In this document: piece after piece, positions 1 to 64,000 of the stretch
Numbering within the stretch: the stretch's first letter is position 1
How the letters are laid out: the number at the start of each line of letters is the position of its first letter
Assembly: GCF_021028975.2 (NCBI RefSeq)
Contig: NC_059429.1
Span: 95,728,001 to 95,792,000, forward strand
Length of the DNA: 64,000 nucleotides
Reading direction: 5' to 3'
Source: Sphaerodactylus townsendi
Taxonomy: Eukaryota
The notes under the pieces: model-generated
The model's database searches: none
Seen by the model: only the letters and a program-made list of their open reading frames with translations
Told to the model about the DNA's origin: nothing
Made by a program: the position numbers and the translations under genes

Positions 1-544
1 CCCTTAAAGAAGAGAAAGATAAAAAGACAAATGGGAAAGAAAGGGAACAGCAGGTGAGCTTCTGGGGCTCGGGTGAGGGTGGGGAAGATGAAAAAATAAT
101 GGAGATGTATTTTAAAAGGCAGCTAAATTGAATGAGAGAAGAAGGGGAAAGGTTGAGTGTGCGTATGCCACTTTCAGCTGTAAGGCAATAACCAAGGAGG
201 TAGAATTTGAGATGAAGAACCAAGACTGAGGTTGAATGTCCCAGAGAGAGAATCCTGGGAAATGCTTATCCTAAACAAAAGCTCAACTTGAACTGGAATG
301 GAACTAGGCTGCTATCTCAGGAAAGATAGCAGAGTAGCCCTTGAACTTCTGGAAGAAATCAGAACAAGCTGAAGAGCAGATGGTTCATGAGACTCACTCC
401 CATGGGTTACCTGGTTTGGGTAGCCTAGAAGGAAATATACTAGAACTGGACAGTGAGTGGAAGGGTGCCAGGTATGGCAGAGGCATGTGTGCATGCTGAG
501 GGCACTAAGTTTTATGGCATACATTTGCACAAAATGACATTCAG

Positions 545-757
545 TGGGTAGATAGCCAGGATTTGAGAAATCCAGGTCCCCATGTTGCTATGGAAATTTG
601 CTGGATGACCTTGGGCCAATCACACAGAGTCAATCCAATCATTTTTACAGGGTTGTTGTGAGCATAAAACAGAAGAGAGGCTAACAGTGCAAGCTGCTTT
701 GGGCTCCTACTGGCAAGAAAGGCAGAGTGTTCATGACTTATATAATAAATAAATAAG
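545..757 (+). mobile_element. Old tRNA-derived SINE (Squam3/MIR-like)
   Basis: Core GCTGGATGACCTTGGGCCAATCACA...ACAGGGTTGTTGTGAG and (TAAA)n tail; boundaries approximate. Confidence 0.55.
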
Positions 758-871
758 TTGGACCTTAGCAGCCTTCACGGTAAAAATCAAGACGGCTTTT
801 TTAAAAAAATCGACATAATTATCAACCACAAATGCACCTGCTAGTATTGCCACTGATGTTTTTTTAAAAAT

Positions 872-912
872 CAGAGAGAGAGAGAGAGAGAGAGAGGGAG
901 GGAGAGAGAGAG
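872..912. repeat. (GA)n microsatellite
   Basis: Direct reading: agagagag...gggagggagagagagagg. Confidence 0.9.
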
Positions 913-2080
913 GATATAAAACTAAAGGGGCTCCCTTGGCTTTTTATTTTCTGCTGGTTGTTCAAGAACGCCTTGTCAGGAAAAATTACACCTACTGATT
1001 TTCCGCCTTTCAGGCATCTGTTCAAGGCAAAGAGATTTTGTCAAGAAGGTTGACCTTCCTAGCTACAAATCTCTCTTCCAACTGTGGACACATCCATTGT
1101 TCCTCCAAAAGCAAGTAACAATGCACAATGCATATGATCAGTGTCTTCTATTTCAAGACATTCATGTACTGAAAAGTGGCCAGAATGGGAGGGGCTGACC
1201 AGTTGTTGCCCGTTAGGTTAGAACAGGGAACCAGATCAGTACATGTTTGCGGCAGGAAAAACTTGTTCTGGTGCTGGACTCCAGCTGGAGTTTGTTATGA
1301 GCAAATCTGCAAACAGCCAATTTAACAAATGATCAAATACATTTGTAAAATATTCATTTCCAAAGGAGGAAGGGGAAAACAATATGCAAGTAAATGCCAA
1401 GCATCTGCTAATGTGCTAGCGACGGGCAAGCACACACATCATCCCAATTCATTATTCATGCCCCATCCTTAAGCCAGAATTTCAAGAGCACACTTTGTAG
1501 GAGAAGTTCTTTCTCCACTATAGAATCTGAGAGGGGAGCAAATGGGTAAGGCAATTTCACAGCTAGCCAGATGTTCTCAATCACTTTTTATGGCTATGAT
1601 GAGGATATTAAGGTTCAACAGGGAATGGCTATGAACAAGGTAGGGGACAGGCTGCAGCATGAATAAAAACGTTGGCTCGGGGAATCTTGTTGCCACAGTC
1701 CAAGGGTTATAAATGGAACCAGATGTGTAAGGTTCTTTGGGATATTGACCTCCTCTAGCAGTCCAGTGCTTTCTCTGGTGCTTTTGCGGGTGACTGACAT
1801 GATAACCTGCCAGACACCAGCGCAATGTAAGTGCAATTTAAAGGGCTAAACCAGCAATCTTGTGACTACCAGGTGTAATGAGATCTGTACCTTTAAGAAT
1901 CAGTTGATGGGATGAGGTAAGAGAATCAGGCCTGGAGAGTTCTCAGGAGAGAAGCTGCACAGTAAAGAGGGTAAGGAGGGGGTGCTTCCCCGCGTGTAAA
2001 CAGAAAAATATGAGGAGAGCCCACGGCAAGCCAACTTCACAGAGAATAGTTCTAAGGTAAGTGTCCCATGCGTAATCAGT

Positions 2081-2315
2081 CAAAGGGGCTTACAAACTCC
2101 TTTCCCTTCCTCTCCCCACAACAGACACCTTGTAAGATAGGTGGGGCTGAGAGAGTTCCAAAGAAATGTGACTAGCCCAAGGTCACCCAGCAGGAATGTA
2201 GGAGTAGGGAAACAAATTCGGTTCACCAAATAACACTCTGTGGCTCATGTGGAAGAGTGGAGAATCAAACCTGGTTCTTCAGATTAGAGTCCACCACTAC
2301 ACCACATTGGCTCTC
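2081..2315 (-). mobile_element. Squam3-like tRNA-derived SINE with internal duplication of the head
   Basis: Reverse complement reads GCCAATGTGGTGTAGTGGT...GAACCAGGTTTGATTCTCCACTC...GCTGGGTGACCTTGGGCTAGTCAC...CTCAGCCCCACCTA; paralogous to 18928-19194. Confidence 0.75.
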
Positions 2316-3204
2316 CCTTGAAAGGCACTCTTCATTGAAGCTGCTGCTGGAGCACCACCTGTAGAGGGGCTTGCAGATGCTGGTACTGGGCAGGGGTCTG
2401 CTGCTGGGGCTGCCCCCCCCCTCCAGCTGTTGTTGCAACTGAGCAGCAGGCAAAATAGCCTGAGCTAACTTTGGGGTGAACTTGGGAGATGGGAGTGTTC
2501 TGGCCATGGACCTTTTGCGGGTGACTGACATGGAAAGTGCTTTTCCATTCACCTAGGTCCTAGGACCAATGAGATATTGAATGATCTTCTAATGGGTTTC
2601 TCTGCTTCACAGTCGAGGACTGACTTTGAAAAGGTGTAGGACAACTTGGAATAGGTGGTGCTACTGCTGAATTCAGCATGGCAGGTATTTGTACCTTGAC
2701 CTGTGCCAGGGGCTGGCAAGGGTTCCAGCTCTACCTGGAGCTCTTCATGGAGAAGTCTGCTGAGCATCTTTGGAGCTGACTTTTCACCTGGGAGTTTGTT
2801 TGGCAAGGCTTGGACAACGCTCCCGTCAGCAGAGGGTCATCTCATTGTCACCTCCATTCAAAGCTCTCTCCCATGGCTGAGTCACTGCCTGCCTCATCTG
2901 AAGTCCCCTCTAAACTGGATTTTTTAAATGAAGAAAACTGTTGCTTCTCACCCATTTTTTATGTACACACACATCACAAAGTCTCCTGAATTTGGGGGGG
3001 GGGGGATTCCAGAGAGTGTGCATGCTGCTACTGAGCTCTGCAGCAAAGGTGAATTATGCAGGTTACTTTGATTCCTCCCTGCCTTGGCAGGCTCAAAAAA
3101 AACCCCTACCCCCTCCTATCCCCACCCTCCTGGTCCATTGTCTTGAGGACACATGGATTTTTAAGTAAAAGCTTCTCATGCTAAATTGTGCAGAGGGGTC
3201 CTCC

Positions 3205-3596
3205 CAGAGGTGGGATCCAGCAGGTTCTCACAGGTTCCAGAGAGTAGGTTACTAATTATTTGTGTGTGCCAAGAGGGGGTTACTAATTGGTGATTTTGCC
3301 ACGTGATTTTTGCCTTAGTTACGCCCCTCCTCTCAGCAGTAGCGTGCAGAACTTGAAGCAGTCTAGCAGGAGGTGCACCGGCATGCATGGCAGCCTGCGC
3401 CTGCGTGCATGCGTTTCCCGCCCAAGTACCGGCGCAGCGGCTGCGTCCTTGCCACAGCCCCGCCCAGCAATGCCCCGCCCCCAGAATGCCTGGCCATGCC
3501 CCCATCGTGCCCCGCCCAGCCCCATTGGTGCTACATCACTGTTTGAATCCCACCACCATGGGAACCTGTTACTAAAATTTTTGGATCCCATCACTG
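3205..3596. mobile_element. Non-autonomous hAT MITE (CAGWGGTGGGATCC family)
   Basis: TIRs CAGAGGTGGGATCCA / TGGATCCCATCACTG; exact 8-bp TSD GGTCCTCC at 3197-3204 and 3597-3604; closely similar to 22987-23363. Confidence 0.92.
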
Positions 3597-5276
3597 GGTC
3601 CTCCTCCCTACCCCCACAGAATTTTCTGATCTACACCCACACCTCTCCAGTTATGGCAGGGAAAGGGATCCATTCATTCTTATCCCCCCCCCGCCGCCGC
3701 CGCTGCCGCCTACTGTTCCCCAAGCAAGAACTTGATCTGAGAGGAAAAGAAACGTTTAGAGAAGGAAGATATGTAATTATACTGAGAATTACAAAGCAAG
3801 AATCACCAACATGGAAGGGGGGGTGAGTGGGAAGCCGTGGACGGCAGTGTGAGGGAGAGGGAAGGCTGTCTGTGGTGGAGGGAAAATGTACAGTGCAAAG
3901 CTGTGCTCACTGGCAAATCCACCCAGTCTGGCAGTGAAGCAAATTAAAAAGTCGCACTAGAAGTGATCTCACTTGCCACCAAGAGAATGGAAAGTGAAAG
4001 CGTTGCTCCAGGAAATAAGACTGTACAAGAAATCTTGTTGTGACAGACATTCACCCCCACCATTTTGTGCATAATCAGCCTTTGAGTCTCTTTACAGGAG
4101 AGAAAGCGGGGGCATAAATCCAAATTCTTCTTCTTCACTGCCTCACCCCAGCCAGAAGTTGGGTTAGTAAAACGTGGCTGTGGAGCAAGTCTCCACACAG
4201 GTGGAGCAATCAGCAATTCCCAGGGTCCTACTAAACTCCTTTCTTGCCACTCATTTGCTCCTGGGCCAAACTCTGTCTAACTACTTCAGCAAAGATAGGT
4301 AACTACACTACAACCTACCAGACTCTCAAATTTTCTTATTTTCTTAAATCTCCTAGCTTCAATTGTTTTGATGGCCAGAGCAAGAACTAATAATTTTTTA
4401 CAATTAATCTATGATACAATTATTGTTTGACAAACAACCTGGCCTCTTTTTAATTGCCTGGCACTAGATTAATTAGGGAGGAACTAGCCCTATGATGAGA
4501 TTTATTTTGTGCTTTTTTACAATTCCTAATACACAGTTGTTATAAGTTGCCTGACAATAAATTATTTTACAACAGTTAAATTGCTCAAACCAACAGGAAA
4601 ACAAAAAAAAACTTTACTAACCAGTGTGTCTCACCCAAGAAATACAAATAAATAAACCAGTGTTCAGCAAGGAAAGATAAATTTCTTACAGGAGAACACC
4701 CCCAACTAACCCTCTAAAATTGGAGTACAAAAAAGGGGCAACAAAAAGAACAGACCCAAAGTCCCCAGTACCCCCCCCCAAGACAAAAGCAACAGAACAC
4801 AGCACAAGCCTCTTAACAAATCAAAACATCAGAAATCAAAGCCAATGTATAAATAATATGCAAAAGAACCAGGAAGTAAAGTAAGTAAACAAGGTCCCTC
4901 TCCCACCAAAGAAAGAAAAGAAAACTGCACACAACTGGAATGCCAAGGAAAAAATAAAACAGAGATGACTAGCTTTTAAACTAAACAAGCGAAGTCCCCA
5001 CATGCAAAGAGGCCTGAAAAAGTTGAAAAACATACCACAACAGAAATACAACACAACAGCAAGAGCCAACAGCAAAGAAACTGCAGGATGCCAAAGCCCT
5101 TAGGTAGGCCTTCCCCACCACCATCAATCCCCCAAAATCACACAGAAAAGAAAATTTGAAATATGTTCTCAAACCAGGTAATAGTCTTGCCCAGGCAGAC
5201 AGGCAAGCAGAGAAGTCTCCTTAAGATTCTGGAATCCTCTGGCAGCAGTGGCACATACTCCAGAAGTTTGTTCAAA

Positions 5277-5490
5277 GTATTGTCAAAGGTTTTCGTGGCC
5301 GGAATCACTGGGGTGCTGTGTGGTTTCCGGGCTGTATGGCCGTGTTCTAGCAGCATTCTCTCCTGACGTTTCGCCTGCATCTGTGGCTGGCATCTTCAGA
5401 TGAAGATGCCAGCCACAGATCTGGCAGGCATCGAAGCGTCAGGAAGAATAAAGCTAGAAGCTCAACTTACAACCCGTAAACTCCACAACT
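5277..5490. mobile_element. Penelope-derived inverted (palindromic) pseudo-LTR fragment
   Basis: Head-to-head arms centred near 5400 (ctgtggctggcatcttca / tgaagatgccagccacag); minus arm ends GATTCCGGCCACGAAAACCTTTGACAATAC, matching 31801-31830. Confidence 0.7.
5361..5400 (-). ncRNA. Minimal hammerhead ribozyme core (Penelope type), helix I probably defective
   Basis: Minus strand: CUGAAGA-U-GCC...GGC-GAAAC-GUC^AGGA; conserved CUGANGA and GAAA boxes, helix II GCC/GGC, GUC cleavage triplet. Confidence 0.6.
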
Positions 5491-5992
5491 TTATACCCCA
5501 GTTTCTCACTGTTTAGACTTTACCCATGAGATCCAAGGTAAAGTCACATGTGAGAGGGGGAAGTAGCAGAGGGACCCTGGTTTCTCTTGCTCAGAGACAA
5601 AGTCCTGTTGTGCTGACATGATTTTTTTTGGGGGGGGGGGTCAATTTATTCTCTCCATCCCTTATTCTGCTACTGAAATATCTCATTAGAACAGCATGGC
5701 ACCTGTAGAAGGCCCTTTCAGATAAAGGAAGATGTGGTAATGGTGCATACAAAGAGAGGTAGTCTTCCAGATGTGCTGGATCAGGCCATGAAGGGCCTGA
5801 AACTGAGCTCAGTAACTGATGAGCAGCCAGTTGAGTGACTGCAGAATGGAAGTAATATGCCCACAGCATCTAACTCTCAATAATAGTCAAGCTGTAGTGA
5901 TCTGCACCAACGGGAGTCTCCATGTTAACTTTGAGGGGAGACCTACATGCCACCAGCATATACAGGAATAAGATCCCACTCTGTATCTAAGA

Positions 5993-6140
5993 CAGGGGTA
6001 GGGAACCTGCGGCTCTCCAGATGTTCAGGAACTACAATTGCCATCAGCCTCTGTCAGCATGGCCAATTGGCCATGCTGGTAGGGGCTAATGGGAATTGTA
6101 GTTCCTGAACATCTGGAGAGCCGCAGGTTCCCTACCCCTG
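5993..6140. mobile_element. Fully palindromic hAT (Charlie-like) MITE
   Basis: CAGGGGTAGGGAACCTGCGG...CCGCAGGTTCCCTACCCCTG folds back over nearly its whole length; exact 8-bp TSD ATCTAAGA at 5985-5992 and 6141-6148. Confidence 0.92.
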
Positions 6141-7267
6141 ATCTAAGAGTTTCCTCCTTCAGTTAAATGCTTTTTATTCACTATTGCAAAGAACATCTAC
6201 GCGTGGTGGCAAGGTGCCTATGTTCTGATGATCCATGAGTCTGCTTATCTCTTTGGGAACATATGGGCCTGGCATAACTACTAGAAGTCAATGTGCTTCA
6301 GCACAGTAGTTAGGATTGCCAACCCCCCCCCCCCCCCGCCCCCCGGAATTACAACAGAGCTTCAGACTATAAAGACTTCTTTGCTCCAGACAAGCAGACA
6401 GGGGCAAACAACCCACCATTACACTCAGTAGAGTTTGAAGCCTTCCTCCAGTTTAATTGGCGAGCCAGTGGCTCTTCCTCCTTTGGCTTCCTGCATTGTA
6501 GCCTCAATCTGAAGAGGGAGGGCCGTGGGACTCCAACATAACAATAATGCTTAGAGGGGCCATTCGATATAATCTTTTCTAGATTTTCTGGAATTTTGTT
6601 TAGCTTCACTCTTTATCCAGTTCTTTAGAAAACAAGTCTAGCAGCTAGATTGAATGACATTTTATTGCCTCACTATCTGTGGTAATAAAAATGCCAATTA
6701 ACTGAATGAGCTATTCTCAAGAGGCATTCTTTCCTAGTTCCATTGAAATTGCGACAGTTTGTAGAAAAGCCATTTGGGAATATTTGCAGATGGCACAGAT
6801 TCTCACATACAAAAACCTGGTGCACTGAGCTAGATTCAGTAAGCAGCTGACATAGGGAAGTGTTGTCAAAGTATTTAGAGTGTACATTTCTATTGAAAAG
6901 AATCTATGGAAGTTTCTTGTATTTTTTCAAGAATTCAGAACTGAAGACAGCATGATGCATTTTAAAAATCCATGCAATTGCCCCATCAAGGTATGGGAAG
7001 AACAGGCGTGACATGTTGGATCTTTCAGTAAAGCATCAAAGTCCATTCTACAGAGATGGATATGACACTTTAGCCTTTAAATGGGAGGGGAGGAGAGTGA
7101 AGTTCACATATGGATTTAGCCATCTATCCCAGCCTCATATCAGTGCTATGGAGGTCGAAAGGATGTATTCCTCCAGTCTCACACTTATCTCTTCCTCTCT
7201 CACTGCACATCATGAGGTTTTGTATTCTGTATTACTGTAGAAGCTAAGTGGAAGGACACTCTAGCTA

Positions 7268-8071
7268 GGCTGTTTTTGCATAGCACAATTACACCAGGAT
7301 TATATATACCTGGGCTTTTTTATCCTGGTTTCTGCCTTTGCACGACTCCCCACTTCTGCCCAGGAGCAAAGTTAGGACCAGTAGGAAATGCTCCAGGTTG
7401 CCAGACTTCTGTATTTACTTTGGAAGTATGTCTGAGCATGTCCAGTGTCCCGTATTCTGATTGGTTGTTGTTTTTGAGTGGCAGCTGCAAGCACTTGTGA
7501 GCTTGCCTGGCATCTCACATTCTGATTGGCTGTTGTTTTTGAGTGGCAGCTTGAGTGAACATCAAGCGGGGGGGGGGGGGCAGGAAAAATACATTTGGTC
7601 TGCTCCTGATTGGTGTTTTTGGGTATGTTCTGTGGGAATGGAAGAAATTGATCGGTGATTTTAATGGTTCAAAATAAGATTTTGCTGTCAGAGGGAGAAA
7701 ACTAGTAAATAGGTCTGCTAATTGATTTAAAATAAAGCTTGTACTGAGGAAAATATACCAAGTGATTGTTCTGATTTTAAGTGGCAGCTTGAATGGACGT
7801 CAGGCGGGGAGATCAGGCGTCTGGGCGGGAAAAATAAACTGATCCTGCTCCTGATTGGTTTTTGCATGGCACAGGCACAAGCAGGGTCACACCGGGATAT
7901 TTAAAAAGAACCTCCAAACTGGCAATTTTAAAAAATCCTGGGCTAAAGTAAATATTGCGGGGTGACACTGCTGCAGACCCTGTGTAGCTTGGAGAACTGT
8001 GTGGAATTCCTGGCTGCACAGGGATATTTTCCATGCTTACCCCAGGATATTTTGACCGTGCAAAAACAGCC
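7268..8071. mobile_element. Non-autonomous DNA transposon, PIF/Harbinger-like TIRs
   Basis: TIRs GGCTGTTTTTGCA / TGCAAAAACAGCC, flanked by TA on both sides (TSD ambiguous); internal repeats TTCTGATTGGxTGTTGTTTTTGAGTGGCAGC. Confidence 0.7.
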
Positions 8072-9677
8072 TATGATCATGAAGGAATTTTACTGGTTAA
8101 ATTCTTCTTTGGGAAGAGTTTTAAACCGAAACCTTAGTTTAAGCCTTTGCCTTCATTTGGCCAATCCCCAGATGTCTTGAAGGGGGTATGCTTGATCCAT
8201 CTCTCAGACCGGGAGATGTTTGCAGATTGTGTTTGGTCTGCTAGAAACTGTGTTTTATTGTATTTCCTATATTTGGGTGCTATCTCATTTTTCCTGTAGA
8301 CCTGTTTTAAGTGTGCTTAATAACAAAAAGTTTAAAACTTGCTACTTTGACTGGAGGGGCTTTCTAGAATGACGTACCCATGAACCTACTGTCCAACTCC
8401 TCCAAGTTATAACAGTCAGAAGGAAGGTTGGGACCTGGCTTTTCCTCTCACACTCACATGCAGCTATTACCTACATTACTTACCAGCAAGGCCTGGATGA
8501 ATTGAATGCTCCCAGTGGAGAGTCCTACTGATTTATGTAAGATTTGGGGAGGAGGGGAAGCTGAGCTTTTCCTTCACAGTTCAAAGCACCATGGCCTTTC
8601 TTACCATACCTTAGGTATGGTAAGAAAACAATTAAAGGACTGTAGGGTTCACCTCCCTCTTCAGATTGATCACAGTCAGAAGATCTGTCCACAGTCACCC
8701 ACATTTCCCTGTTTGAATCAGGAAAGCCTCAGTTATGCTCAGAAAGAGTACAGTGTCTTGTGGAAGCTCCCAGAAAATGTGGGGGCATGCTGTTCTTCAT
8801 GAGGGAAAAATGTAGAAGCAGCCACATTAAAATCAAGATAAAAATCACAGTAAATCTAAGGTTCCTTCAATGGATGGAAGCTTGTAGAGGTGAATTTGGT
8901 CACCCCCTTAGCTAACTATAAATTAAGACCCTTTTAGTGTTTTCATTCTTCCCTCTGCAGCTGTCAGTTGGTGGTCTAGACTGGCAGGGTCTAGTGGCTA
9001 AAGCTGTTCTCCAAATTTTAGGTATTACAATATAATATTGGGACACTTGATATGTGTGACATGTTTGAGGGTTTGTAAACACCTTTACCTATTGCATTAC
9101 AAGTGTTTTGTATTGTGTATCTGTTTCTTTGAGGTGGTGCTTAAGAGAAGCCTGTGCTTAATTCTCTAAGATATATCTTGTAATGTGTAAGAAGCTGTAT
9201 CAGTACATCTGTAAATATTAGCATTTGTGACTTTTGTTAAAGACTGTATTCCTATTTATAATTTCATTCAAGCAACAGAGAATTGTTATTAATAAATATA
9301 AACAAATATGTATCATTTAAAGTTGTTTATTACACTATCACAGAACTGTATATTTACATGTATATTTTATACACTGTACAATTTATTAATAGAAATATGT
9401 TCATTGTTCTTGTTGCCAGTGTGCACGTGGGACTTTATGTGTTTGTGATTGCCTTCCTCCATGCCATGATTCTAATATTCTTTGGAGACCTCCCATCCAA
9501 ATTCTTGCTTAGCTTCTGAGGCTTAAAGATAAGAACTTCTTTGACTCTATGTGCTTTTACTGGTAAAATCATCAGTCATGAAATCTAGAGCTGCTATTTG
9601 ATGCCGATCTCATGGTTCTAGAAATCCCAGTTTTTCTAAACACTTAGGATTGTGCTCCTGAACTGTACTGTAACACA

Positions 9678-9856
9678 TTGGCTCGGTGCTAGAGCATACG
9701 CTTTGTAAGGTCTCAGGTTCAATCCCCAATACCTCTAGCTAAATGAATTAGGCAATATGTGACCTCTCTCTGTGGTCCTGGAAAGCCAGTGCCTGCCAAA
9801 GTAGATGATACAAACTTGGATAGATTTATGGTCTAACTCATTATAAGGAAGCTTCA
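9678..9856 (+). mobile_element. Squam2-like tRNA-derived SINE
   Basis: A-box-like TGGCTCGGTGCTAG, B-box GGTTCAATCCCC, 3' ATGGTCTAACTCATTATAAGGAAGCTTC; same family as 57105-57245. Confidence 0.6.
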
Positions 9857-10609
9857 AGTCCTGATACAATATTGGGAAGTATGTGCCAATTAGAGATCAT
9901 GACATATCTGTAGAACCATACAGGTTCTACAAGTAAGTTTTGGAGGCTGTAGCAGTGGTTTATCTTCTCCAACAAGCAGCAACAAAAGGAGGTGAAACCA
10001 AGCAGAGCGCACACCAATTTCATGCTGTCCAAGACGCAGGGGACTAAGAAAAAGCAGCCTGATGCAGCCTGAAAATTCCAGTAATTGTTGTCACTTTTAA
10101 AAAAATGCATATGCATACAAGTAATAAATACAAGTAAATAGCACCATCTGGTGCGTACCATCAGGAGTACAGACTGCACTGTATTCAACTGAGCAGATAT
10201 CTACATGGGAGTGAATTTGATATGTACAAGCTCTCGACTTTTAAAGAATTTCTAAATCAAAAGCATGACTCCAAATAATTTTTTTAAAAGAAGCACAAGC
10301 AACCTAGACTATTTAACTTTTCACGAGGATACATGCAGAAGGAGGTGTTTTCAGGGTTTCTACTAAAGTGATTTCATATTTTTGTCATATTACAAAATTG
10401 TTTTGACAGTTGTTGCCCCTAGCCAGAGTATTTTAGAGCTATATTTCTGTGAGGACAGCTAAGGAACTCCAAGACATGGAGAGGAAATGACTAATAAAAC
10501 TCCAAAAATACAAGGCATTACCATAAACAACATAGAATAGATAATAGACAGAAAAGGAAGTCAGGCATCATCAGCAGATGATCTTATTATTTTATGTCAA
10601 TTCTCATGT

Positions 10610-11021
10610 AGCCCAATCCTTGGGGGCGGGGGGAGGAATGAACTGATGGAGACAGCAGGGGAATATGCTGGCACATTTGCCCCCTCCACCGGCATACAGG
10701 GCGCCTCCACTGGCATTGGCAGCTGGGAATCCTTCAGCTCTGAAGCGGTTAAATCAGGAAGAGGCTGTCTTGCAGAAGAATGCTGGTGTCCAACAGGATG
10801 CCAGCACAGGGGAGGGGTGGACCAAGGTGTTCCCGGGGTGGAACCAACATGAGGCAGCTTCCAAACAGCCTTGGAATAGCTCCGTTTAGCTCTATGGACA
10901 GCTTTCAGACAGACAGATTTTTGGGATTTTTAAGCTGTCCTCCTAAAGCTGCCTGAAATCCCTCTGGGGATGGTGAGGCAGCAGCACTGTCCCCAGCCAC
11001 CAGGGACATTTGGATTGGGCT
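10610..11021. mobile_element. Old non-autonomous TIR element (AGCCCAATCC termini)
   Basis: TIRs AGCCCAATCC / GGATTGGGCT; related termini at 19399-20427. Confidence 0.55.
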
Positions 11022-14000
11022 GTCAGTGAAATCCTAAGCAGTTACACCCTGCAAGCCTATTGAATTTAGAGTGGCACCGTATCTATATCTGCTCCATATC
11101 TTTCTAGGAAAAAGAGATTCTTCCATACATATATACATCCATCCCAATATAATAAAATTAAATGAACACCCCTCACTTGAATTGCATTGGGAAGGAAATA
11201 TGATTGCTGGAACTGTTTACATTGAAAAAGGGAGCTTATTTCCAGGTAAATGTGCATTGATCATGGTGCACTGAAACTGACCTCACCTTTAACTACCTAG
11301 GTTGTAAAATATGGGTGCCTTCGGACACAGGTTTCATACATTAACATCTCTCTCCACTTAAAGGAGCTGGCAGTAATAGGAGCAAACCAATAGATAAAAT
11401 GCCTCTCTTTTAACTAAAGCCAGCAGAACACCTCTTAATCAGATCATTTGTCAGGAATGAGAGAAACACCATCCAGTCAGAGTTTCAGCAAGGGCTCTTC
11501 TAACTGCCAGTAGAAGGTGGCAGGTTTCTAATAATTATTTGTGGTACTTGTGTGACATCCTAAAGCCACAAACTCTCCTGGATCCAATTGCTTCACACAC
11601 AGAGATACTGTTAAGGAAAAAAGAGTTGCAACACCATCCATCAAGCAGTGACAAGCCGGAAGAAAATAATATCAGACCAAGGTGATTCAGTCTCATCCAT
11701 CACTAACCTACATTAGGAGCAAAGATTTATCTGAGGACATCACTCACTCTGTAGTTACATCTATTTGCCACGAGTTGCAAGTGCTTTCTGAACAAGGGGG
11801 CAGGACCAAGTTATCTTTGTGTCTAGAGCTGCAGGATATTAGGGCTCCAGTTTCCTCGCCTCTCCTCACTTCAGCTTACTGCACTGGTCACAGAAGATGA
11901 GTCTGAACTTAGTTCCCAGTTCCAAGTACTTTATTCACATTTCCTACTTCCTTATTTGTGAATCCAGCCACAACTTTTGAGGGTAATTTAAAATTACTAC
12001 ACAAATGTACATAAATGTTGTGATTACAACATAATTTTAAAGAAAAGGGTATAGAATGTTACAGCCAAGATACCAAACTGAGTGGATGGTAGGGACCATA
12101 ACATTTCACTCCTGGCCCATCTATGGTAGCTCCCAGATTGTTTTGGGGCCCATCTACTTGCTGCTTCAGCAGCCCTGTCTTCTGCATTTAGGTAACTGGC
12201 AAACTGAGAAAGACCTATTGTTAGGATTTTACAAGTGCCTGCTTCATTCAGTCAAGCAAGAGTTAACTGCTGAAGTTACATGACTAGAATCACATAAGCT
12301 TCTGGAAAGATCTCTCTGCTTTCTTCTTCCAGCAAAAGAGGAGAGGCAAATACATGGTCACATACAGACAGCACAGACACCAGACTGAGCACTTGTATAA
12401 ATAGTGTTTGTGGTTCCTATATTTAGTATACATTAATTTGTTATCTAGTAAAGTTCTACAAAACAGCTCACTCACATTTCTGGTCTATTATTTGCTCTGT
12501 TAATTCATTGCAATACAACACCTATCTTGGCTGTGGCACCAATGCCATGAAATTCTTTTCCATGAGTATTCTTCTGTCAGCTTCCATCAGTGTTTTCTGC
12601 CAGTGGGTGAAAACTTTTTTGTTATGTCTGGTGTTCTCTTTGTGATCACTCCTTCCTAGCCAGTATTATAATTACTGTTTATGTGTTTTGAATATGAGTT
12701 ATTCAGAGAATTCACTTATTCAGAATGGTTCATTATTATTCAGCAAGTTCAAATAGAAACCCTTCCATTAACATGATGCTAGAAGGCCTCTGAGTGTTCA
12801 ATTCTTGCAAAGAACTGCTGAGATACTTGGAAATTATGCCTATGCAATTAATATTTTCAAGTACCGGACAGAACTATATGGGCACTAGGACCCAAATGGA
12901 GAATTCTAAAACAAAGACGGTCCAGCATGTGGTGAATGAAACTACAATTTTGATTTTTGTCTTCTGGTGAGACAGAGTATAGCAAGTGCCTGAATGATGA
13001 GCAGAAACTGGACAGCCAGCCATTATTTCCAAAACTCATCAGTAGCTCATTCCTTGGGACATAAAGCAATGGCAGGTGAGAATTTGGCTTTGTTGTAGCC
13101 CTGGGAGACACAAATTGCAGAGATTGCAATGAAAGGGCAGAAGGGCTATGACGAGCAGTACAAATTTCAGTCTAACCCCATGATTTTCAGAAGCAAGAGA
13201 AATTCTGCACCCTAATCCCAGAGCTTGGAGATGCTCTAATTATAGCAAATTGGCCATCAGTGTTGCTCTAAGCCCCACCACATCTCCTAACGAGCAACTG
13301 AGCTGAATTGTTGTGAAAGGGCTTTGCTGCTTGTACAGCTTCACAGCACAGTCATATGGCTGGCTGCTAAAGAGCTCCATCTCCAAGCCCATAGAGACTA
13401 ACACCTAGCAGATGGGGGAAGGGGGAGTGATTATGTGTGTTTTTAAGATGTGTGTTTATCATGTGTATTTTTACTTTGTTAGTTGACTTTATGACCATTA
13501 TGAAGGCAGAAAGGTAGGGTATAACATATATAAAAATAAAATAAATAAACACCAGGAACATCCAGGAAGCACATCCAATGAGCTGAATAGAACTTTCCTG
13601 CTTTCCTCCTCTCACTGCAGTTTCTGGGGGACAGAAAACCCTGAGGAACAGCAGGAGTGAGACCTGCTGCAGCTGGAAGGCGGAATTATGGAAATTGACA
13701 ATTTAGTTTGAATCCAGCCCAAATGCAGGAAACTATTGAGCTTGATAGTAATAAACACTGGCGATCGGTATCCATTTCAGGGGTATATGATACATATCAC
13801 ATGGATGCTGTGGGAAGTTTGGCCAAGACAAGGTAGGAAACTCTCTCCCAACCTAATCAAAGATGATACAAAGCATTTTTTGCAGCTGTTAACTTGCTTC
13901 TTCAATAGCAGCCGTGGATCCTGTATAACCCTTAGGCTGAACCTCATAGCAGATGATGAACACAATGTCCTTCAAGACCTCAGTTTTCCCATTCAGTGTC

Positions 14001-15029
14001 ACCTTCAACTTGTCTTTCTTTTTCCCCCAAGGTTGACTGGGGTGCAGGGGGATAGTTTCAATAGATGAAACTGCACAGGAATTGGGCCACTTTCCCCTAT
14101 CCTGTACAACCCTGCACACCTGGAATTTACTTTTGAGCAGTGCTAGGGAGACCTGATCACATTTGGCCTAAGGCTTCATCTGTTTTGATTATCTCATAGA
14201 ATGTTGTTTTACTGTGCTGATCCACCCCATCAAATCTAAACAAAAAGAGGAAGAAGCAATTCTTGAAATAAGTAGGGTTTGGGAGAAAAGGTTTCACAGC
14301 AAGTAGCCCAAGATAGCGTGCCTGGTTTTTAAAAAAAACTTATGAACAACAGAGACTAGTAGCACTAATAAGATAAAAACCTATTCGGATATTTGCTATT
14401 GACAGGAATAGACTCACTTACTTTAGCAAAGACCGTCCTATGGTATCCAAGCAGAAATTCAGAATAAAGCAGCTGTGGAGCTGCAGAAAAACCCTCCAGA
14501 GGATGTCTGATTGATTCAAGCTTTACTTCTTTTTTTAATTAGGAAATGTTTAACTCAGATCATATGAATATTCAAAGTGAAGGACAACTATTGCCCATAG
14601 CTAAGCTCATGGTACTATGAGCAAGACATCAAAATGAAGCCAGCTACAAACATGGAAGAGATTTCTGCACATTGTAGCACTGCAATAGTAGCACGTAAAT
14701 TAGAAAAAAAAATAAAAGCCAAGAAGTTGCCCAATGAACACTGAGCATGCTCATTGCCCTTCAGTCACTACAGATTGTTGAGGGCATGTTAAGGGGGGGG
14801 GGAGGGGGTCAGAAAGAGGAGGAATGGAAAACTGGATCTTTTGGAGGGCTGATCAGAGGATAGACTGAAGCAAGCTAAGATTCCATTAATGGATCTCTTT
14901 GATAAAAACGAGACTCAAAGGATGCTAGAGAGTCTTTTATTGAATCTTCTCAGGATCTTTAAAAGCCAGATTACAGATTTGTCAGTCTATATGGCTAGGG
15001 GAACACATTTTTAACCTTTAATGTGCTTC

Positions 15030-15207
15030 ATTTATACCCTGCCTTTCTCCCAAAGGAATCAAAGCAGCTTACATCTTCTTTTTATCCTCACAGTAACAGG
15101 TCAAGAATGTGTTACTAGCCCAAGGTCACCAAGAAAGTTTTCATTGCAGAGTGAAGATTCAGACCTGAGTCTCCCAGATGCTAGTCTAGCATTCTAACCA
15201 CTACACT
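15030..15207 (-). mobile_element. Squam3/MIR-like SINE
   Basis: tttataccctgcctttctccc...ctagcccaaggtcacc...taaccactacac on the plus strand is the reverse of the SINE consensus. Confidence 0.6.
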
Positions 15208-15552
15208 CAAAATCAATATCTTCACATGTGCGCAGCAATAGCCTTTTGAAGGAAAATAAGCATCTTTTGTTTTTTCTTTAAGGACTCATACAGCACAAGT
15301 GAAATCAAGTAAGGGGTGGGTTAAACTCCCTATCTCTTCCACACAGAGCCTTGATCTCTATCTCATTTGGTTTGATTCTAAGGGTCTGCTGAAACTCTGG
15401 GAGAACTGAAGCACTGGCTGCACTAGAATAGCTCTTGTAAAATTCATGTTATGGTAACAGGATATAATCATCCCTGAGGCCACAGAACTGCTGTAAACAT
15501 GCTGTCAAAACCTTGTCATGATAAGGACAGGCAGGAAAATAAGATCTCCGTA

Positions 15553-15925
15553 TTTGTTTGAAACGTTTTTATGTTGCCTCTCCAGAAATCTGCCTAAGTC
15601 AGCTTACAACATCGATATAGTAAAACACACAGAGAGGCACATTAAAAGAAACACAGAAACATTACACACACATTAAAAGATATTAATTAAAATTAAAAGA
15701 TATTAATTAAAATCCAGCATTGAAAACTCAGCCATTGAAACAGACCACTGGCAGCTTAAAATAACAGTTTCCTGGAAACAACATAGGAACCAAGTGAACT
15801 TCAAGAGGAAGGGCATTCAACAAGTGAGGTGCCGCTGCTGAAAAAGCCCTGTTTCTGATTACCACCAACCTCACCCTTGAAGGCAGGGTTCAGAGAGCAG
15901 GACTTGTGAGGCAAATCTTAAGTAG
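15553..15925 (-). mobile_element. L2 LINE 3' end relic
   Basis: aagggcattcaacaagtgaggtgccgctgctgaaaaagccctg and 3' tail pattern typical of reversed L2 ends. Confidence 0.5.
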
Positions 15926-16106
15926 AAAATGTTCTGTGTGGGTCCCATTTTTTTCTACTATTTTTGCAGAATCCATATGAATACCATGAAAAGGAAATTA
16001 CATCAATGTAGGATGGCTCATCTTAAGGCATTAAAAACCTTTATTTCCCCTCAGTACATGAAGACCCTACATCAAGCCAATGTCAAGAATGAGACAAATG
16101 CATGAA

Positions 16107-16323
16107 TAGGGTTGCCAGCTCTAGGTTTGGAAACACTTGGAGATTTGAGGGGTGGAGTCTGAGGGGCAGGGTTTGGTGAGGTGAGGGGCTTGAATGGGGC
16201 ATAATCCCATAGTATCCATCTTCCAAAGTTTCCAATGTCTCTGGGTGAACTGATCTCTGTCACCTGGAGATTAGTTGTAATCCAATGAACTCTCCAGCCA
16301 CCACCTGAAGGTCGGTAACCCTA
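16107..16323. mobile_element. hAT-type MITE with TAGGGTTGCC termini
   Basis: TAGGGTTGCCA...GGTAACCCTA; flanks ATGCATGAA / ATACATGAA (near-perfect 8-9 bp TSD). Confidence 0.75.
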
Positions 16324-18489
16324 ATACATGAATTCCCATTCCCTGTAAAATGAAAGGGAGCTGACCCAAACCACAGATGTATATGCAAGGACAGGGTCTT
16401 TTTAAAAAATACATTTACACATGTTTGCAGAATCCAGGTTGGGTGCATACAAGATTTCTACAAAAAAACTTTGTGCGTTCTGGAAGCAGCTCAGAAAATT
16501 TTATTACCGTATTAAATAACTATTCTTCAATGAATGCAATTACCACCCCTGGCCCATTAATAACTGAGTCATCTATTCTTGAGCCATGACTTTTCATATT
16601 GTTTTTCACTGAAACAAGCAGATTTTTCTGTTTTGTTCATATATTTATCAAGAGAAAGTCCCCAGTGTTGGAATTTCATTACTGTACTTCGTTAGGCTTT
16701 AACATATTCCATAGCTATCATTATAGTTTTTTTAAAAAAAACCTCTCCCTTTTTTAAATCCCAGTAGCAGACTGTACAACTGCTGAGCTAATTTTCTCAG
16801 ACACATCCTGTGAACACTGGCAAGGTTTCCGCAAAGTGGTACAGATTTGCAAAATTTCAAAAACCTGCTTTTTTAACTTCATTAAAGATAAGCAAATGCA
16901 GAAAAACAGACAATAAATAAAGGACTAAGAAAACAATTTATTGGATTAATTGTCCATTTCTCTCAGAACTATATGATGTGTTTCTTATCACATGTACCCA
17001 GAATATATGCACCCTAGAATTTGCTCTATCCCAAACTGTAGCAGGTATTTTCAGAGCATCCACATAACATATTTGTCCATAGGTACTCTTTCCATCACAT
17101 TTGCGGCTTCCATGTGTTTGCCCCAATGTTTGTCAAACCAGCTTGGTTTTGACCTTTCTGACACAACAGTGAAGGGATCTTTGACTAAGCAGGAGCCTCT
17201 ACACAGAGATCCCACCAATTATTCACTGGTACTCTGCCCCTCAGTAAGGTAAGTTTCCTCTGGAAGTGGAAGCAGGTAAGCTTCACACAGCAGGCAGTAG
17301 GGCACCTCCTCATGTGTAAACAAGGGAACGCAAGGAGACCCCACTGCGAAGGCACTGTGGGCTAAGGAGCATTGCGGGAAGCACTCCATGCATAATCGGC
17401 TCCTAATAAAGTGAGAATAGAAATAAAGTTTATTAAAGAGAATGATCAGGTTGTGAAATTAGAAAACAGTCAAAATAACACAAAGTAATCAAATGTCAGC
17501 GCTAGAAAGTTCACTTAGAGAGCTGCTCACTCCAAGCAGTATGACAATCACCTCATTCAGGAGGATGTGAGAGGCCAAAAAATTTGAATGAAAGTAAAAT
17601 ACAAGTGGGTGAGGGGTCTGAGGGAGGGCCCATACATCTGCATAACAAATTATCCAGAAGGCAGGAGGCCAAATTCATTGGACAACATCACAAATGAGAC
17701 CTCAAGCTCAGATGAATGTTTATTTTTTTAGTTTTAGAAAACAATGCTGTTTGAAAGAACTCAGTTCTATCTGGGGACAGATTCTGCTCCTAGTTATAAG
17801 GCAAACAATTGAGCTCATAAACAAAAGCATGGGGAAAGAGAGCAAACAAGGTGAGGGGATCAGGCATGCAGTTTAACTGGCTGAAGGAGAGGGGTGGTTC
17901 AGGGTCTTGCTGAAAGCTCTTATTAAGGGGGAAAGGAGCAGGCAGTGAGGAAGTCTTGGTTTGATCAGTTCAGTGGGGCTTTGGTAGGCATTTCAATAAT
18001 CTAAACTGAATCATTCTGACAGTCTGAGGCAAAACATTTGTAGCAAAGGGAACATTGCTAAACTACTGAGAGTGTTTGATTAATGGTCTGGTGGTCAGAC
18101 AATGGGTAAGGCTATTACATAGAACACCCTATTCTATTCAAGTTAGTCTGATGAGATTAGGTATAGCCCTCCTCATCCTGCTAGTTCTATGCCCTTTGTC
18201 ATGGAAATTATCAGCAATTCTGTTTATTGTCCTATTGAGAAGAGCCAACATAAAAAGTGTGTGGGGGGGGGGGAACGGGGGGGGGGAACTGACATGCAAC
18301 AAATCTTCTAAATCTGATGGGGTGGCATGAGGATGAAGTAGCATTTGTGGACATTTTGTTGTACAGAAACTTACAAAACATTTGCATGATGAACAGGCAG
18401 AAAATATTGATTGGATCATAGTCTATACTAGTCCAGTTTTTATTTTTCATAATGCATGGCAGGAAATAATGTTGCCCAGCATTCAACTG

Positions 18490-18692
18490 TATGTTTGTGT
18501 AAAAAGTACCATCAAATTGCAGCCAATTTTTGGTGACTTCAGCCATGGGCTTTCAAGGCAAGTGAGAAGCAAAGGCGGTTTGCCACTGCCTTCCTCTGCA
18601 GAGTCTTTCTTGGTGGTCTCCCTTCCAAGTACCAATCCTGCTTACCTGCCAAGATCTGAGGAGATCAGGCTACACCCTACTGCCTTCCCTCC
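18490..18692 (-). mobile_element. 5S rRNA-derived SINE (5S-Sauria-like)
   Basis: Minus strand GCCTGATCTCCTCAGATCTTGG...GTACTTGGAAGGGAGACCACC resembles the 5S rRNA body, followed by GAGGAAGGCAGTGGCAAACC tail. Confidence 0.65.
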
Positions 18693-18927
18693 TGTGGTTA
18701 TATATACATATCTATAAACACAGAGAGTATCTGTAGATTTAGAATTTTGATGCAGACAGATCTGGAGTATTTTCAAATCAAGGCAAATTACAATTGATCC
18801 TTCCCATAAAGGAAAGCAGGCAATAGAGTAAATTTGATGCTCAGATTTCTTTGTATATTGATAAACATTAAGGTTAATAGGGACAAAATATATGGAAGAG
18901 GAGAAAAAGCAAAAAGAAGAGGGCAAG

Positions 18928-19194
18928 GAGTTTGAATTTATACCCTGCTTATCTCAACCATAAGGAGTTTCAAAGTGGCATACAAACTCCTTCCCTTCCT
19001 CTCCCCACAACAGACCTTTTGTGAGGTAGATGGAGAGAGTTCTGACAGAACTGTAACTAGCCCAAGTTCACCCAGCAGGCTTCATGTGGAGAAGTGGGGA
19101 AAGAAACCTGGTTCACCAGATCAGGATCATGTGGAGGAGTGGGTAGTCAAACCTGATTCTCCAGATTACAGTCGCTGCTGGTAACCACTACATC
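18928..19194 (-). mobile_element. Squam3-like SINE with duplicated head segment
   Basis: Same body as 2081-2315; two tandem catgtggag-agtgg...aaacctg-ttc-ccagat units. Confidence 0.75.
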
Positions 19195-19398
19195 ATGAAG
19201 CGTCTATCCCGTTTGAAGCGTGGGATTCCATCAACCAGCCTTGGGCAAACCACTACCAATGTATATATCATCATCATCCTGCAAACACAGAGAACATTTT
19301 TTATTATAGTCCAATTGGAGCCCAAAGACTATTTGATATTAACAGTAAATCTGATGCATTTTTATAAATATCAAGGAGTTCTAATATTAATTTATTAA

Positions 19399-20427
19399 CA
19401 GCACAATCCAGAGCTGGCAGGTAGGGATGGCTCCACTCTAGTGCTGCCCCACCCCCCCCCCCCCCCCGAGGGCTTTATCACAGTTTGGGAAACCCTAAAA
19501 AGTAAAAAAAGAAAGAAGGGAAAAATCCCCCATTGCCGGTAATAGAGATCCGCCATGAAAATTGTGGAGCATCTCTGCCAGTAACTTCACCAGTACAAGG
19601 GGTTGATTGGACTCTGGAGGCTGACTAAGGTCACACACCCCAGCCCACCTCCAGAATGCCACCGACCATGCCGGCACAGTGTTTCACGCAAGCGGGCCTG
19701 GATAACAGAGCCAGCTTCCATGCCAGGCACCATGGTAAGTTGCCCCTCCACCAGCACATTTGCCCCTTGTACCTGCAGAAAGGGCATGTGCAGGCTGGGC
19801 GGGGCAGCCAGGGCTAGTGTGCTGCCACAGCAACACGTAGTACTGAGGAGACTCAGAGCCGGTACTGGGCTGCTGACAGTGCAACAAGGAATACAGTCCA
19901 ACGATACCAAGTCCGTGGGAGAGTCCAGAGAGATGTCAGTGAGGCCAGGAGTCAAATGCCAGGAATGTATGCAGCAACAAGGAGAATCCAAGAATCAAGG
20001 TCAAGAAGCTGATCCACAGTCAGCCAGGGTCTGGAGACAGCAGTGTGTATAGGCAAGGTCAGGTAGAACATACTTTTATCCCTCAGAGCTATTTGCTTGG
20101 GACTGCTCCTGCAAAGACTCTGGGTAATGCCTAGCCTGCAGTCTTGCTGAGCGAGGCCTCTCCTTTAAAACCACTCTCAATCTTTTTCTGCAACGCTGAC
20201 TTACATCTGGAGACCCAGAGCTGCAGAATCTTCCTTAGCCCTGCTAATTAGCTCTGAGCCAGAAGCCTGTGCTGGTTCAGGCTCTGCTGATTCAGTTGGC
20301 ATCTCTCTGCGAGGCTCAGTTAACACTTCCTCGGATGAGCTGTCAGAGAGGCCATGACAGGGCATTTCCTCCAGCACAGGGGTGTGCTGGCTCCAGAGAG
20401 GGATCCCCCCTCCTCAGGATTGGGCTG
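19399..20427. mobile_element. TIR element (CAGCMCAATCC termini), probably with a nested insertion
   Basis: CAGCACAATCC / GGATTGGGCTG, flanked by TAA / TTA; much longer than the relative at 10610-11021. Confidence 0.45.
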
Positions 20428-20772
20428 TTAGATTCCTTTGCCACTATCATTTTGGTAAGGTTATTATAGTGATCATTATTTCTTCCTACACCTTAATGGA
20501 GCTTAATGGAGCTATGTCTTCAGTAAGTAAGACAGATCTCAGCGGCATGGTGATATATGAACCCATCATCCCACTGGCATATATAGCTACACTCCTATTA
20601 TGTTCATGTAGGTACCTCTTATTTTTCATGGTAGTTAATGTCACTGCACTTATTTGTGAATAAACTGGCACTTTGGTTCAGAATAAGAGGGGGGGGGTTG
20701 AATCAAAAGCAATCAAGGTACACCCATTCCCTTCCCAGGCTCTTCCACAGACCTTGGAATGTTACCTCAATC

Positions 20773-23363
20773 CAGAGGTGGGATGCAGCCGGTTCTCACC
20801 GGTTCGCGAGGGGGGGTTACTAAAAAATTTTGTGTGCGCGAGGGGGTTACACTGTCGGGTCCGCCAAATCACGAGAGAGCAGTTCTCACCGGCTCCCGAG
20901 GAGGGGTTACTAATCAGGTCCACAAAATGCCGAGAGGGGGTTACTAATCAGGTCTGCTCTGCAAAAAGAGACTTGCAGGCACTGTGCTTCCCATCCCGCC
21001 GGCGCCGCTACCAGCTTCTGTCAAAACTCCAGGAGGCGGAGGCGGAGCCATCCAGAGCACTCTGCTGAGGTGCGTGCTTTTGCCTGCTACCAAGCACCCG
21101 CTTGGCCGCTTCTCGCCGAAACTCCAGGAGGCAGAGCCATGATCCAAGCGCTCAGCACTGCAGTCACGCGGTGCTTTTGCCTGCCACCACCCACTTCCAT
21201 TCCCGCCAAAATTGCGCCACGCTGCACGCACCAGGGCGGCAGCGGCAGAGAAGCGGCAACTGCAGCATAAAGCTCACCCGAGGCACGGGGTGGGAAGAAG
21301 TGAAGGAGAGGGAGGAATTCCGGTGGACACTGGGCTCCAGGCGCTCACCCGGTAGCGCGACCCTGCAAGCCAGCGCTTCTGCAAGGCTTGGTGAGGAGAT
21401 CTCTCTCAATCTGGCAGGAGACGGCGGGGAACTGAGGCAAACGCACTTTATGTAAGCAAAGGTGGTTTTATTTGCTTCTATTCTGAAGCTGCACCAGGAG
21501 CTTAGACTGGAGCACTTGACTCTGTTCTGGATTGCACCTGTTGGTGTGGTAATCTTCTGTAGGGTTCAGACTCCCGCCCTCTTGTTTTCTGGAGCAGCTG
21601 CAGCAGAGGGGCTCGGGAAAGAGCCTGTATCCTTGCGCGCATGAGGAGACCTCCTAGGCAGCAAGCGGATCCGAGATAAGCCCCAAAAGAGATGGGACGC
21701 AGGCTTGCAGCTGGGAAGGTTGGAAGCAGTCGGAGCCTCAAGCAGAACCGTGGGTGGGGTGGCGGAGCGGAGGGAGGGAGGGCCTGGCTGGGAGGGGAGT
21801 CGGCTTTGGGTCGTCCCCCACCCCTGTTGTCAGAAGCCAGAACGCATGACCGAGAACACCGTCCGAGAAACCCTCTCCAAGTAATGGGTAAGCTGGCAGG
21901 AATCCCACAGAGCTCACTTTAACAGGCAGTGCAGCTGACGCATACCGAAGGCTCTCCCCCCCCCCCCCGAAAACTTCTGCTCCAGGACCTTCCTGCAAAA
22001 AAAAAAGTCACTTTGCTCATGGTGAAACGTTTCCGTTGGAATGTTTATTCTGCGGCTAGTGCAGTTTCAAAGGGTACTTGTATTTCCCACTTAGCACAGG
22101 AGTTTTCTGGTGACCTGGTCATCCAGCAATCACTTTGGGGGGAACCTGTTACCCCTGGTTGCAGCTTTTGTTGGAGTTGTGGCATTAGAACTAACAAAGC
22201 TGGAGCTTGTCCAAAATGGCTCACGGGTGCCGGGTCCTGAGATGCGATATAGCAAGGCTGAGGGGCAAGGTGGAGAGGCTGCCCTGAAAAAACCACCACC
22301 CCCCTAATTCCCACCATGGTTTGCCACCTCACAGACTGCTTGCAGGATCATTGGGCAAGAGCGAAAGTGCCAGGCAGCAACCTGGCTGCAAACAAGACAC
22401 CAGGTCAAGTTTTGCCCGTCTTAAGTTGGAGAATTATGAGGACGAGATGTTTTCAAGGATCAGCAGCTCGCTTGATTTGAGGGAGAATTCACCATTCCAG
22501 AAAGGCTGTAGCTAAGGTGGGACCATGGGTGCACTGCAGCCCCACCAAGGGCTCTCAATTCCCCCCGCCCCCCAGGCCCCATGTGCAACGTGATAGCTTC
22601 TCTCTTGTAGAAAATGTGTTAAAGGTAGAAAAGGCCTGTTTCTGTCCTTTGAATGTACATCCTATTCAACTCACTGACAACAGTTGGCTTGCACTGGAGA
22701 AGGATTCTTAGCTGGAGTTTGCTGCGTGTGTTTGTTAGTTTTTCTTTCATGTTCCGCTGGCTTTCCTCAGATCTCCGCTTCAGTTACTGTTACCTCCTGT
22801 TACACTTGTAACCTTTTCATTACAAGTGATCCGAGTTTCATTTACATTACTGTAAAACGTTTTGCGGAGATCGGATCTCCCCCGCTTCCCTCTCATTAAA
22901 GAGGAAGGGGTTTTATTCAAGTGAATCTGCTTATTGTGATTAGGGTTCTCAACTAACACTCAGCATCCAGAACAAAGAGTCCGTGCCAGAGGTGGGATCC
23001 AGCAGGTTCTCACAGGTTCCCGGGAGTAGGTTCCTCATTATTTGTGTGTGCCGAGAGGAGGGAGGTTACTAATTGGTGATTTTTGCCTTAGTTACGCCCC
23101 TCCTCTCAGCAGTAGCACGCAGAACTTGAAGCAGTCTAGCAGGAGGTGCATCAGCGTGCGTGGCAGCTTGCGCCTGCGTGTATACGTTTCCTGCCCAAGG
23201 ACCAGCGCAGCAGCTGTGTCCTTGCCACAGCCCCGCCCAGGAATACCCTGCCCAGGAATGCCTGGCCACGCCCACGTCATGCCCAGCCCCATTGGCGCTA
23301 TGCCACAGTTTGAATCTCACCACCATGGGAACCTGTTACTAAAATTTTTGGATCCCACCACTG
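20773..23363. mobile_element. Composite 2.6 kb non-autonomous hAT element with cargo
   Basis: Left TIR CAGAGGTGGGATGC at 20773, right TIR GGATCCCACCACTG ending 23363; exact 8-bp TSD CCTCAATC at 20765-20772 and 23364-23371. Confidence 0.88.
22987..23363. mobile_element. hAT MITE forming the right end of the composite element
   Basis: Starts CAGAGGTGGGATCCAGCAGGTTCTCACAGG; closely similar to 3205-3596 but lacks its own TSD (left flank GTCCGTGC). Confidence 0.9.
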
Positions 23364-24339
23364 CCTCAATCCCTTTGCCTTGTGTGTTTTAAGTGCCATT
23401 AGGTCACTTTTAATTCAAGTGAACTCATGCTGTCCTGCAAAGCAGCAGTCTGTTTCATCTCTATGATAACTGATCCATGTGCAAAAGTTCATGGTCATGC
23501 AATCATGGATTGTTGTTTGACAGAGTAATATTCTATCATGTATTATCACATTTATCTTTCAGTTGTTCATTTTCCTGAGCTGTTTCTCCTTCAGATGCTC
23601 TCTCTCTTTCATTCAAGAAACTGGTCTGTCATGTTTTTTTAAAGATCTCTTCAGTTCATGTTGCTAAATGAATTGAGTACAGATATGATGACCGCGCTCT
23701 TCTGTGGTCTCCAGGAAGTATAAATGGTGAGTTCCATCCGAAGCTTTGTGCGGGGGACAGAAAATTGTTTTGCAGCAGTGTCTTTATTCTTCCCACCCCA
23801 CAAATACTTTGGTTGGATCTCCAATAAATAAAATACAGCTTCAGAGAAACAATCTTAAAAGAAGCATGAGTCACTAGCTGTTATCAATGTGCCAAATACT
23901 AAACTATCACAGGCATCATCTATTTTACAGCAGAACAGGGCAGTAAAACGCTAAAAGATCACAAGAAGGAAAATGTTTCTTCTAGCAAAGATCAGTATTT
24001 CTCAGCTTTTCCCTGTACGTCAACAAAAAGTTCAAACTTTTGCCCCCAGTCTAATAGCTTTCCAGAATGGAAAACACAGTATGCAAGATTCTTTCAACAG
24101 CTGCACATACAGCAGAACAAAACAGAGGGTCAGTCATCCTGGAGATGAGGAAACTGTATAATTTGAAGCTGAGTAAAAACTTCAGTTGATGCAAAAATTA
24201 TGGCATTCTGAAGGGAAAGGAAAAACAACAAGGGATACCAGTTCAAGGTTGTGTGCTGTACGCCTGTGTGTGTAAATACATCCATAGAAATCAGTTCTGA
24301 TAAAATAAAAACATCAATATTTAGTACTCCAGCTAATCG

Positions 24340-27300
24340 GGCAAACTATTTTGGCTGGAAATCATGGAAGATCCAATCCCACAATTGCTGTACCTTTGCA
24401 AATCTTCAAAAATGAGCGGGGCTGTGGAGGGATTTAAAATGTAATTATTTTTCAGGAAACCTGGGTGCAAACACTGATAAATCTAGAGGGATTTAAAACA
24501 TATTCTTTACCAGCCTTTAAGATTAACTAATGGGGCTGCCTACAGGGTGGTTTATCTCTCCTTGCTTCCTCTAATCAAAATTTGCAATCAACTAATCTTC
24601 AGGATTGTTGCCGTAATGCCCAGGACATTAGGCTTGTTTTTTGAAATCTCTCCCTGTTCTCAGAGAATGTTTACATGCCACTTTATTTGTATAGATTGTG
24701 TTTACTTGTGTACTGGAATCATCTGATAGCATTCATGGAAGAGCTGGAATAAAAATGTCCCCCATATAGAAATAGTATTGGCAGGGGATTATAAGGCAAG
24801 AGGGGGTAATCATATTTCATCTCTTATTAGGAGGGCAGGAATTGATCAGGATGCTTTATGAATGTTATTCTCTTCATCTTTGAGATGATCAAAGGATACT
24901 TCTCTGAACCCTGCTGGCACTAGTTGGGCCAGGTTCTGCTTACAATTTAACAAACTTTAGCTAAATGGTATACTACACGTTGGATTAATATTCTTTTGTT
25001 TCAACCAAAGGTTGCAGTGTGATTGACCATGTTTTGATCTCTCCCTCTGTATGGGGTTTCCTTATCCATTTCTCAGGGGGATCAAATTATTACTGACCAC
25101 CTTCCTCTAATATTCAAGAGCAATATGAACTTTAATTCTGTACTAACTCAGAGTCATAAACAAAGAATTTTATGGTCTATGGGTCTAACACAAATAACCA
25201 AATAACTTGTTGGATTTATAACCAGTTTAAATATAGATCCTCTGTAATCAGCTAAAAAACCCCTCTTACAAGTAATAGAAATCCATGAAAACATAATAAC
25301 ACATATTATTGACATTCTTAAGCAAGACCTCGAAGCTGGGACTAAAAGGAGAGGGCATAATAGTGACTGGTTTGACAGTGAATGTAAAGATCTAAAAAGC
25401 TATATTCATGCTACTTATTGTCATTATCATAAATCTAAGGCCATAGCCATTTCAGATAATTTTTTGGTCTTAAAAATCAGCTACAACAATTTACTAAAGA
25501 AAAAAGTAATGCATTTATAAACCAAAAATGGGAACAAGTTTTTCATGTTGCATTGTCAAATAATCCAAAGCATTTCTTGGCTATAGTAACTGGAACCCTT
25601 CGCACTGATGTCCCCTCTATGGCAAGTCTTTCTCCTTATATGAGGTTGCAACACTTCAAATTTATTTTACAAGGAGGTGATGCATGAAACAGACTATTTA
25701 AATCTCCCTGTTGGCAACCTACCAGAATGGTCACCTGTAATATCTGCTGAAATAATAAAACTAATTGGTCAACTTAAAATGGGGAAAGTGCCATGATCAG
25801 ATGTATTGACTCCTGAAATTTTAAAAGTAAATCCAGACTGGTTGGCACCCCTGCTCACTGCTCTTTTTATAATGATAAATAAGACCGGCATAATGCCAGA
25901 GGCCTGGACAAATGCAGTAATGGTGCCTATTTACAAAAAGGGAAATCATATCAGCCCTGTCGATTTTAGACCAATCAGCCTTCTTTCTTAATAGGGAAGC
26001 TGTACCCTAAATATCTATTGTCAAAACTAACTTTTTGGATATTGTAGCACAGGATAGTAGTCCCAGAACAAGTGGGTTTTTGCCGGGGAAAAACTACTCT
26101 GAATCATTGTAGGATGTTATCTCACCTGGCTAATAAATATACCAGAAGAAGCAAGTCAAATTTGTATGCAGCTTTTTTGGATTTTAAAGGAACTTTCAGT
26201 TCCATCCCCAGGGATCTTCCATGGAATAAATTAACAAAAATGAACATAGATAAGAGATTATCAAAAAGTTGCATGCCTGCACAAGTTGTCAAATCAAATG
26301 CTCCATGGCAGGAAAGTTGACTCAAAAGATTCCTGCCAACAAAGGAGTAAAGCAGGGATGTGTTCTGGTGCCTTCTTTGTTTAATTTGTTTCTAAATGAT
26401 TTTGCTCCATGGAAGGCTGTGGAAGTGAGTCCTGTCCTGTAATGGGGGGGGCGGGGGGCGGGGGGGTCATTGTCAGGACATTCCATCCAGTGGTGAGATC
26501 CGAATACTTTAACAACTGATTCTGCCTTGCCCCCCCTGAGTTTTCCATGCCCCCCGAGCTCCCCCCAGGCAGCCACCCTTCCCCACTTTCTCATGCTGCC
26601 CCCCTCACCTCCATCTATGGGTGGAAAGAACAGCTGAAGCCAGCCAGGCAGCACTGGTGTGGGCAGAGCAGAGGGCTCCGGCTCAGCTCTCCTCCCAGCT
26701 GTAGGCTCCCAAGGCAGAGAGGAGAGCTGAGCCGGGCAGTGCTGGTGGGGTGTGTGTGTGTGGAGCAGAGGGCTCTGGCTTTGGAGGAGAGCCAAGCTGG
26801 AACCCTCTGCTACACCCCCACCCCCCAGAGATTCCTGGTTCGGCAAGTCTCCTTCCTGCCCCGGGTAGCCAGGGCATGGAGGAGAACCGAGCTGGAGGCT
26901 TCTCTACATATACACACCAGGGGAGGGGGAATGAGGGGTTTTTTAACAACTGGTTCGCCCGAACCGGGGCAAACCAGCTGAATCCCACCACTGATTCCAT
27001 CCCTTAGACAATTATGTCTAAGGATACTCTCAGAATCTAACCTTTCCAACTGGTTAGCCTCAATCAAAGAAAAAAATAATCCCTTAGTTTATCCATTAAT
27101 TTATTATTTATTCTTTCAGCATATGAGGCTTACAAGATTATAAAATGTTGACTTTTGGAGACTGAAGCACAAAATCTTAATCTTGCAGCCACTAAGACCT
27201 GTTCTCCTCTGGGATTGGGGATCCCATTTAAAGTATGTCAAAATTCTGCATATTTTTACCATCTCCAGAATCTGATTCAATGTAAAAACTTTTTCTTTGG

Positions 27301-27720
27301 CTATGCCTTCTACAATTCTTTATGGAAGATACCAAAATGTAGCATATTCAGAAAGGCATTGCCCCTGTAAGGTAGGCTGAATTGAAACTATCCAGCATGT
27401 TCTATTCTTTCTACTCTACTGTTCTTTTTATCTCGAGATTCAAGTGAAGAATTTTAGCCCTATTTTAGGACATAGGACAGGACTCCCCAATTTTGCTAAG
27501 CTGATAATTTTCTTGAATAATTCCAATCTTGAACTAAGTGAGAGGGTGACCAAATTTCTGCAAGAAGCCAAAAAGCTGTGTTATGATAAGAATGGGAGAT
27601 AAATTGTAGTACTTTTAAATGTGATGCTGTAAAAAAAACCCATTCATATCTTGATTTTTACATTTACCTCTTAATTATTCACTATTTTTATGTTATGAGT
27701 TTTAAGCCAATAAAGGTTAA
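24340..27720 (+). mobile_element. Decayed non-LTR retrotransposon (APE endonuclease + RT, RTE-X-like), internally deleted
   Basis: Motifs IFQETW, AGDYKAR, SVIDHV, TDHLPL (APE); PIYKKG..FRPISLL, QVGF, AAFLDFKGTF, GVKQGCVL.PSLFNLFLND (RT); tail TKTCSPL homologous to the 38232-39470 ORF; AATAAA near 27709; many stops and frameshifts; clade tentative. Confidence 0.85.
26488..26993. mobile_element. hAT MITE inserted within the LINE relic
   Basis: TIRs CAGTGGTGAGATCC / GAATCCCACCACTG; exact TSD ATTCCATC at 26480-26487 and 26994-27001. Confidence 0.9.
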
Positions 27721-28021
27721 AATAATGAAAGGTTTAAAAAGAGGATTTGTATTCAGATCTGCAAACAGCTTCCTCTTCTCCCAGTGAGGAACAGTTTATC
27801 ATCTGGATATTTTAGTAATTTCTTCCACAAGGTTTATCAATCCAGACATATTACAGCTGTGTGTGACCTCCCCTGCCTTACAGCAGATGTTAATCATTAT
27901 ATAGTTGTATCACTTCAATATTTCATTCCAGCAGAGGCATCAGGCTACCTGTAACTTATCAAGCAGATGTCAGAAGGTCATTGTGTCAAATAATCTGTAT
28001 GAAGGACAATCCTGATCTGGA

Positions 28022-28168
28022 GGGCCCAGGCTAGACAAATTTTGTAAGATTTCAGAAGCTGAGCAAGCTGAGTTGGTTAGTACTTGGATTAGAAACCACC
28101 AAGGAAGTCCAAGGTCATTATGAGTGGCAGTCAATGGCAAATCATCTCTGAACATCTCTTGCCTTACC
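28022..28168 (+). mobile_element. 5S rRNA-derived SINE fragment
   Basis: AGAAGCTGAGCAAG...TGGTTAGTACTTGGATTAGAAACCACC (5S-like) then CAATGGCAAATCATCTCTG tail. Confidence 0.6.
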
Positions 28169-29455
28169 TAACTCCAGTTAAATGGACTCCCAAAAATTCA
28201 CAAGGACTCCATCCCACTCAGACCTATTGTTACTACAATTGGTCCCCCCCACATATGAACTGACAAAAATCAATGGGACCCTTGATAATACAGGAAAAAG
28301 CAGAATTTGCTGCATTTGGCAACTATGGAAAAGCCATCAAGGACTGACTGCTTCACAGGCAATGTGTTTCATGAAATTGCATCAGTCCAGCTTTCTAGCT
28401 TGTCATGTCTGTCAGATGTGCAGATGTCTTGTCTTGCTACTTGTGCATGTGGCAGAAAGCCCAAGTTGGCAGCAGCCTCCGCAGGGAAACAAATCTGCTG
28501 CTCTTACCAGTGACTTGTTTGAGACAAATTTCATCTTGTGTAAGGAGGCCTCTTCTCTTTCCAGTAACAGCATCCTGGGCAGTGCATGTTTGAACAATTA
28601 AGCAGTGATTTTATAGGACCATGTGGAGACCTGCTGGCCCTTTGTGTTACCTGACTGCTGGCAGAATGTAGAGGAGTGTTTTGGGGATGAACCTCCCTTC
28701 AGGGATTGACATTCATGGTTCATGGTAGCACTGATGAAGAGTAACAGACAAGAAGCCTGTGAACTGAGATTCACGGGCCCACAGAACAAAGGCTTTATTA
28801 GCAATGATACACTTTCAGTATAGGAGGATCTGAGACATGCAAAACAAAGCTTCAAGCTGAGTTTCATCTCCACTCAGAGCTGTCTTTCAGTAACAACTAA
28901 TCATGCTGAGCCACTGGGGACTCTTTTGCTAAAGTCTGCAGTTATGTCAAATGCTGAGGGTTTAAATAAATTATGTTAAAATAAATTATGTTAATCCAGT
29001 CCCACATGCTACAACCCCAGCATCAATAACACCTTCTGGCCATCTGCAGTGATGGCACCTGAAGCACAGCAAACCTCAAGGCAGCAGTTGCCCTCCTCCA
29101 GCCAGATGCCTTGACAGCAAGGAAAGTAACAGTACAGTCTTAAGCAAAGTCGATGGATTTTTTTCCAGAGTGCACAGAGGTCTAGATGGAAAGTAGAGCA
29201 GAAAGATCAGCTCCACCAATTATTTTCCCAAGCTTCTCCCACAGATCCAACACATATCAACCCACTTAGAAAAATTGCCATATACAAAAACAACCCCATC
29301 ACCATTAAAAATGCATACACCATGCAAGGTTGGACTAATTTTAGCAGAAGTTTGCTATTGGAACCTTTATTTTCTACTGCTTGAGCTTTGTCAAAATTTG
29401 CTGGATGTATTCAATGCTTGTTAAGTCATCATCTATTTTATGGTATTGAAATATT

Positions 29456-29958
29456 TGTTGGAAGATCCACACCTGGTGCGTGTGTATCCCTTGAAAAGTA
29501 GCAGAGTGGCACAGAGGCTAAACACAGCGAAGCTTACCTGAACACAAACACGTGGTTGAGCTTGCTAGAGAGAACTTCAGACACAAAAGAAAGTCAGAGT
29601 CATTTGTAGTTTCTAATCTAATAAAAAGAGTATTTAGTAGTGAACTCCATTCTGGATAGAAAGGTGGAGAGATAGGTTCACTATCTAATCTAATCTAGCT
29701 GGATGGAGGCGGATGCGTCGGAGACACATCCTCTCCCTAGGCATGGTGAAGGTAAGAGTAAAATGGAGAGTGTCCGGGGAGAAGGCGGAAGCAAGGGAGG
29801 AAGTCCCTAAGAGTATCAGTCTACATCAAAGGGATAGACTCAGCATGATAGAGTAAAGGTGACAAATTCCTAAGTCCCTATCTAGCCACTAGCTCGCTAG
29901 TAAAAAACCCCTCTGTAGGATGAGGCAGGAAATAGCGTAAAGTCCCTTTCTTCCAACA
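29456..29958. mobile_element. Solo LTR (503 bp)
   Basis: Starts TGTTGGAAGA, ends TCTTCCAACA (10-bp perfect inverted termini, TG..CA); exact 5-bp TSD ATATT at 29451-29455 and 29959-29963. Confidence 0.88.
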
Positions 29959-31710
29959 ATATTTATATTATTAATGGGCTTGATTGACATGCAAACTCAG
30001 ATTTTAACATTCTCTAATTCGCTGTGTAACTTCTGTACTGCTTTTCATCATTGCCTGGAGAGAAACTGAACGAACAACTGCCCTACAGCAGGACTTAAAC
30101 CCAATAACTCTTTTGAACATAATATCTGCTTTGCATCCTGCTGTTACTAGCATAGGAATTGAATTATCTGCTTTATAAGGCACTGAATAAAACCTGCTCA
30201 GAGAATGTGTTGGTGGAATAAAGTTGAAAAAGCAGTGCTATCCACTTTTACAGGTAACTGGGCAAATACCAGGGTTTCCCCCTCCCCTGCCCTTGGAGAG
30301 AGTCTGTGTTTTTGAGGAAGATGCACAGTGGCAATAAGGAAGATGGCAAAACTGAGAACCTTCTGATCTCTATCAGCAGACTAGGACATGGTCAATCCAT
30401 GGGATATCAGAGCTTCATTATCAGATCTCCAATGATCTACATTCCTACAGCTTACTTAAACCCATTGAGGTGAGGGAGGAGAGAAGCAATTGATAGTTTT
30501 TATCTGAAATTCTTATTACTTTTCTTCAACGTCATATTTTAAAGCCCTTCAAAGAAGCACTGGGGTAGTAGGAAGTAATTGCTAAAGTGAGAGCAATGGA
30601 ATGGTCCATGGATAAATTAACAAATTAATATGGCCTATAATGGTTGCTAAGTTTAAGTATGACACAAATAAACCACTGAAAAATAAAAAATGTATATTCC
30701 TCATTCAGAAGTTAAAAAGTCAGGCTTTAAACTTGTTGAGAAAATTACAAAATTCTAACCTCACTTTGAGTATACTGTTCTGGGATCCTTGTTTTGTTTT
30801 CTTTGACTAAGGCAATAAATCTAGACAATTAGCCTCTCTCTCTCCCTCTCTTTTAATGGAAAGCACTTGTTTTAAATAACATCAGCACTTTGAATCTCTC
30901 AAGCTGCTAATTACTGACAGGTCACCAAGTAAAAGTCCTGTTTTTAATGGGACTGCTGCCTCTGGATGGTTTATTTTGCAAAGAAGTGTCTTTAATTAGC
31001 CATGACGACCACTTGATTCATTCTATTTGTGTAGCATGCTGAAGGAAAATGGCTACTGGGGTTGAAAGGGCTCAGACACAGCAGCAGTGTTTATGTTGCA
31101 AAGTCCCATACAACCCTGTCATTCTTCTTATATTGCTCATTCCCTCAAAGCTGCATTTTGTATTTGCCAATGCTTTTAAAACCTTTGAAAACACCGAGTT
31201 CATGGATGGTACAGGCTTTCAGATTCAATCATCACTTACAAAACACACAGCAAACAGGAAACATTTTCAAAGTGACATCAGGAAAGAAGTCACTAGTTTA
31301 GCATTTTTGAAAAACTCTGTTTTGAGCAAAAATAAAATGTCTTCCAAACAGAGGCTGCATTTGGCACCCTAAGAAGGCAGAAACCAAGCCCCATACTCTC
31401 ACCTGCATAGCAATAGCCCGACAAAATAATCTGTGCACATAAAGGTAGTCAACAAAAGCAGGGAGAATGCATTTCTGCTCTGTACTTGCAAAGGATTTGA
31501 AAAGCACTCCCTAACAATGCTATGAAACACTGCAAATAGAAACCAACTGACACAATCCTATTTGATGACAACATCAATATGCAGGTTGGACAGCATGTCT
31601 ACTACTCGCATTTCTTCCATTGACTAACTCTCCTCTTTCTCTATTCACATATTAAAACCATGAGTGTTTTCCTCTCTTAAACGGAGGATTTAGAGAACTT
31701 CAAAGAAATT

Positions 31711-31830
31711 GGCTATTGTGAGTTTTCTGGGCTGTGTGGCCATGATCTGGTAGTTACCAGAACACAGCCACACAGCCCAGAAAACCCACAACAGCCAGTT
31801 GATTCCAGCCATGAAAGCTTTTGACAATAT
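31711..31830. mobile_element. Penelope-derived palindromic fragment (hammerhead core absent)
   Basis: ggctattgtgagttttctgggctgtgtggc / gccacacagcccagaaaacccacaacagcc inverted arms; tail gattccagccatgaaagcttttgacaata. Confidence 0.6.
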
Positions 31831-32182
31831 TCTTGAAAAATGTATTTACAGTTCTTCTTCTTCTTAATACTACTAATGAGGCTCTCCAAGTCTTCCAAAT
31901 ATTGACATTTGCTGGAGTAAAATATTCCACCCCCCACCGCCTGCTGCAGAAGTGACTTTTAATGAAACTTGTATCACCTGAAATGTTGTTATAACTGGTC
32001 ATTCCTTCCCTGAGATCTGAAAACCATAAAGCTGTTTTTCTTTTTACCAACACCAAACATTTCTGCAAACATGTTAAATTTGCTGCCTCTTGACAAAAGG
32101 TAAGATTTTGATTGATCCCCTACCTTCTTCCCACAACTACCCCTCTCAATAAGAACAAACTGTAAAATGATATGGGCACAAC

Positions 32183-32318
32183 CAATGGTAAGATTCAAAT
32201 AATTTAACAACCGGTTCCGGTGGTGGGATTCAGATAATTTAATAACTTGTTGTTTACAAGAACCATTTTAACAACCGGTTCTGCTGAAGTGGTGCGAACC
32301 TGCTGAATCCCACCACTG
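32183..32318. mobile_element. 136-bp hAT MITE
   Basis: CAATGGTAAGATTC / GAATCCCACCACTG; exact TSD GGCACAAC at 32175-32182 and 32319-32326; internal repeat of the left end. Confidence 0.88.
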
Positions 32319-32569
32319 GGCACAACCATTCCCAAGCACTGGAGAAACACCCACTGGTGGTCCACTGCTGACAGGCAGGGAGTCATCCACCCCAGACCAT
32401 TCTCTTGCCCAACAGCAATGGGTGTTGTGACTGATTTAGTTTAGTGGGCTTTGATAACCCCCTTTCTGACTTTAGTGGTCAACCACTCTTGGGAAAGCAC
32501 ATAAAGGAAGATTTAGAGGTCAACAGCTACTAGGCAAATATGTAGCCTGGCCAGGCATGGTCTTCCACT

Positions 32570-32610
32570 CTCCCTCCCTCCCTCCCTCCCTCCCTCCCTC
32601 CCTCCCTCCC
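32570..32610. repeat. (CCCT)n microsatellite
   Basis: Direct reading. Confidence 0.9.
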
Positions 32611-33942
32611 ATGGATCATGCCCATACTTTTTTGCATGAAATATCTACGTTAAATTATTTCAGATACTGGGCATGGTGGGTTTCATATAGACAGAATCGT
32701 TTACTGCATATCATCACCACATGCCTGTAGAAATCAGTCTCATTATTAGGCATGAAAATGCAACGAGGCTTGGTTTAAGGGAATACTCAGAGTTAAGTAA
32801 GCCTTGTCTCCTTCTTCCTGGGAACGTTGATGATGTATATATTCATGGCAGCTAAATGCCAAGTGTGCTTGAATCAGGGACCATTAGTTTGAAGAGCTTT
32901 ATATTTCATTTAGTTCTACAAGAGCACATTTTCCCAACAAGGCGGCACTCCAAACTGTTAGCGATGCTATTTATACAAGGACTTCTAAACTACTTTCCCT
33001 GCACTGCAAATTGTGGAACTGCAAAATGGCATTACATATCAGCAATTCAATTGCCTGCTTCTTAGAGTAATTATCCCATAAGCTGTCACTAGTTACCTAT
33101 TTGCCTTGTGATGTAATTACTTAACAGGCACTCAACAAATTAGAGCTATTACAGATGGGAAAGAGGGATGTCAACTGCTGATCCTGAGATAGCACCTGTT
33201 GTTTTAACAGCTGTGAGGCTGAGCCAGGGTGAGATTGCAGCTGCTCCTATCCTTGTGCTGAATTCTTCAGTTCACCTGCTCTTCCATCTTGCTAGCTGTA
33301 ATAAGCAGGAGGTGGACTTTCCTGCCTGGCAGATGAGACATGCAGTCATATGATGCACAGACTGAAGCACTAGGAAAAGGCAGTGGGAAATACAGGCTTT
33401 GCTTCCCTGGGATTTTTTACAACAGCAATTGCTGTTTCCTAGGTAAGCAACTGCCAATCCCAATGGTATGGGTGCAAAATCTGTATATTGCCTTTCATAA
33501 TATTTGACTAATGAAACCTGTTGGCTGCCACAAGGCTTGCTTATCAACAAGCAAACATCACATGTGGACAGTACTCAAGTTTATTTACATTCTATTTCTC
33601 ATTATTAGTTTGCAAGTTACCTTCTTAGTACAGCAACATTCTTTCCTCAATAGCTAGTACAGGTAATGGTGTTACTCAGATCAATCCCTGTGCCAAGCCC
33701 CTCACACCAGACTGGCCCCTTATGCTTATACAGTGAGATCACAAAGCTCCAGGACAAGACTGGAACCATTTAGTCTTTTTGCACAACTCCCAGATAAATC
33801 TTTTATACAAGGAAAGGGAGAGAAGCACTCAACTGGCACGGAGCTTTATTATCCTATGTGATCCAGATTAGAAACTATTAGATCAAAAGTAAAATCAAGG
33901 CAATGAGCAATAATATCATGAACCAGGAACCAAAGAGTTGAG

Positions 33943-33997
33943 AAAACCTGAGAGAATATTAAAACCTTAAAAACCTGAGGGAATATTAAAACCTTAA
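33943..33997. repeat. Two-copy tandem duplication of about 27 bp
   Basis: aaaacctgag(a/g)gaatattaaaaccttaa twice. Confidence 0.8.
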
Positions 33998-34984
33998 GTG
34001 TATAAAAAAATTTTTATCACACTGTACTCAGCAAGAATTACAACCGTTTAAAATTGTGAAAATTCTATGGAAATATGAAGCCAGGAGTTGCGTCTCCAAT
34101 AATACCCAAATCCCTTTGGTTCCTGGCTTGCTATAGGTTGGGTTTTTGTATCCTTTTGTTTGTGAGTTTCCAACAATATCATAAAGTCAATAAAATGAGC
34201 AAATTCAGCCAGTCCTTGCGTATTACTTCAGAATAAAAAAACCCAATTAATATTACTTCGCAGAAAATGATATTAATCTTGTTTGACTAGTTCAGAGCAA
34301 CCCAGCCCAGAGAAATGAGATAAGAGGTGAGTTGTTGTCAGGCCTGCTTTGCTGTAGGGGGTATGGTGTGGAAAGTTACTTTTGCTTTGGCAGGTGCTTT
34401 GCTATCTAATGGTCTGGCCTTGGGAGTCTACTGCTAGGATGGGCCTCCAGTCTTGACCTTTCTGTGCTGCTCTGTTCTCATGTGGGGGTGGGGGATGTGC
34501 AAACTGTATTATCAACTGCCTGGCACCTTTTTGCCAGAATTGTCTTTCCTTTGTTCCTTGCTGTCTGTCAATAAAATCCTTGAAAACTATCAAGTAGTTT
34601 GTTGTCTGATCCAGGGAGTTGACATTTGTCCAAGATGGGACCAAAAGATGTCAGGGCGGGGGGGGGGGGGGGTAGAGTCTTGGTAAGAAAGGCAGGATCG
34701 GGTGGTTATGGGGTTGAGGCCAGCTGGCAGGACAGCAGACCTGGGAAAGAAGGAAAGAATGGTTTAAAAAAGCTTTAAAGGGGTAAAGGACGCAAAACAG
34801 CAGACAGCAAGGCATACTCTGCCTGTTTTGAAGATGCAAGGATCTGGGGAATTTAATGGTGTACGATAGCTCAATAAGACCAGCTACAGAGTTTGAATGA
34901 CATGATATGCAGTTCTTATAGGTCTGAGTTTACTAGGGCTTCAGTGGCAAAGACTGGCCATTGGTCAAATTTGACAGTTGTGAC

Positions 34985-35076
34985 CAGTAGTGGGATTCAA
35001 ATAATTTAACAACTGGTTCTGGTGGTGGGATTTCAATAATTTAACAACTGTTTGTTTACAAACACCATTTTAACAA
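34985..35076. mobile_element. Truncated copy of the 136-bp hAT MITE
   Basis: CAGTAGTGGGATTCAAATAATTTAACAAC... matches 32183-32275; right TIR missing. Confidence 0.75.
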
Positions 35077-35077
35077 T

Positions 35078-35430
35078 GTCTCTCTCCCATTATAGGTCAT
35101 TCATCAAGGTTGGGCTGTTTCTTTGCCATGACCATACCTGAAACCAGATTGACATGGGTCCAGAAAATCAGTTTCCTTCAAGTATGTCTACAGTTGAACC
35201 ATCACCACTGTCTCCACGACTTTGCCCAAACATGGGATGTTGACCACTGGATGAGAATTGCCCAGTTATGTAGGGTCCAAGGAGGGTCCCTTCAAAAGAG
35301 GGGGTTCAGCACTATCCCCTCCTTCAAAGAGGCATTTGCTTTCTCCTGAACCCATTGGCCAACCCCTTTCCACCCACTAGCTTTTATTAGCCAGGTTAGA
35401 CAAGGATCTGGACTAGTTGTAGGTTGCATC
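35078..35430 (-). mobile_element. L2 LINE reverse transcriptase fragment
   Basis: Minus translation PSLDPT*LGNSHPVVNIPCLGKVVETVV..LDPCQSGFRYGHGKETA, typical of L2 RT domains 1-2. Confidence 0.8.
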
Positions 35431-37570
35431 CCTGCAAGTAACTTGTCCACATGCTCTTAAATCTCAAAAGCTGAAATTGATCCAAACAAACAGGACCAGA
35501 CAGTGCTCCGGACAACTCCACAAGACACTGTTCAACAGAGGAATCCAATCCTGTGCCGACCTAAGTTATTTTATCCTTAAACTGCACAACAAAATCATCA
35601 TAGCTCCTCCTATAGATAACAGATCTTGCTCTTCCTATTGATGCTGGAACTGGTTCCCATAGGAGCTGTGACCTCTGATTGTATGTCAGTGGTCCTCTAA
35701 CCCATCTCTGTTTTAAAAAGGGAATATTCTTTTATTGCATCCAAAAGGTAAACACACATTTCTGATCCTTTAAAACTCCACGCTTTATTAAACTGGGACC
35801 CTTCAATAATGGATTAAAATAAAAAAAATTTCTTGGATTAAAAAAAAGCAGGACTGTCAGATGGGGAAAAACCTTTCAGCCAAAAAACTCACGATAAAGA
35901 TAATCAGTGTTGTGTTAACAAACTCTCAGTCCTGCATTGATCTAGGCCCAAAATCTCTCACTAGTACTCAGAGGAAATCATATTCCACCTTAAGAAAAAA
36001 ATTTCCCCTTTCTTGTCTAGATTTTTTTTGAAGTCTACTTTCCTCAGTCAGATTTGCTGTAGGAAATAACCTCAGAGAGGTTCTGATTTAGCAACATAAA
36101 CATACCTAAAGGTTTATGTGACTGGCTAAATAGCAGGAGGAATAATGTGTGCTGATTGCTCAGTTTCAATCACTGCAGTTTTATGAGAGATTTTGCTCCA
36201 AAATGTCCACATTCCTCTCAAGGGAATGATCGTGGCTCAGATAGCAGAAACCTAAAGAGGCACCAACATCCCAAAAGATAACATTGATCTCACAATCCAT
36301 CATCAGAAGATGCCAACAATAGCCAATCTTTCCCATGTTTTTTTTTTCTCCACAACAGTCTTTGTGGGTTGATTCCAAGTGACAGAGAACCTATGGGTTC
36401 TACATGAAAGAAGGCAAAAACACCCTTTTCCACACAAGCCCCAGCTCTACTGTTGAAAGAGGCAGGGGGATGATTTTGCCCCTTCCTTCAATACTGAGTA
36501 CTCACACTCAGAATATCCTGATCTTGGTTCTGATGAGTGATCTATTAAGATAAGATTGATAGGGTGATGTGACAGATACCAGATAGAAACAACTAACTTG
36601 AATTTTAACATTAAAGAAACTAGGCAGATTTTTTAAAAAAAATTATAAATGATCCAAATCCAATTCTTATTTTGACCACTTCTAATTTTCAGGCAACTGC
36701 AACTGAGTAAGCTAGTAGTCTCCCAATGGCTTCTCCACAGACCTGTTCTGAGAATCCCACATGGACAACCAGCTGTAATGCTATGCAAATATGCCACTCT
36801 GCAGGGAAAAGTTACAACACAATTCTTTGGAATCAAATGGTTTTTTCAGACTAGGCCTCCAAGAAAGCAAACAAAAAAATCATTTGATCAAAAATGACCT
36901 TTAAAAAAGTCATACTTGCAATTTTTAAATATTTTTAACTTGCCAATACTATAATTAAGTTTCCAGCATTGCTTATTAGCAAAGGGCAGGGGGAGGATTA
37001 GTCATTGGACTTGGTAGCATGAGTCCGTACGTTATATTTCAAACCATCCTCCTCAAGCCCACACTGCCATCCAAATAATGTTGTAATTACAATCCTATAT
37101 GGATAGTAGAGTGCATTCGTTCTCCCTGCCCTTCCCCAGCCTCCAACTGCAATAAAAATCAATTTTGAAGATGCTCTTTCATTGTGTTCTTCAATATACT
37201 TCACCTGAATTTGGAACAAATTCACTTAACTTTCTCTACTGCAAGGTGAGATTTTTTTCCCTTTCCTAGCAAGTTTGTCAGAGTTTTTTCTTTCCTAGCA
37301 AGTTTGTCAGAGTTTGATGGAAATACACCCATATATTTACGCAATGCCAAGGTTGTAGCAGATTCTCTTTGATCTTACTTAGGCACAAAGAAAGAATGTT
37401 CAGTGCCTTAACAGCTGAAGCACATTAGAGCAGCATTGCAAGATAGATTCATGTGCCTCTTCTTATGAGAAACACACTGCAATCCTTGAAGAGCAGAGTT
37501 GATTCATGTAGTGTGTCAGTGCTTCTAGCAAGGTGGGCTGAGTGAGGAAAGAACAGGAGAGAGAATAGAT

Positions 37571-37762
37571 CAGAGGTGGGATCCAACCAGTTCTCACCAC
37601 TTCTCTAGAAGTGTTTACTAATTTTTTCTGAGTGCCGAGAAGGGGTTACTAAAGCAACCTCCCTGCCCAATAGGGACTGGAGGTGCGTGTGTGCGGCGGT
37701 GCCACTGTTTCAATCCCACCACCATCAGAACCTGTTATTAAATTTTTTGGATCCCACCACTG
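37571..37762. mobile_element. 192-bp hAT MITE
   Basis: CAGAGGTGGGATCCAA / TTGGATCCCACCACTG; exact TSD GAATAGAT at 37563-37570 and 37763-37770. Confidence 0.92.
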
Positions 37763-38274
37763 GAATAGATCCTGCAGTAAAAAGAATTACAGATGCACTC
37801 CCCTGCCCCAACCGGAAAAATTTAGTATCACAGCCATTATGGCAGTGTAACTAAACAATATTTGGATGGCACAAGGGAAGCTGCAGGGATTCAGGGAATA
37901 GGTGGAAGTTGTTCACCACAACAACTTTGTCCCGTATCCTCTTGCTGGATTATTTTGTTAGGGAGGCTAAAATGCCCTCTTCTAGCCAGCCCTTTTCTGG
38001 TGTCCCAGTCTATACATTGTTTAGGCAAAACTTACAGGGGAGCTTTATGAATAGTCTTAGAACAAATTTGTTTACACTGATATTTGATCACAGAATTGAG
38101 TCAAGTCCAAATGCATCTTAAATCCCAGCAAGGTTTCCAAGGTATAAACTTTCAAGAGTCAAAACTCCCTTCATCTGATATCTGAAAAGGGAGCTTTTCT
38201 TCGACTGTCAAAAGCTTATAGTCTGGAAATCTTGTTGATCTTTCAAGTTCAGAAGCACCTTAATATTGTATATT

Positions 38275-39420
38275 CAATTCTGCTCTATGCAGATGACGCT
38301 GTCCTTCTCTCTCGATCCAGAGTTGGCCTCAGACGCTTAATGAAGCGCTGTGTGGATTACTGTGAATCCAACAGACTGACAATTAATTATGAAAAAACCA
38401 AGGTATTGGTTTTCTCTAAGCGCTTTAAGAAGCTCACATGGGCAATGAAAAGCACCCAAATTGAACAGGTTAAGTGCTATAAATACCTTGGCCTCTTATT
38501 CTCCTTTAACCTTTCATGGGCAACCCAGAGGAAGGCTGCTCTCCTAGCTACATCTAACAGTATGTCAGCATTACTACGTTTCTTTTACAGCAGTGGCCGC
38601 TCCTTTATCCCTCCTGCCCTCAAATTTTTCAATGCCAAAGTCGCCTCGAGATTGCTTTACGGAGTCCCAATCTGGATTCAAGCTATTAACCACTCCTTGA
38701 ATTCTCTTCAATCCAAATTTTTTCACAACATAACTGGACTCACAAATTGCGTGCCCTATGCAGCTCTTTGTCTGGAGTTAGGTCAAAACTCCTTGGAATC
38801 AGCCGCTTGGCTGAGGACTTTTAGATTCTGGCTGCGAATTCACTTTCTCTCAGACTGTAATTCCCTGGTCCACTGTCTGCTCTCTGACACCCATTCCAAC
38901 CCCTGGTTTTCCATAATTGAAGAAAAAATGGCCTCTATTGGACTGTCAGTGGATTCACTTTGCCCTTTGTCCTATTCAGAAGCTTACAGGAAATTAAAAG
39001 ATCAACTATTGGATAGAGAGTTCTCTACCCTAATCACCACAGCCAAGAAAACATGCTCCCCCCTGTATTTTTCTCTCCCATTTGAACGGGGCCACTTGGC
39101 TCAATACCTGTACTGCTTAATAAACCCTGTTCAAAGGAGAGCCATAATGCTCGCCAGGTTTAATGTTATGCCTTCTGCCTTGTTACATGGCAGATTTAAT
39201 AAGCAAGAAAAGGCTAAAAGATTGTGTCCATGTAACGATGGCTCAGTTGAATCTCTGGCCCACCAATTACTACACTGTCGCAGATTCAAGGAAATCAGAT
39301 CCAAGTATGTGAATCTTACTCCTTTACATTTACCCCATCTCCCCGATTTAATTAGATTACACTACTTGTTGGACAACCCTGATCCTTCACTCTGTATGAT
39401 AGTGGCAGACTTTCTCCTGG
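38275..39420 (+). mobile_element. 5'-truncated non-LTR retrotransposon ORF2 (RT C-half + CCHC zinc knuckle, RTE-X-like)
   Basis: Within ORF 38232-39470: LLYADDAVLL, INYEKTKVL, YKYLG, RLCPCNDGSVESLAHQLLHC; stop-free. Confidence 0.9.
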
Positions 39421-39640
39421 AAAACCCTAGCATGATTTTTCAGGATTTTTGGAGGATGCTTGAAATATAAGCCCCACTCCAAAAATAAGCCCTAGTAACA
39501 GATTCCCCGGCGCTACTGATCTGGACATGTGGGGCACACAAATCATGGGAAAAAAATAAGACATCCCCTGAAAATAAGCCCTAACGCATCTTTTGGAGCA
39601 AAAGTTAATAAAACCCTGTCTTATTTTCAGGGAAACAGGG
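39421..39640. mobile_element. Tc1/mariner-pogo (Tc2-like) MITE fragment
   Basis: Repeated AAAATAAGCCCTA / AAAATAAGAC motifs and terminus GTCTTATTTTCAGGGAAACAGGG; other end missing. Confidence 0.55.
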
Positions 39641-41777
39641 CTTGTGTAAGAAGTGTTTGATTATATTTATGAGTCATCATTGCATAAATCAAGCTTGCAT
39701 GAATCAACAGTTAAGTGAGGTACACCACCAGCACACATCAACTTCACCAAGATGAAGTCCTTCACAACAATCCTTCCTCAATTTAAAAGGTCAGGCTTCA
39801 GAGAACTACCACGAGAAAAACCCAAAAGGCTGATAAACAAACAACTGATATCTTTGCACCAAGTAGTTTTGAAATCGGGCAGAGGGTTTGAAATACCGTA
39901 AAGGGGTATTGTTGGAGAAACATAAGCCATCTCTTTGGTATGCTGAAGTAAATGCAGTATTCTATCACATTGTCTCATGGTAGAATCAGAAACTCTGTAG
40001 AAGATTTGGGATACCTTGCCATCATTTTAAGATTGCTGCTGAAAAGAGGGCCTTCCCCAAGGCAATGTTTTTTAACAAATATATATTTTGTTGGGAACAT
40101 GTTCATCTGAAAGAATACCCCTCTCTGCAGGTTTATGGTGCTAATGCATTCTTCAGGCTCAACTTTCATAAACCCATCATCTTCTAGGAGCACCAAAAAG
40201 TAGCATTTTCCCAGAAAACTGTGCAATGGTAGGAATTCATTAATTTGCATTAACAAAACTTCCCCTTTAGTAGAAGTCTGGCATTTATTTTACCCTACAG
40301 CACTGAGGTCTCTGTGTGATTCACAATTTGTTGATGTTTCCTTGAAGTGTTATTTTCATTCCCATGGAACTGTTCTATACAGGTAAACAGAAATATACAC
40401 ATGCACAGCTGTTGTGCCAACAAACTGGAGAAAAAAGTCCTACCCCTTTAAAATAGGCTTAATATATGGAAACAGTCAGAAAGCTTTTCATGGCACTTAA
40501 AGAACATCACTTGGTTAATAACACTCAGAAAGTCTCTGTTAAAAGGGCAGACTTTTTTCCCCTCCAGGTTGATGGCTACTATACTTGTAGGACAAGATAA
40601 GAACATTGGAAGATAGACAGTCAGTGGGCCAGAATTTATGGTCTTAATAGGAGAAATCTAGCAGTTCTGTATAGAAACTCATACCCTAATAAAAACAGGC
40701 ATCTATGAAAAGTGTTCAGAATAGATGCTATCAGAACAGAACTCAATTGGTTTCTCTGCAGACTGCAGTCAATTATAATGCCTGGAGCACCCTCTGCTGG
40801 CATTCATTTCTATTACACCTTCCCTTGAATGAAAAGTGGTTGAAGTATGGGTGGATGGTATATTATGGAATACTCTTAAGTCTCAGCATAAGGCAGTACC
40901 ATAGCCCTCAATCTTAAAGTTTTAAAATGATTATTAAATCGAAGTTCAAGTGGAATCTCAGTATTCACTCAGGGGAAAGTTTCCCAAAGCTGAAATTCTG
41001 TGTGTGACACCTTTGAAACAAAGAATATTCTCATAAAGCTGCCATCTGCCGCTTGGGCCCAGCTATTCCAGAATATCACATTCCTATAAACAAAGGATAA
41101 CCTTTATTTAACAGCAGACAACTTTTTTTATATAAAAGAGAGGCACCACATTTCCAGCATAATACAGCTATACGAAAAGGTGATCCTATCAGAAAAGAAT
41201 TGAGAAAATCAATGCAGAAAACAATCCTGGATTTTTTTTTCTCTGTGAGGACTTCAGTCACTTCTTCCACTTTAGAAGCATGTGTGGAGAAGAAATATGA
41301 GAGAAGCTGTTTAGACTGCAATGCTATCAAAATTTTCTTGGGAGTAAGTCCTGTTGAACACATCAGGATGCACTTTGATGTAATTATACACAAAAGCAAA
41401 CTACGTGATACTACAGTCCGGAAAATTATGAGTTTCCTTCAATCTCCAGAGCTATACAAGAAGATGTAGTTCCTAATTTAGGGAGTGCCCTTGTAGATCA
41501 AAACAGTTATTCCTCTCCATCAGTTACACCCTTCTAAATCCATTGAATTCAATGGGGCATAACACTGTTGATTACAGCACTGCTTGTCTGGCATTCCAGT
41601 TTCAGTTTCCAAAGTGCCAACAAATAAGGCATCAGGACTAGAGATTCCCTTTAATCTTCCTGGCTAGTAGCTATTGATGGTCCTACCCTCTATTGACCTA
41701 ATCCCCCTTAAAAGCCATCTATGCTACTGGTCATCAATACATCCACTAGCAATGGAATCCAGTAGATACCATAGAAA

Positions 41778-41990
41778 CCCAGTGCAGTAAGTGATGGACT
41801 AAGGTATGGCAAACCCAGGTTTGAATCATCATTCCACCATAGAAGCTTGCTGGATGACTTTTGGCCAGTAATTCCCTCTCAGTCTATCCCATCTCATAGG
41901 TTTATTGTGAGAAGTAAACAGAAGAGGTAAGAACAATATTGTAATCTGATTCAGATCTCCATCTGGAAGAAAAGCAGGGTATAAATATAC
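41778..41990 (+). mobile_element. Squam3/MIR-like SINE
   Basis: AACCCAGGTTTGAATC B-box-like, GCTGGATGACTTTTGGCCAGT core, GAAAAGCAGGGTATAAAT tail. Confidence 0.6.
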
Positions 41991-42404
41991 AGATTAAGAT
42001 TGGAAACTACTAATTGAATATATACTTTTGCTGGCTGACCTTTCTCAACTGTCAACTAAATTGAAATCTCCATGTCTTTCTTCACCCCATGCATGTTATA
42101 AATCTCAATCATGCCCCCACGGCAGGCATTGGTTATATTGACAATTCTATTTTCAATTTCTTTCCTAGTAATAACCAGAAAGGAGTTTGCCTTTTTCACC
42201 TATGCCACATACGGGCAGTTGAATTTTTCATTGTGCTATCCGCTGCAACACCAATATCCTTTTCCCTCTCAGCCACCACCATTTCAAACCCCATCACAAT
42301 ATATTTAAAGTTAAGATTTTTTTTTTTGCCCCATTCATTCTTTACCTGCTTTGAACTTCATTTGCCTTGTTGTTGTCACTCTTGGCACTCTTCACAATAT
42401 GCGT

Positions 42405-42535
42405 AGGTTTTCATCATCTTGGATAATTTGGTATCATCTGCCAACTTGGTCACTATACTGTTCACCCGCTTGTTTCTAGATAATTTCTGAATAACTTTAA
42501 TATCACTGACTACCACACCAATCACTGTGGACACA
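42405..42535 (-). mobile_element. CR1 LINE RT fragment
   Basis: Minus translation includes KLADDTKL (FADDTKL motif). Confidence 0.55.
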
Positions 42536-44294
42536 GAACAGTGGAACACAAGAAAGTATGTCCCTGTATTTCAGAACTGTTCAGTTAAGAATATGATGAT
42601 ATATCTAAACATGTGAACTGAATGAAAATGGGGAACAGAAGTCAGGTGCAGTCTTATATCATCAGAAAGCACCTTGGAGGATGTTCTGCCTACATCTTTC
42701 TATCACAAAAGCAATACATAGCTCTGATCATTAGCACCTACCAGGAGATGACTCAGATGTCAGCACATCCAGTTCTACTGCTGGCTAAAAACTTGTTCAT
42801 GTGCAAAATGTTAGACACTCTCTACATGGACTGCCAAAAAAGATTAATTGGGCAATGGGGTACCAATATAAAACAAATTTCCCTTGCCCTCCAGTTCTCC
42901 CCATCTCCGCAAAAAAACCTCACAAACCTTTCCTCCATCCCACCAAGTGGCTGCCATCTGGCAACACACTAGGGGCAGTGGGGGCACGATCAGGGAAGGA
43001 GCACTTTTAAAAAATGCACCTAGCTTTTCCCTCCCTCCCTCCCAGCGGCTCTGTGATTGCTGGCTGATCCGCCTCTGGATATAGGTAATGTTGAGAGAGT
43101 AGATTTACATATAAACCCCTCCAAAAAATATCAAGTAAATCAGTACAGTGACAGGAGGTCCAAGCCTTTCCCATGACATTTACAGTTCTATCAGTTCTAT
43201 CTAAGCAGAATTGTACTCTTTCCAAGTCCACTGAAGGGTGTACTCCACGTTGGAATGCACTGCAAACAGACCAAGCAATCTAACCTAGATCTGAACAGAA
43301 CAAGGGAAGTTCACCAGCCTAGTCACAAAGGCAACTAGGCTAAACACCATGGCAGGGAAGAGAGCAGATGGGCTGGCAGCAGTAGGAACAGATGGGCTGG
43401 CAAGGCTAAGCCTGGCCTTCATTTGCAGAGAAGAATGCATTGCTCTTGCTCTCAGCATTATGCATTTGGCCCACAGCCTATTTTAGCAGCAGCCAATTGA
43501 GCATGGAGGTCAGTTGCAAGAACAGAGTTTGACTAGCCCTTTATGGATAAAAAACAATGGCAGACAGTTTCCAAAGGCAAGGATTGTGCTCCTTTTACAA
43601 TTGACAAGTGCACCTCTACTGTGAAAATACCAGCATGAAAGTCAAAGTTCCAAACATAGCTAATCATCTGTAAAGCCCTGAGACATGAGGTGCTATTGGC
43701 AAGGAAAAGCCTACATTATATTTCATGCTTTTCTCGGGAAACAGTAGCATGACTTAGAATCATTCATACAAATCCACTCTTTTAATCCTCTATGGCCTGT
43801 AACTGTAAATATGGAACCAGCAAAGCTACCATCTCAGCCTCTGTGTTGCCAATATCATGCCACACCTTCTGTAACAGCTGACTACTCTCAGTTCAGTGAA
43901 GGGAGCATGGAAGGAAGAAATGCCATGATGGGCATAATGTTGAGTTCAAAATAAAGGGAGCACACTGAACAAGAAAGATACATACTGATTTTACTGGGGT
44001 TTTTTTCTGTGTTACCTCTTCAGTACCCTACCAGCAATCATTAACTTTACTATAATGGAATGTTAAGGAACGTGAAATAAATACAAAGGGACTGTGGATT
44101 GCACAATGTGTTGTACATATTATTCGTTGCTGTATGTATTGTTGTATTATGTGATTTCTGCATTAATTTGAAGTCCCATAATACTTATGCTTTGTTCTAG
44201 CTTTGTTCCAGATTACTTTGTTTTAGTTTTTGCAGTCATAGCCCTATGACATCATTATTGGATGTCTAATCCTATTGACTGCATTAAGTTACAC

Positions 44295-44476
44295 TAGCAT
44301 CCCCAAACTTTTTGGGACTGCAGGTACCAATAGAATTCTGACATACCATGGTGAGGGCTGCCACAAAATGTCTGTCACAGGTGGAGTCCGCCATAAAAAT
44401 GGCTACTGCAGTGAAGAGCCAATCAGAAGACTTGCTGGGTAGAAGGTGTTGTGGGCATCATGTTTGGGGCACCCTG
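44295..44476. mobile_element. Older hAT MITE
   Basis: TAGCATCCCCAAAC / GTTTGGGGCACCCTG; TSD AGTTACAC / ACTTACAC (7 of 8). Confidence 0.65.
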
Positions 44477-45171
44477 ACTTACACTGGGTAGGCTGCCTTG
44501 AATCTCAGTGGGGAAAGCAACTATAAATAAATAATTCAATGTATAGAGGATACATTGTCTACATTAGGTATTCTGCCTAAAGAAACTCACTTTGCAAAAC
44601 CAATAGCCATTCACATCAAGACTTTGAGAAGCCTGAGTTTTCTCTATCTCTGCGCATCTGACTCCTTCAGCAAAAATGGGCCTGTCTTCATACTGTGCTC
44701 AGTCATTCCTAATAGTTTTGCCTAGTAAAAACTGTCGTATTAATACAAGCTGAACAGTCTGCACAATCATGCCAGTGTGGGAAACTTCTAGCAAAGAATT
44801 ATTTATGGGTTTTGTTTAGAATTAAAGCACTAGGATGAGTCCCAGGAAGCTTCTGTGATAACACATCTATGATAAGAGCTTTTAAAATTTTCTGATGAAC
44901 ACTGACGTTCCCCAGAAGCTTATCAGAGGTTTTTCAATGAGAAGCCTAGTAATAGTGAACTTTTCCAAAACTCTGTCCCCCACTACCAGTGATGCTGATC
45001 TTCTGAAAAAATCCGAGTAGGAATTTTTCCCGAGATCTTAAATACAGTGTTATTTGATTTAGCATGTTTATTCTATTTAGGAAACCAAATTTAAGAAGTA
45101 CTGTCACATTAATTTCATATCTCGGTGGCAATATGTGAACTGAAATATTCAACTAAGAAAAATATACTCTA

Positions 45172-46265
45172 CTTTCAACATCTTTATAAATGACTTGAAG
45201 GAAAAAGGGATGCTCATTACATTTGCAGATGATACTGAATTGGGAGGAGTAGCAAATGCAGTAGAAGACAGAATCAAGGTTCAGGATGACCTGGACAGGC
45301 TGATAAACTGGGCTAAAACTAATACAATGAAGTTCAACAGATATAAAAGTAAAGTTCTGCATTTAGGTTGGAAAATCAAATGCATTATAGGATGGGGAAA
45401 AATTGTCTTGGCAGTAGAACATGTGAAAAGGATCTGAGTCCATACACTGAATATAAGTCAACAGTGTGATGTGGTAGATTAAAAAAAAGGTAAATGTGCT
45501 TTTGGGCTGTATCAATGGAAGTATAGTGTCCTGATCACAGCAAGTGATATATCACTTTCCACTGCTCTGGTTAGACCTCACTTGGAGTAGTGCATTCAGT
45601 TTTGGAAGGATGCAGTTTAAGAAGGATGTTGACAAACTGAAAAGTGTCCAGAAAAAGGCAGCAAAGATGGTAGAGGGTTTGGTGACCCCATCCTGTGAGA
45701 AAAGGTTGAAGGAGCTTGTTATGTTCAGCCTGGAGAGGAGATGACTGAGAAGTGATATGATAGCCATCTTCAAGTATTTTTAACGATTGTCGTGCAGAGG
45801 ATAGAGTGGAGTTGTTTACTGTTGCCCCAGGAGGCTGGACAAGAACCAACATGTTGAAAATAAATCAAAAGCATTCAGCTAAACATTAGGAAGAACCTCC
45901 TGACAGAACAGTTCTTCAGTGGAACAGGCTTCCTTGGGAGGTGGTGGGCTCTTCTTCTTTGGAGGTTTTTAAGAAAACTAGATGGCCATGTGATAGCAAT
46001 GTTGATTCTATGAATTTAGGCAGATCATGACAGGGAGGGCAGGAAGGGATGAGGCAGTGCTTGGCTTTCATTGTCCTTTCTTATATGCCCAGGGTAATGC
46101 GGACTGCCACTTTGGGGCAAAAAAGAAATTTTCCTACAGGCCAGACTGGCCCAGGGATCCTGGAGGTTTGTTGCCTTCCTCTGGGCATAAAGTAGGGCTC
46201 ACTGGGGGAGTGGGTAGGCATTTCCTGCATTGTGCCCTAGAAGACCCTTCAAACCCTGTTTCTAA
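45172..46265 (+). mobile_element. 5'-truncated CR1 LINE (RT C-terminus and 3'UTR)
   Basis: FNIFINDL..FADDTELGG..QDDLDRL..W...MKFN..KSKVLHLG; RLKELVMFSLERR; CR1-type 3' end. Confidence 0.9.
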
Positions 46266-46293
46266 ATGCTAATTCAAACTTGAATCTCTGCAC

Positions 46294-46597
46294 CAGGGAT
46301 CCCCAGTGTGGTGCCCATGGGTGCCACAGCACCCACTGACACCTTCTCTGGTGCCTGCCAAGGGTTTTTAGAAAGTGGGTGGGGCCAGGTGGGGTTTTCG
46401 GCCTGAAAGGTTTCTGATTGGCTGCACAGATTTTTAGACTGTTGCTTTGGCACCACAGCACAAGGATCTTCACTGTTACTGAAGGGAAGCTGGTGTTACC
46501 ATTTTATGATTGTGTCCATCTCTTGCAGCAGCCATTTTGTGGCCGTGCCCAACACATTGTGTCAGAATTCCAAATGTGCCTGCAAGCTCAAACACAG
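46294..46597. mobile_element. Older hAT MITE, right TIR eroded
   Basis: Starts CAGGGATCCCCAG; flanks CTCTGCAC / CTCTACAC (7 of 8). Confidence 0.6.
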
Positions 46598-47429
46598 CTC
46601 TACACAGGTATAATCACCTGAAAAACAATTGCAACTTTGAAACTGCCATGATTGTCTTATATTTTATTGGCAATGGCATCCATTGGCTGTTATAAATTTT
46701 ATGAAACAACGAATCTTTGCAAACAGAAAATTGTTGAAGGAAAAATAAAAGCCCTGAACTATTTTCCACCCCACGTCTCAGATTGCTACTGATGTTCCCA
46801 TGCAACTCACAGCAGAAAAGTGTTGGTGACCAGGATTGCCTGGCCAATATGAACTGTGTATACACATAAAAACAGAATATTCTGCAATACACCATAATTA
46901 ACATCGACAAGCTTTTCAGCAAGCTATGCAGAAATTAGCAGAATTCCCTATAGTTTGAAAACCACTGGCTTTTGGGAATCATAAGCTTAAAGACATTCTG
47001 CCTGAGACAAATGTCTTTTTTTGAGCTTCCAATTTAAAATATCCAATCCTATGTTACAAACTTTCCACAGTAAGCTCAAGCCTGTACTGTAGAAATTTTC
47101 CATTTTTAAATATAGAAGAAAACAAATTTTGGAAGCTGTCTAGTTCAATTCAAATCCTTCCCCCCGCCCCAAATCTTGGGGTTGTTGTTTTCATTCCTTT
47201 CTTTTCAAAACACTAACCCCTTGAATCTATTTCAGTTTTTTTCCTTATGCCCAATAAAAAAGTGTTTTTTTAAAAAAAATTCCTTAATTTGCACATAAAC
47301 AGCTTGCAACAAAAATGGCATATAAACAGCAACAAAAATTAGGCAATCTGAAACTGATGATGACAACATATGAAAGCTATGGGAAACAAAACCAGCCTCA
47401 TTGGGATTTCTGTTCTCAAAAATGTTTGA

Positions 47430-50400
47430 ACATACTTCCCACTGTTTATTTTCACTTTGCCATACCAGTAATCATCATATAAATGACCCTCCAAAACAGT
47501 CACCCATTTTTCCAGGAAGGAAGGTTACAAAAGAATACAACATTTGAAAGATTCTTCCTTTTCTAATTTAATAGAAATAACCAAAACAAAAGTGGCTTTC
47601 AAACAATGCTTCTTAAAACTGTTCTAGTACAACTGCTACACCACATTCCAGAGCATTTAACAAGAAATATTTACAGGCTGCTAAATGTATTAAATAATCA
47701 CATAAAAGGGGAAAAATGCCTTTATTACACACCAGCCAAAAACACAGGAACTGAACAATTAGGAACGTTAACTTGTTTAAAAAATTAAATATTATTCAGA
47801 GAATACAATACCACAAAAACAGCACTTTTTTGAAGAATCAGTAAAGTTGATTATGTGCAAAAAGTACCAGTTTTAATTACCGGAAAGAAATTAAGAATGC
47901 TGGGAACCGAACCCTTTAATTTGCATGTTTACATAAAAAATTAAAACAGGCTTTTTAATTGCACAAATCTTTATAGACCTGTTATATACACATTTAATGG
48001 CATTTTGAACTGAAGAAATGTCCACATCTGCAGGCCTTTAACAAACATGCATCATCTTCCATTTTGCAATTCATGTTCATACTAAGGGGAACGCTGAACA
48101 AAGGAAAAGACCCATAAAATTCTTCGCATATCGTTGTACACAGTCACAAATCATGGTAAACAAAAGCAGCAGCTCCTTAACTGCAAAAAGCACTCTGACA
48201 GCAAAGGGGCAAACTGCATTTTGTTATTGTAACTCAGCTACCCCAAGTACAATTTTTTAAAAGTATTTTGATTCAGACACATCACCAAAAAAGAGGGGAG
48301 AAACAAGTAGGCAAACACAAACAGCTAGGACAGATGGAGTTTCCATTCATGCAACTGAGATAAAGGAAAATGTGGTGGCCATATCTGACGTCACAGGTCT
48401 TGTGCATTAATCTGAAATAGGTCTATGTAAATTGTGGCATATAAAGTTTTTAGAAAAGTACCTCCATTATTTACTCAAACACCTACTTTTTAAAAAAATA
48501 TGTTAACTTTCCCCAATTTTTAAAATAAAATGCCACACTATAACTGCACACTTTTATTATTTTTTTAAGCTAGACTTGGGCAATACACATAAAACCTTCC
48601 TATAAAACCACTATCCAAAAGAAAAGATTCTTGCCATGCTAATAGGCAACAGACAAAGCAGTTTTATTGCTTTTTCCAAGGAACAGAAGGAAAAAGGAAA
48701 AAAGCCTACATCCAGCACATTATACACTCAACTTCAACATACCATGGCCATTACCTTAGATAGGGCTGGCGAATAAACTAGGTTATACAACAGAATGGCA
48801 AATTAGTGGTGATTTGTTCAAAAATATTGGTTGGTTGTAGTGGCTTGCAGAAATGTTTATAAAACATTCCATGTTCTCTATCCAGTGCTGAATATGCTAT
48901 CAGTCAATACCACTCCAATCAGTATTAATGGGAATCTTTTCATTTGAAAAAGGCTATCTACACCTAACAGCATTTCTACTTAAAAGCTTGGGGGGGCACC
49001 CCCTTTTTTTTTTTGGATAGTAACTCAGCCGTAGTAGTATATGGTAGGACACTTAATTCCAGGATACAGTCAATTAAGACCTGAACATACTTAGCTGGTT
49101 AAACTAACATTAATCACTACTAATTACATGGCAGGGGACCTGCTGAGGTAATTGAGAAGTCCACAGTCAGCATGCTGTACAGTTGTCCTTCCTGTTTCAA
49201 AGCAAACTGCCTTTTTCTTCTTTGGATTAACATAAACTTTAGGAACATACACAACTGAGATATTGGAGTTTTTTTGTTTTTACAAGAACATTTAAAATCA
49301 GAGCTTAAGAGTCCAATTAAGCAACAGAATATCTTGGAACCGCATTGTACATAAGTTACATTGTAATTATGCAGCACTGGTAAACCCATATCACATGCCA
49401 GGGAAGCTCCACTATCTACCTCAAACTTGATCTTTAACATAAGATGTGTTGTCAATCCCACTGTAGCTGAATTATTGCACAGGCATCCTGCCAAATGGAG
49501 GCTGCTCTGACTTCGCACACTTTGAGCAAAAATTGTGCTGAGCTGCCATTGGTTGGACATACCAGCTGGCAGAAGAGTTACTCTGGCTGACTGAATCATC
49601 AGTTCTGATAAAATGTATGAAGTCTAGATGGACATATTCATCTAGCTCAGACACCCTTCATCACAAACAAAATGTAACTGTACAGAATTTTTTTATTATC
49701 CACTGTCTTTCAAGTACCAAATGGAAAAAGCAACCAAAAATTAACGTGTTTGAGAAGGCTATTTATTGTTTTGTACAGAATAGAAGCATCCTTACAATCT
49801 GAAAACACTACTGTTTTCTTCCATACTAAACCCTGTAAGGTTGCACAAATCAAACCATGGCAAATGCCAAATGTTACTTGCAGGAGGGGTTATAGCAGAT
49901 GTTACAGTAAACTCCCCAGATGAGCAGCTCTTCTACTTATATAGCATGGAAAGATTTTGACAATTAGATAGCAGCTTTTGGGCAATATGGAAAGTCAGCT
50001 TACAAAATATTCTTTAGAGTACAAAAGACAGGATTCCAGTGCCAGAGTCGCTAGAAATTTTAAGTTTAATGGCACGTGTTTGAATGCACATGGAGTCACA
50101 CCAGAAAATATGATGCACAATACTAAAATTATCAGTTTTTTGTTCCAGTTTTTCCTCTGGACACTCAGAGGTGTTCCAAAATGTCAATTTAAGTGCACAC
50201 GCAAAACTTTCATAAGATCTGGCTGGAAAGTCAACATAATGAGGTGAAATCCCAAGTCCACACTCACCCTGCCCTGAAATGAACATAGAAGGAAATATTA
50301 ATGCTGGATTACATTGAGATTATCCGGCCATGGGAATTCCCCAATGTCATGAACCCATACCTGGATTGGGTGGATGAGTTCTGATGTCAGGAGATCCCTT

Positions 50401-52430
50401 TAATAAAACATAATGCAGGCCATGGTTGAATATTGTTTCTGGCGAACTGAAAAGAGTAAAGTGGACACGAGCTGGAGATTCGTGTCCATCATTACTGTGT
50501 TGAATTTCTATTAGGAAAAGTAATATTTGACCAGGCTATTAAATAGGTCAACTATCTAATACAGAAGAATTAAAAACTATTTCATTTGCTAGACAAATGC
50601 CTTGTGAGTACACTTAATAAATTCTAGAATTCAGTGTCACTGTGATTCTGGTTGAAATGCTATTTTAAAGATAGCTTAAAAAACAATCAAAAGCCATGCA
50701 CTTTCGTAACCATTTTTCACATCTTAGCCACAGTTTTGCACTGTAATTTTGTCTGGATATGGAAAATGAAGAAAGACATTTACATTAAAATTCTGTAGAG
50801 CATAACTGAGTCAATACATTGTGCAATAGTAGCTATTCATTTCTCCTGTATGGATGAATTACATTTACATGTCATAATGAATTTTATGCTCATTATACAT
50901 GTTAAAATTTAGCTTTTTGCTACCCCCAACAAATCCCAGTTTCAGAACAATTTTTACATTTTTGTCACTTATACGGTCTGCATTTATTCAAACCAGCATA
51001 ACAAAAATATTCTGTACAAGGACTTAAAACTGAATATCTGGAGCTGTCCAATCAAGACCAGGTCAAGCACATGAGGGATTTTACCTGTTCAAAGCTAAAT
51101 TAAAATAATGCAGAGATATTTCCGCCCTTAATGCTGCTTCAAAGCAGAGCTGACGAGCCTGCTTATGTACACACTATCTTCCACTGGAGCTAGCCCATCT
51201 ACTGACAAGTCACATGTCTGATGCACTGTCTGCACAAATGTTCCATTTCAAGAAGGGAAAGCAACACTATTTTCAGTGGGCCCATTTTCTTCTCCCTTAG
51301 ATATTTTACTTAAGCTGCTTCTGAAGAAAACTCTGAGTAGCTATAACAAAACAATATAGAACTTCAAACTATGAACACAGTTTTAGAAATAGATAGACAA
51401 CGTATTACAAATTTGTTCTCGATTAGGAACATTAGTAAGAATACACATTAGCTTAAAAACAGAACAGCAAATGTTGCTGTCCTGAAAGGATTTACAGTAC
51501 CCCTATTTACAAATAAGACAGAGTGATTACAGGAAATTTTACACATTTGGTAATTGACAAAGTTATTGTTTGCTGATAGTAATCTATCAGAAACGGGTAT
51601 TAGGGAAGACTGGATAGTCACCAGTTATTAACATCATAGTCTAATTCTTAAAATACTAAAAATCTATGTAACCAGTATTGCAGCCAACATCTTGCCTCAT
51701 AAGGGGAAAAAACAGGATTTAATTCCAAGAGGAAACTCACTTAAGTGTTGTGTGCATAGGACTTCCATTCAACACCATCAATCTTACTGAAAAGCATTAA
51801 TTTCAACCACACTTAATGTTACATATTGAAAAACCTGCACTTCTGCATTCTCCAATTCAAAATGGTTTAATGATGAAGTCGAAGTACTTCTATACAAGGC
51901 TAGTAAAGAAAAGCAGAACCTAGCTATTTGACTCAACAGGAAATATGGTCTTCATAATATTTAGCTGAGACGATGATTAAATACAATCCAGGTCACAATT
52001 TGGGATTGCATGAAGATGATCTTGAGGAAGGTTTATTGCAGTTTAAGACCGCAGACCTGCATGAAAAGCGAAGCATGACTGCCTTGGTCCAGTCTTGCAG
52101 AAATTACTAAGTGGTGAAAGAATTTACTGTCTGTACAAATACCATACAAAACCTGCATTGTCTTCATCTTGCACCTCTGCATCTCAGAAACGAGAGGGCA
52201 TTTTTTGTGGAAAAGGAAAAGAAAATCCAAACACTAGAAAAAGCAAGAGTTAAAAGCTTTCCCCCCTTTTTGACAAGAATGTTTCTGCACAAATGCTTTT
52301 TTGTAATCTAATACTGCCTGAACACTATCAGCTTCATCAAGATGGCCCCTGTTGGCGTGATAATATCCCAGGAACACTTAAATATGTTTGTTTTTGCTTT
52401 TTACAATAGTTAAGGTCTGTTGTAATCAGG
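47430..52430 (-). other. TRIM33: TRIM33 long 3'UTR (about 5 kb, inferred)
   Basis: AU-rich, free of recognisable TEs between the stop codon and the AATAAA at 47445-47450; distal end inferred. Confidence 0.6.
47445..47450 (-). terminator. TRIM33: Probable distal polyadenylation signal of TRIM33 (AATAAA)
   Basis: tttatt on plus; GU/U-rich tracts downstream on minus (47300-47400); marks the end of the TE-free block. Confidence 0.55.
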
Positions 52431-52643
52431 TCACTTTATATGCACTGGTCTCTCATCTGATTTTAGACGTTTTCTACGCGGCTGTATAAAATCTTCATCG
52501 GAATCATCTGTAATTTCAGCATCGTCCTCTTCTTGTTCAAATTCAGGTAATGGCTGGAAGGTCCTGTCTGGGTAGATCTCTGTAAGTTTATCTTCAAAGT
52601 ACAATGCAACTGCCTTCCCTGCCTGTGCTACTTCTGAATCAGC
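52431..52643 (-). CDS. TRIM33: TRIM33 last coding exon (bromodomain helix C, acidic tail, NLS)
   Basis: ADSEVAQAGKAVALYFEDKLTEIYPDRTF...DFIQPRRKRLKSDERPVHIK*; acceptor tttgcag; 213 nt = 70 aa + TGA. Confidence 0.97.
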   Translation of the reverse strand, partial: ADSEVAQAGKAVALYFEDKLTEIYPDRTFQPLPEFEQEEDDAEITDDSDEDFIQPRRKRLKSDERPVHIK

Positions 52644-52724
52644 CTGCAAAGTAAAAAGATAGTAATATTCACCATTGGGTAATGCACATCCCTTCAGCAA
52701 GTGTGCATGGTCTGAAAAGCTTAC

Positions 52725-52775
52725 CTTCAAATTAATCTCTTGTGTTTCTGCATAAACTTGAACAACTTTCATCAT
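52725..52775 (-). CDS. TRIM33: TRIM33 51-nt cassette exon (alpha isoform 17-aa bromodomain insert)
   Basis: MMKVVQVYAETQEINLK; acceptor ctttttag, donor AAG|gtaagc; phase 0-0. Confidence 0.93.
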
Positions 52776-55403
52776 CTAAAAAGGATACCAGAGTCAAAAA
52801 AAAGGAAATTATAATCCCTTCTAAAGTTATGAGACCACATAGGATCGGATGACTATAGTCAGTCATACCAATTCATTTTTAAAATTCAGTGACGTAGAGG
52901 TGACTCTCTCTACGAGGCTCTGTTGCTGAGTTTACAGTATGCAACCCTTAATGGAATCGGTGCAGATACGGATCCCAATCCTGGAAGCCCAATGTTGTTA
53001 AAGTCACAGTAAACTTACTCAGGAGACTCAGGAAAGAGTTCTCTCATTGGTGCACAACAGCCATTTACTCCTCAGGGCTTCTGTGGAAATATTTACTAAA
53101 TAAAAGGCTAACAATTGTGCTCCTGTTGGGTGTTTTCTGATTTGGAAAGTGTTAATCCCAACATGTTAAAAATACAACGAAAATTGATGTCACTAACATC
53201 TATAAATGTAACAAAAGAGCCAGATTTCCTACATTGTTGTTTTCTAGAGTTGGCATTGCTGCCCTTAAGAGCAAAAGAAACCTTTCCCATTCACAGTGAA
53301 TGCTTTTTCTGTTCCTTAAATCAATAAGCTCTGACAAATGCAGGTTTTTTATATCAGTTAAGTTTAGTTAGAAAGGTCAAGTTACAAGTTATAAATGCAC
53401 AGTGATTCATTGGGGGGGGGGAGTTCTTTACCATCTCAGAACAGGAACCAAAAATATCATAAGCAGAATATGTAATTGTTTTAAAAACTTAAGAAAAAAT
53501 CAGTGCAGTCTGAAAGCACTTCAAAAGAAAATAAAGAATACACTCATGTTTCATCCTATTCTTTTCACATTCATGAACAGTCCAAGACTATCCAGAGTAG
53601 ATGGAGGAATGGATCCTCTGCTAGCAAAAGCAAGGTTTTTTTGACATCACCTCATACACTACAGCCTGCTGTGTCTCCTCCTCCTAACACTGTACTCTCG
53701 GGGAGGAGGGGTTTGGAGATTCCAGGAACAGCTGAAGGTGCTATCAGCACAAAAAGAAATTCTGTCCCACTAACAGACCCAGGCAAACTCTTCAATTATT
53801 AAACAAGGAGATTATTGTATACCCACAATGTCCGAATGGATGATAATTTCTGTACCATCCATACTAGCTTCCTCACTATCCGTTTCTACTTTTCTTCCAG
53901 TATTTTTATTACTTTAAGTTGTTAATAGTATTTGAGTTCACAAGACATAATTATTTATTTATTAAAAACTTTGTGTCCTGTCCTTTCTCATAGGTTCAAG
54001 GCAGCTTTTTACAGGATGCAAGTGTGCTGGTGCGCACATGAAAGCATTCACTGAAAGTGTGCATTTGAAGCACTCAGACTTCCTCAGAGTGGTTGGACAC
54101 CAACATATTGTAATCCTTTCCCCAACATTACTTGTTTGACACAATCACATATGCTGGGTCTTATGTTAAAGGCACTATGTTATTTGGAGTAACAAGAGAC
54201 ACTTTTGAGTCTTGCAAACAGAAAGCTCACTATGGGATGTCAAAAATAAACAAAATCCAGTAAGACTTTCTTGTTTCATTATTTTCAAGCCATTTTTTGC
54301 ATCTTCTTTAACATATCAGAAAGCAGTTAATGAGCTTTGTAGGATCAGACTGAGGATTCACCTAGTCCAGCATCTTGTTTCCAACAATAGTTGGTCAGGA
54401 AGCCCAGACTCAGAATATGAAAGCAGTAACCTAGTCCCCTGAGCTCCAGAAGGGTACCAACTTCAAATGAGGAACTTTTAAAAAACTATTATGGCTGATA
54501 GCTATTGATAAAGGTATCCTCCATAAATTTTGTCTATTTTTTTAAAAAAAATTATTCCAAACTGTCATTTCTCAGGTTTATAGTTCACTGGGGTGTTTAT
54601 GCACAAATCCTGCATATGTACTAAATGTAATATAATTTAATCTACAAATAAGGTAACTTCTGGTATATTTAATGAGTTCATACAACTGCTCCAAGCGTTT
54701 ACATAGCTCCTGTCATACAACTTGAGACATCTTGACAAAAAAATTGCCTAGGCTAATATTATTTGTTTCGCACCACACACCAAGATGTATACCTGATGAC
54801 TAGGTTGCTATATAGACAACATACACAGATAGAGTCTTCCCCAGGCACGATCACCCACAGTTTATCCTATATTATTAATAACACACAGAATATCTGAACT
54901 GAAAGAACTATGATTAAGTTCATATTTGATGATTTTCTATGGACTGGTATGTAGACCACACATAAGTGGATGTGAAAGGAATTGTTACATGAGTCCACCT
55001 TCTTCAAGCCCGGCGATTTGAACACATGGAAAGGGTGGGGGGTACAAGGAGAACAGATCATGGGTGCTACAAATACTGGGGCTTCACTTGACTTTTTAAA
55101 AACATGTAAATAGTCCTATCCACTTTTCTCCCCAATGGGGACCCAAAGTGGATTCCAACGTCATTCTCCTTTCCACCAGTGGGCTTCCATGCCAGAGTGG
55201 GGATCTGAACAGGTGCCAGATCTGAGCCCAGTGCTCTAATCAATACACCACCATGGTTCTCTCATGATTCAGCCATAAGACTGCCTCTATTTCACTCAAA
55301 CAGAACACTGAGAAACAGTTCCAACTAAGGCCTGGGTGGAGAAAGTGCAGAATGAAATTCCAATATTAAACAAAAGAATTCTGCTGGTTGGAAGTTAACA
55401 TAC

Positions 55404-55556
55404 TTCGTTAAACCTTTCACAGTTCTTGAAGATCAGCCGCACATCTGCCACAAAATCTTCAGGTGTCTGGTAGTGCTGGGAATGTTTCTTTTGCAGTTTC
55501 TTTTTTACTGTAGATAAATCCATTGGTTTCTTTATTATTTTATAGTAGTTTGGAAT
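55404..55556 (-). CDS. TRIM33: TRIM33 bromodomain exon
   Basis: [51 protein letters not shown]; acceptor caacag, donor gtatgt; 153 nt. Confidence 0.97.
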
Positions 55557-56054
55557 CTGTTGAGAAAACATGCACTGGGATCACAAGACAGCACAGTTAT
55601 AGGGTGTGGTTTGTATTGTGAAATCTCATCTCTCATAATGACATGTTCACTTTCAAGGAACAGCCTCATTCTACATTTCTTCCTCTGTTTCTGCACAGAA
55701 AATGTCACTTTCTTTATTTTATCTGCAAACACTGGATGCCACAGAATCCTTTCTGCTATCAGGGCCCCTTCCTCTAGAACAAGAGACTCCCTGGCATTGG
55801 GAAAAGGCTCTTGGCAGTCAAGGAAAGCACCTCTGCTACTGGAACAGATCTGTGAGATCCAACCCATTATGAACTCCGTAGTTCAATCAGCTACCCTTAT
55901 TCAAAGAACACTGAACAGGTGAACAACTCCAATGTATGGCCATTTTAGGTCTAACAAGTGCAGCAAGTAAATGCTGCTCATTCAAAATTCAGACTTACTC
56001 AAAGTACAATCTCCATTTTACCATCTTTAAGATAACATACAATAACTGACTCAC

Positions 56055-56129
56055 CGAGGCTGGGACTGGCTCCTGGAATTCAATGCTCAGCTCATGACAA
56101 TACAGGTAAAGGAGGAGGCGTTCACATTT
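56055..56129 (-). CDS. TRIM33: TRIM33 exon (bromodomain start)
   Basis: KCERLLLYLYCHELSIEFQEPVPAS; acceptor ccctttaag, donor gtgagt; 75 nt. Confidence 0.95.
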
Positions 56130-57104
56130 CTTAAAGGGAAAAAAACCCAATGAGTGTTCCTATTGCTTTTCTAGGTTTTTGTTTAAAACTTACTTACTTA
56201 CTCCTACTGCAATTTTCATAGAAACAAGGTTCAACAAAGTTTTACTCAGCTTGAAACAAACAAGCTCCTTATTCTTGAGTAGTCCCTAGGGGTTACAAGG
56301 CAACTTCCAAGTTTTGCTTGCAAGCCTACAGCCAGGATTCAAAGAAGAATAAAGCCTACTATTTCAGGCCAACAGGGATTAGGATTCATGTTTCTCAAAA
56401 CAGAAGTCCTACATGCCAAAGGCCAAACACCCTTGGAATCAAGGGGAGTTTCAAATGCAATGCAATTTGAAACACAGCATAAAGACTCAGTTGTTCCAAG
56501 TTCAAAAAAAAAATCCCACTAAGCTATAGCAAGTCCTTGAGCTCACCAAAATAGCTCTTTGAACTCCAGCTGTTGACTTTAAGAGTCATCTCAGAAAGTT
56601 GTTATCAAAGATACTGAACCTAAGCCAAAGTTTGTGTGCATGCGCAAAATGCTCTTTCAATGTTTTAAACATCTACTGTCTTGGAAGACACAGAGCAAGA
56701 GAAAAGGCAGCAAAGACAATTTTTTTTAAAAAAAGATACCCTTTAATACATGTGGAGCATTTCCTTGCTCCTAAGAGAAAGACCCTTTATATATGGAGCT
56801 CAATCCAGGAACGCTCCAAAATTAAGCATTTATGGTCAGACCAAAGGTTTAGCTAGTGAGTTCAGTACACTTTCTCCAGCAGTGGTCAGACAGATGACAC
56901 AGGGAAGCAAAGTATTCTGGAAAGTCAGACTGTCCCCACAACTGACCAATCAGAAATAAGATACTTGTGAACTTGAAGATATCTTTCCTATCTATCATGA
57001 GACAATCTCTGTAGTCTTTTTTAAAAAACTACATACGCTAGTGGTCATAACATTATATGGTAACACATTAAAGAAGTCAGTATTGGTTGCTATTAACACA
57101 CCCA

Positions 57105-57245
57105 TGAAGCGGCCTTCTACTGAATCAGATCATTGGTCCATCAAATTCAGTACCGTCTACTCAGACTAGCAGCATCTCCTCAACATCTCAGGTGGAAGTC
57201 TCTCACATCACCTGCCACCTGATCCTTTTAGCTGGAGTTGCCAGA
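57105..57245 (-). mobile_element. Squam2-like SINE fragment in TRIM33 intron
   Basis: gaagcggccttctactgaatcagatcattggtccatc...gtctactcagact is the reverse of the Squam2-type 3' body. Confidence 0.6.
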
Positions 57246-57290
57246 TGGTCCACCACTGAACCATAGCCCCCTTCTTAGCAGAGAAACTGA

Positions 57291-57834
57291 GGCCCTTTCC
57301 GCACAGGTGCGTCGGCATAAACAATGCCAACGAACCACCACCACCCCGGGACCGTTCACACGGACAGTCCCGGAAGGGGTGCAGGCGACGGTGCAGCCTT
57401 CGCACAGGCTGCGCCATCCCTGAATGCTGTACCCCGTCTTCTGGCTTCCAGTGTGTCGCAGAGGCCAGGGGAACTCCCCCGCAGGCTGGTGTGGAGGCTC
57501 TGGAGTCGCAGGCCAGGGGGGCATGACCCCTGGCCTCTGCAACGTGCTGGAAGCCAGGAGACAAGATACAGCATTCAGGGATGGTGGGGGGGAAATGGCG
57601 CCTTCCAGCTGCTGCCGTTCGGATGGCAGCGGTTGGAAGACGCTGCTTCCGAAAAACCTCGCTCAGGGAGCGAGGTTCGGAAGCAGCGTCTTTGCACCAC
57701 TTGGAGGTGCGTCTTTGCACCACTTGGAGGTGGCGAGGCTGGCACTGCTGCGATGGCGGCAGTGCGAACCCCTCCCCAGGGACAGCGTTTTTGCTGTCCC
57801 TGATTCGCTCTATTCCGCCTGTGCGGAAAGAGCC
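57291..57834. mobile_element. PIF/Harbinger MITE in TRIM33 intron
   Basis: TIRs GGCCCTTTCCGCACAGG / CCTGTGCGGAAAGAGCC; exact 3-bp TSD TGA at 57288-57290 and 57835-57837; CpG-rich. Confidence 0.88.
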
Positions 57835-58745
57835 TGAATAACAAACTGCTGTGAAAGCTCTAGAAACTATTCAGTTTCATTCTCCTTCCATTTTCCTCCC
57901 AAAAAATCTTCTTTGGGTAGTAAACACACACCAACTGATTTGGTTACTAAATATAGCTTATGTTCTGTCTGCCATAGGAAATCCTTTTCCCATGGATGGT
58001 TCAAGGATGAACTTCCCACCCGCCAAAAGAGAATGTTGTCAAGTTGTCAGGTTTTTCTCATAATTAGGCAGTCTTGATTATAGGTACCAAATTTCATTTC
58101 TCATTCATTGGGTAAGCAATGTAACCATTTTGACATTCACGTCATTTCAGTCAAGCAATGTTTCTCTGAATATAATTATATTTTAAATACATTTTTGGAC
58201 ATTTAAGAATATTTCTGAAAGCATCTCAAAGCATGCAATAGTATGGACCTCATCAAAATAACAAGGAATAAAATCAACAGTTATTTTCAACAGGTCACTA
58301 TCCAATAACATCTTCCTGAATAGTTTTTTTACCACAACAGGCAATCTCACATTCACAACACAGGGGGAAGTCAGAAACAGATGCAGAAATTTAGGGTGAA
58401 GGTCGTATTCAAGAGACAAAAGAGAATAGAACTGATTATCAGGTCAAAGCGTACAGGACATGAAGGGTGCAAAACAGAAGGAGAATAGAAAACATCCTAA
58501 AACCAAATACTGCCAGAACAGATGACTGAGTTAAGCACAAGTTCACCTGTCGGAAACAAAAACAGAACTTTAAATACGCAATAATTGCATGCATCACACC
58601 AACTAATTATCTAGCAACACTGATTGAAGAAGGTATAGTTACACATTTTTAAAAAAATAATTTAAGAAACAGAGATAGCAGAAGAAAACCAAGAGCATAT
58701 GCTACTACTAGGAACTAGGTTTCAGATGGATTACAGGAAACATAC

Positions 58746-58869
58746 CCGTTGGTCCACAGGACTCAAACCTTGTGCAGTTTTTCCCTTCTTACTATGCTGC
58801 AAATTGTCACAATCATACTCTACTTCAGGTTTCATTAGATCTCGGCAAAATGTACATATCCACTCTCCA
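58746..58869 (-). CDS. TRIM33: TRIM33 exon (PHD finger C-terminus and PHD-bromo linker)
   Basis: (S)[41 protein letters not shown]; acceptor cttttttttag, donor gtatgt; 124 nt, phase 2-0. Confidence 0.96.
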
Positions 58870-58955
58870 CTAAAAAAAAGAGGAAAACATTCAGATGAGT
58901 TCTCAGCACTATGAACCCTTTTTTTAAAATTGCAGCCAAAACAAATCAGCTGAAC

Positions 58956-59365
58956 GGTCCATTGGTACTTACCGTGAAGGGCCTTTCTCCTGGCAGGCAT
59001 AGGGTATCTCTATGGGTTGTTCCTTTCCCTTGCTTAGGAGGCAGGACTTTACTGGTTTTTTCTTCCACTTCCTCTTCACTCGCTCACTTCCCCCCCCCCC
59101 CTTCAACTGCCAGTAACGGCTTGACCACGCAAAACATGAACACGCATTCAGAAAACAAACTAGGAACTTGGATACAAACACATGAATAAACATCCACCAA
59201 AGTATCTTTTTTTTTTAACCTGAACTGTATAACCAACTCTGACTCATCCTTCCAGTAGACAACCTCAGGGAGGGCCGAGATGCCCTATGCCTGCCAGCAG
59301 AAAGGCCATTCACGGTAAGTACCAACGGACCCTTCTCCTGGAGGCGTAGGGAATCTCTATGGGTC
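58956..59365 (-). repeat. DIRS right ITR, terminal extension and internal complementary region (ICR)
   Basis: 58956-59010 and 59277-59331 are inverted repeats (51 of 55 matches); 59333-59364 is a direct near-copy of 58985-59017. Confidence 0.85.
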
Positions 59366-59449
59366 ATACCAAAGCAGTGTCCTGCTCCCCAGGTGGAAAA
59401 TTAGTCTCCGGAAACATGACTCAACACCCTGGTGCTGAAGACAGTACAT

Positions 59450-60495
59450 TGCTCAGCCCAGGATTGAATCTTGAGCTTGAGTCTGCCGATTACAAAAAAG
59501 AAGAGGGACATAGAAGAGGGGACCAAACAGCGGCTTGCAAATGCTGCCCTCTACCGACCTACCCTGATATCTTAACTCCCTTTTTTCGCCTTTAAAGTAG
59601 CGAGTACTCCTGATTGAATGAGCCGTAATGCCCGAAGGCACTGACAGGTTTGTATTCTTGTAAGCCTCCGTGATGGCTAACTTCAGGTTACGCTGCCCCT
59701 GATGGAGGCAGTGGACATCCACCTGGCACAATAATGTTGGATGTGACACATTAGCGAACATAGCGTTCAGTTTTTTCCTAATGGTTTTCTGTCCTATGGA
59801 TATATATCCTTAAGAGCTCTATGCTTGCGTCCTAAAGAGAATGCCACATTTTTCCCTGTCCCCACTGGAGTTGGGAAAGAATGATAGACAAAGGTAATTT
59901 TCAGCGGCATGTGAAACCTGGGACAGAACCTTGGAAGGCTTAAAGATAGAAATTTAGGAGTATGGATGCCGACCCTGTCAGAGTGGAATTTACAAAGGTT
60001 GGAACTAATGGACAATGCCTTAATCTCTGAAACCCTTCTAACGGTTGTTACTGAAATAAGAAATAGTAATTTCATTCTGAGCCATCTGAGCTGAATAGAT
60101 CGCAATGGCTTGAAGGGATGTTTCATGAGTCCGACTAATACGGTGTGTAGATTCCACGAGGGAAAACGGTACACTACCGCAGGCTGAGATTGACTCACTC
60201 CTTAAAGGAACCTCCGGATATCCCCATGGTCTGCCACTGGATATCCCATAGATCCCAACCATACAGTGGAAAGGGCTGCAATTTGCCTCTTAAGTGTAGC
60301 TACCCGTAATCCTGACTGAAATCCCTCCTGCAGAAATGCTAGAATGTCACCTATCTGTGGGTACTCTGGACCTATGTCTTTTACATGGCACCACTTAGCA
60401 AATTCCTTCCAAGTGTAATTATATATCTGAGTAGTGGATGCCTGCCTGGAAGCTAATAGAGTAAGAATGACATTCTCCGAGTACCCTTTCTTTGT
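59450..60495 (-). pseudogene. DIRS tyrosine recombinase, frameshifted
   Basis: GYSENVILTLLASRQAST..YNYTWKEF..FLQEG..FPSWNL..VRRVSEIKALS..ITAHSIRS (catalytic R and HxxR visible). Confidence 0.9.
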
Positions 60496-60499
60496 AAAG

Positions 60500-62385
60500 T
60501 TGCCCTTTCAAGAGCCAAGCGGTCAACTTTAAATGTCCCAGTTCGGGGTGCCAAATGGGACCTTGACGTAGCAGGTCTGGTCTGCATGGGAGATGCAGGG
60601 GTTCCTGCTGGCAAGAGACGCATCTACAAAAGCGATCGTGGAAAACCCACGGTCTCCTGGAGCCAATGGGAAGTTATACAAAATCCAGATCGTTCCGGCT
60701 CCAACCTCCAGCCTGCAGTAACAATTTTTTGCGGAATGGGTCCCAGGAGGAGCAGCTTAAGAGAACGCTCCTTCCAATACGCACGGAGCCACTAGGGCAT
60801 CCGTTGCTATCGCTGATTGATGGTAATACCAGGTGAAGAATCTCGGCAACTGGGCATTCTCAGGTGAGGCGAACAAGTCCACCTGCGGCCTGGGAAACCG
60901 TGTGGCTAAGCTCTCAAATACCGCCGGATGAAGTTGCCACTCGGCATTCGAGATCGCCTTTCGACTTAACCAGTCCGCCTTGGTATTCAGGATGCCACTG
61001 ATGTGCTCTGCCCAAATGGACGCTAAATGATTCTCCGCCCACATCAACAATTTGGCTGCTTCTATTTGGAGAACTGATGATCTGCTTCCTCCTTGATTGT
61101 TTAAGTACGCCTTTGCGGCTACATTGTCCATCCTTATTAGCACGTGACAACCCCAGAAGCTCGGACTGAAATGATGCAGAGACAGGTGGATTGCATGCAG
61201 CTCCAACAGGTTGATGGGCAGTTTTGAGTCTGGCCTGGACCACTGACCCTGGACGAACCGGTGATCCATTGTCGCTCCCCATCCGGAGAGACTTGCATCT
61301 GTGAAAACTTGAACTGTAGACCTTACTAAGTATAGTTTCCCTTTGGACAGGTTGCTGCTGTCCATCCACCAGACCAGGCTCCTTTTGACTGATGAAGGCA
61401 CCACTAGCCATCTGTCCTTCTTCTGCATTATATCTAGTTGGTATGGGCAAAGAAATAGCTGTAGCTGCCTGGAGTGAAATCTGGCCCACTGCAGTGCGTC
61501 TATAGTCGCTACTAATAAACCCATCAAACTGGACAGCTGCATCAGGGATGACTTGTTGGCTACGATCACCTGTTGAACTAGCCGTTGTATCTTCAGAATC
61601 TTGTCCTGTGGCAGGAAAAGACAATGCCGCAGGGTATCGATCACTACTCCCAGATGCTCCATTCGCTGTGATGGAACCATGGTACTTTTCTTGAGATTGA
61701 CCACAAAGCCGTACTTTTGCAATGTCTGCTGCACTTGTTGGACATCTGACCTTGCCTTTTCCTCTGACTCGGACCGTATCAGCAAGTCGTCCAGGTAAGG
61801 GTGGACATGTATTCCCTGGTGGCGTAACTGGACTACCGGCACCAGGAGCAGTTTTGAGAACACCCTCAGAGCCGAAGCAAGGCCAAAGGGTAAAGCTCTG
61901 TATTGGAGATGCATATCTTCTACTGCGAACCGGAGGAATTTCCGATGAGATGGATGGATGGGTACATGCAAGTAAGCCTCCGTCAGGTCTAGGGACGTGA
62001 GGAACTCCTTCCTGTAGCGAAGCCGTAATCGTTCGCAATGTTTCCATTTTGAAATGATGTAGTCGTAGAAAACAGTTCACAAATCGCAGGTTCAGAATTG
62101 CTCTCCAGTCCCCTGATCGTTTGGGAACTGTGAAAAAATGGGAATAGATGCCTGTGCGCTTCTCCTAGTCTGGCACAAATTCCACAGCTTTGATTTGTAG
62201 GAGGTCGTCTATTGCTTGTTCTGGATTGTTTTTGAGGGCACTTGAGAGTTAAAGATGGGAAGAATCTGTGTGAGGGAAACTGCAAATTCTATTAAGTAAC
62301 CGTACTTTACCGCTTCTTTTGATCATCGATCTACATGTGGTTGATCCCCATAATGATGAAAATGCAGTAATCTCCGCCCCCCCCC
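60500..62385 (-). pseudogene. DIRS RT / RNase H / DNA adenine methyltransferase-like ORF, frameshifted
   Basis: FFTVPKRSGDWRAILNL, LDLTEAYLHVPIH, LPFGLAS, YLDDLL, FTDASLSGWGA, INLLEL, DNVAA, NTKADWLSR, VDLFASPEN, LTAWLL. Confidence 0.93.
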
Positions 62386-62407
62386 CGCCCCCCGAATGTT
62401 CTGATAG

Positions 62408-63757
62408 TTAGAACCGAGAGTTTCTAGAGAATCTGGGGAATCTACCCGCTCTACCGAAGGGGCGAAAATTTCCCCTTCCTCTGGGTGCCTGCTGCGAATA
62501 CCAATTTGCACGTCTACCATCCTTGTTAATGCGGGGAAGTATCCCTTGCGAACGAAAAGGTAAGCGAGAGGCTGCCCTATCTTGTCTAACCTGCCTCGGA
62601 AGAATCTTCCTGTTATCCTTGGTATTGACTAATGCCTGCCCCAAGCCCTTTCCAAACAATTTTTGACCATGGAAAGCATAGCTGGAAACCACTGATTTTG
62701 ACTGCATGTCTGCTTGCCAAGCTCTCAACCATAAGTTTCGCCTAGCCGGTATAGAACTGGCCGTGGAACGGGGTGCTAATGTGATGGCATCCGCTGATGC
62801 ATCAGCCAAGAAGGTTGACCCTAACATGAGTCTGTCCAGTCCATCTCTCACTGCCCTGTCATCTGGGGCAACTAAATCTACAATGTGTTTAATCCAAACC
62901 AACAACGCCCTGGAAACAGTGGCTGTAGGTATTAGGACCTTAATTAACATGCCCAACCAATCATGAGCTTTCTTCATCGCTACTTCAGACTTCCTGTCTA
63001 GGGGATCTCTAATATATCCCTCACCATACTTAGAAACTAAATTGCCTTATTGCGAATTTGCCACCGGTGCATCAACAATCGGAGTCTGTAACAGGTCATG
63101 AACATAAGCGGACATGGAGTAAAATCACTTGCTAGACGGAGGAACTGTCTTACTAGCAGTGGGATTAATCCACTCCTTTTTAATCCACTTCTCATAAGAT
63201 TCAGGCAACGGAAAAAATTTTAATGGATTTTCCTCCTCTGGGAAATAGCTCTGGTTTCCCTTCGGGCATCCCTTAATTGGCTTCCCCTGAGCCTGTCCTG
63301 TAGGGTCCTCAGCATCAGCCGGATCGGTAAGATCCAAAGCAGAAATGGTTTTTGTAATGAGAAGTGACAAATCCTCTGCTTTGAAAAATCTAGGCCCTTG
63401 CGCTGCCTCCTCTGGACCCGCGTCCTCTGTATCAGAGAACTGTGCCTCATCCTCCAGGCACTCTCCTTCACTTAAATATTCCTCTTGAAAAGGAGCGGAA
63501 TTTGTTAGGTGGTCTCCATCCCTGGCCATGTCTAACGCCCCTGCAATCTGACTGGCAGAACTGCCTTGGGCTTGTTGCCTAACCTGTCCTCCCTCTGGGA
63601 CAGCAAAACTAGTTTGAGGAGGTCTTGAAAATTCCTGTCTAAAGGACTGGGTCAGAAATTGCGTGAACTGAAAAGGGGAGATGCTGCTCCAAGCAGAAGT
63701 ATCCTCAGAAAACAGAAGGAGGTTGAGTGCAGAGGGCTGGTCTACCCGCTCACTCAC
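62408..63757 (-). pseudogene. DIRS gag-like ORF, interrupted
   Basis: ORFs 63125-63757 and 62408-62977 joined by PIVDAPV..RDPLDRKSE; FLADAS..ARRNLWLRAW..FHGQKLFG. Confidence 0.85.
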
Positions 63758-64000
63758 TCCCCTCGGTACTAGAGTTCCCTCAGTGGTCCGTGGAACCGTT
63801 GCCTGCGAGCTGTGACCCTGATTTAAAGCCGCTTGTTGACTAATGCCCTCTATTTGTAGCGCACTTTCCTCTGTACGAGGCTCTTTCCGTGCTTGAGAAG
63901 GAGGGGGGGGACTTCTTATGCTTAGTGCTCAACTTCGTCCTTTTCTGCTTTTGCGCTGCAACGCTCTCCGACCCTGTGCGGTCTGGCTGTTGCTTCCTCC

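Follow-up and report, generated by a model that had tools for sequence, protein, structure and literature searches.

Among squamates, the non-autonomous hobo-type hAT transposons of the anole Anolis carolinensis have been described by Novick et al. (PMC3014272) as capturing extraneous DNA at a high rate, with other transposons serving as filler, and as giving rise to composites by inter-element recombination. In maize, Ds elements carrying filler DNA are known, together with the compound elements Ds-l4-483 and Ds2/Ds-l4 (Du et al., PMC3260210), the order in Ds-l4-483 being a complete element, then extraneous DNA, and finally a truncated second copy that supplies a terminus. Ac/Ds macrotransposons and alternative transposition have also been reported in maize (cited in PMC3260210; PMC4270019). 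In parallel, 208 hAT-associated Pack-TIRs have been counted in 100 animal genomes (Tan et al. 2021, PMC8277862); no more than four of the Pack-TIRs existed in multiple copies, with a tendency to GC-rich DNA, and both end-bypass and template-switch models have been discussed for their origin in the same work.

Here, we describe a compound unit of this general kind in a gecko, at positions 20773-23363 of the window, by which we mean the whole 64-kb stretch of DNA that was analysed. The unit is 2591 bp long and is bounded by hAT-type ends with an 8-bp duplication on either side (Table 1). The evidence supports a compound structure, made of a left end from a diverged subfamily, approximately 2 kb of non-transposase DNA (the cargo or filler), and a complete MITE that gives the whole its sole right terminus.

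Table 1. Features of the compound unit and of the related MITE copies in the window.
Feature	Positions	Strand	Basis
Left duplication (TSD) copy, CCTCAATC	20765-20772		Read directly; identical to 23364-23371; one copy at the empty site
Outer left end, terminal inverted repeat CAGAGGTGGGATGC plus 3-4 subterminal repeat units	20773-20956	+	Repeat families D1-D3, motif positions
Cargo/filler, ~2.0 kb, non-coding	20957-22986	+	Composition, null domain searches, multi-copy contigs
GTCCGTGC, 8 bp immediately 5' of the inner MITE	22979-22986		Read directly
Inner MITE, complete, 377 bp, same orientation as the outer left end	22987-23363	+	Alignment with 3205-3596, termini
Terminal inverted repeat at the right (CAGTGGTGGGATCC in minus-strand reading), sole right-type terminus of the unit	23350-23363	-	Census and alignment
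Right duplication (TSD) copy, CCTCAATC	23364-23371		Read directly; one copy at the empty site
Independent full-length MITE copy	3205-3596	+	Own duplication GGTCCTCC at 3197-3204 and 3597-3604
Short (192-bp) relative of the MITE	37571-37762	+	Duplication GAATAGAT at 37563-37570 and 37763-37770

The unit starts with CAGAGGTGGGATGC and finishes with ...GGATCCCACCACTG, and its terminal inverted repeats, of 14 bases, agree at 12 of the 14 positions when CAGAGGTGGGATGC on the left is compared with the minus-strand reading of the right end. A census of this 14-base terminus over the 64-kb window, allowing up to two mismatches, returned 10 sites vs. 0.44 expected, and within the unit it found left-type termini at 20773 and 22987 (the latter CAGAGGTGGGATCC) and a single right-type terminus. 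A decayed terminus was also sought in the cargo by local alignment of the 60-nt left and right ends on both strands, and the scores stayed in the range of shuffled queries. The census and this alignment together uphold the statement of the first-pass annotation that the unit has two left-type termini and only one right terminus. The consensus of hAT terminal inverted repeats starts with YARNG (CAGAG or CAGTG). Given that the hAT hallmarks are present in the unit, namely an 8-bp duplication and short inverted termini beginning with CAG, we classify it as a non-autonomous member of the hAT superfamily, whose elements are mobilised by a transposase with a hAT dimerisation domain. No hAT transposase ORF was found in the unit or in the rest of the 64-kb window, and therefore all copies in the window are non-autonomous.

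The 8-bp duplication CCTCAATC around the 2591 bp, which had been claimed to be single and exact, is read directly at both edges of the unit. Identical 8-mers at the spacing of the unit occur in only 3 of 61393 position pairs over the whole window, a chance of approximately 5 in 100,000, and therefore this duplication is not a chance match. We also aligned public contigs of four runs, X1, X2, and X3 (organisms A and B) and X5 (organism C), to positions 20300-23800. The site is empty in organism C, where one contig of 2313 nt (X5 record 25), at a depth of 37.6 that equals the single-copy level of X5, covers 20300-20764 and 23364-23800 and joins 20764 to 23364, with exactly one copy of CCTCAATC and with the record positions 1813 and 1812 adjacent. 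The flanks of this empty site differ from the window by 22 substitutions in approximately 900 bp, or about 2.4%. The site is filled in X1, X2, and X3, whose flanks show 0-1 differences from the window; in X1, record 2 extends 64 nt past the left junction, and the X2 and X3 contigs enter the element by 24-29 nt on either side, which is below the alignment minimum of 31 letters. The orthologous empty site with one CCTCAATC, which the first-pass annotation had asked to be looked for, thus exists in organism C, and its proposal that the unit moved as one piece holds. All 2591 bp were inserted by one transposition at the CCTCAATC target, given that the organism C site is empty and has a single CCTCAATC, and the insertion took place after the lineage had split from that of organism C or was still segregating at that time. 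The opposite view, a coincidental 8-bp match around DNA that was always in place, is contradicted by the exactly one CCTCAATC of organism C and by the rarity of such 8-mer matches, and it can be practically dismissed. A precise loss of the unit in organism C is also unlikely, because hAT excision normally leaves footprints.

The outer left end belongs to a subfamily that has diverged from the MITE, with 79% identity to the left end of the inner MITE over the first 66 nt and no alignment thereafter. Its 3-4 subterminal units have the form GTTCTCAC...GGTTACTAA, and of the 10 occurrences of the motif GTTACTAA over the window, 9 fall within elements of this family. The number of these subterminal units, of approximately 55-60 bp each, varies among the paralogs, with some paralogous contigs having one unit fewer and others one more; the joints that these contigs show in the outer left end lead from 20836 to 20896, from 20834 to 20928, and from 20936 to 20882, thus skipping 59 or 93 bp or going back by 55 bp. 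Another joint, from 20948 to 23076, was considered as a sign of MITEs bearing an outer-type left end, and this was rejected: its left side is only 19-21 letters long and these letters are the GGTTACTAAT motif, with ordinary MITE contigs fitting 20939-20948 better than the mutated inner copy.

The inner MITE aligns from its first to its last base with the independent copy at 3205-3596, at 85% identity, and it has no duplication of its own, being preceded by GTCCGTGC and followed by CCTCAATC; a partner copy of GTCCGTGC was not found in the unit. Both of these features, a nested MITE without a duplication and the same MITE standing independently with its own GGTCCTCC, had been annotated before, and both are read in the sequence. 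The contig depth over 22991-23341 amounts to 4 to 14 million in X2, X3, and X5, approximately 100,000 times the single-copy level, and if depth reflects copy number, the MITE family makes up several percent of the genomes of the three organisms. Compared with most MITE contigs, the inner copy has a 15-bp deletion at 23076, where the 3205 copy keeps the bases, and 4 extra bases at 23059-23061, and it is a derived member of the MITE family. The MITE family is older and far larger than the cargo family.

The duplications GGTCCTCC, GAATAGAT, and ATTCCATC, all of 8 bp, flank three other elements of the window with related ends. The one with ATTCCATC, exact at 26480-26487 and 26994-27001, is a 506-bp element (26488-26993) of a different hAT-like MITE family, with the ends CAGTGGTGAGATCC and GAATCCCACCACTG and the subterminal motif TTAACAAC(T/C)GGTTC. 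A right end of this same 26488-type family, CAGTGGTGGGATTC on the minus strand, lies at 32305-32318, and approximately 85 nt upstream of it the sequence CCGGTGGTGGGATTC resembles a degenerate left terminus and is accompanied by repeats of the motif TTAACAACCGGTTC; the region 32200-32318 is possibly a very short or rearranged copy of the family. The four elements whose ends were checked (the compound unit and those at 3205, 26488, and 37571) all have the same orientation. Retroelement remnants are also present in the window, namely a 412-aa ORF with a reverse-transcriptase domain (38232-39470, plus strand) and a 404-aa ORF with reverse-transcriptase and RNase H domains (60757-61971, minus strand). 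Directly upstream of the latter, in its own reading direction, there is a 189-aa ORF (62408-62977, minus strand) with a weak LAP2alpha match (PF11560, E 7.7e-6, just above the cut-off), which is probably part of the same retroelement.

The cargo has a GC content of 0.54 and a CpG observed/expected ratio (o/e) of 0.49, compared with 0.42 and 0.23 in the whole window and with a CpG o/e of 0.16 in the flanks. These values bear out the earlier description of the cargo as far richer in GC and CpG than its surroundings, with the reservations that the MITE copies are equally CpG-rich (o/e 0.47 and 0.51), the segment 21970-22670 is at or near the background, and only 20973-21470 and 21573-21870 are CpG-island-like (o/e 0.6-0.8). 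Because the MITE has an equal CpG content, the CpG argument for a capture of host DNA is weak, and the CpG richness would suit a young GC-rich repeat as well as a captured promoter. The compound copy, when compared with the family majority, has A or T in place of G or C more commonly than the reverse, as would be expected from CpG decay. Regarding its coding content, the longest ORF overlapping the unit has 131 aa, and none of the ten ORFs tested (76-131 aa) gave a Pfam match with E up to 1, which agrees with the previous observation of no recognisable transposase ORF in the intervening DNA. Searches of 20000-24000 gave no Rfam family with E up to 1, and the tRNA scan was negative. Ten cargo ORFs were absent from a collection of 15 billion proteins in an exact look-up, a weak sign of absence given that such a look-up is sensitive to the choice of start codon. 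The self-comparison of the unit gave no second cargo copy in the 64-kb window. Taking together Pfam on the ten ORFs, Rfam, the tRNA scan, the self-comparison within the window, and the contigs, neither a gene fragment nor a donor locus of the cargo was found.

In the three related organisms, the cargo is a multi-copy family sequence. Almost the whole of 20951-22979 is represented in X2, X3, and X5 by contigs of 95-98% identity, and cargo paralogs are present in all three organisms, including organism C with its empty site, where X5 records 26-31 cover almost the whole length. Given that organism C lacks the insertion and still has cargo contigs, the cargo must therefore sit elsewhere in the organism C genome, and since the cargo contigs overlap, it is contiguous in those copies. 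The depth of the cargo contigs is 3-11 times that of the single-copy flanks in X1, X2, X3, and X5, contig depth being only a rough guide to copy number: 350-2000 vs. 57-74 in X2, 160-1030 vs. 31 in X3, 70-560 vs. 37.6 in X5, and 35-230 vs. 5-10 in X1, where a hole at 21821-22288 proves nothing. Exact identity with the window is shown by the flank contigs and by none of the cargo contigs listed; the listed cargo contigs have mostly 2-5% substitutions plus small indels, and up to approximately 10% over short stretches, with, for instance, 5 differences in 222 nt in X2 record 11, 18 in 441 nt in X2 record 15, and 36 in 982 nt in X3 record 22. A divergence of 2-5% would exceed what is expected of an immediate source copy. 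The depth of the left third of the cargo (21002-21352) exceeds that of its right half by a factor of 2-3, and this unevenness points to structural variants, as in a pre-existing heterogeneous family. In addition, X1 record 3, at a depth of 22 vs. 5-10, has the left end minus one 59-bp unit, crosses 20950, and reaches 21046 with 4 differences; therefore, one or more paralogous forms share the junction of this left end with this cargo. The filler occurs in multiple copies and predates the insertion, and a left end of the same type precedes it in one paralogous contig or more. At the other side, the cargo contigs end at 22973-22979, where the assembly graph meets the hyperabundant MITE, and none of them spans 22986/22987.

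How did the unit arise? We favour, with a probability of roughly 0.55, a MITE nested in a longer non-autonomous hAT element, followed by an alternative choice of ends in which the outer left end was matched with the MITE's right terminus. The MITE would first have entered a longer element of the family, or the DNA beside its remains, by an ordinary transposition event, and this integration by transposition would be the reason why it is complete to its first base; GTCCGTGC would then be the orphaned left duplication of that original integration. A hAT transposase acting in trans would have paired the outer left end with the MITE right end, bypassing the right end of the longer element itself, so that the product would be a shortened derivative with the terminus of the MITE on the right, and the old right duplication, with the DNA beyond it, would have stayed at the donor site. 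Because the unit retains two left ends, the same transposase could later excise either the whole unit or the inner MITE alone. We prefer this nested-MITE route because the MITE is whole from base 1 and the right end of the unit is the exact end of the MITE followed by a fresh duplication, and a completeness from base 1 to base 377 fits a transposase rather than a random template switch; the cargo without further termini is also in its favour. The filler is taken as the body of the element and not as host DNA because it is multi-copy and heterogeneous, deeper in its left part, and already attached to the left end, as X1 record 3 attests. On the other side of the balance, the paralog contigs stop short of the MITE junction, none of the contigs shows a precursor in which GTCCGTGC stands at either side of the MITE, the listed cargo contigs are more divergent than expected of an immediate source, and the window holds no autonomous hAT transposase. 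Exactly the same anatomy, with a pair of left termini, a sole right one, a single duplication, and an intact MITE, would be left by macrotransposition or end bypass, in which a truncated element reduced to a solo left end and an unrelated resident MITE, approximately 2 kb apart and in the same orientation, were mobilised together with the intervening host DNA, and the composite then multiplied to a few copies. CpG-island-like values are found in part of the cargo, the multi-copy Pack-TIRs of animals tend to GC-rich DNA and have an end-bypass model (PMC8277862), and Ac/Ds macrotransposons are known in maize (PMC3260210). However, the cargo is multi-copy in three organisms with an uneven depth along its length, a paralog already has the same left end on it, no donor locus, gene fragment, or Pfam match was found, its CpG is not above that of the MITE, and the incomplete left partner departs from the classic two-element macrotransposon. 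Therefore, the earlier suggestion of host DNA carried off in Pack or macrotransposon fashion finds no support in this multi-copy family sequence, for which no gene fragment or donor was found, and we regard such an origin as doubtful.

Had a chimera formed through gap repair or template switching, following the excision of an element or at a stalled replication fork, the left end, an ectopic filler, and then the MITE would have been copied one after another, and the composite would have been built in place before transposing. This is the usual account of filler DNA in hAT and other TIR elements (PMC3260210, PMC8277862), and the variable number of subterminal units among the copies indicates replication or repair slippage; nevertheless, the switch would have to land exactly on base 1 of the 377-bp MITE, which is improbable for a random breakpoint, and we consider it unlikely that the whole unit was made in this way, while template switching may still explain the joining of the filler to the left end. 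The reverse derivation, also put forward in the first-pass annotation, has the short MITE born from the right end of the longer element, and it draws on the right 377 bp that both share. It fails on the depths, which in all runs are approximately 100,000 times single-copy for the MITE vs. 3-11 times for the cargo, on the private indels that set the inner copy apart from the bulk of its family, and on the complete inner left end, which stands nearer to the remaining MITEs, at 85%, than it does to its outer counterpart, at 79% over 66 nt; we reject it as very improbable. The nested-MITE route thus remains our preferred reading.

Whatever the route, the locus offers a vertebrate example for which the filled site and its empty counterpart are both documented, and in which a hAT transposase took mismatched ends, from subfamilies approximately 21% apart at the left terminus, and recently moved 2.6 kb as one. 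This is direct evidence for the remodelling of long non-autonomous hATs in squamates and evidence of recent DNA-transposon activity in the gecko lineage. Through the unit, its surroundings have also gained a CpG-rich block measuring 0.5-0.9 kb, and extra ends in direct orientation are a cause of alternative transposition and chromosome breaks in maize. A bolder generalisation, which we think improbable, is that the abundant MITE acts as a portable right end, mobilising the kilobases in between wherever it lands downstream of a compatible left end; if true, the gecko would have a recently active vertebrate macrotransposition or Pack-hAT system, with CpG-island-like and possibly promoter-active DNA being spread through genes.

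Compared with the systems described at the beginning, the gecko unit resembles the Pack-TIRs, or Pack-hATs, in having hAT ends around GC-rich, non-transposon-looking DNA and in being multi-copy, as only four of the surveyed Pack-TIRs were; Pack-TIRs, in contrast, by definition contain host gene sequence whose parent can be identified, and none was found for the gecko cargo with Pfam on the ten ORFs, Rfam, the tRNA scan, and the exact look-up, although a non-coding first exon or a promoter may be its source. With the Ac/Ds macrotransposons it shares the pairing of direct-orientation termini of two elements with movement of the intervening DNA. The macrotransposon features of one duplication around the whole composite and an empty site are found in the gecko; two directly oriented complete elements, one at either end, are not, since the right partner is complete but 20773-22986 has no right-type terminus. 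The classic Ac/Ds macrotransposons consist of two complete elements with unique host DNA, whereas the left partner of the gecko unit is a left end only and its intervening DNA is a repeated family sequence. The likeness to the maize Ds-l4-483 lies in the complete small hAT on one side, the foreign middle, and the partial element giving the other terminus, although in mirror image, given that the complete element stands on the right in the gecko unit and not in Ds-l4-483. Moreover, three copies of the duplication accompany the maize element, and these point to its having formed in place (PMC3260210), while in the gecko the duplication is lacking from the inner MITE and the unit as a whole has demonstrably transposed. 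The anole hATs are alike in coming from a squamate, in their kilobases of non-coding filler, in their variable structure within a family, and in their composites of different elements (PMC3014272). The gecko unit differs in owing one terminus to a complete, separately mobile MITE of a sister subfamily, a feature not met among the passages of PMC3014272 retrieved by a term search, the two being likened by description. In summary, the gecko unit cleanly exemplifies a type of event that is already known and is not a new type of element.
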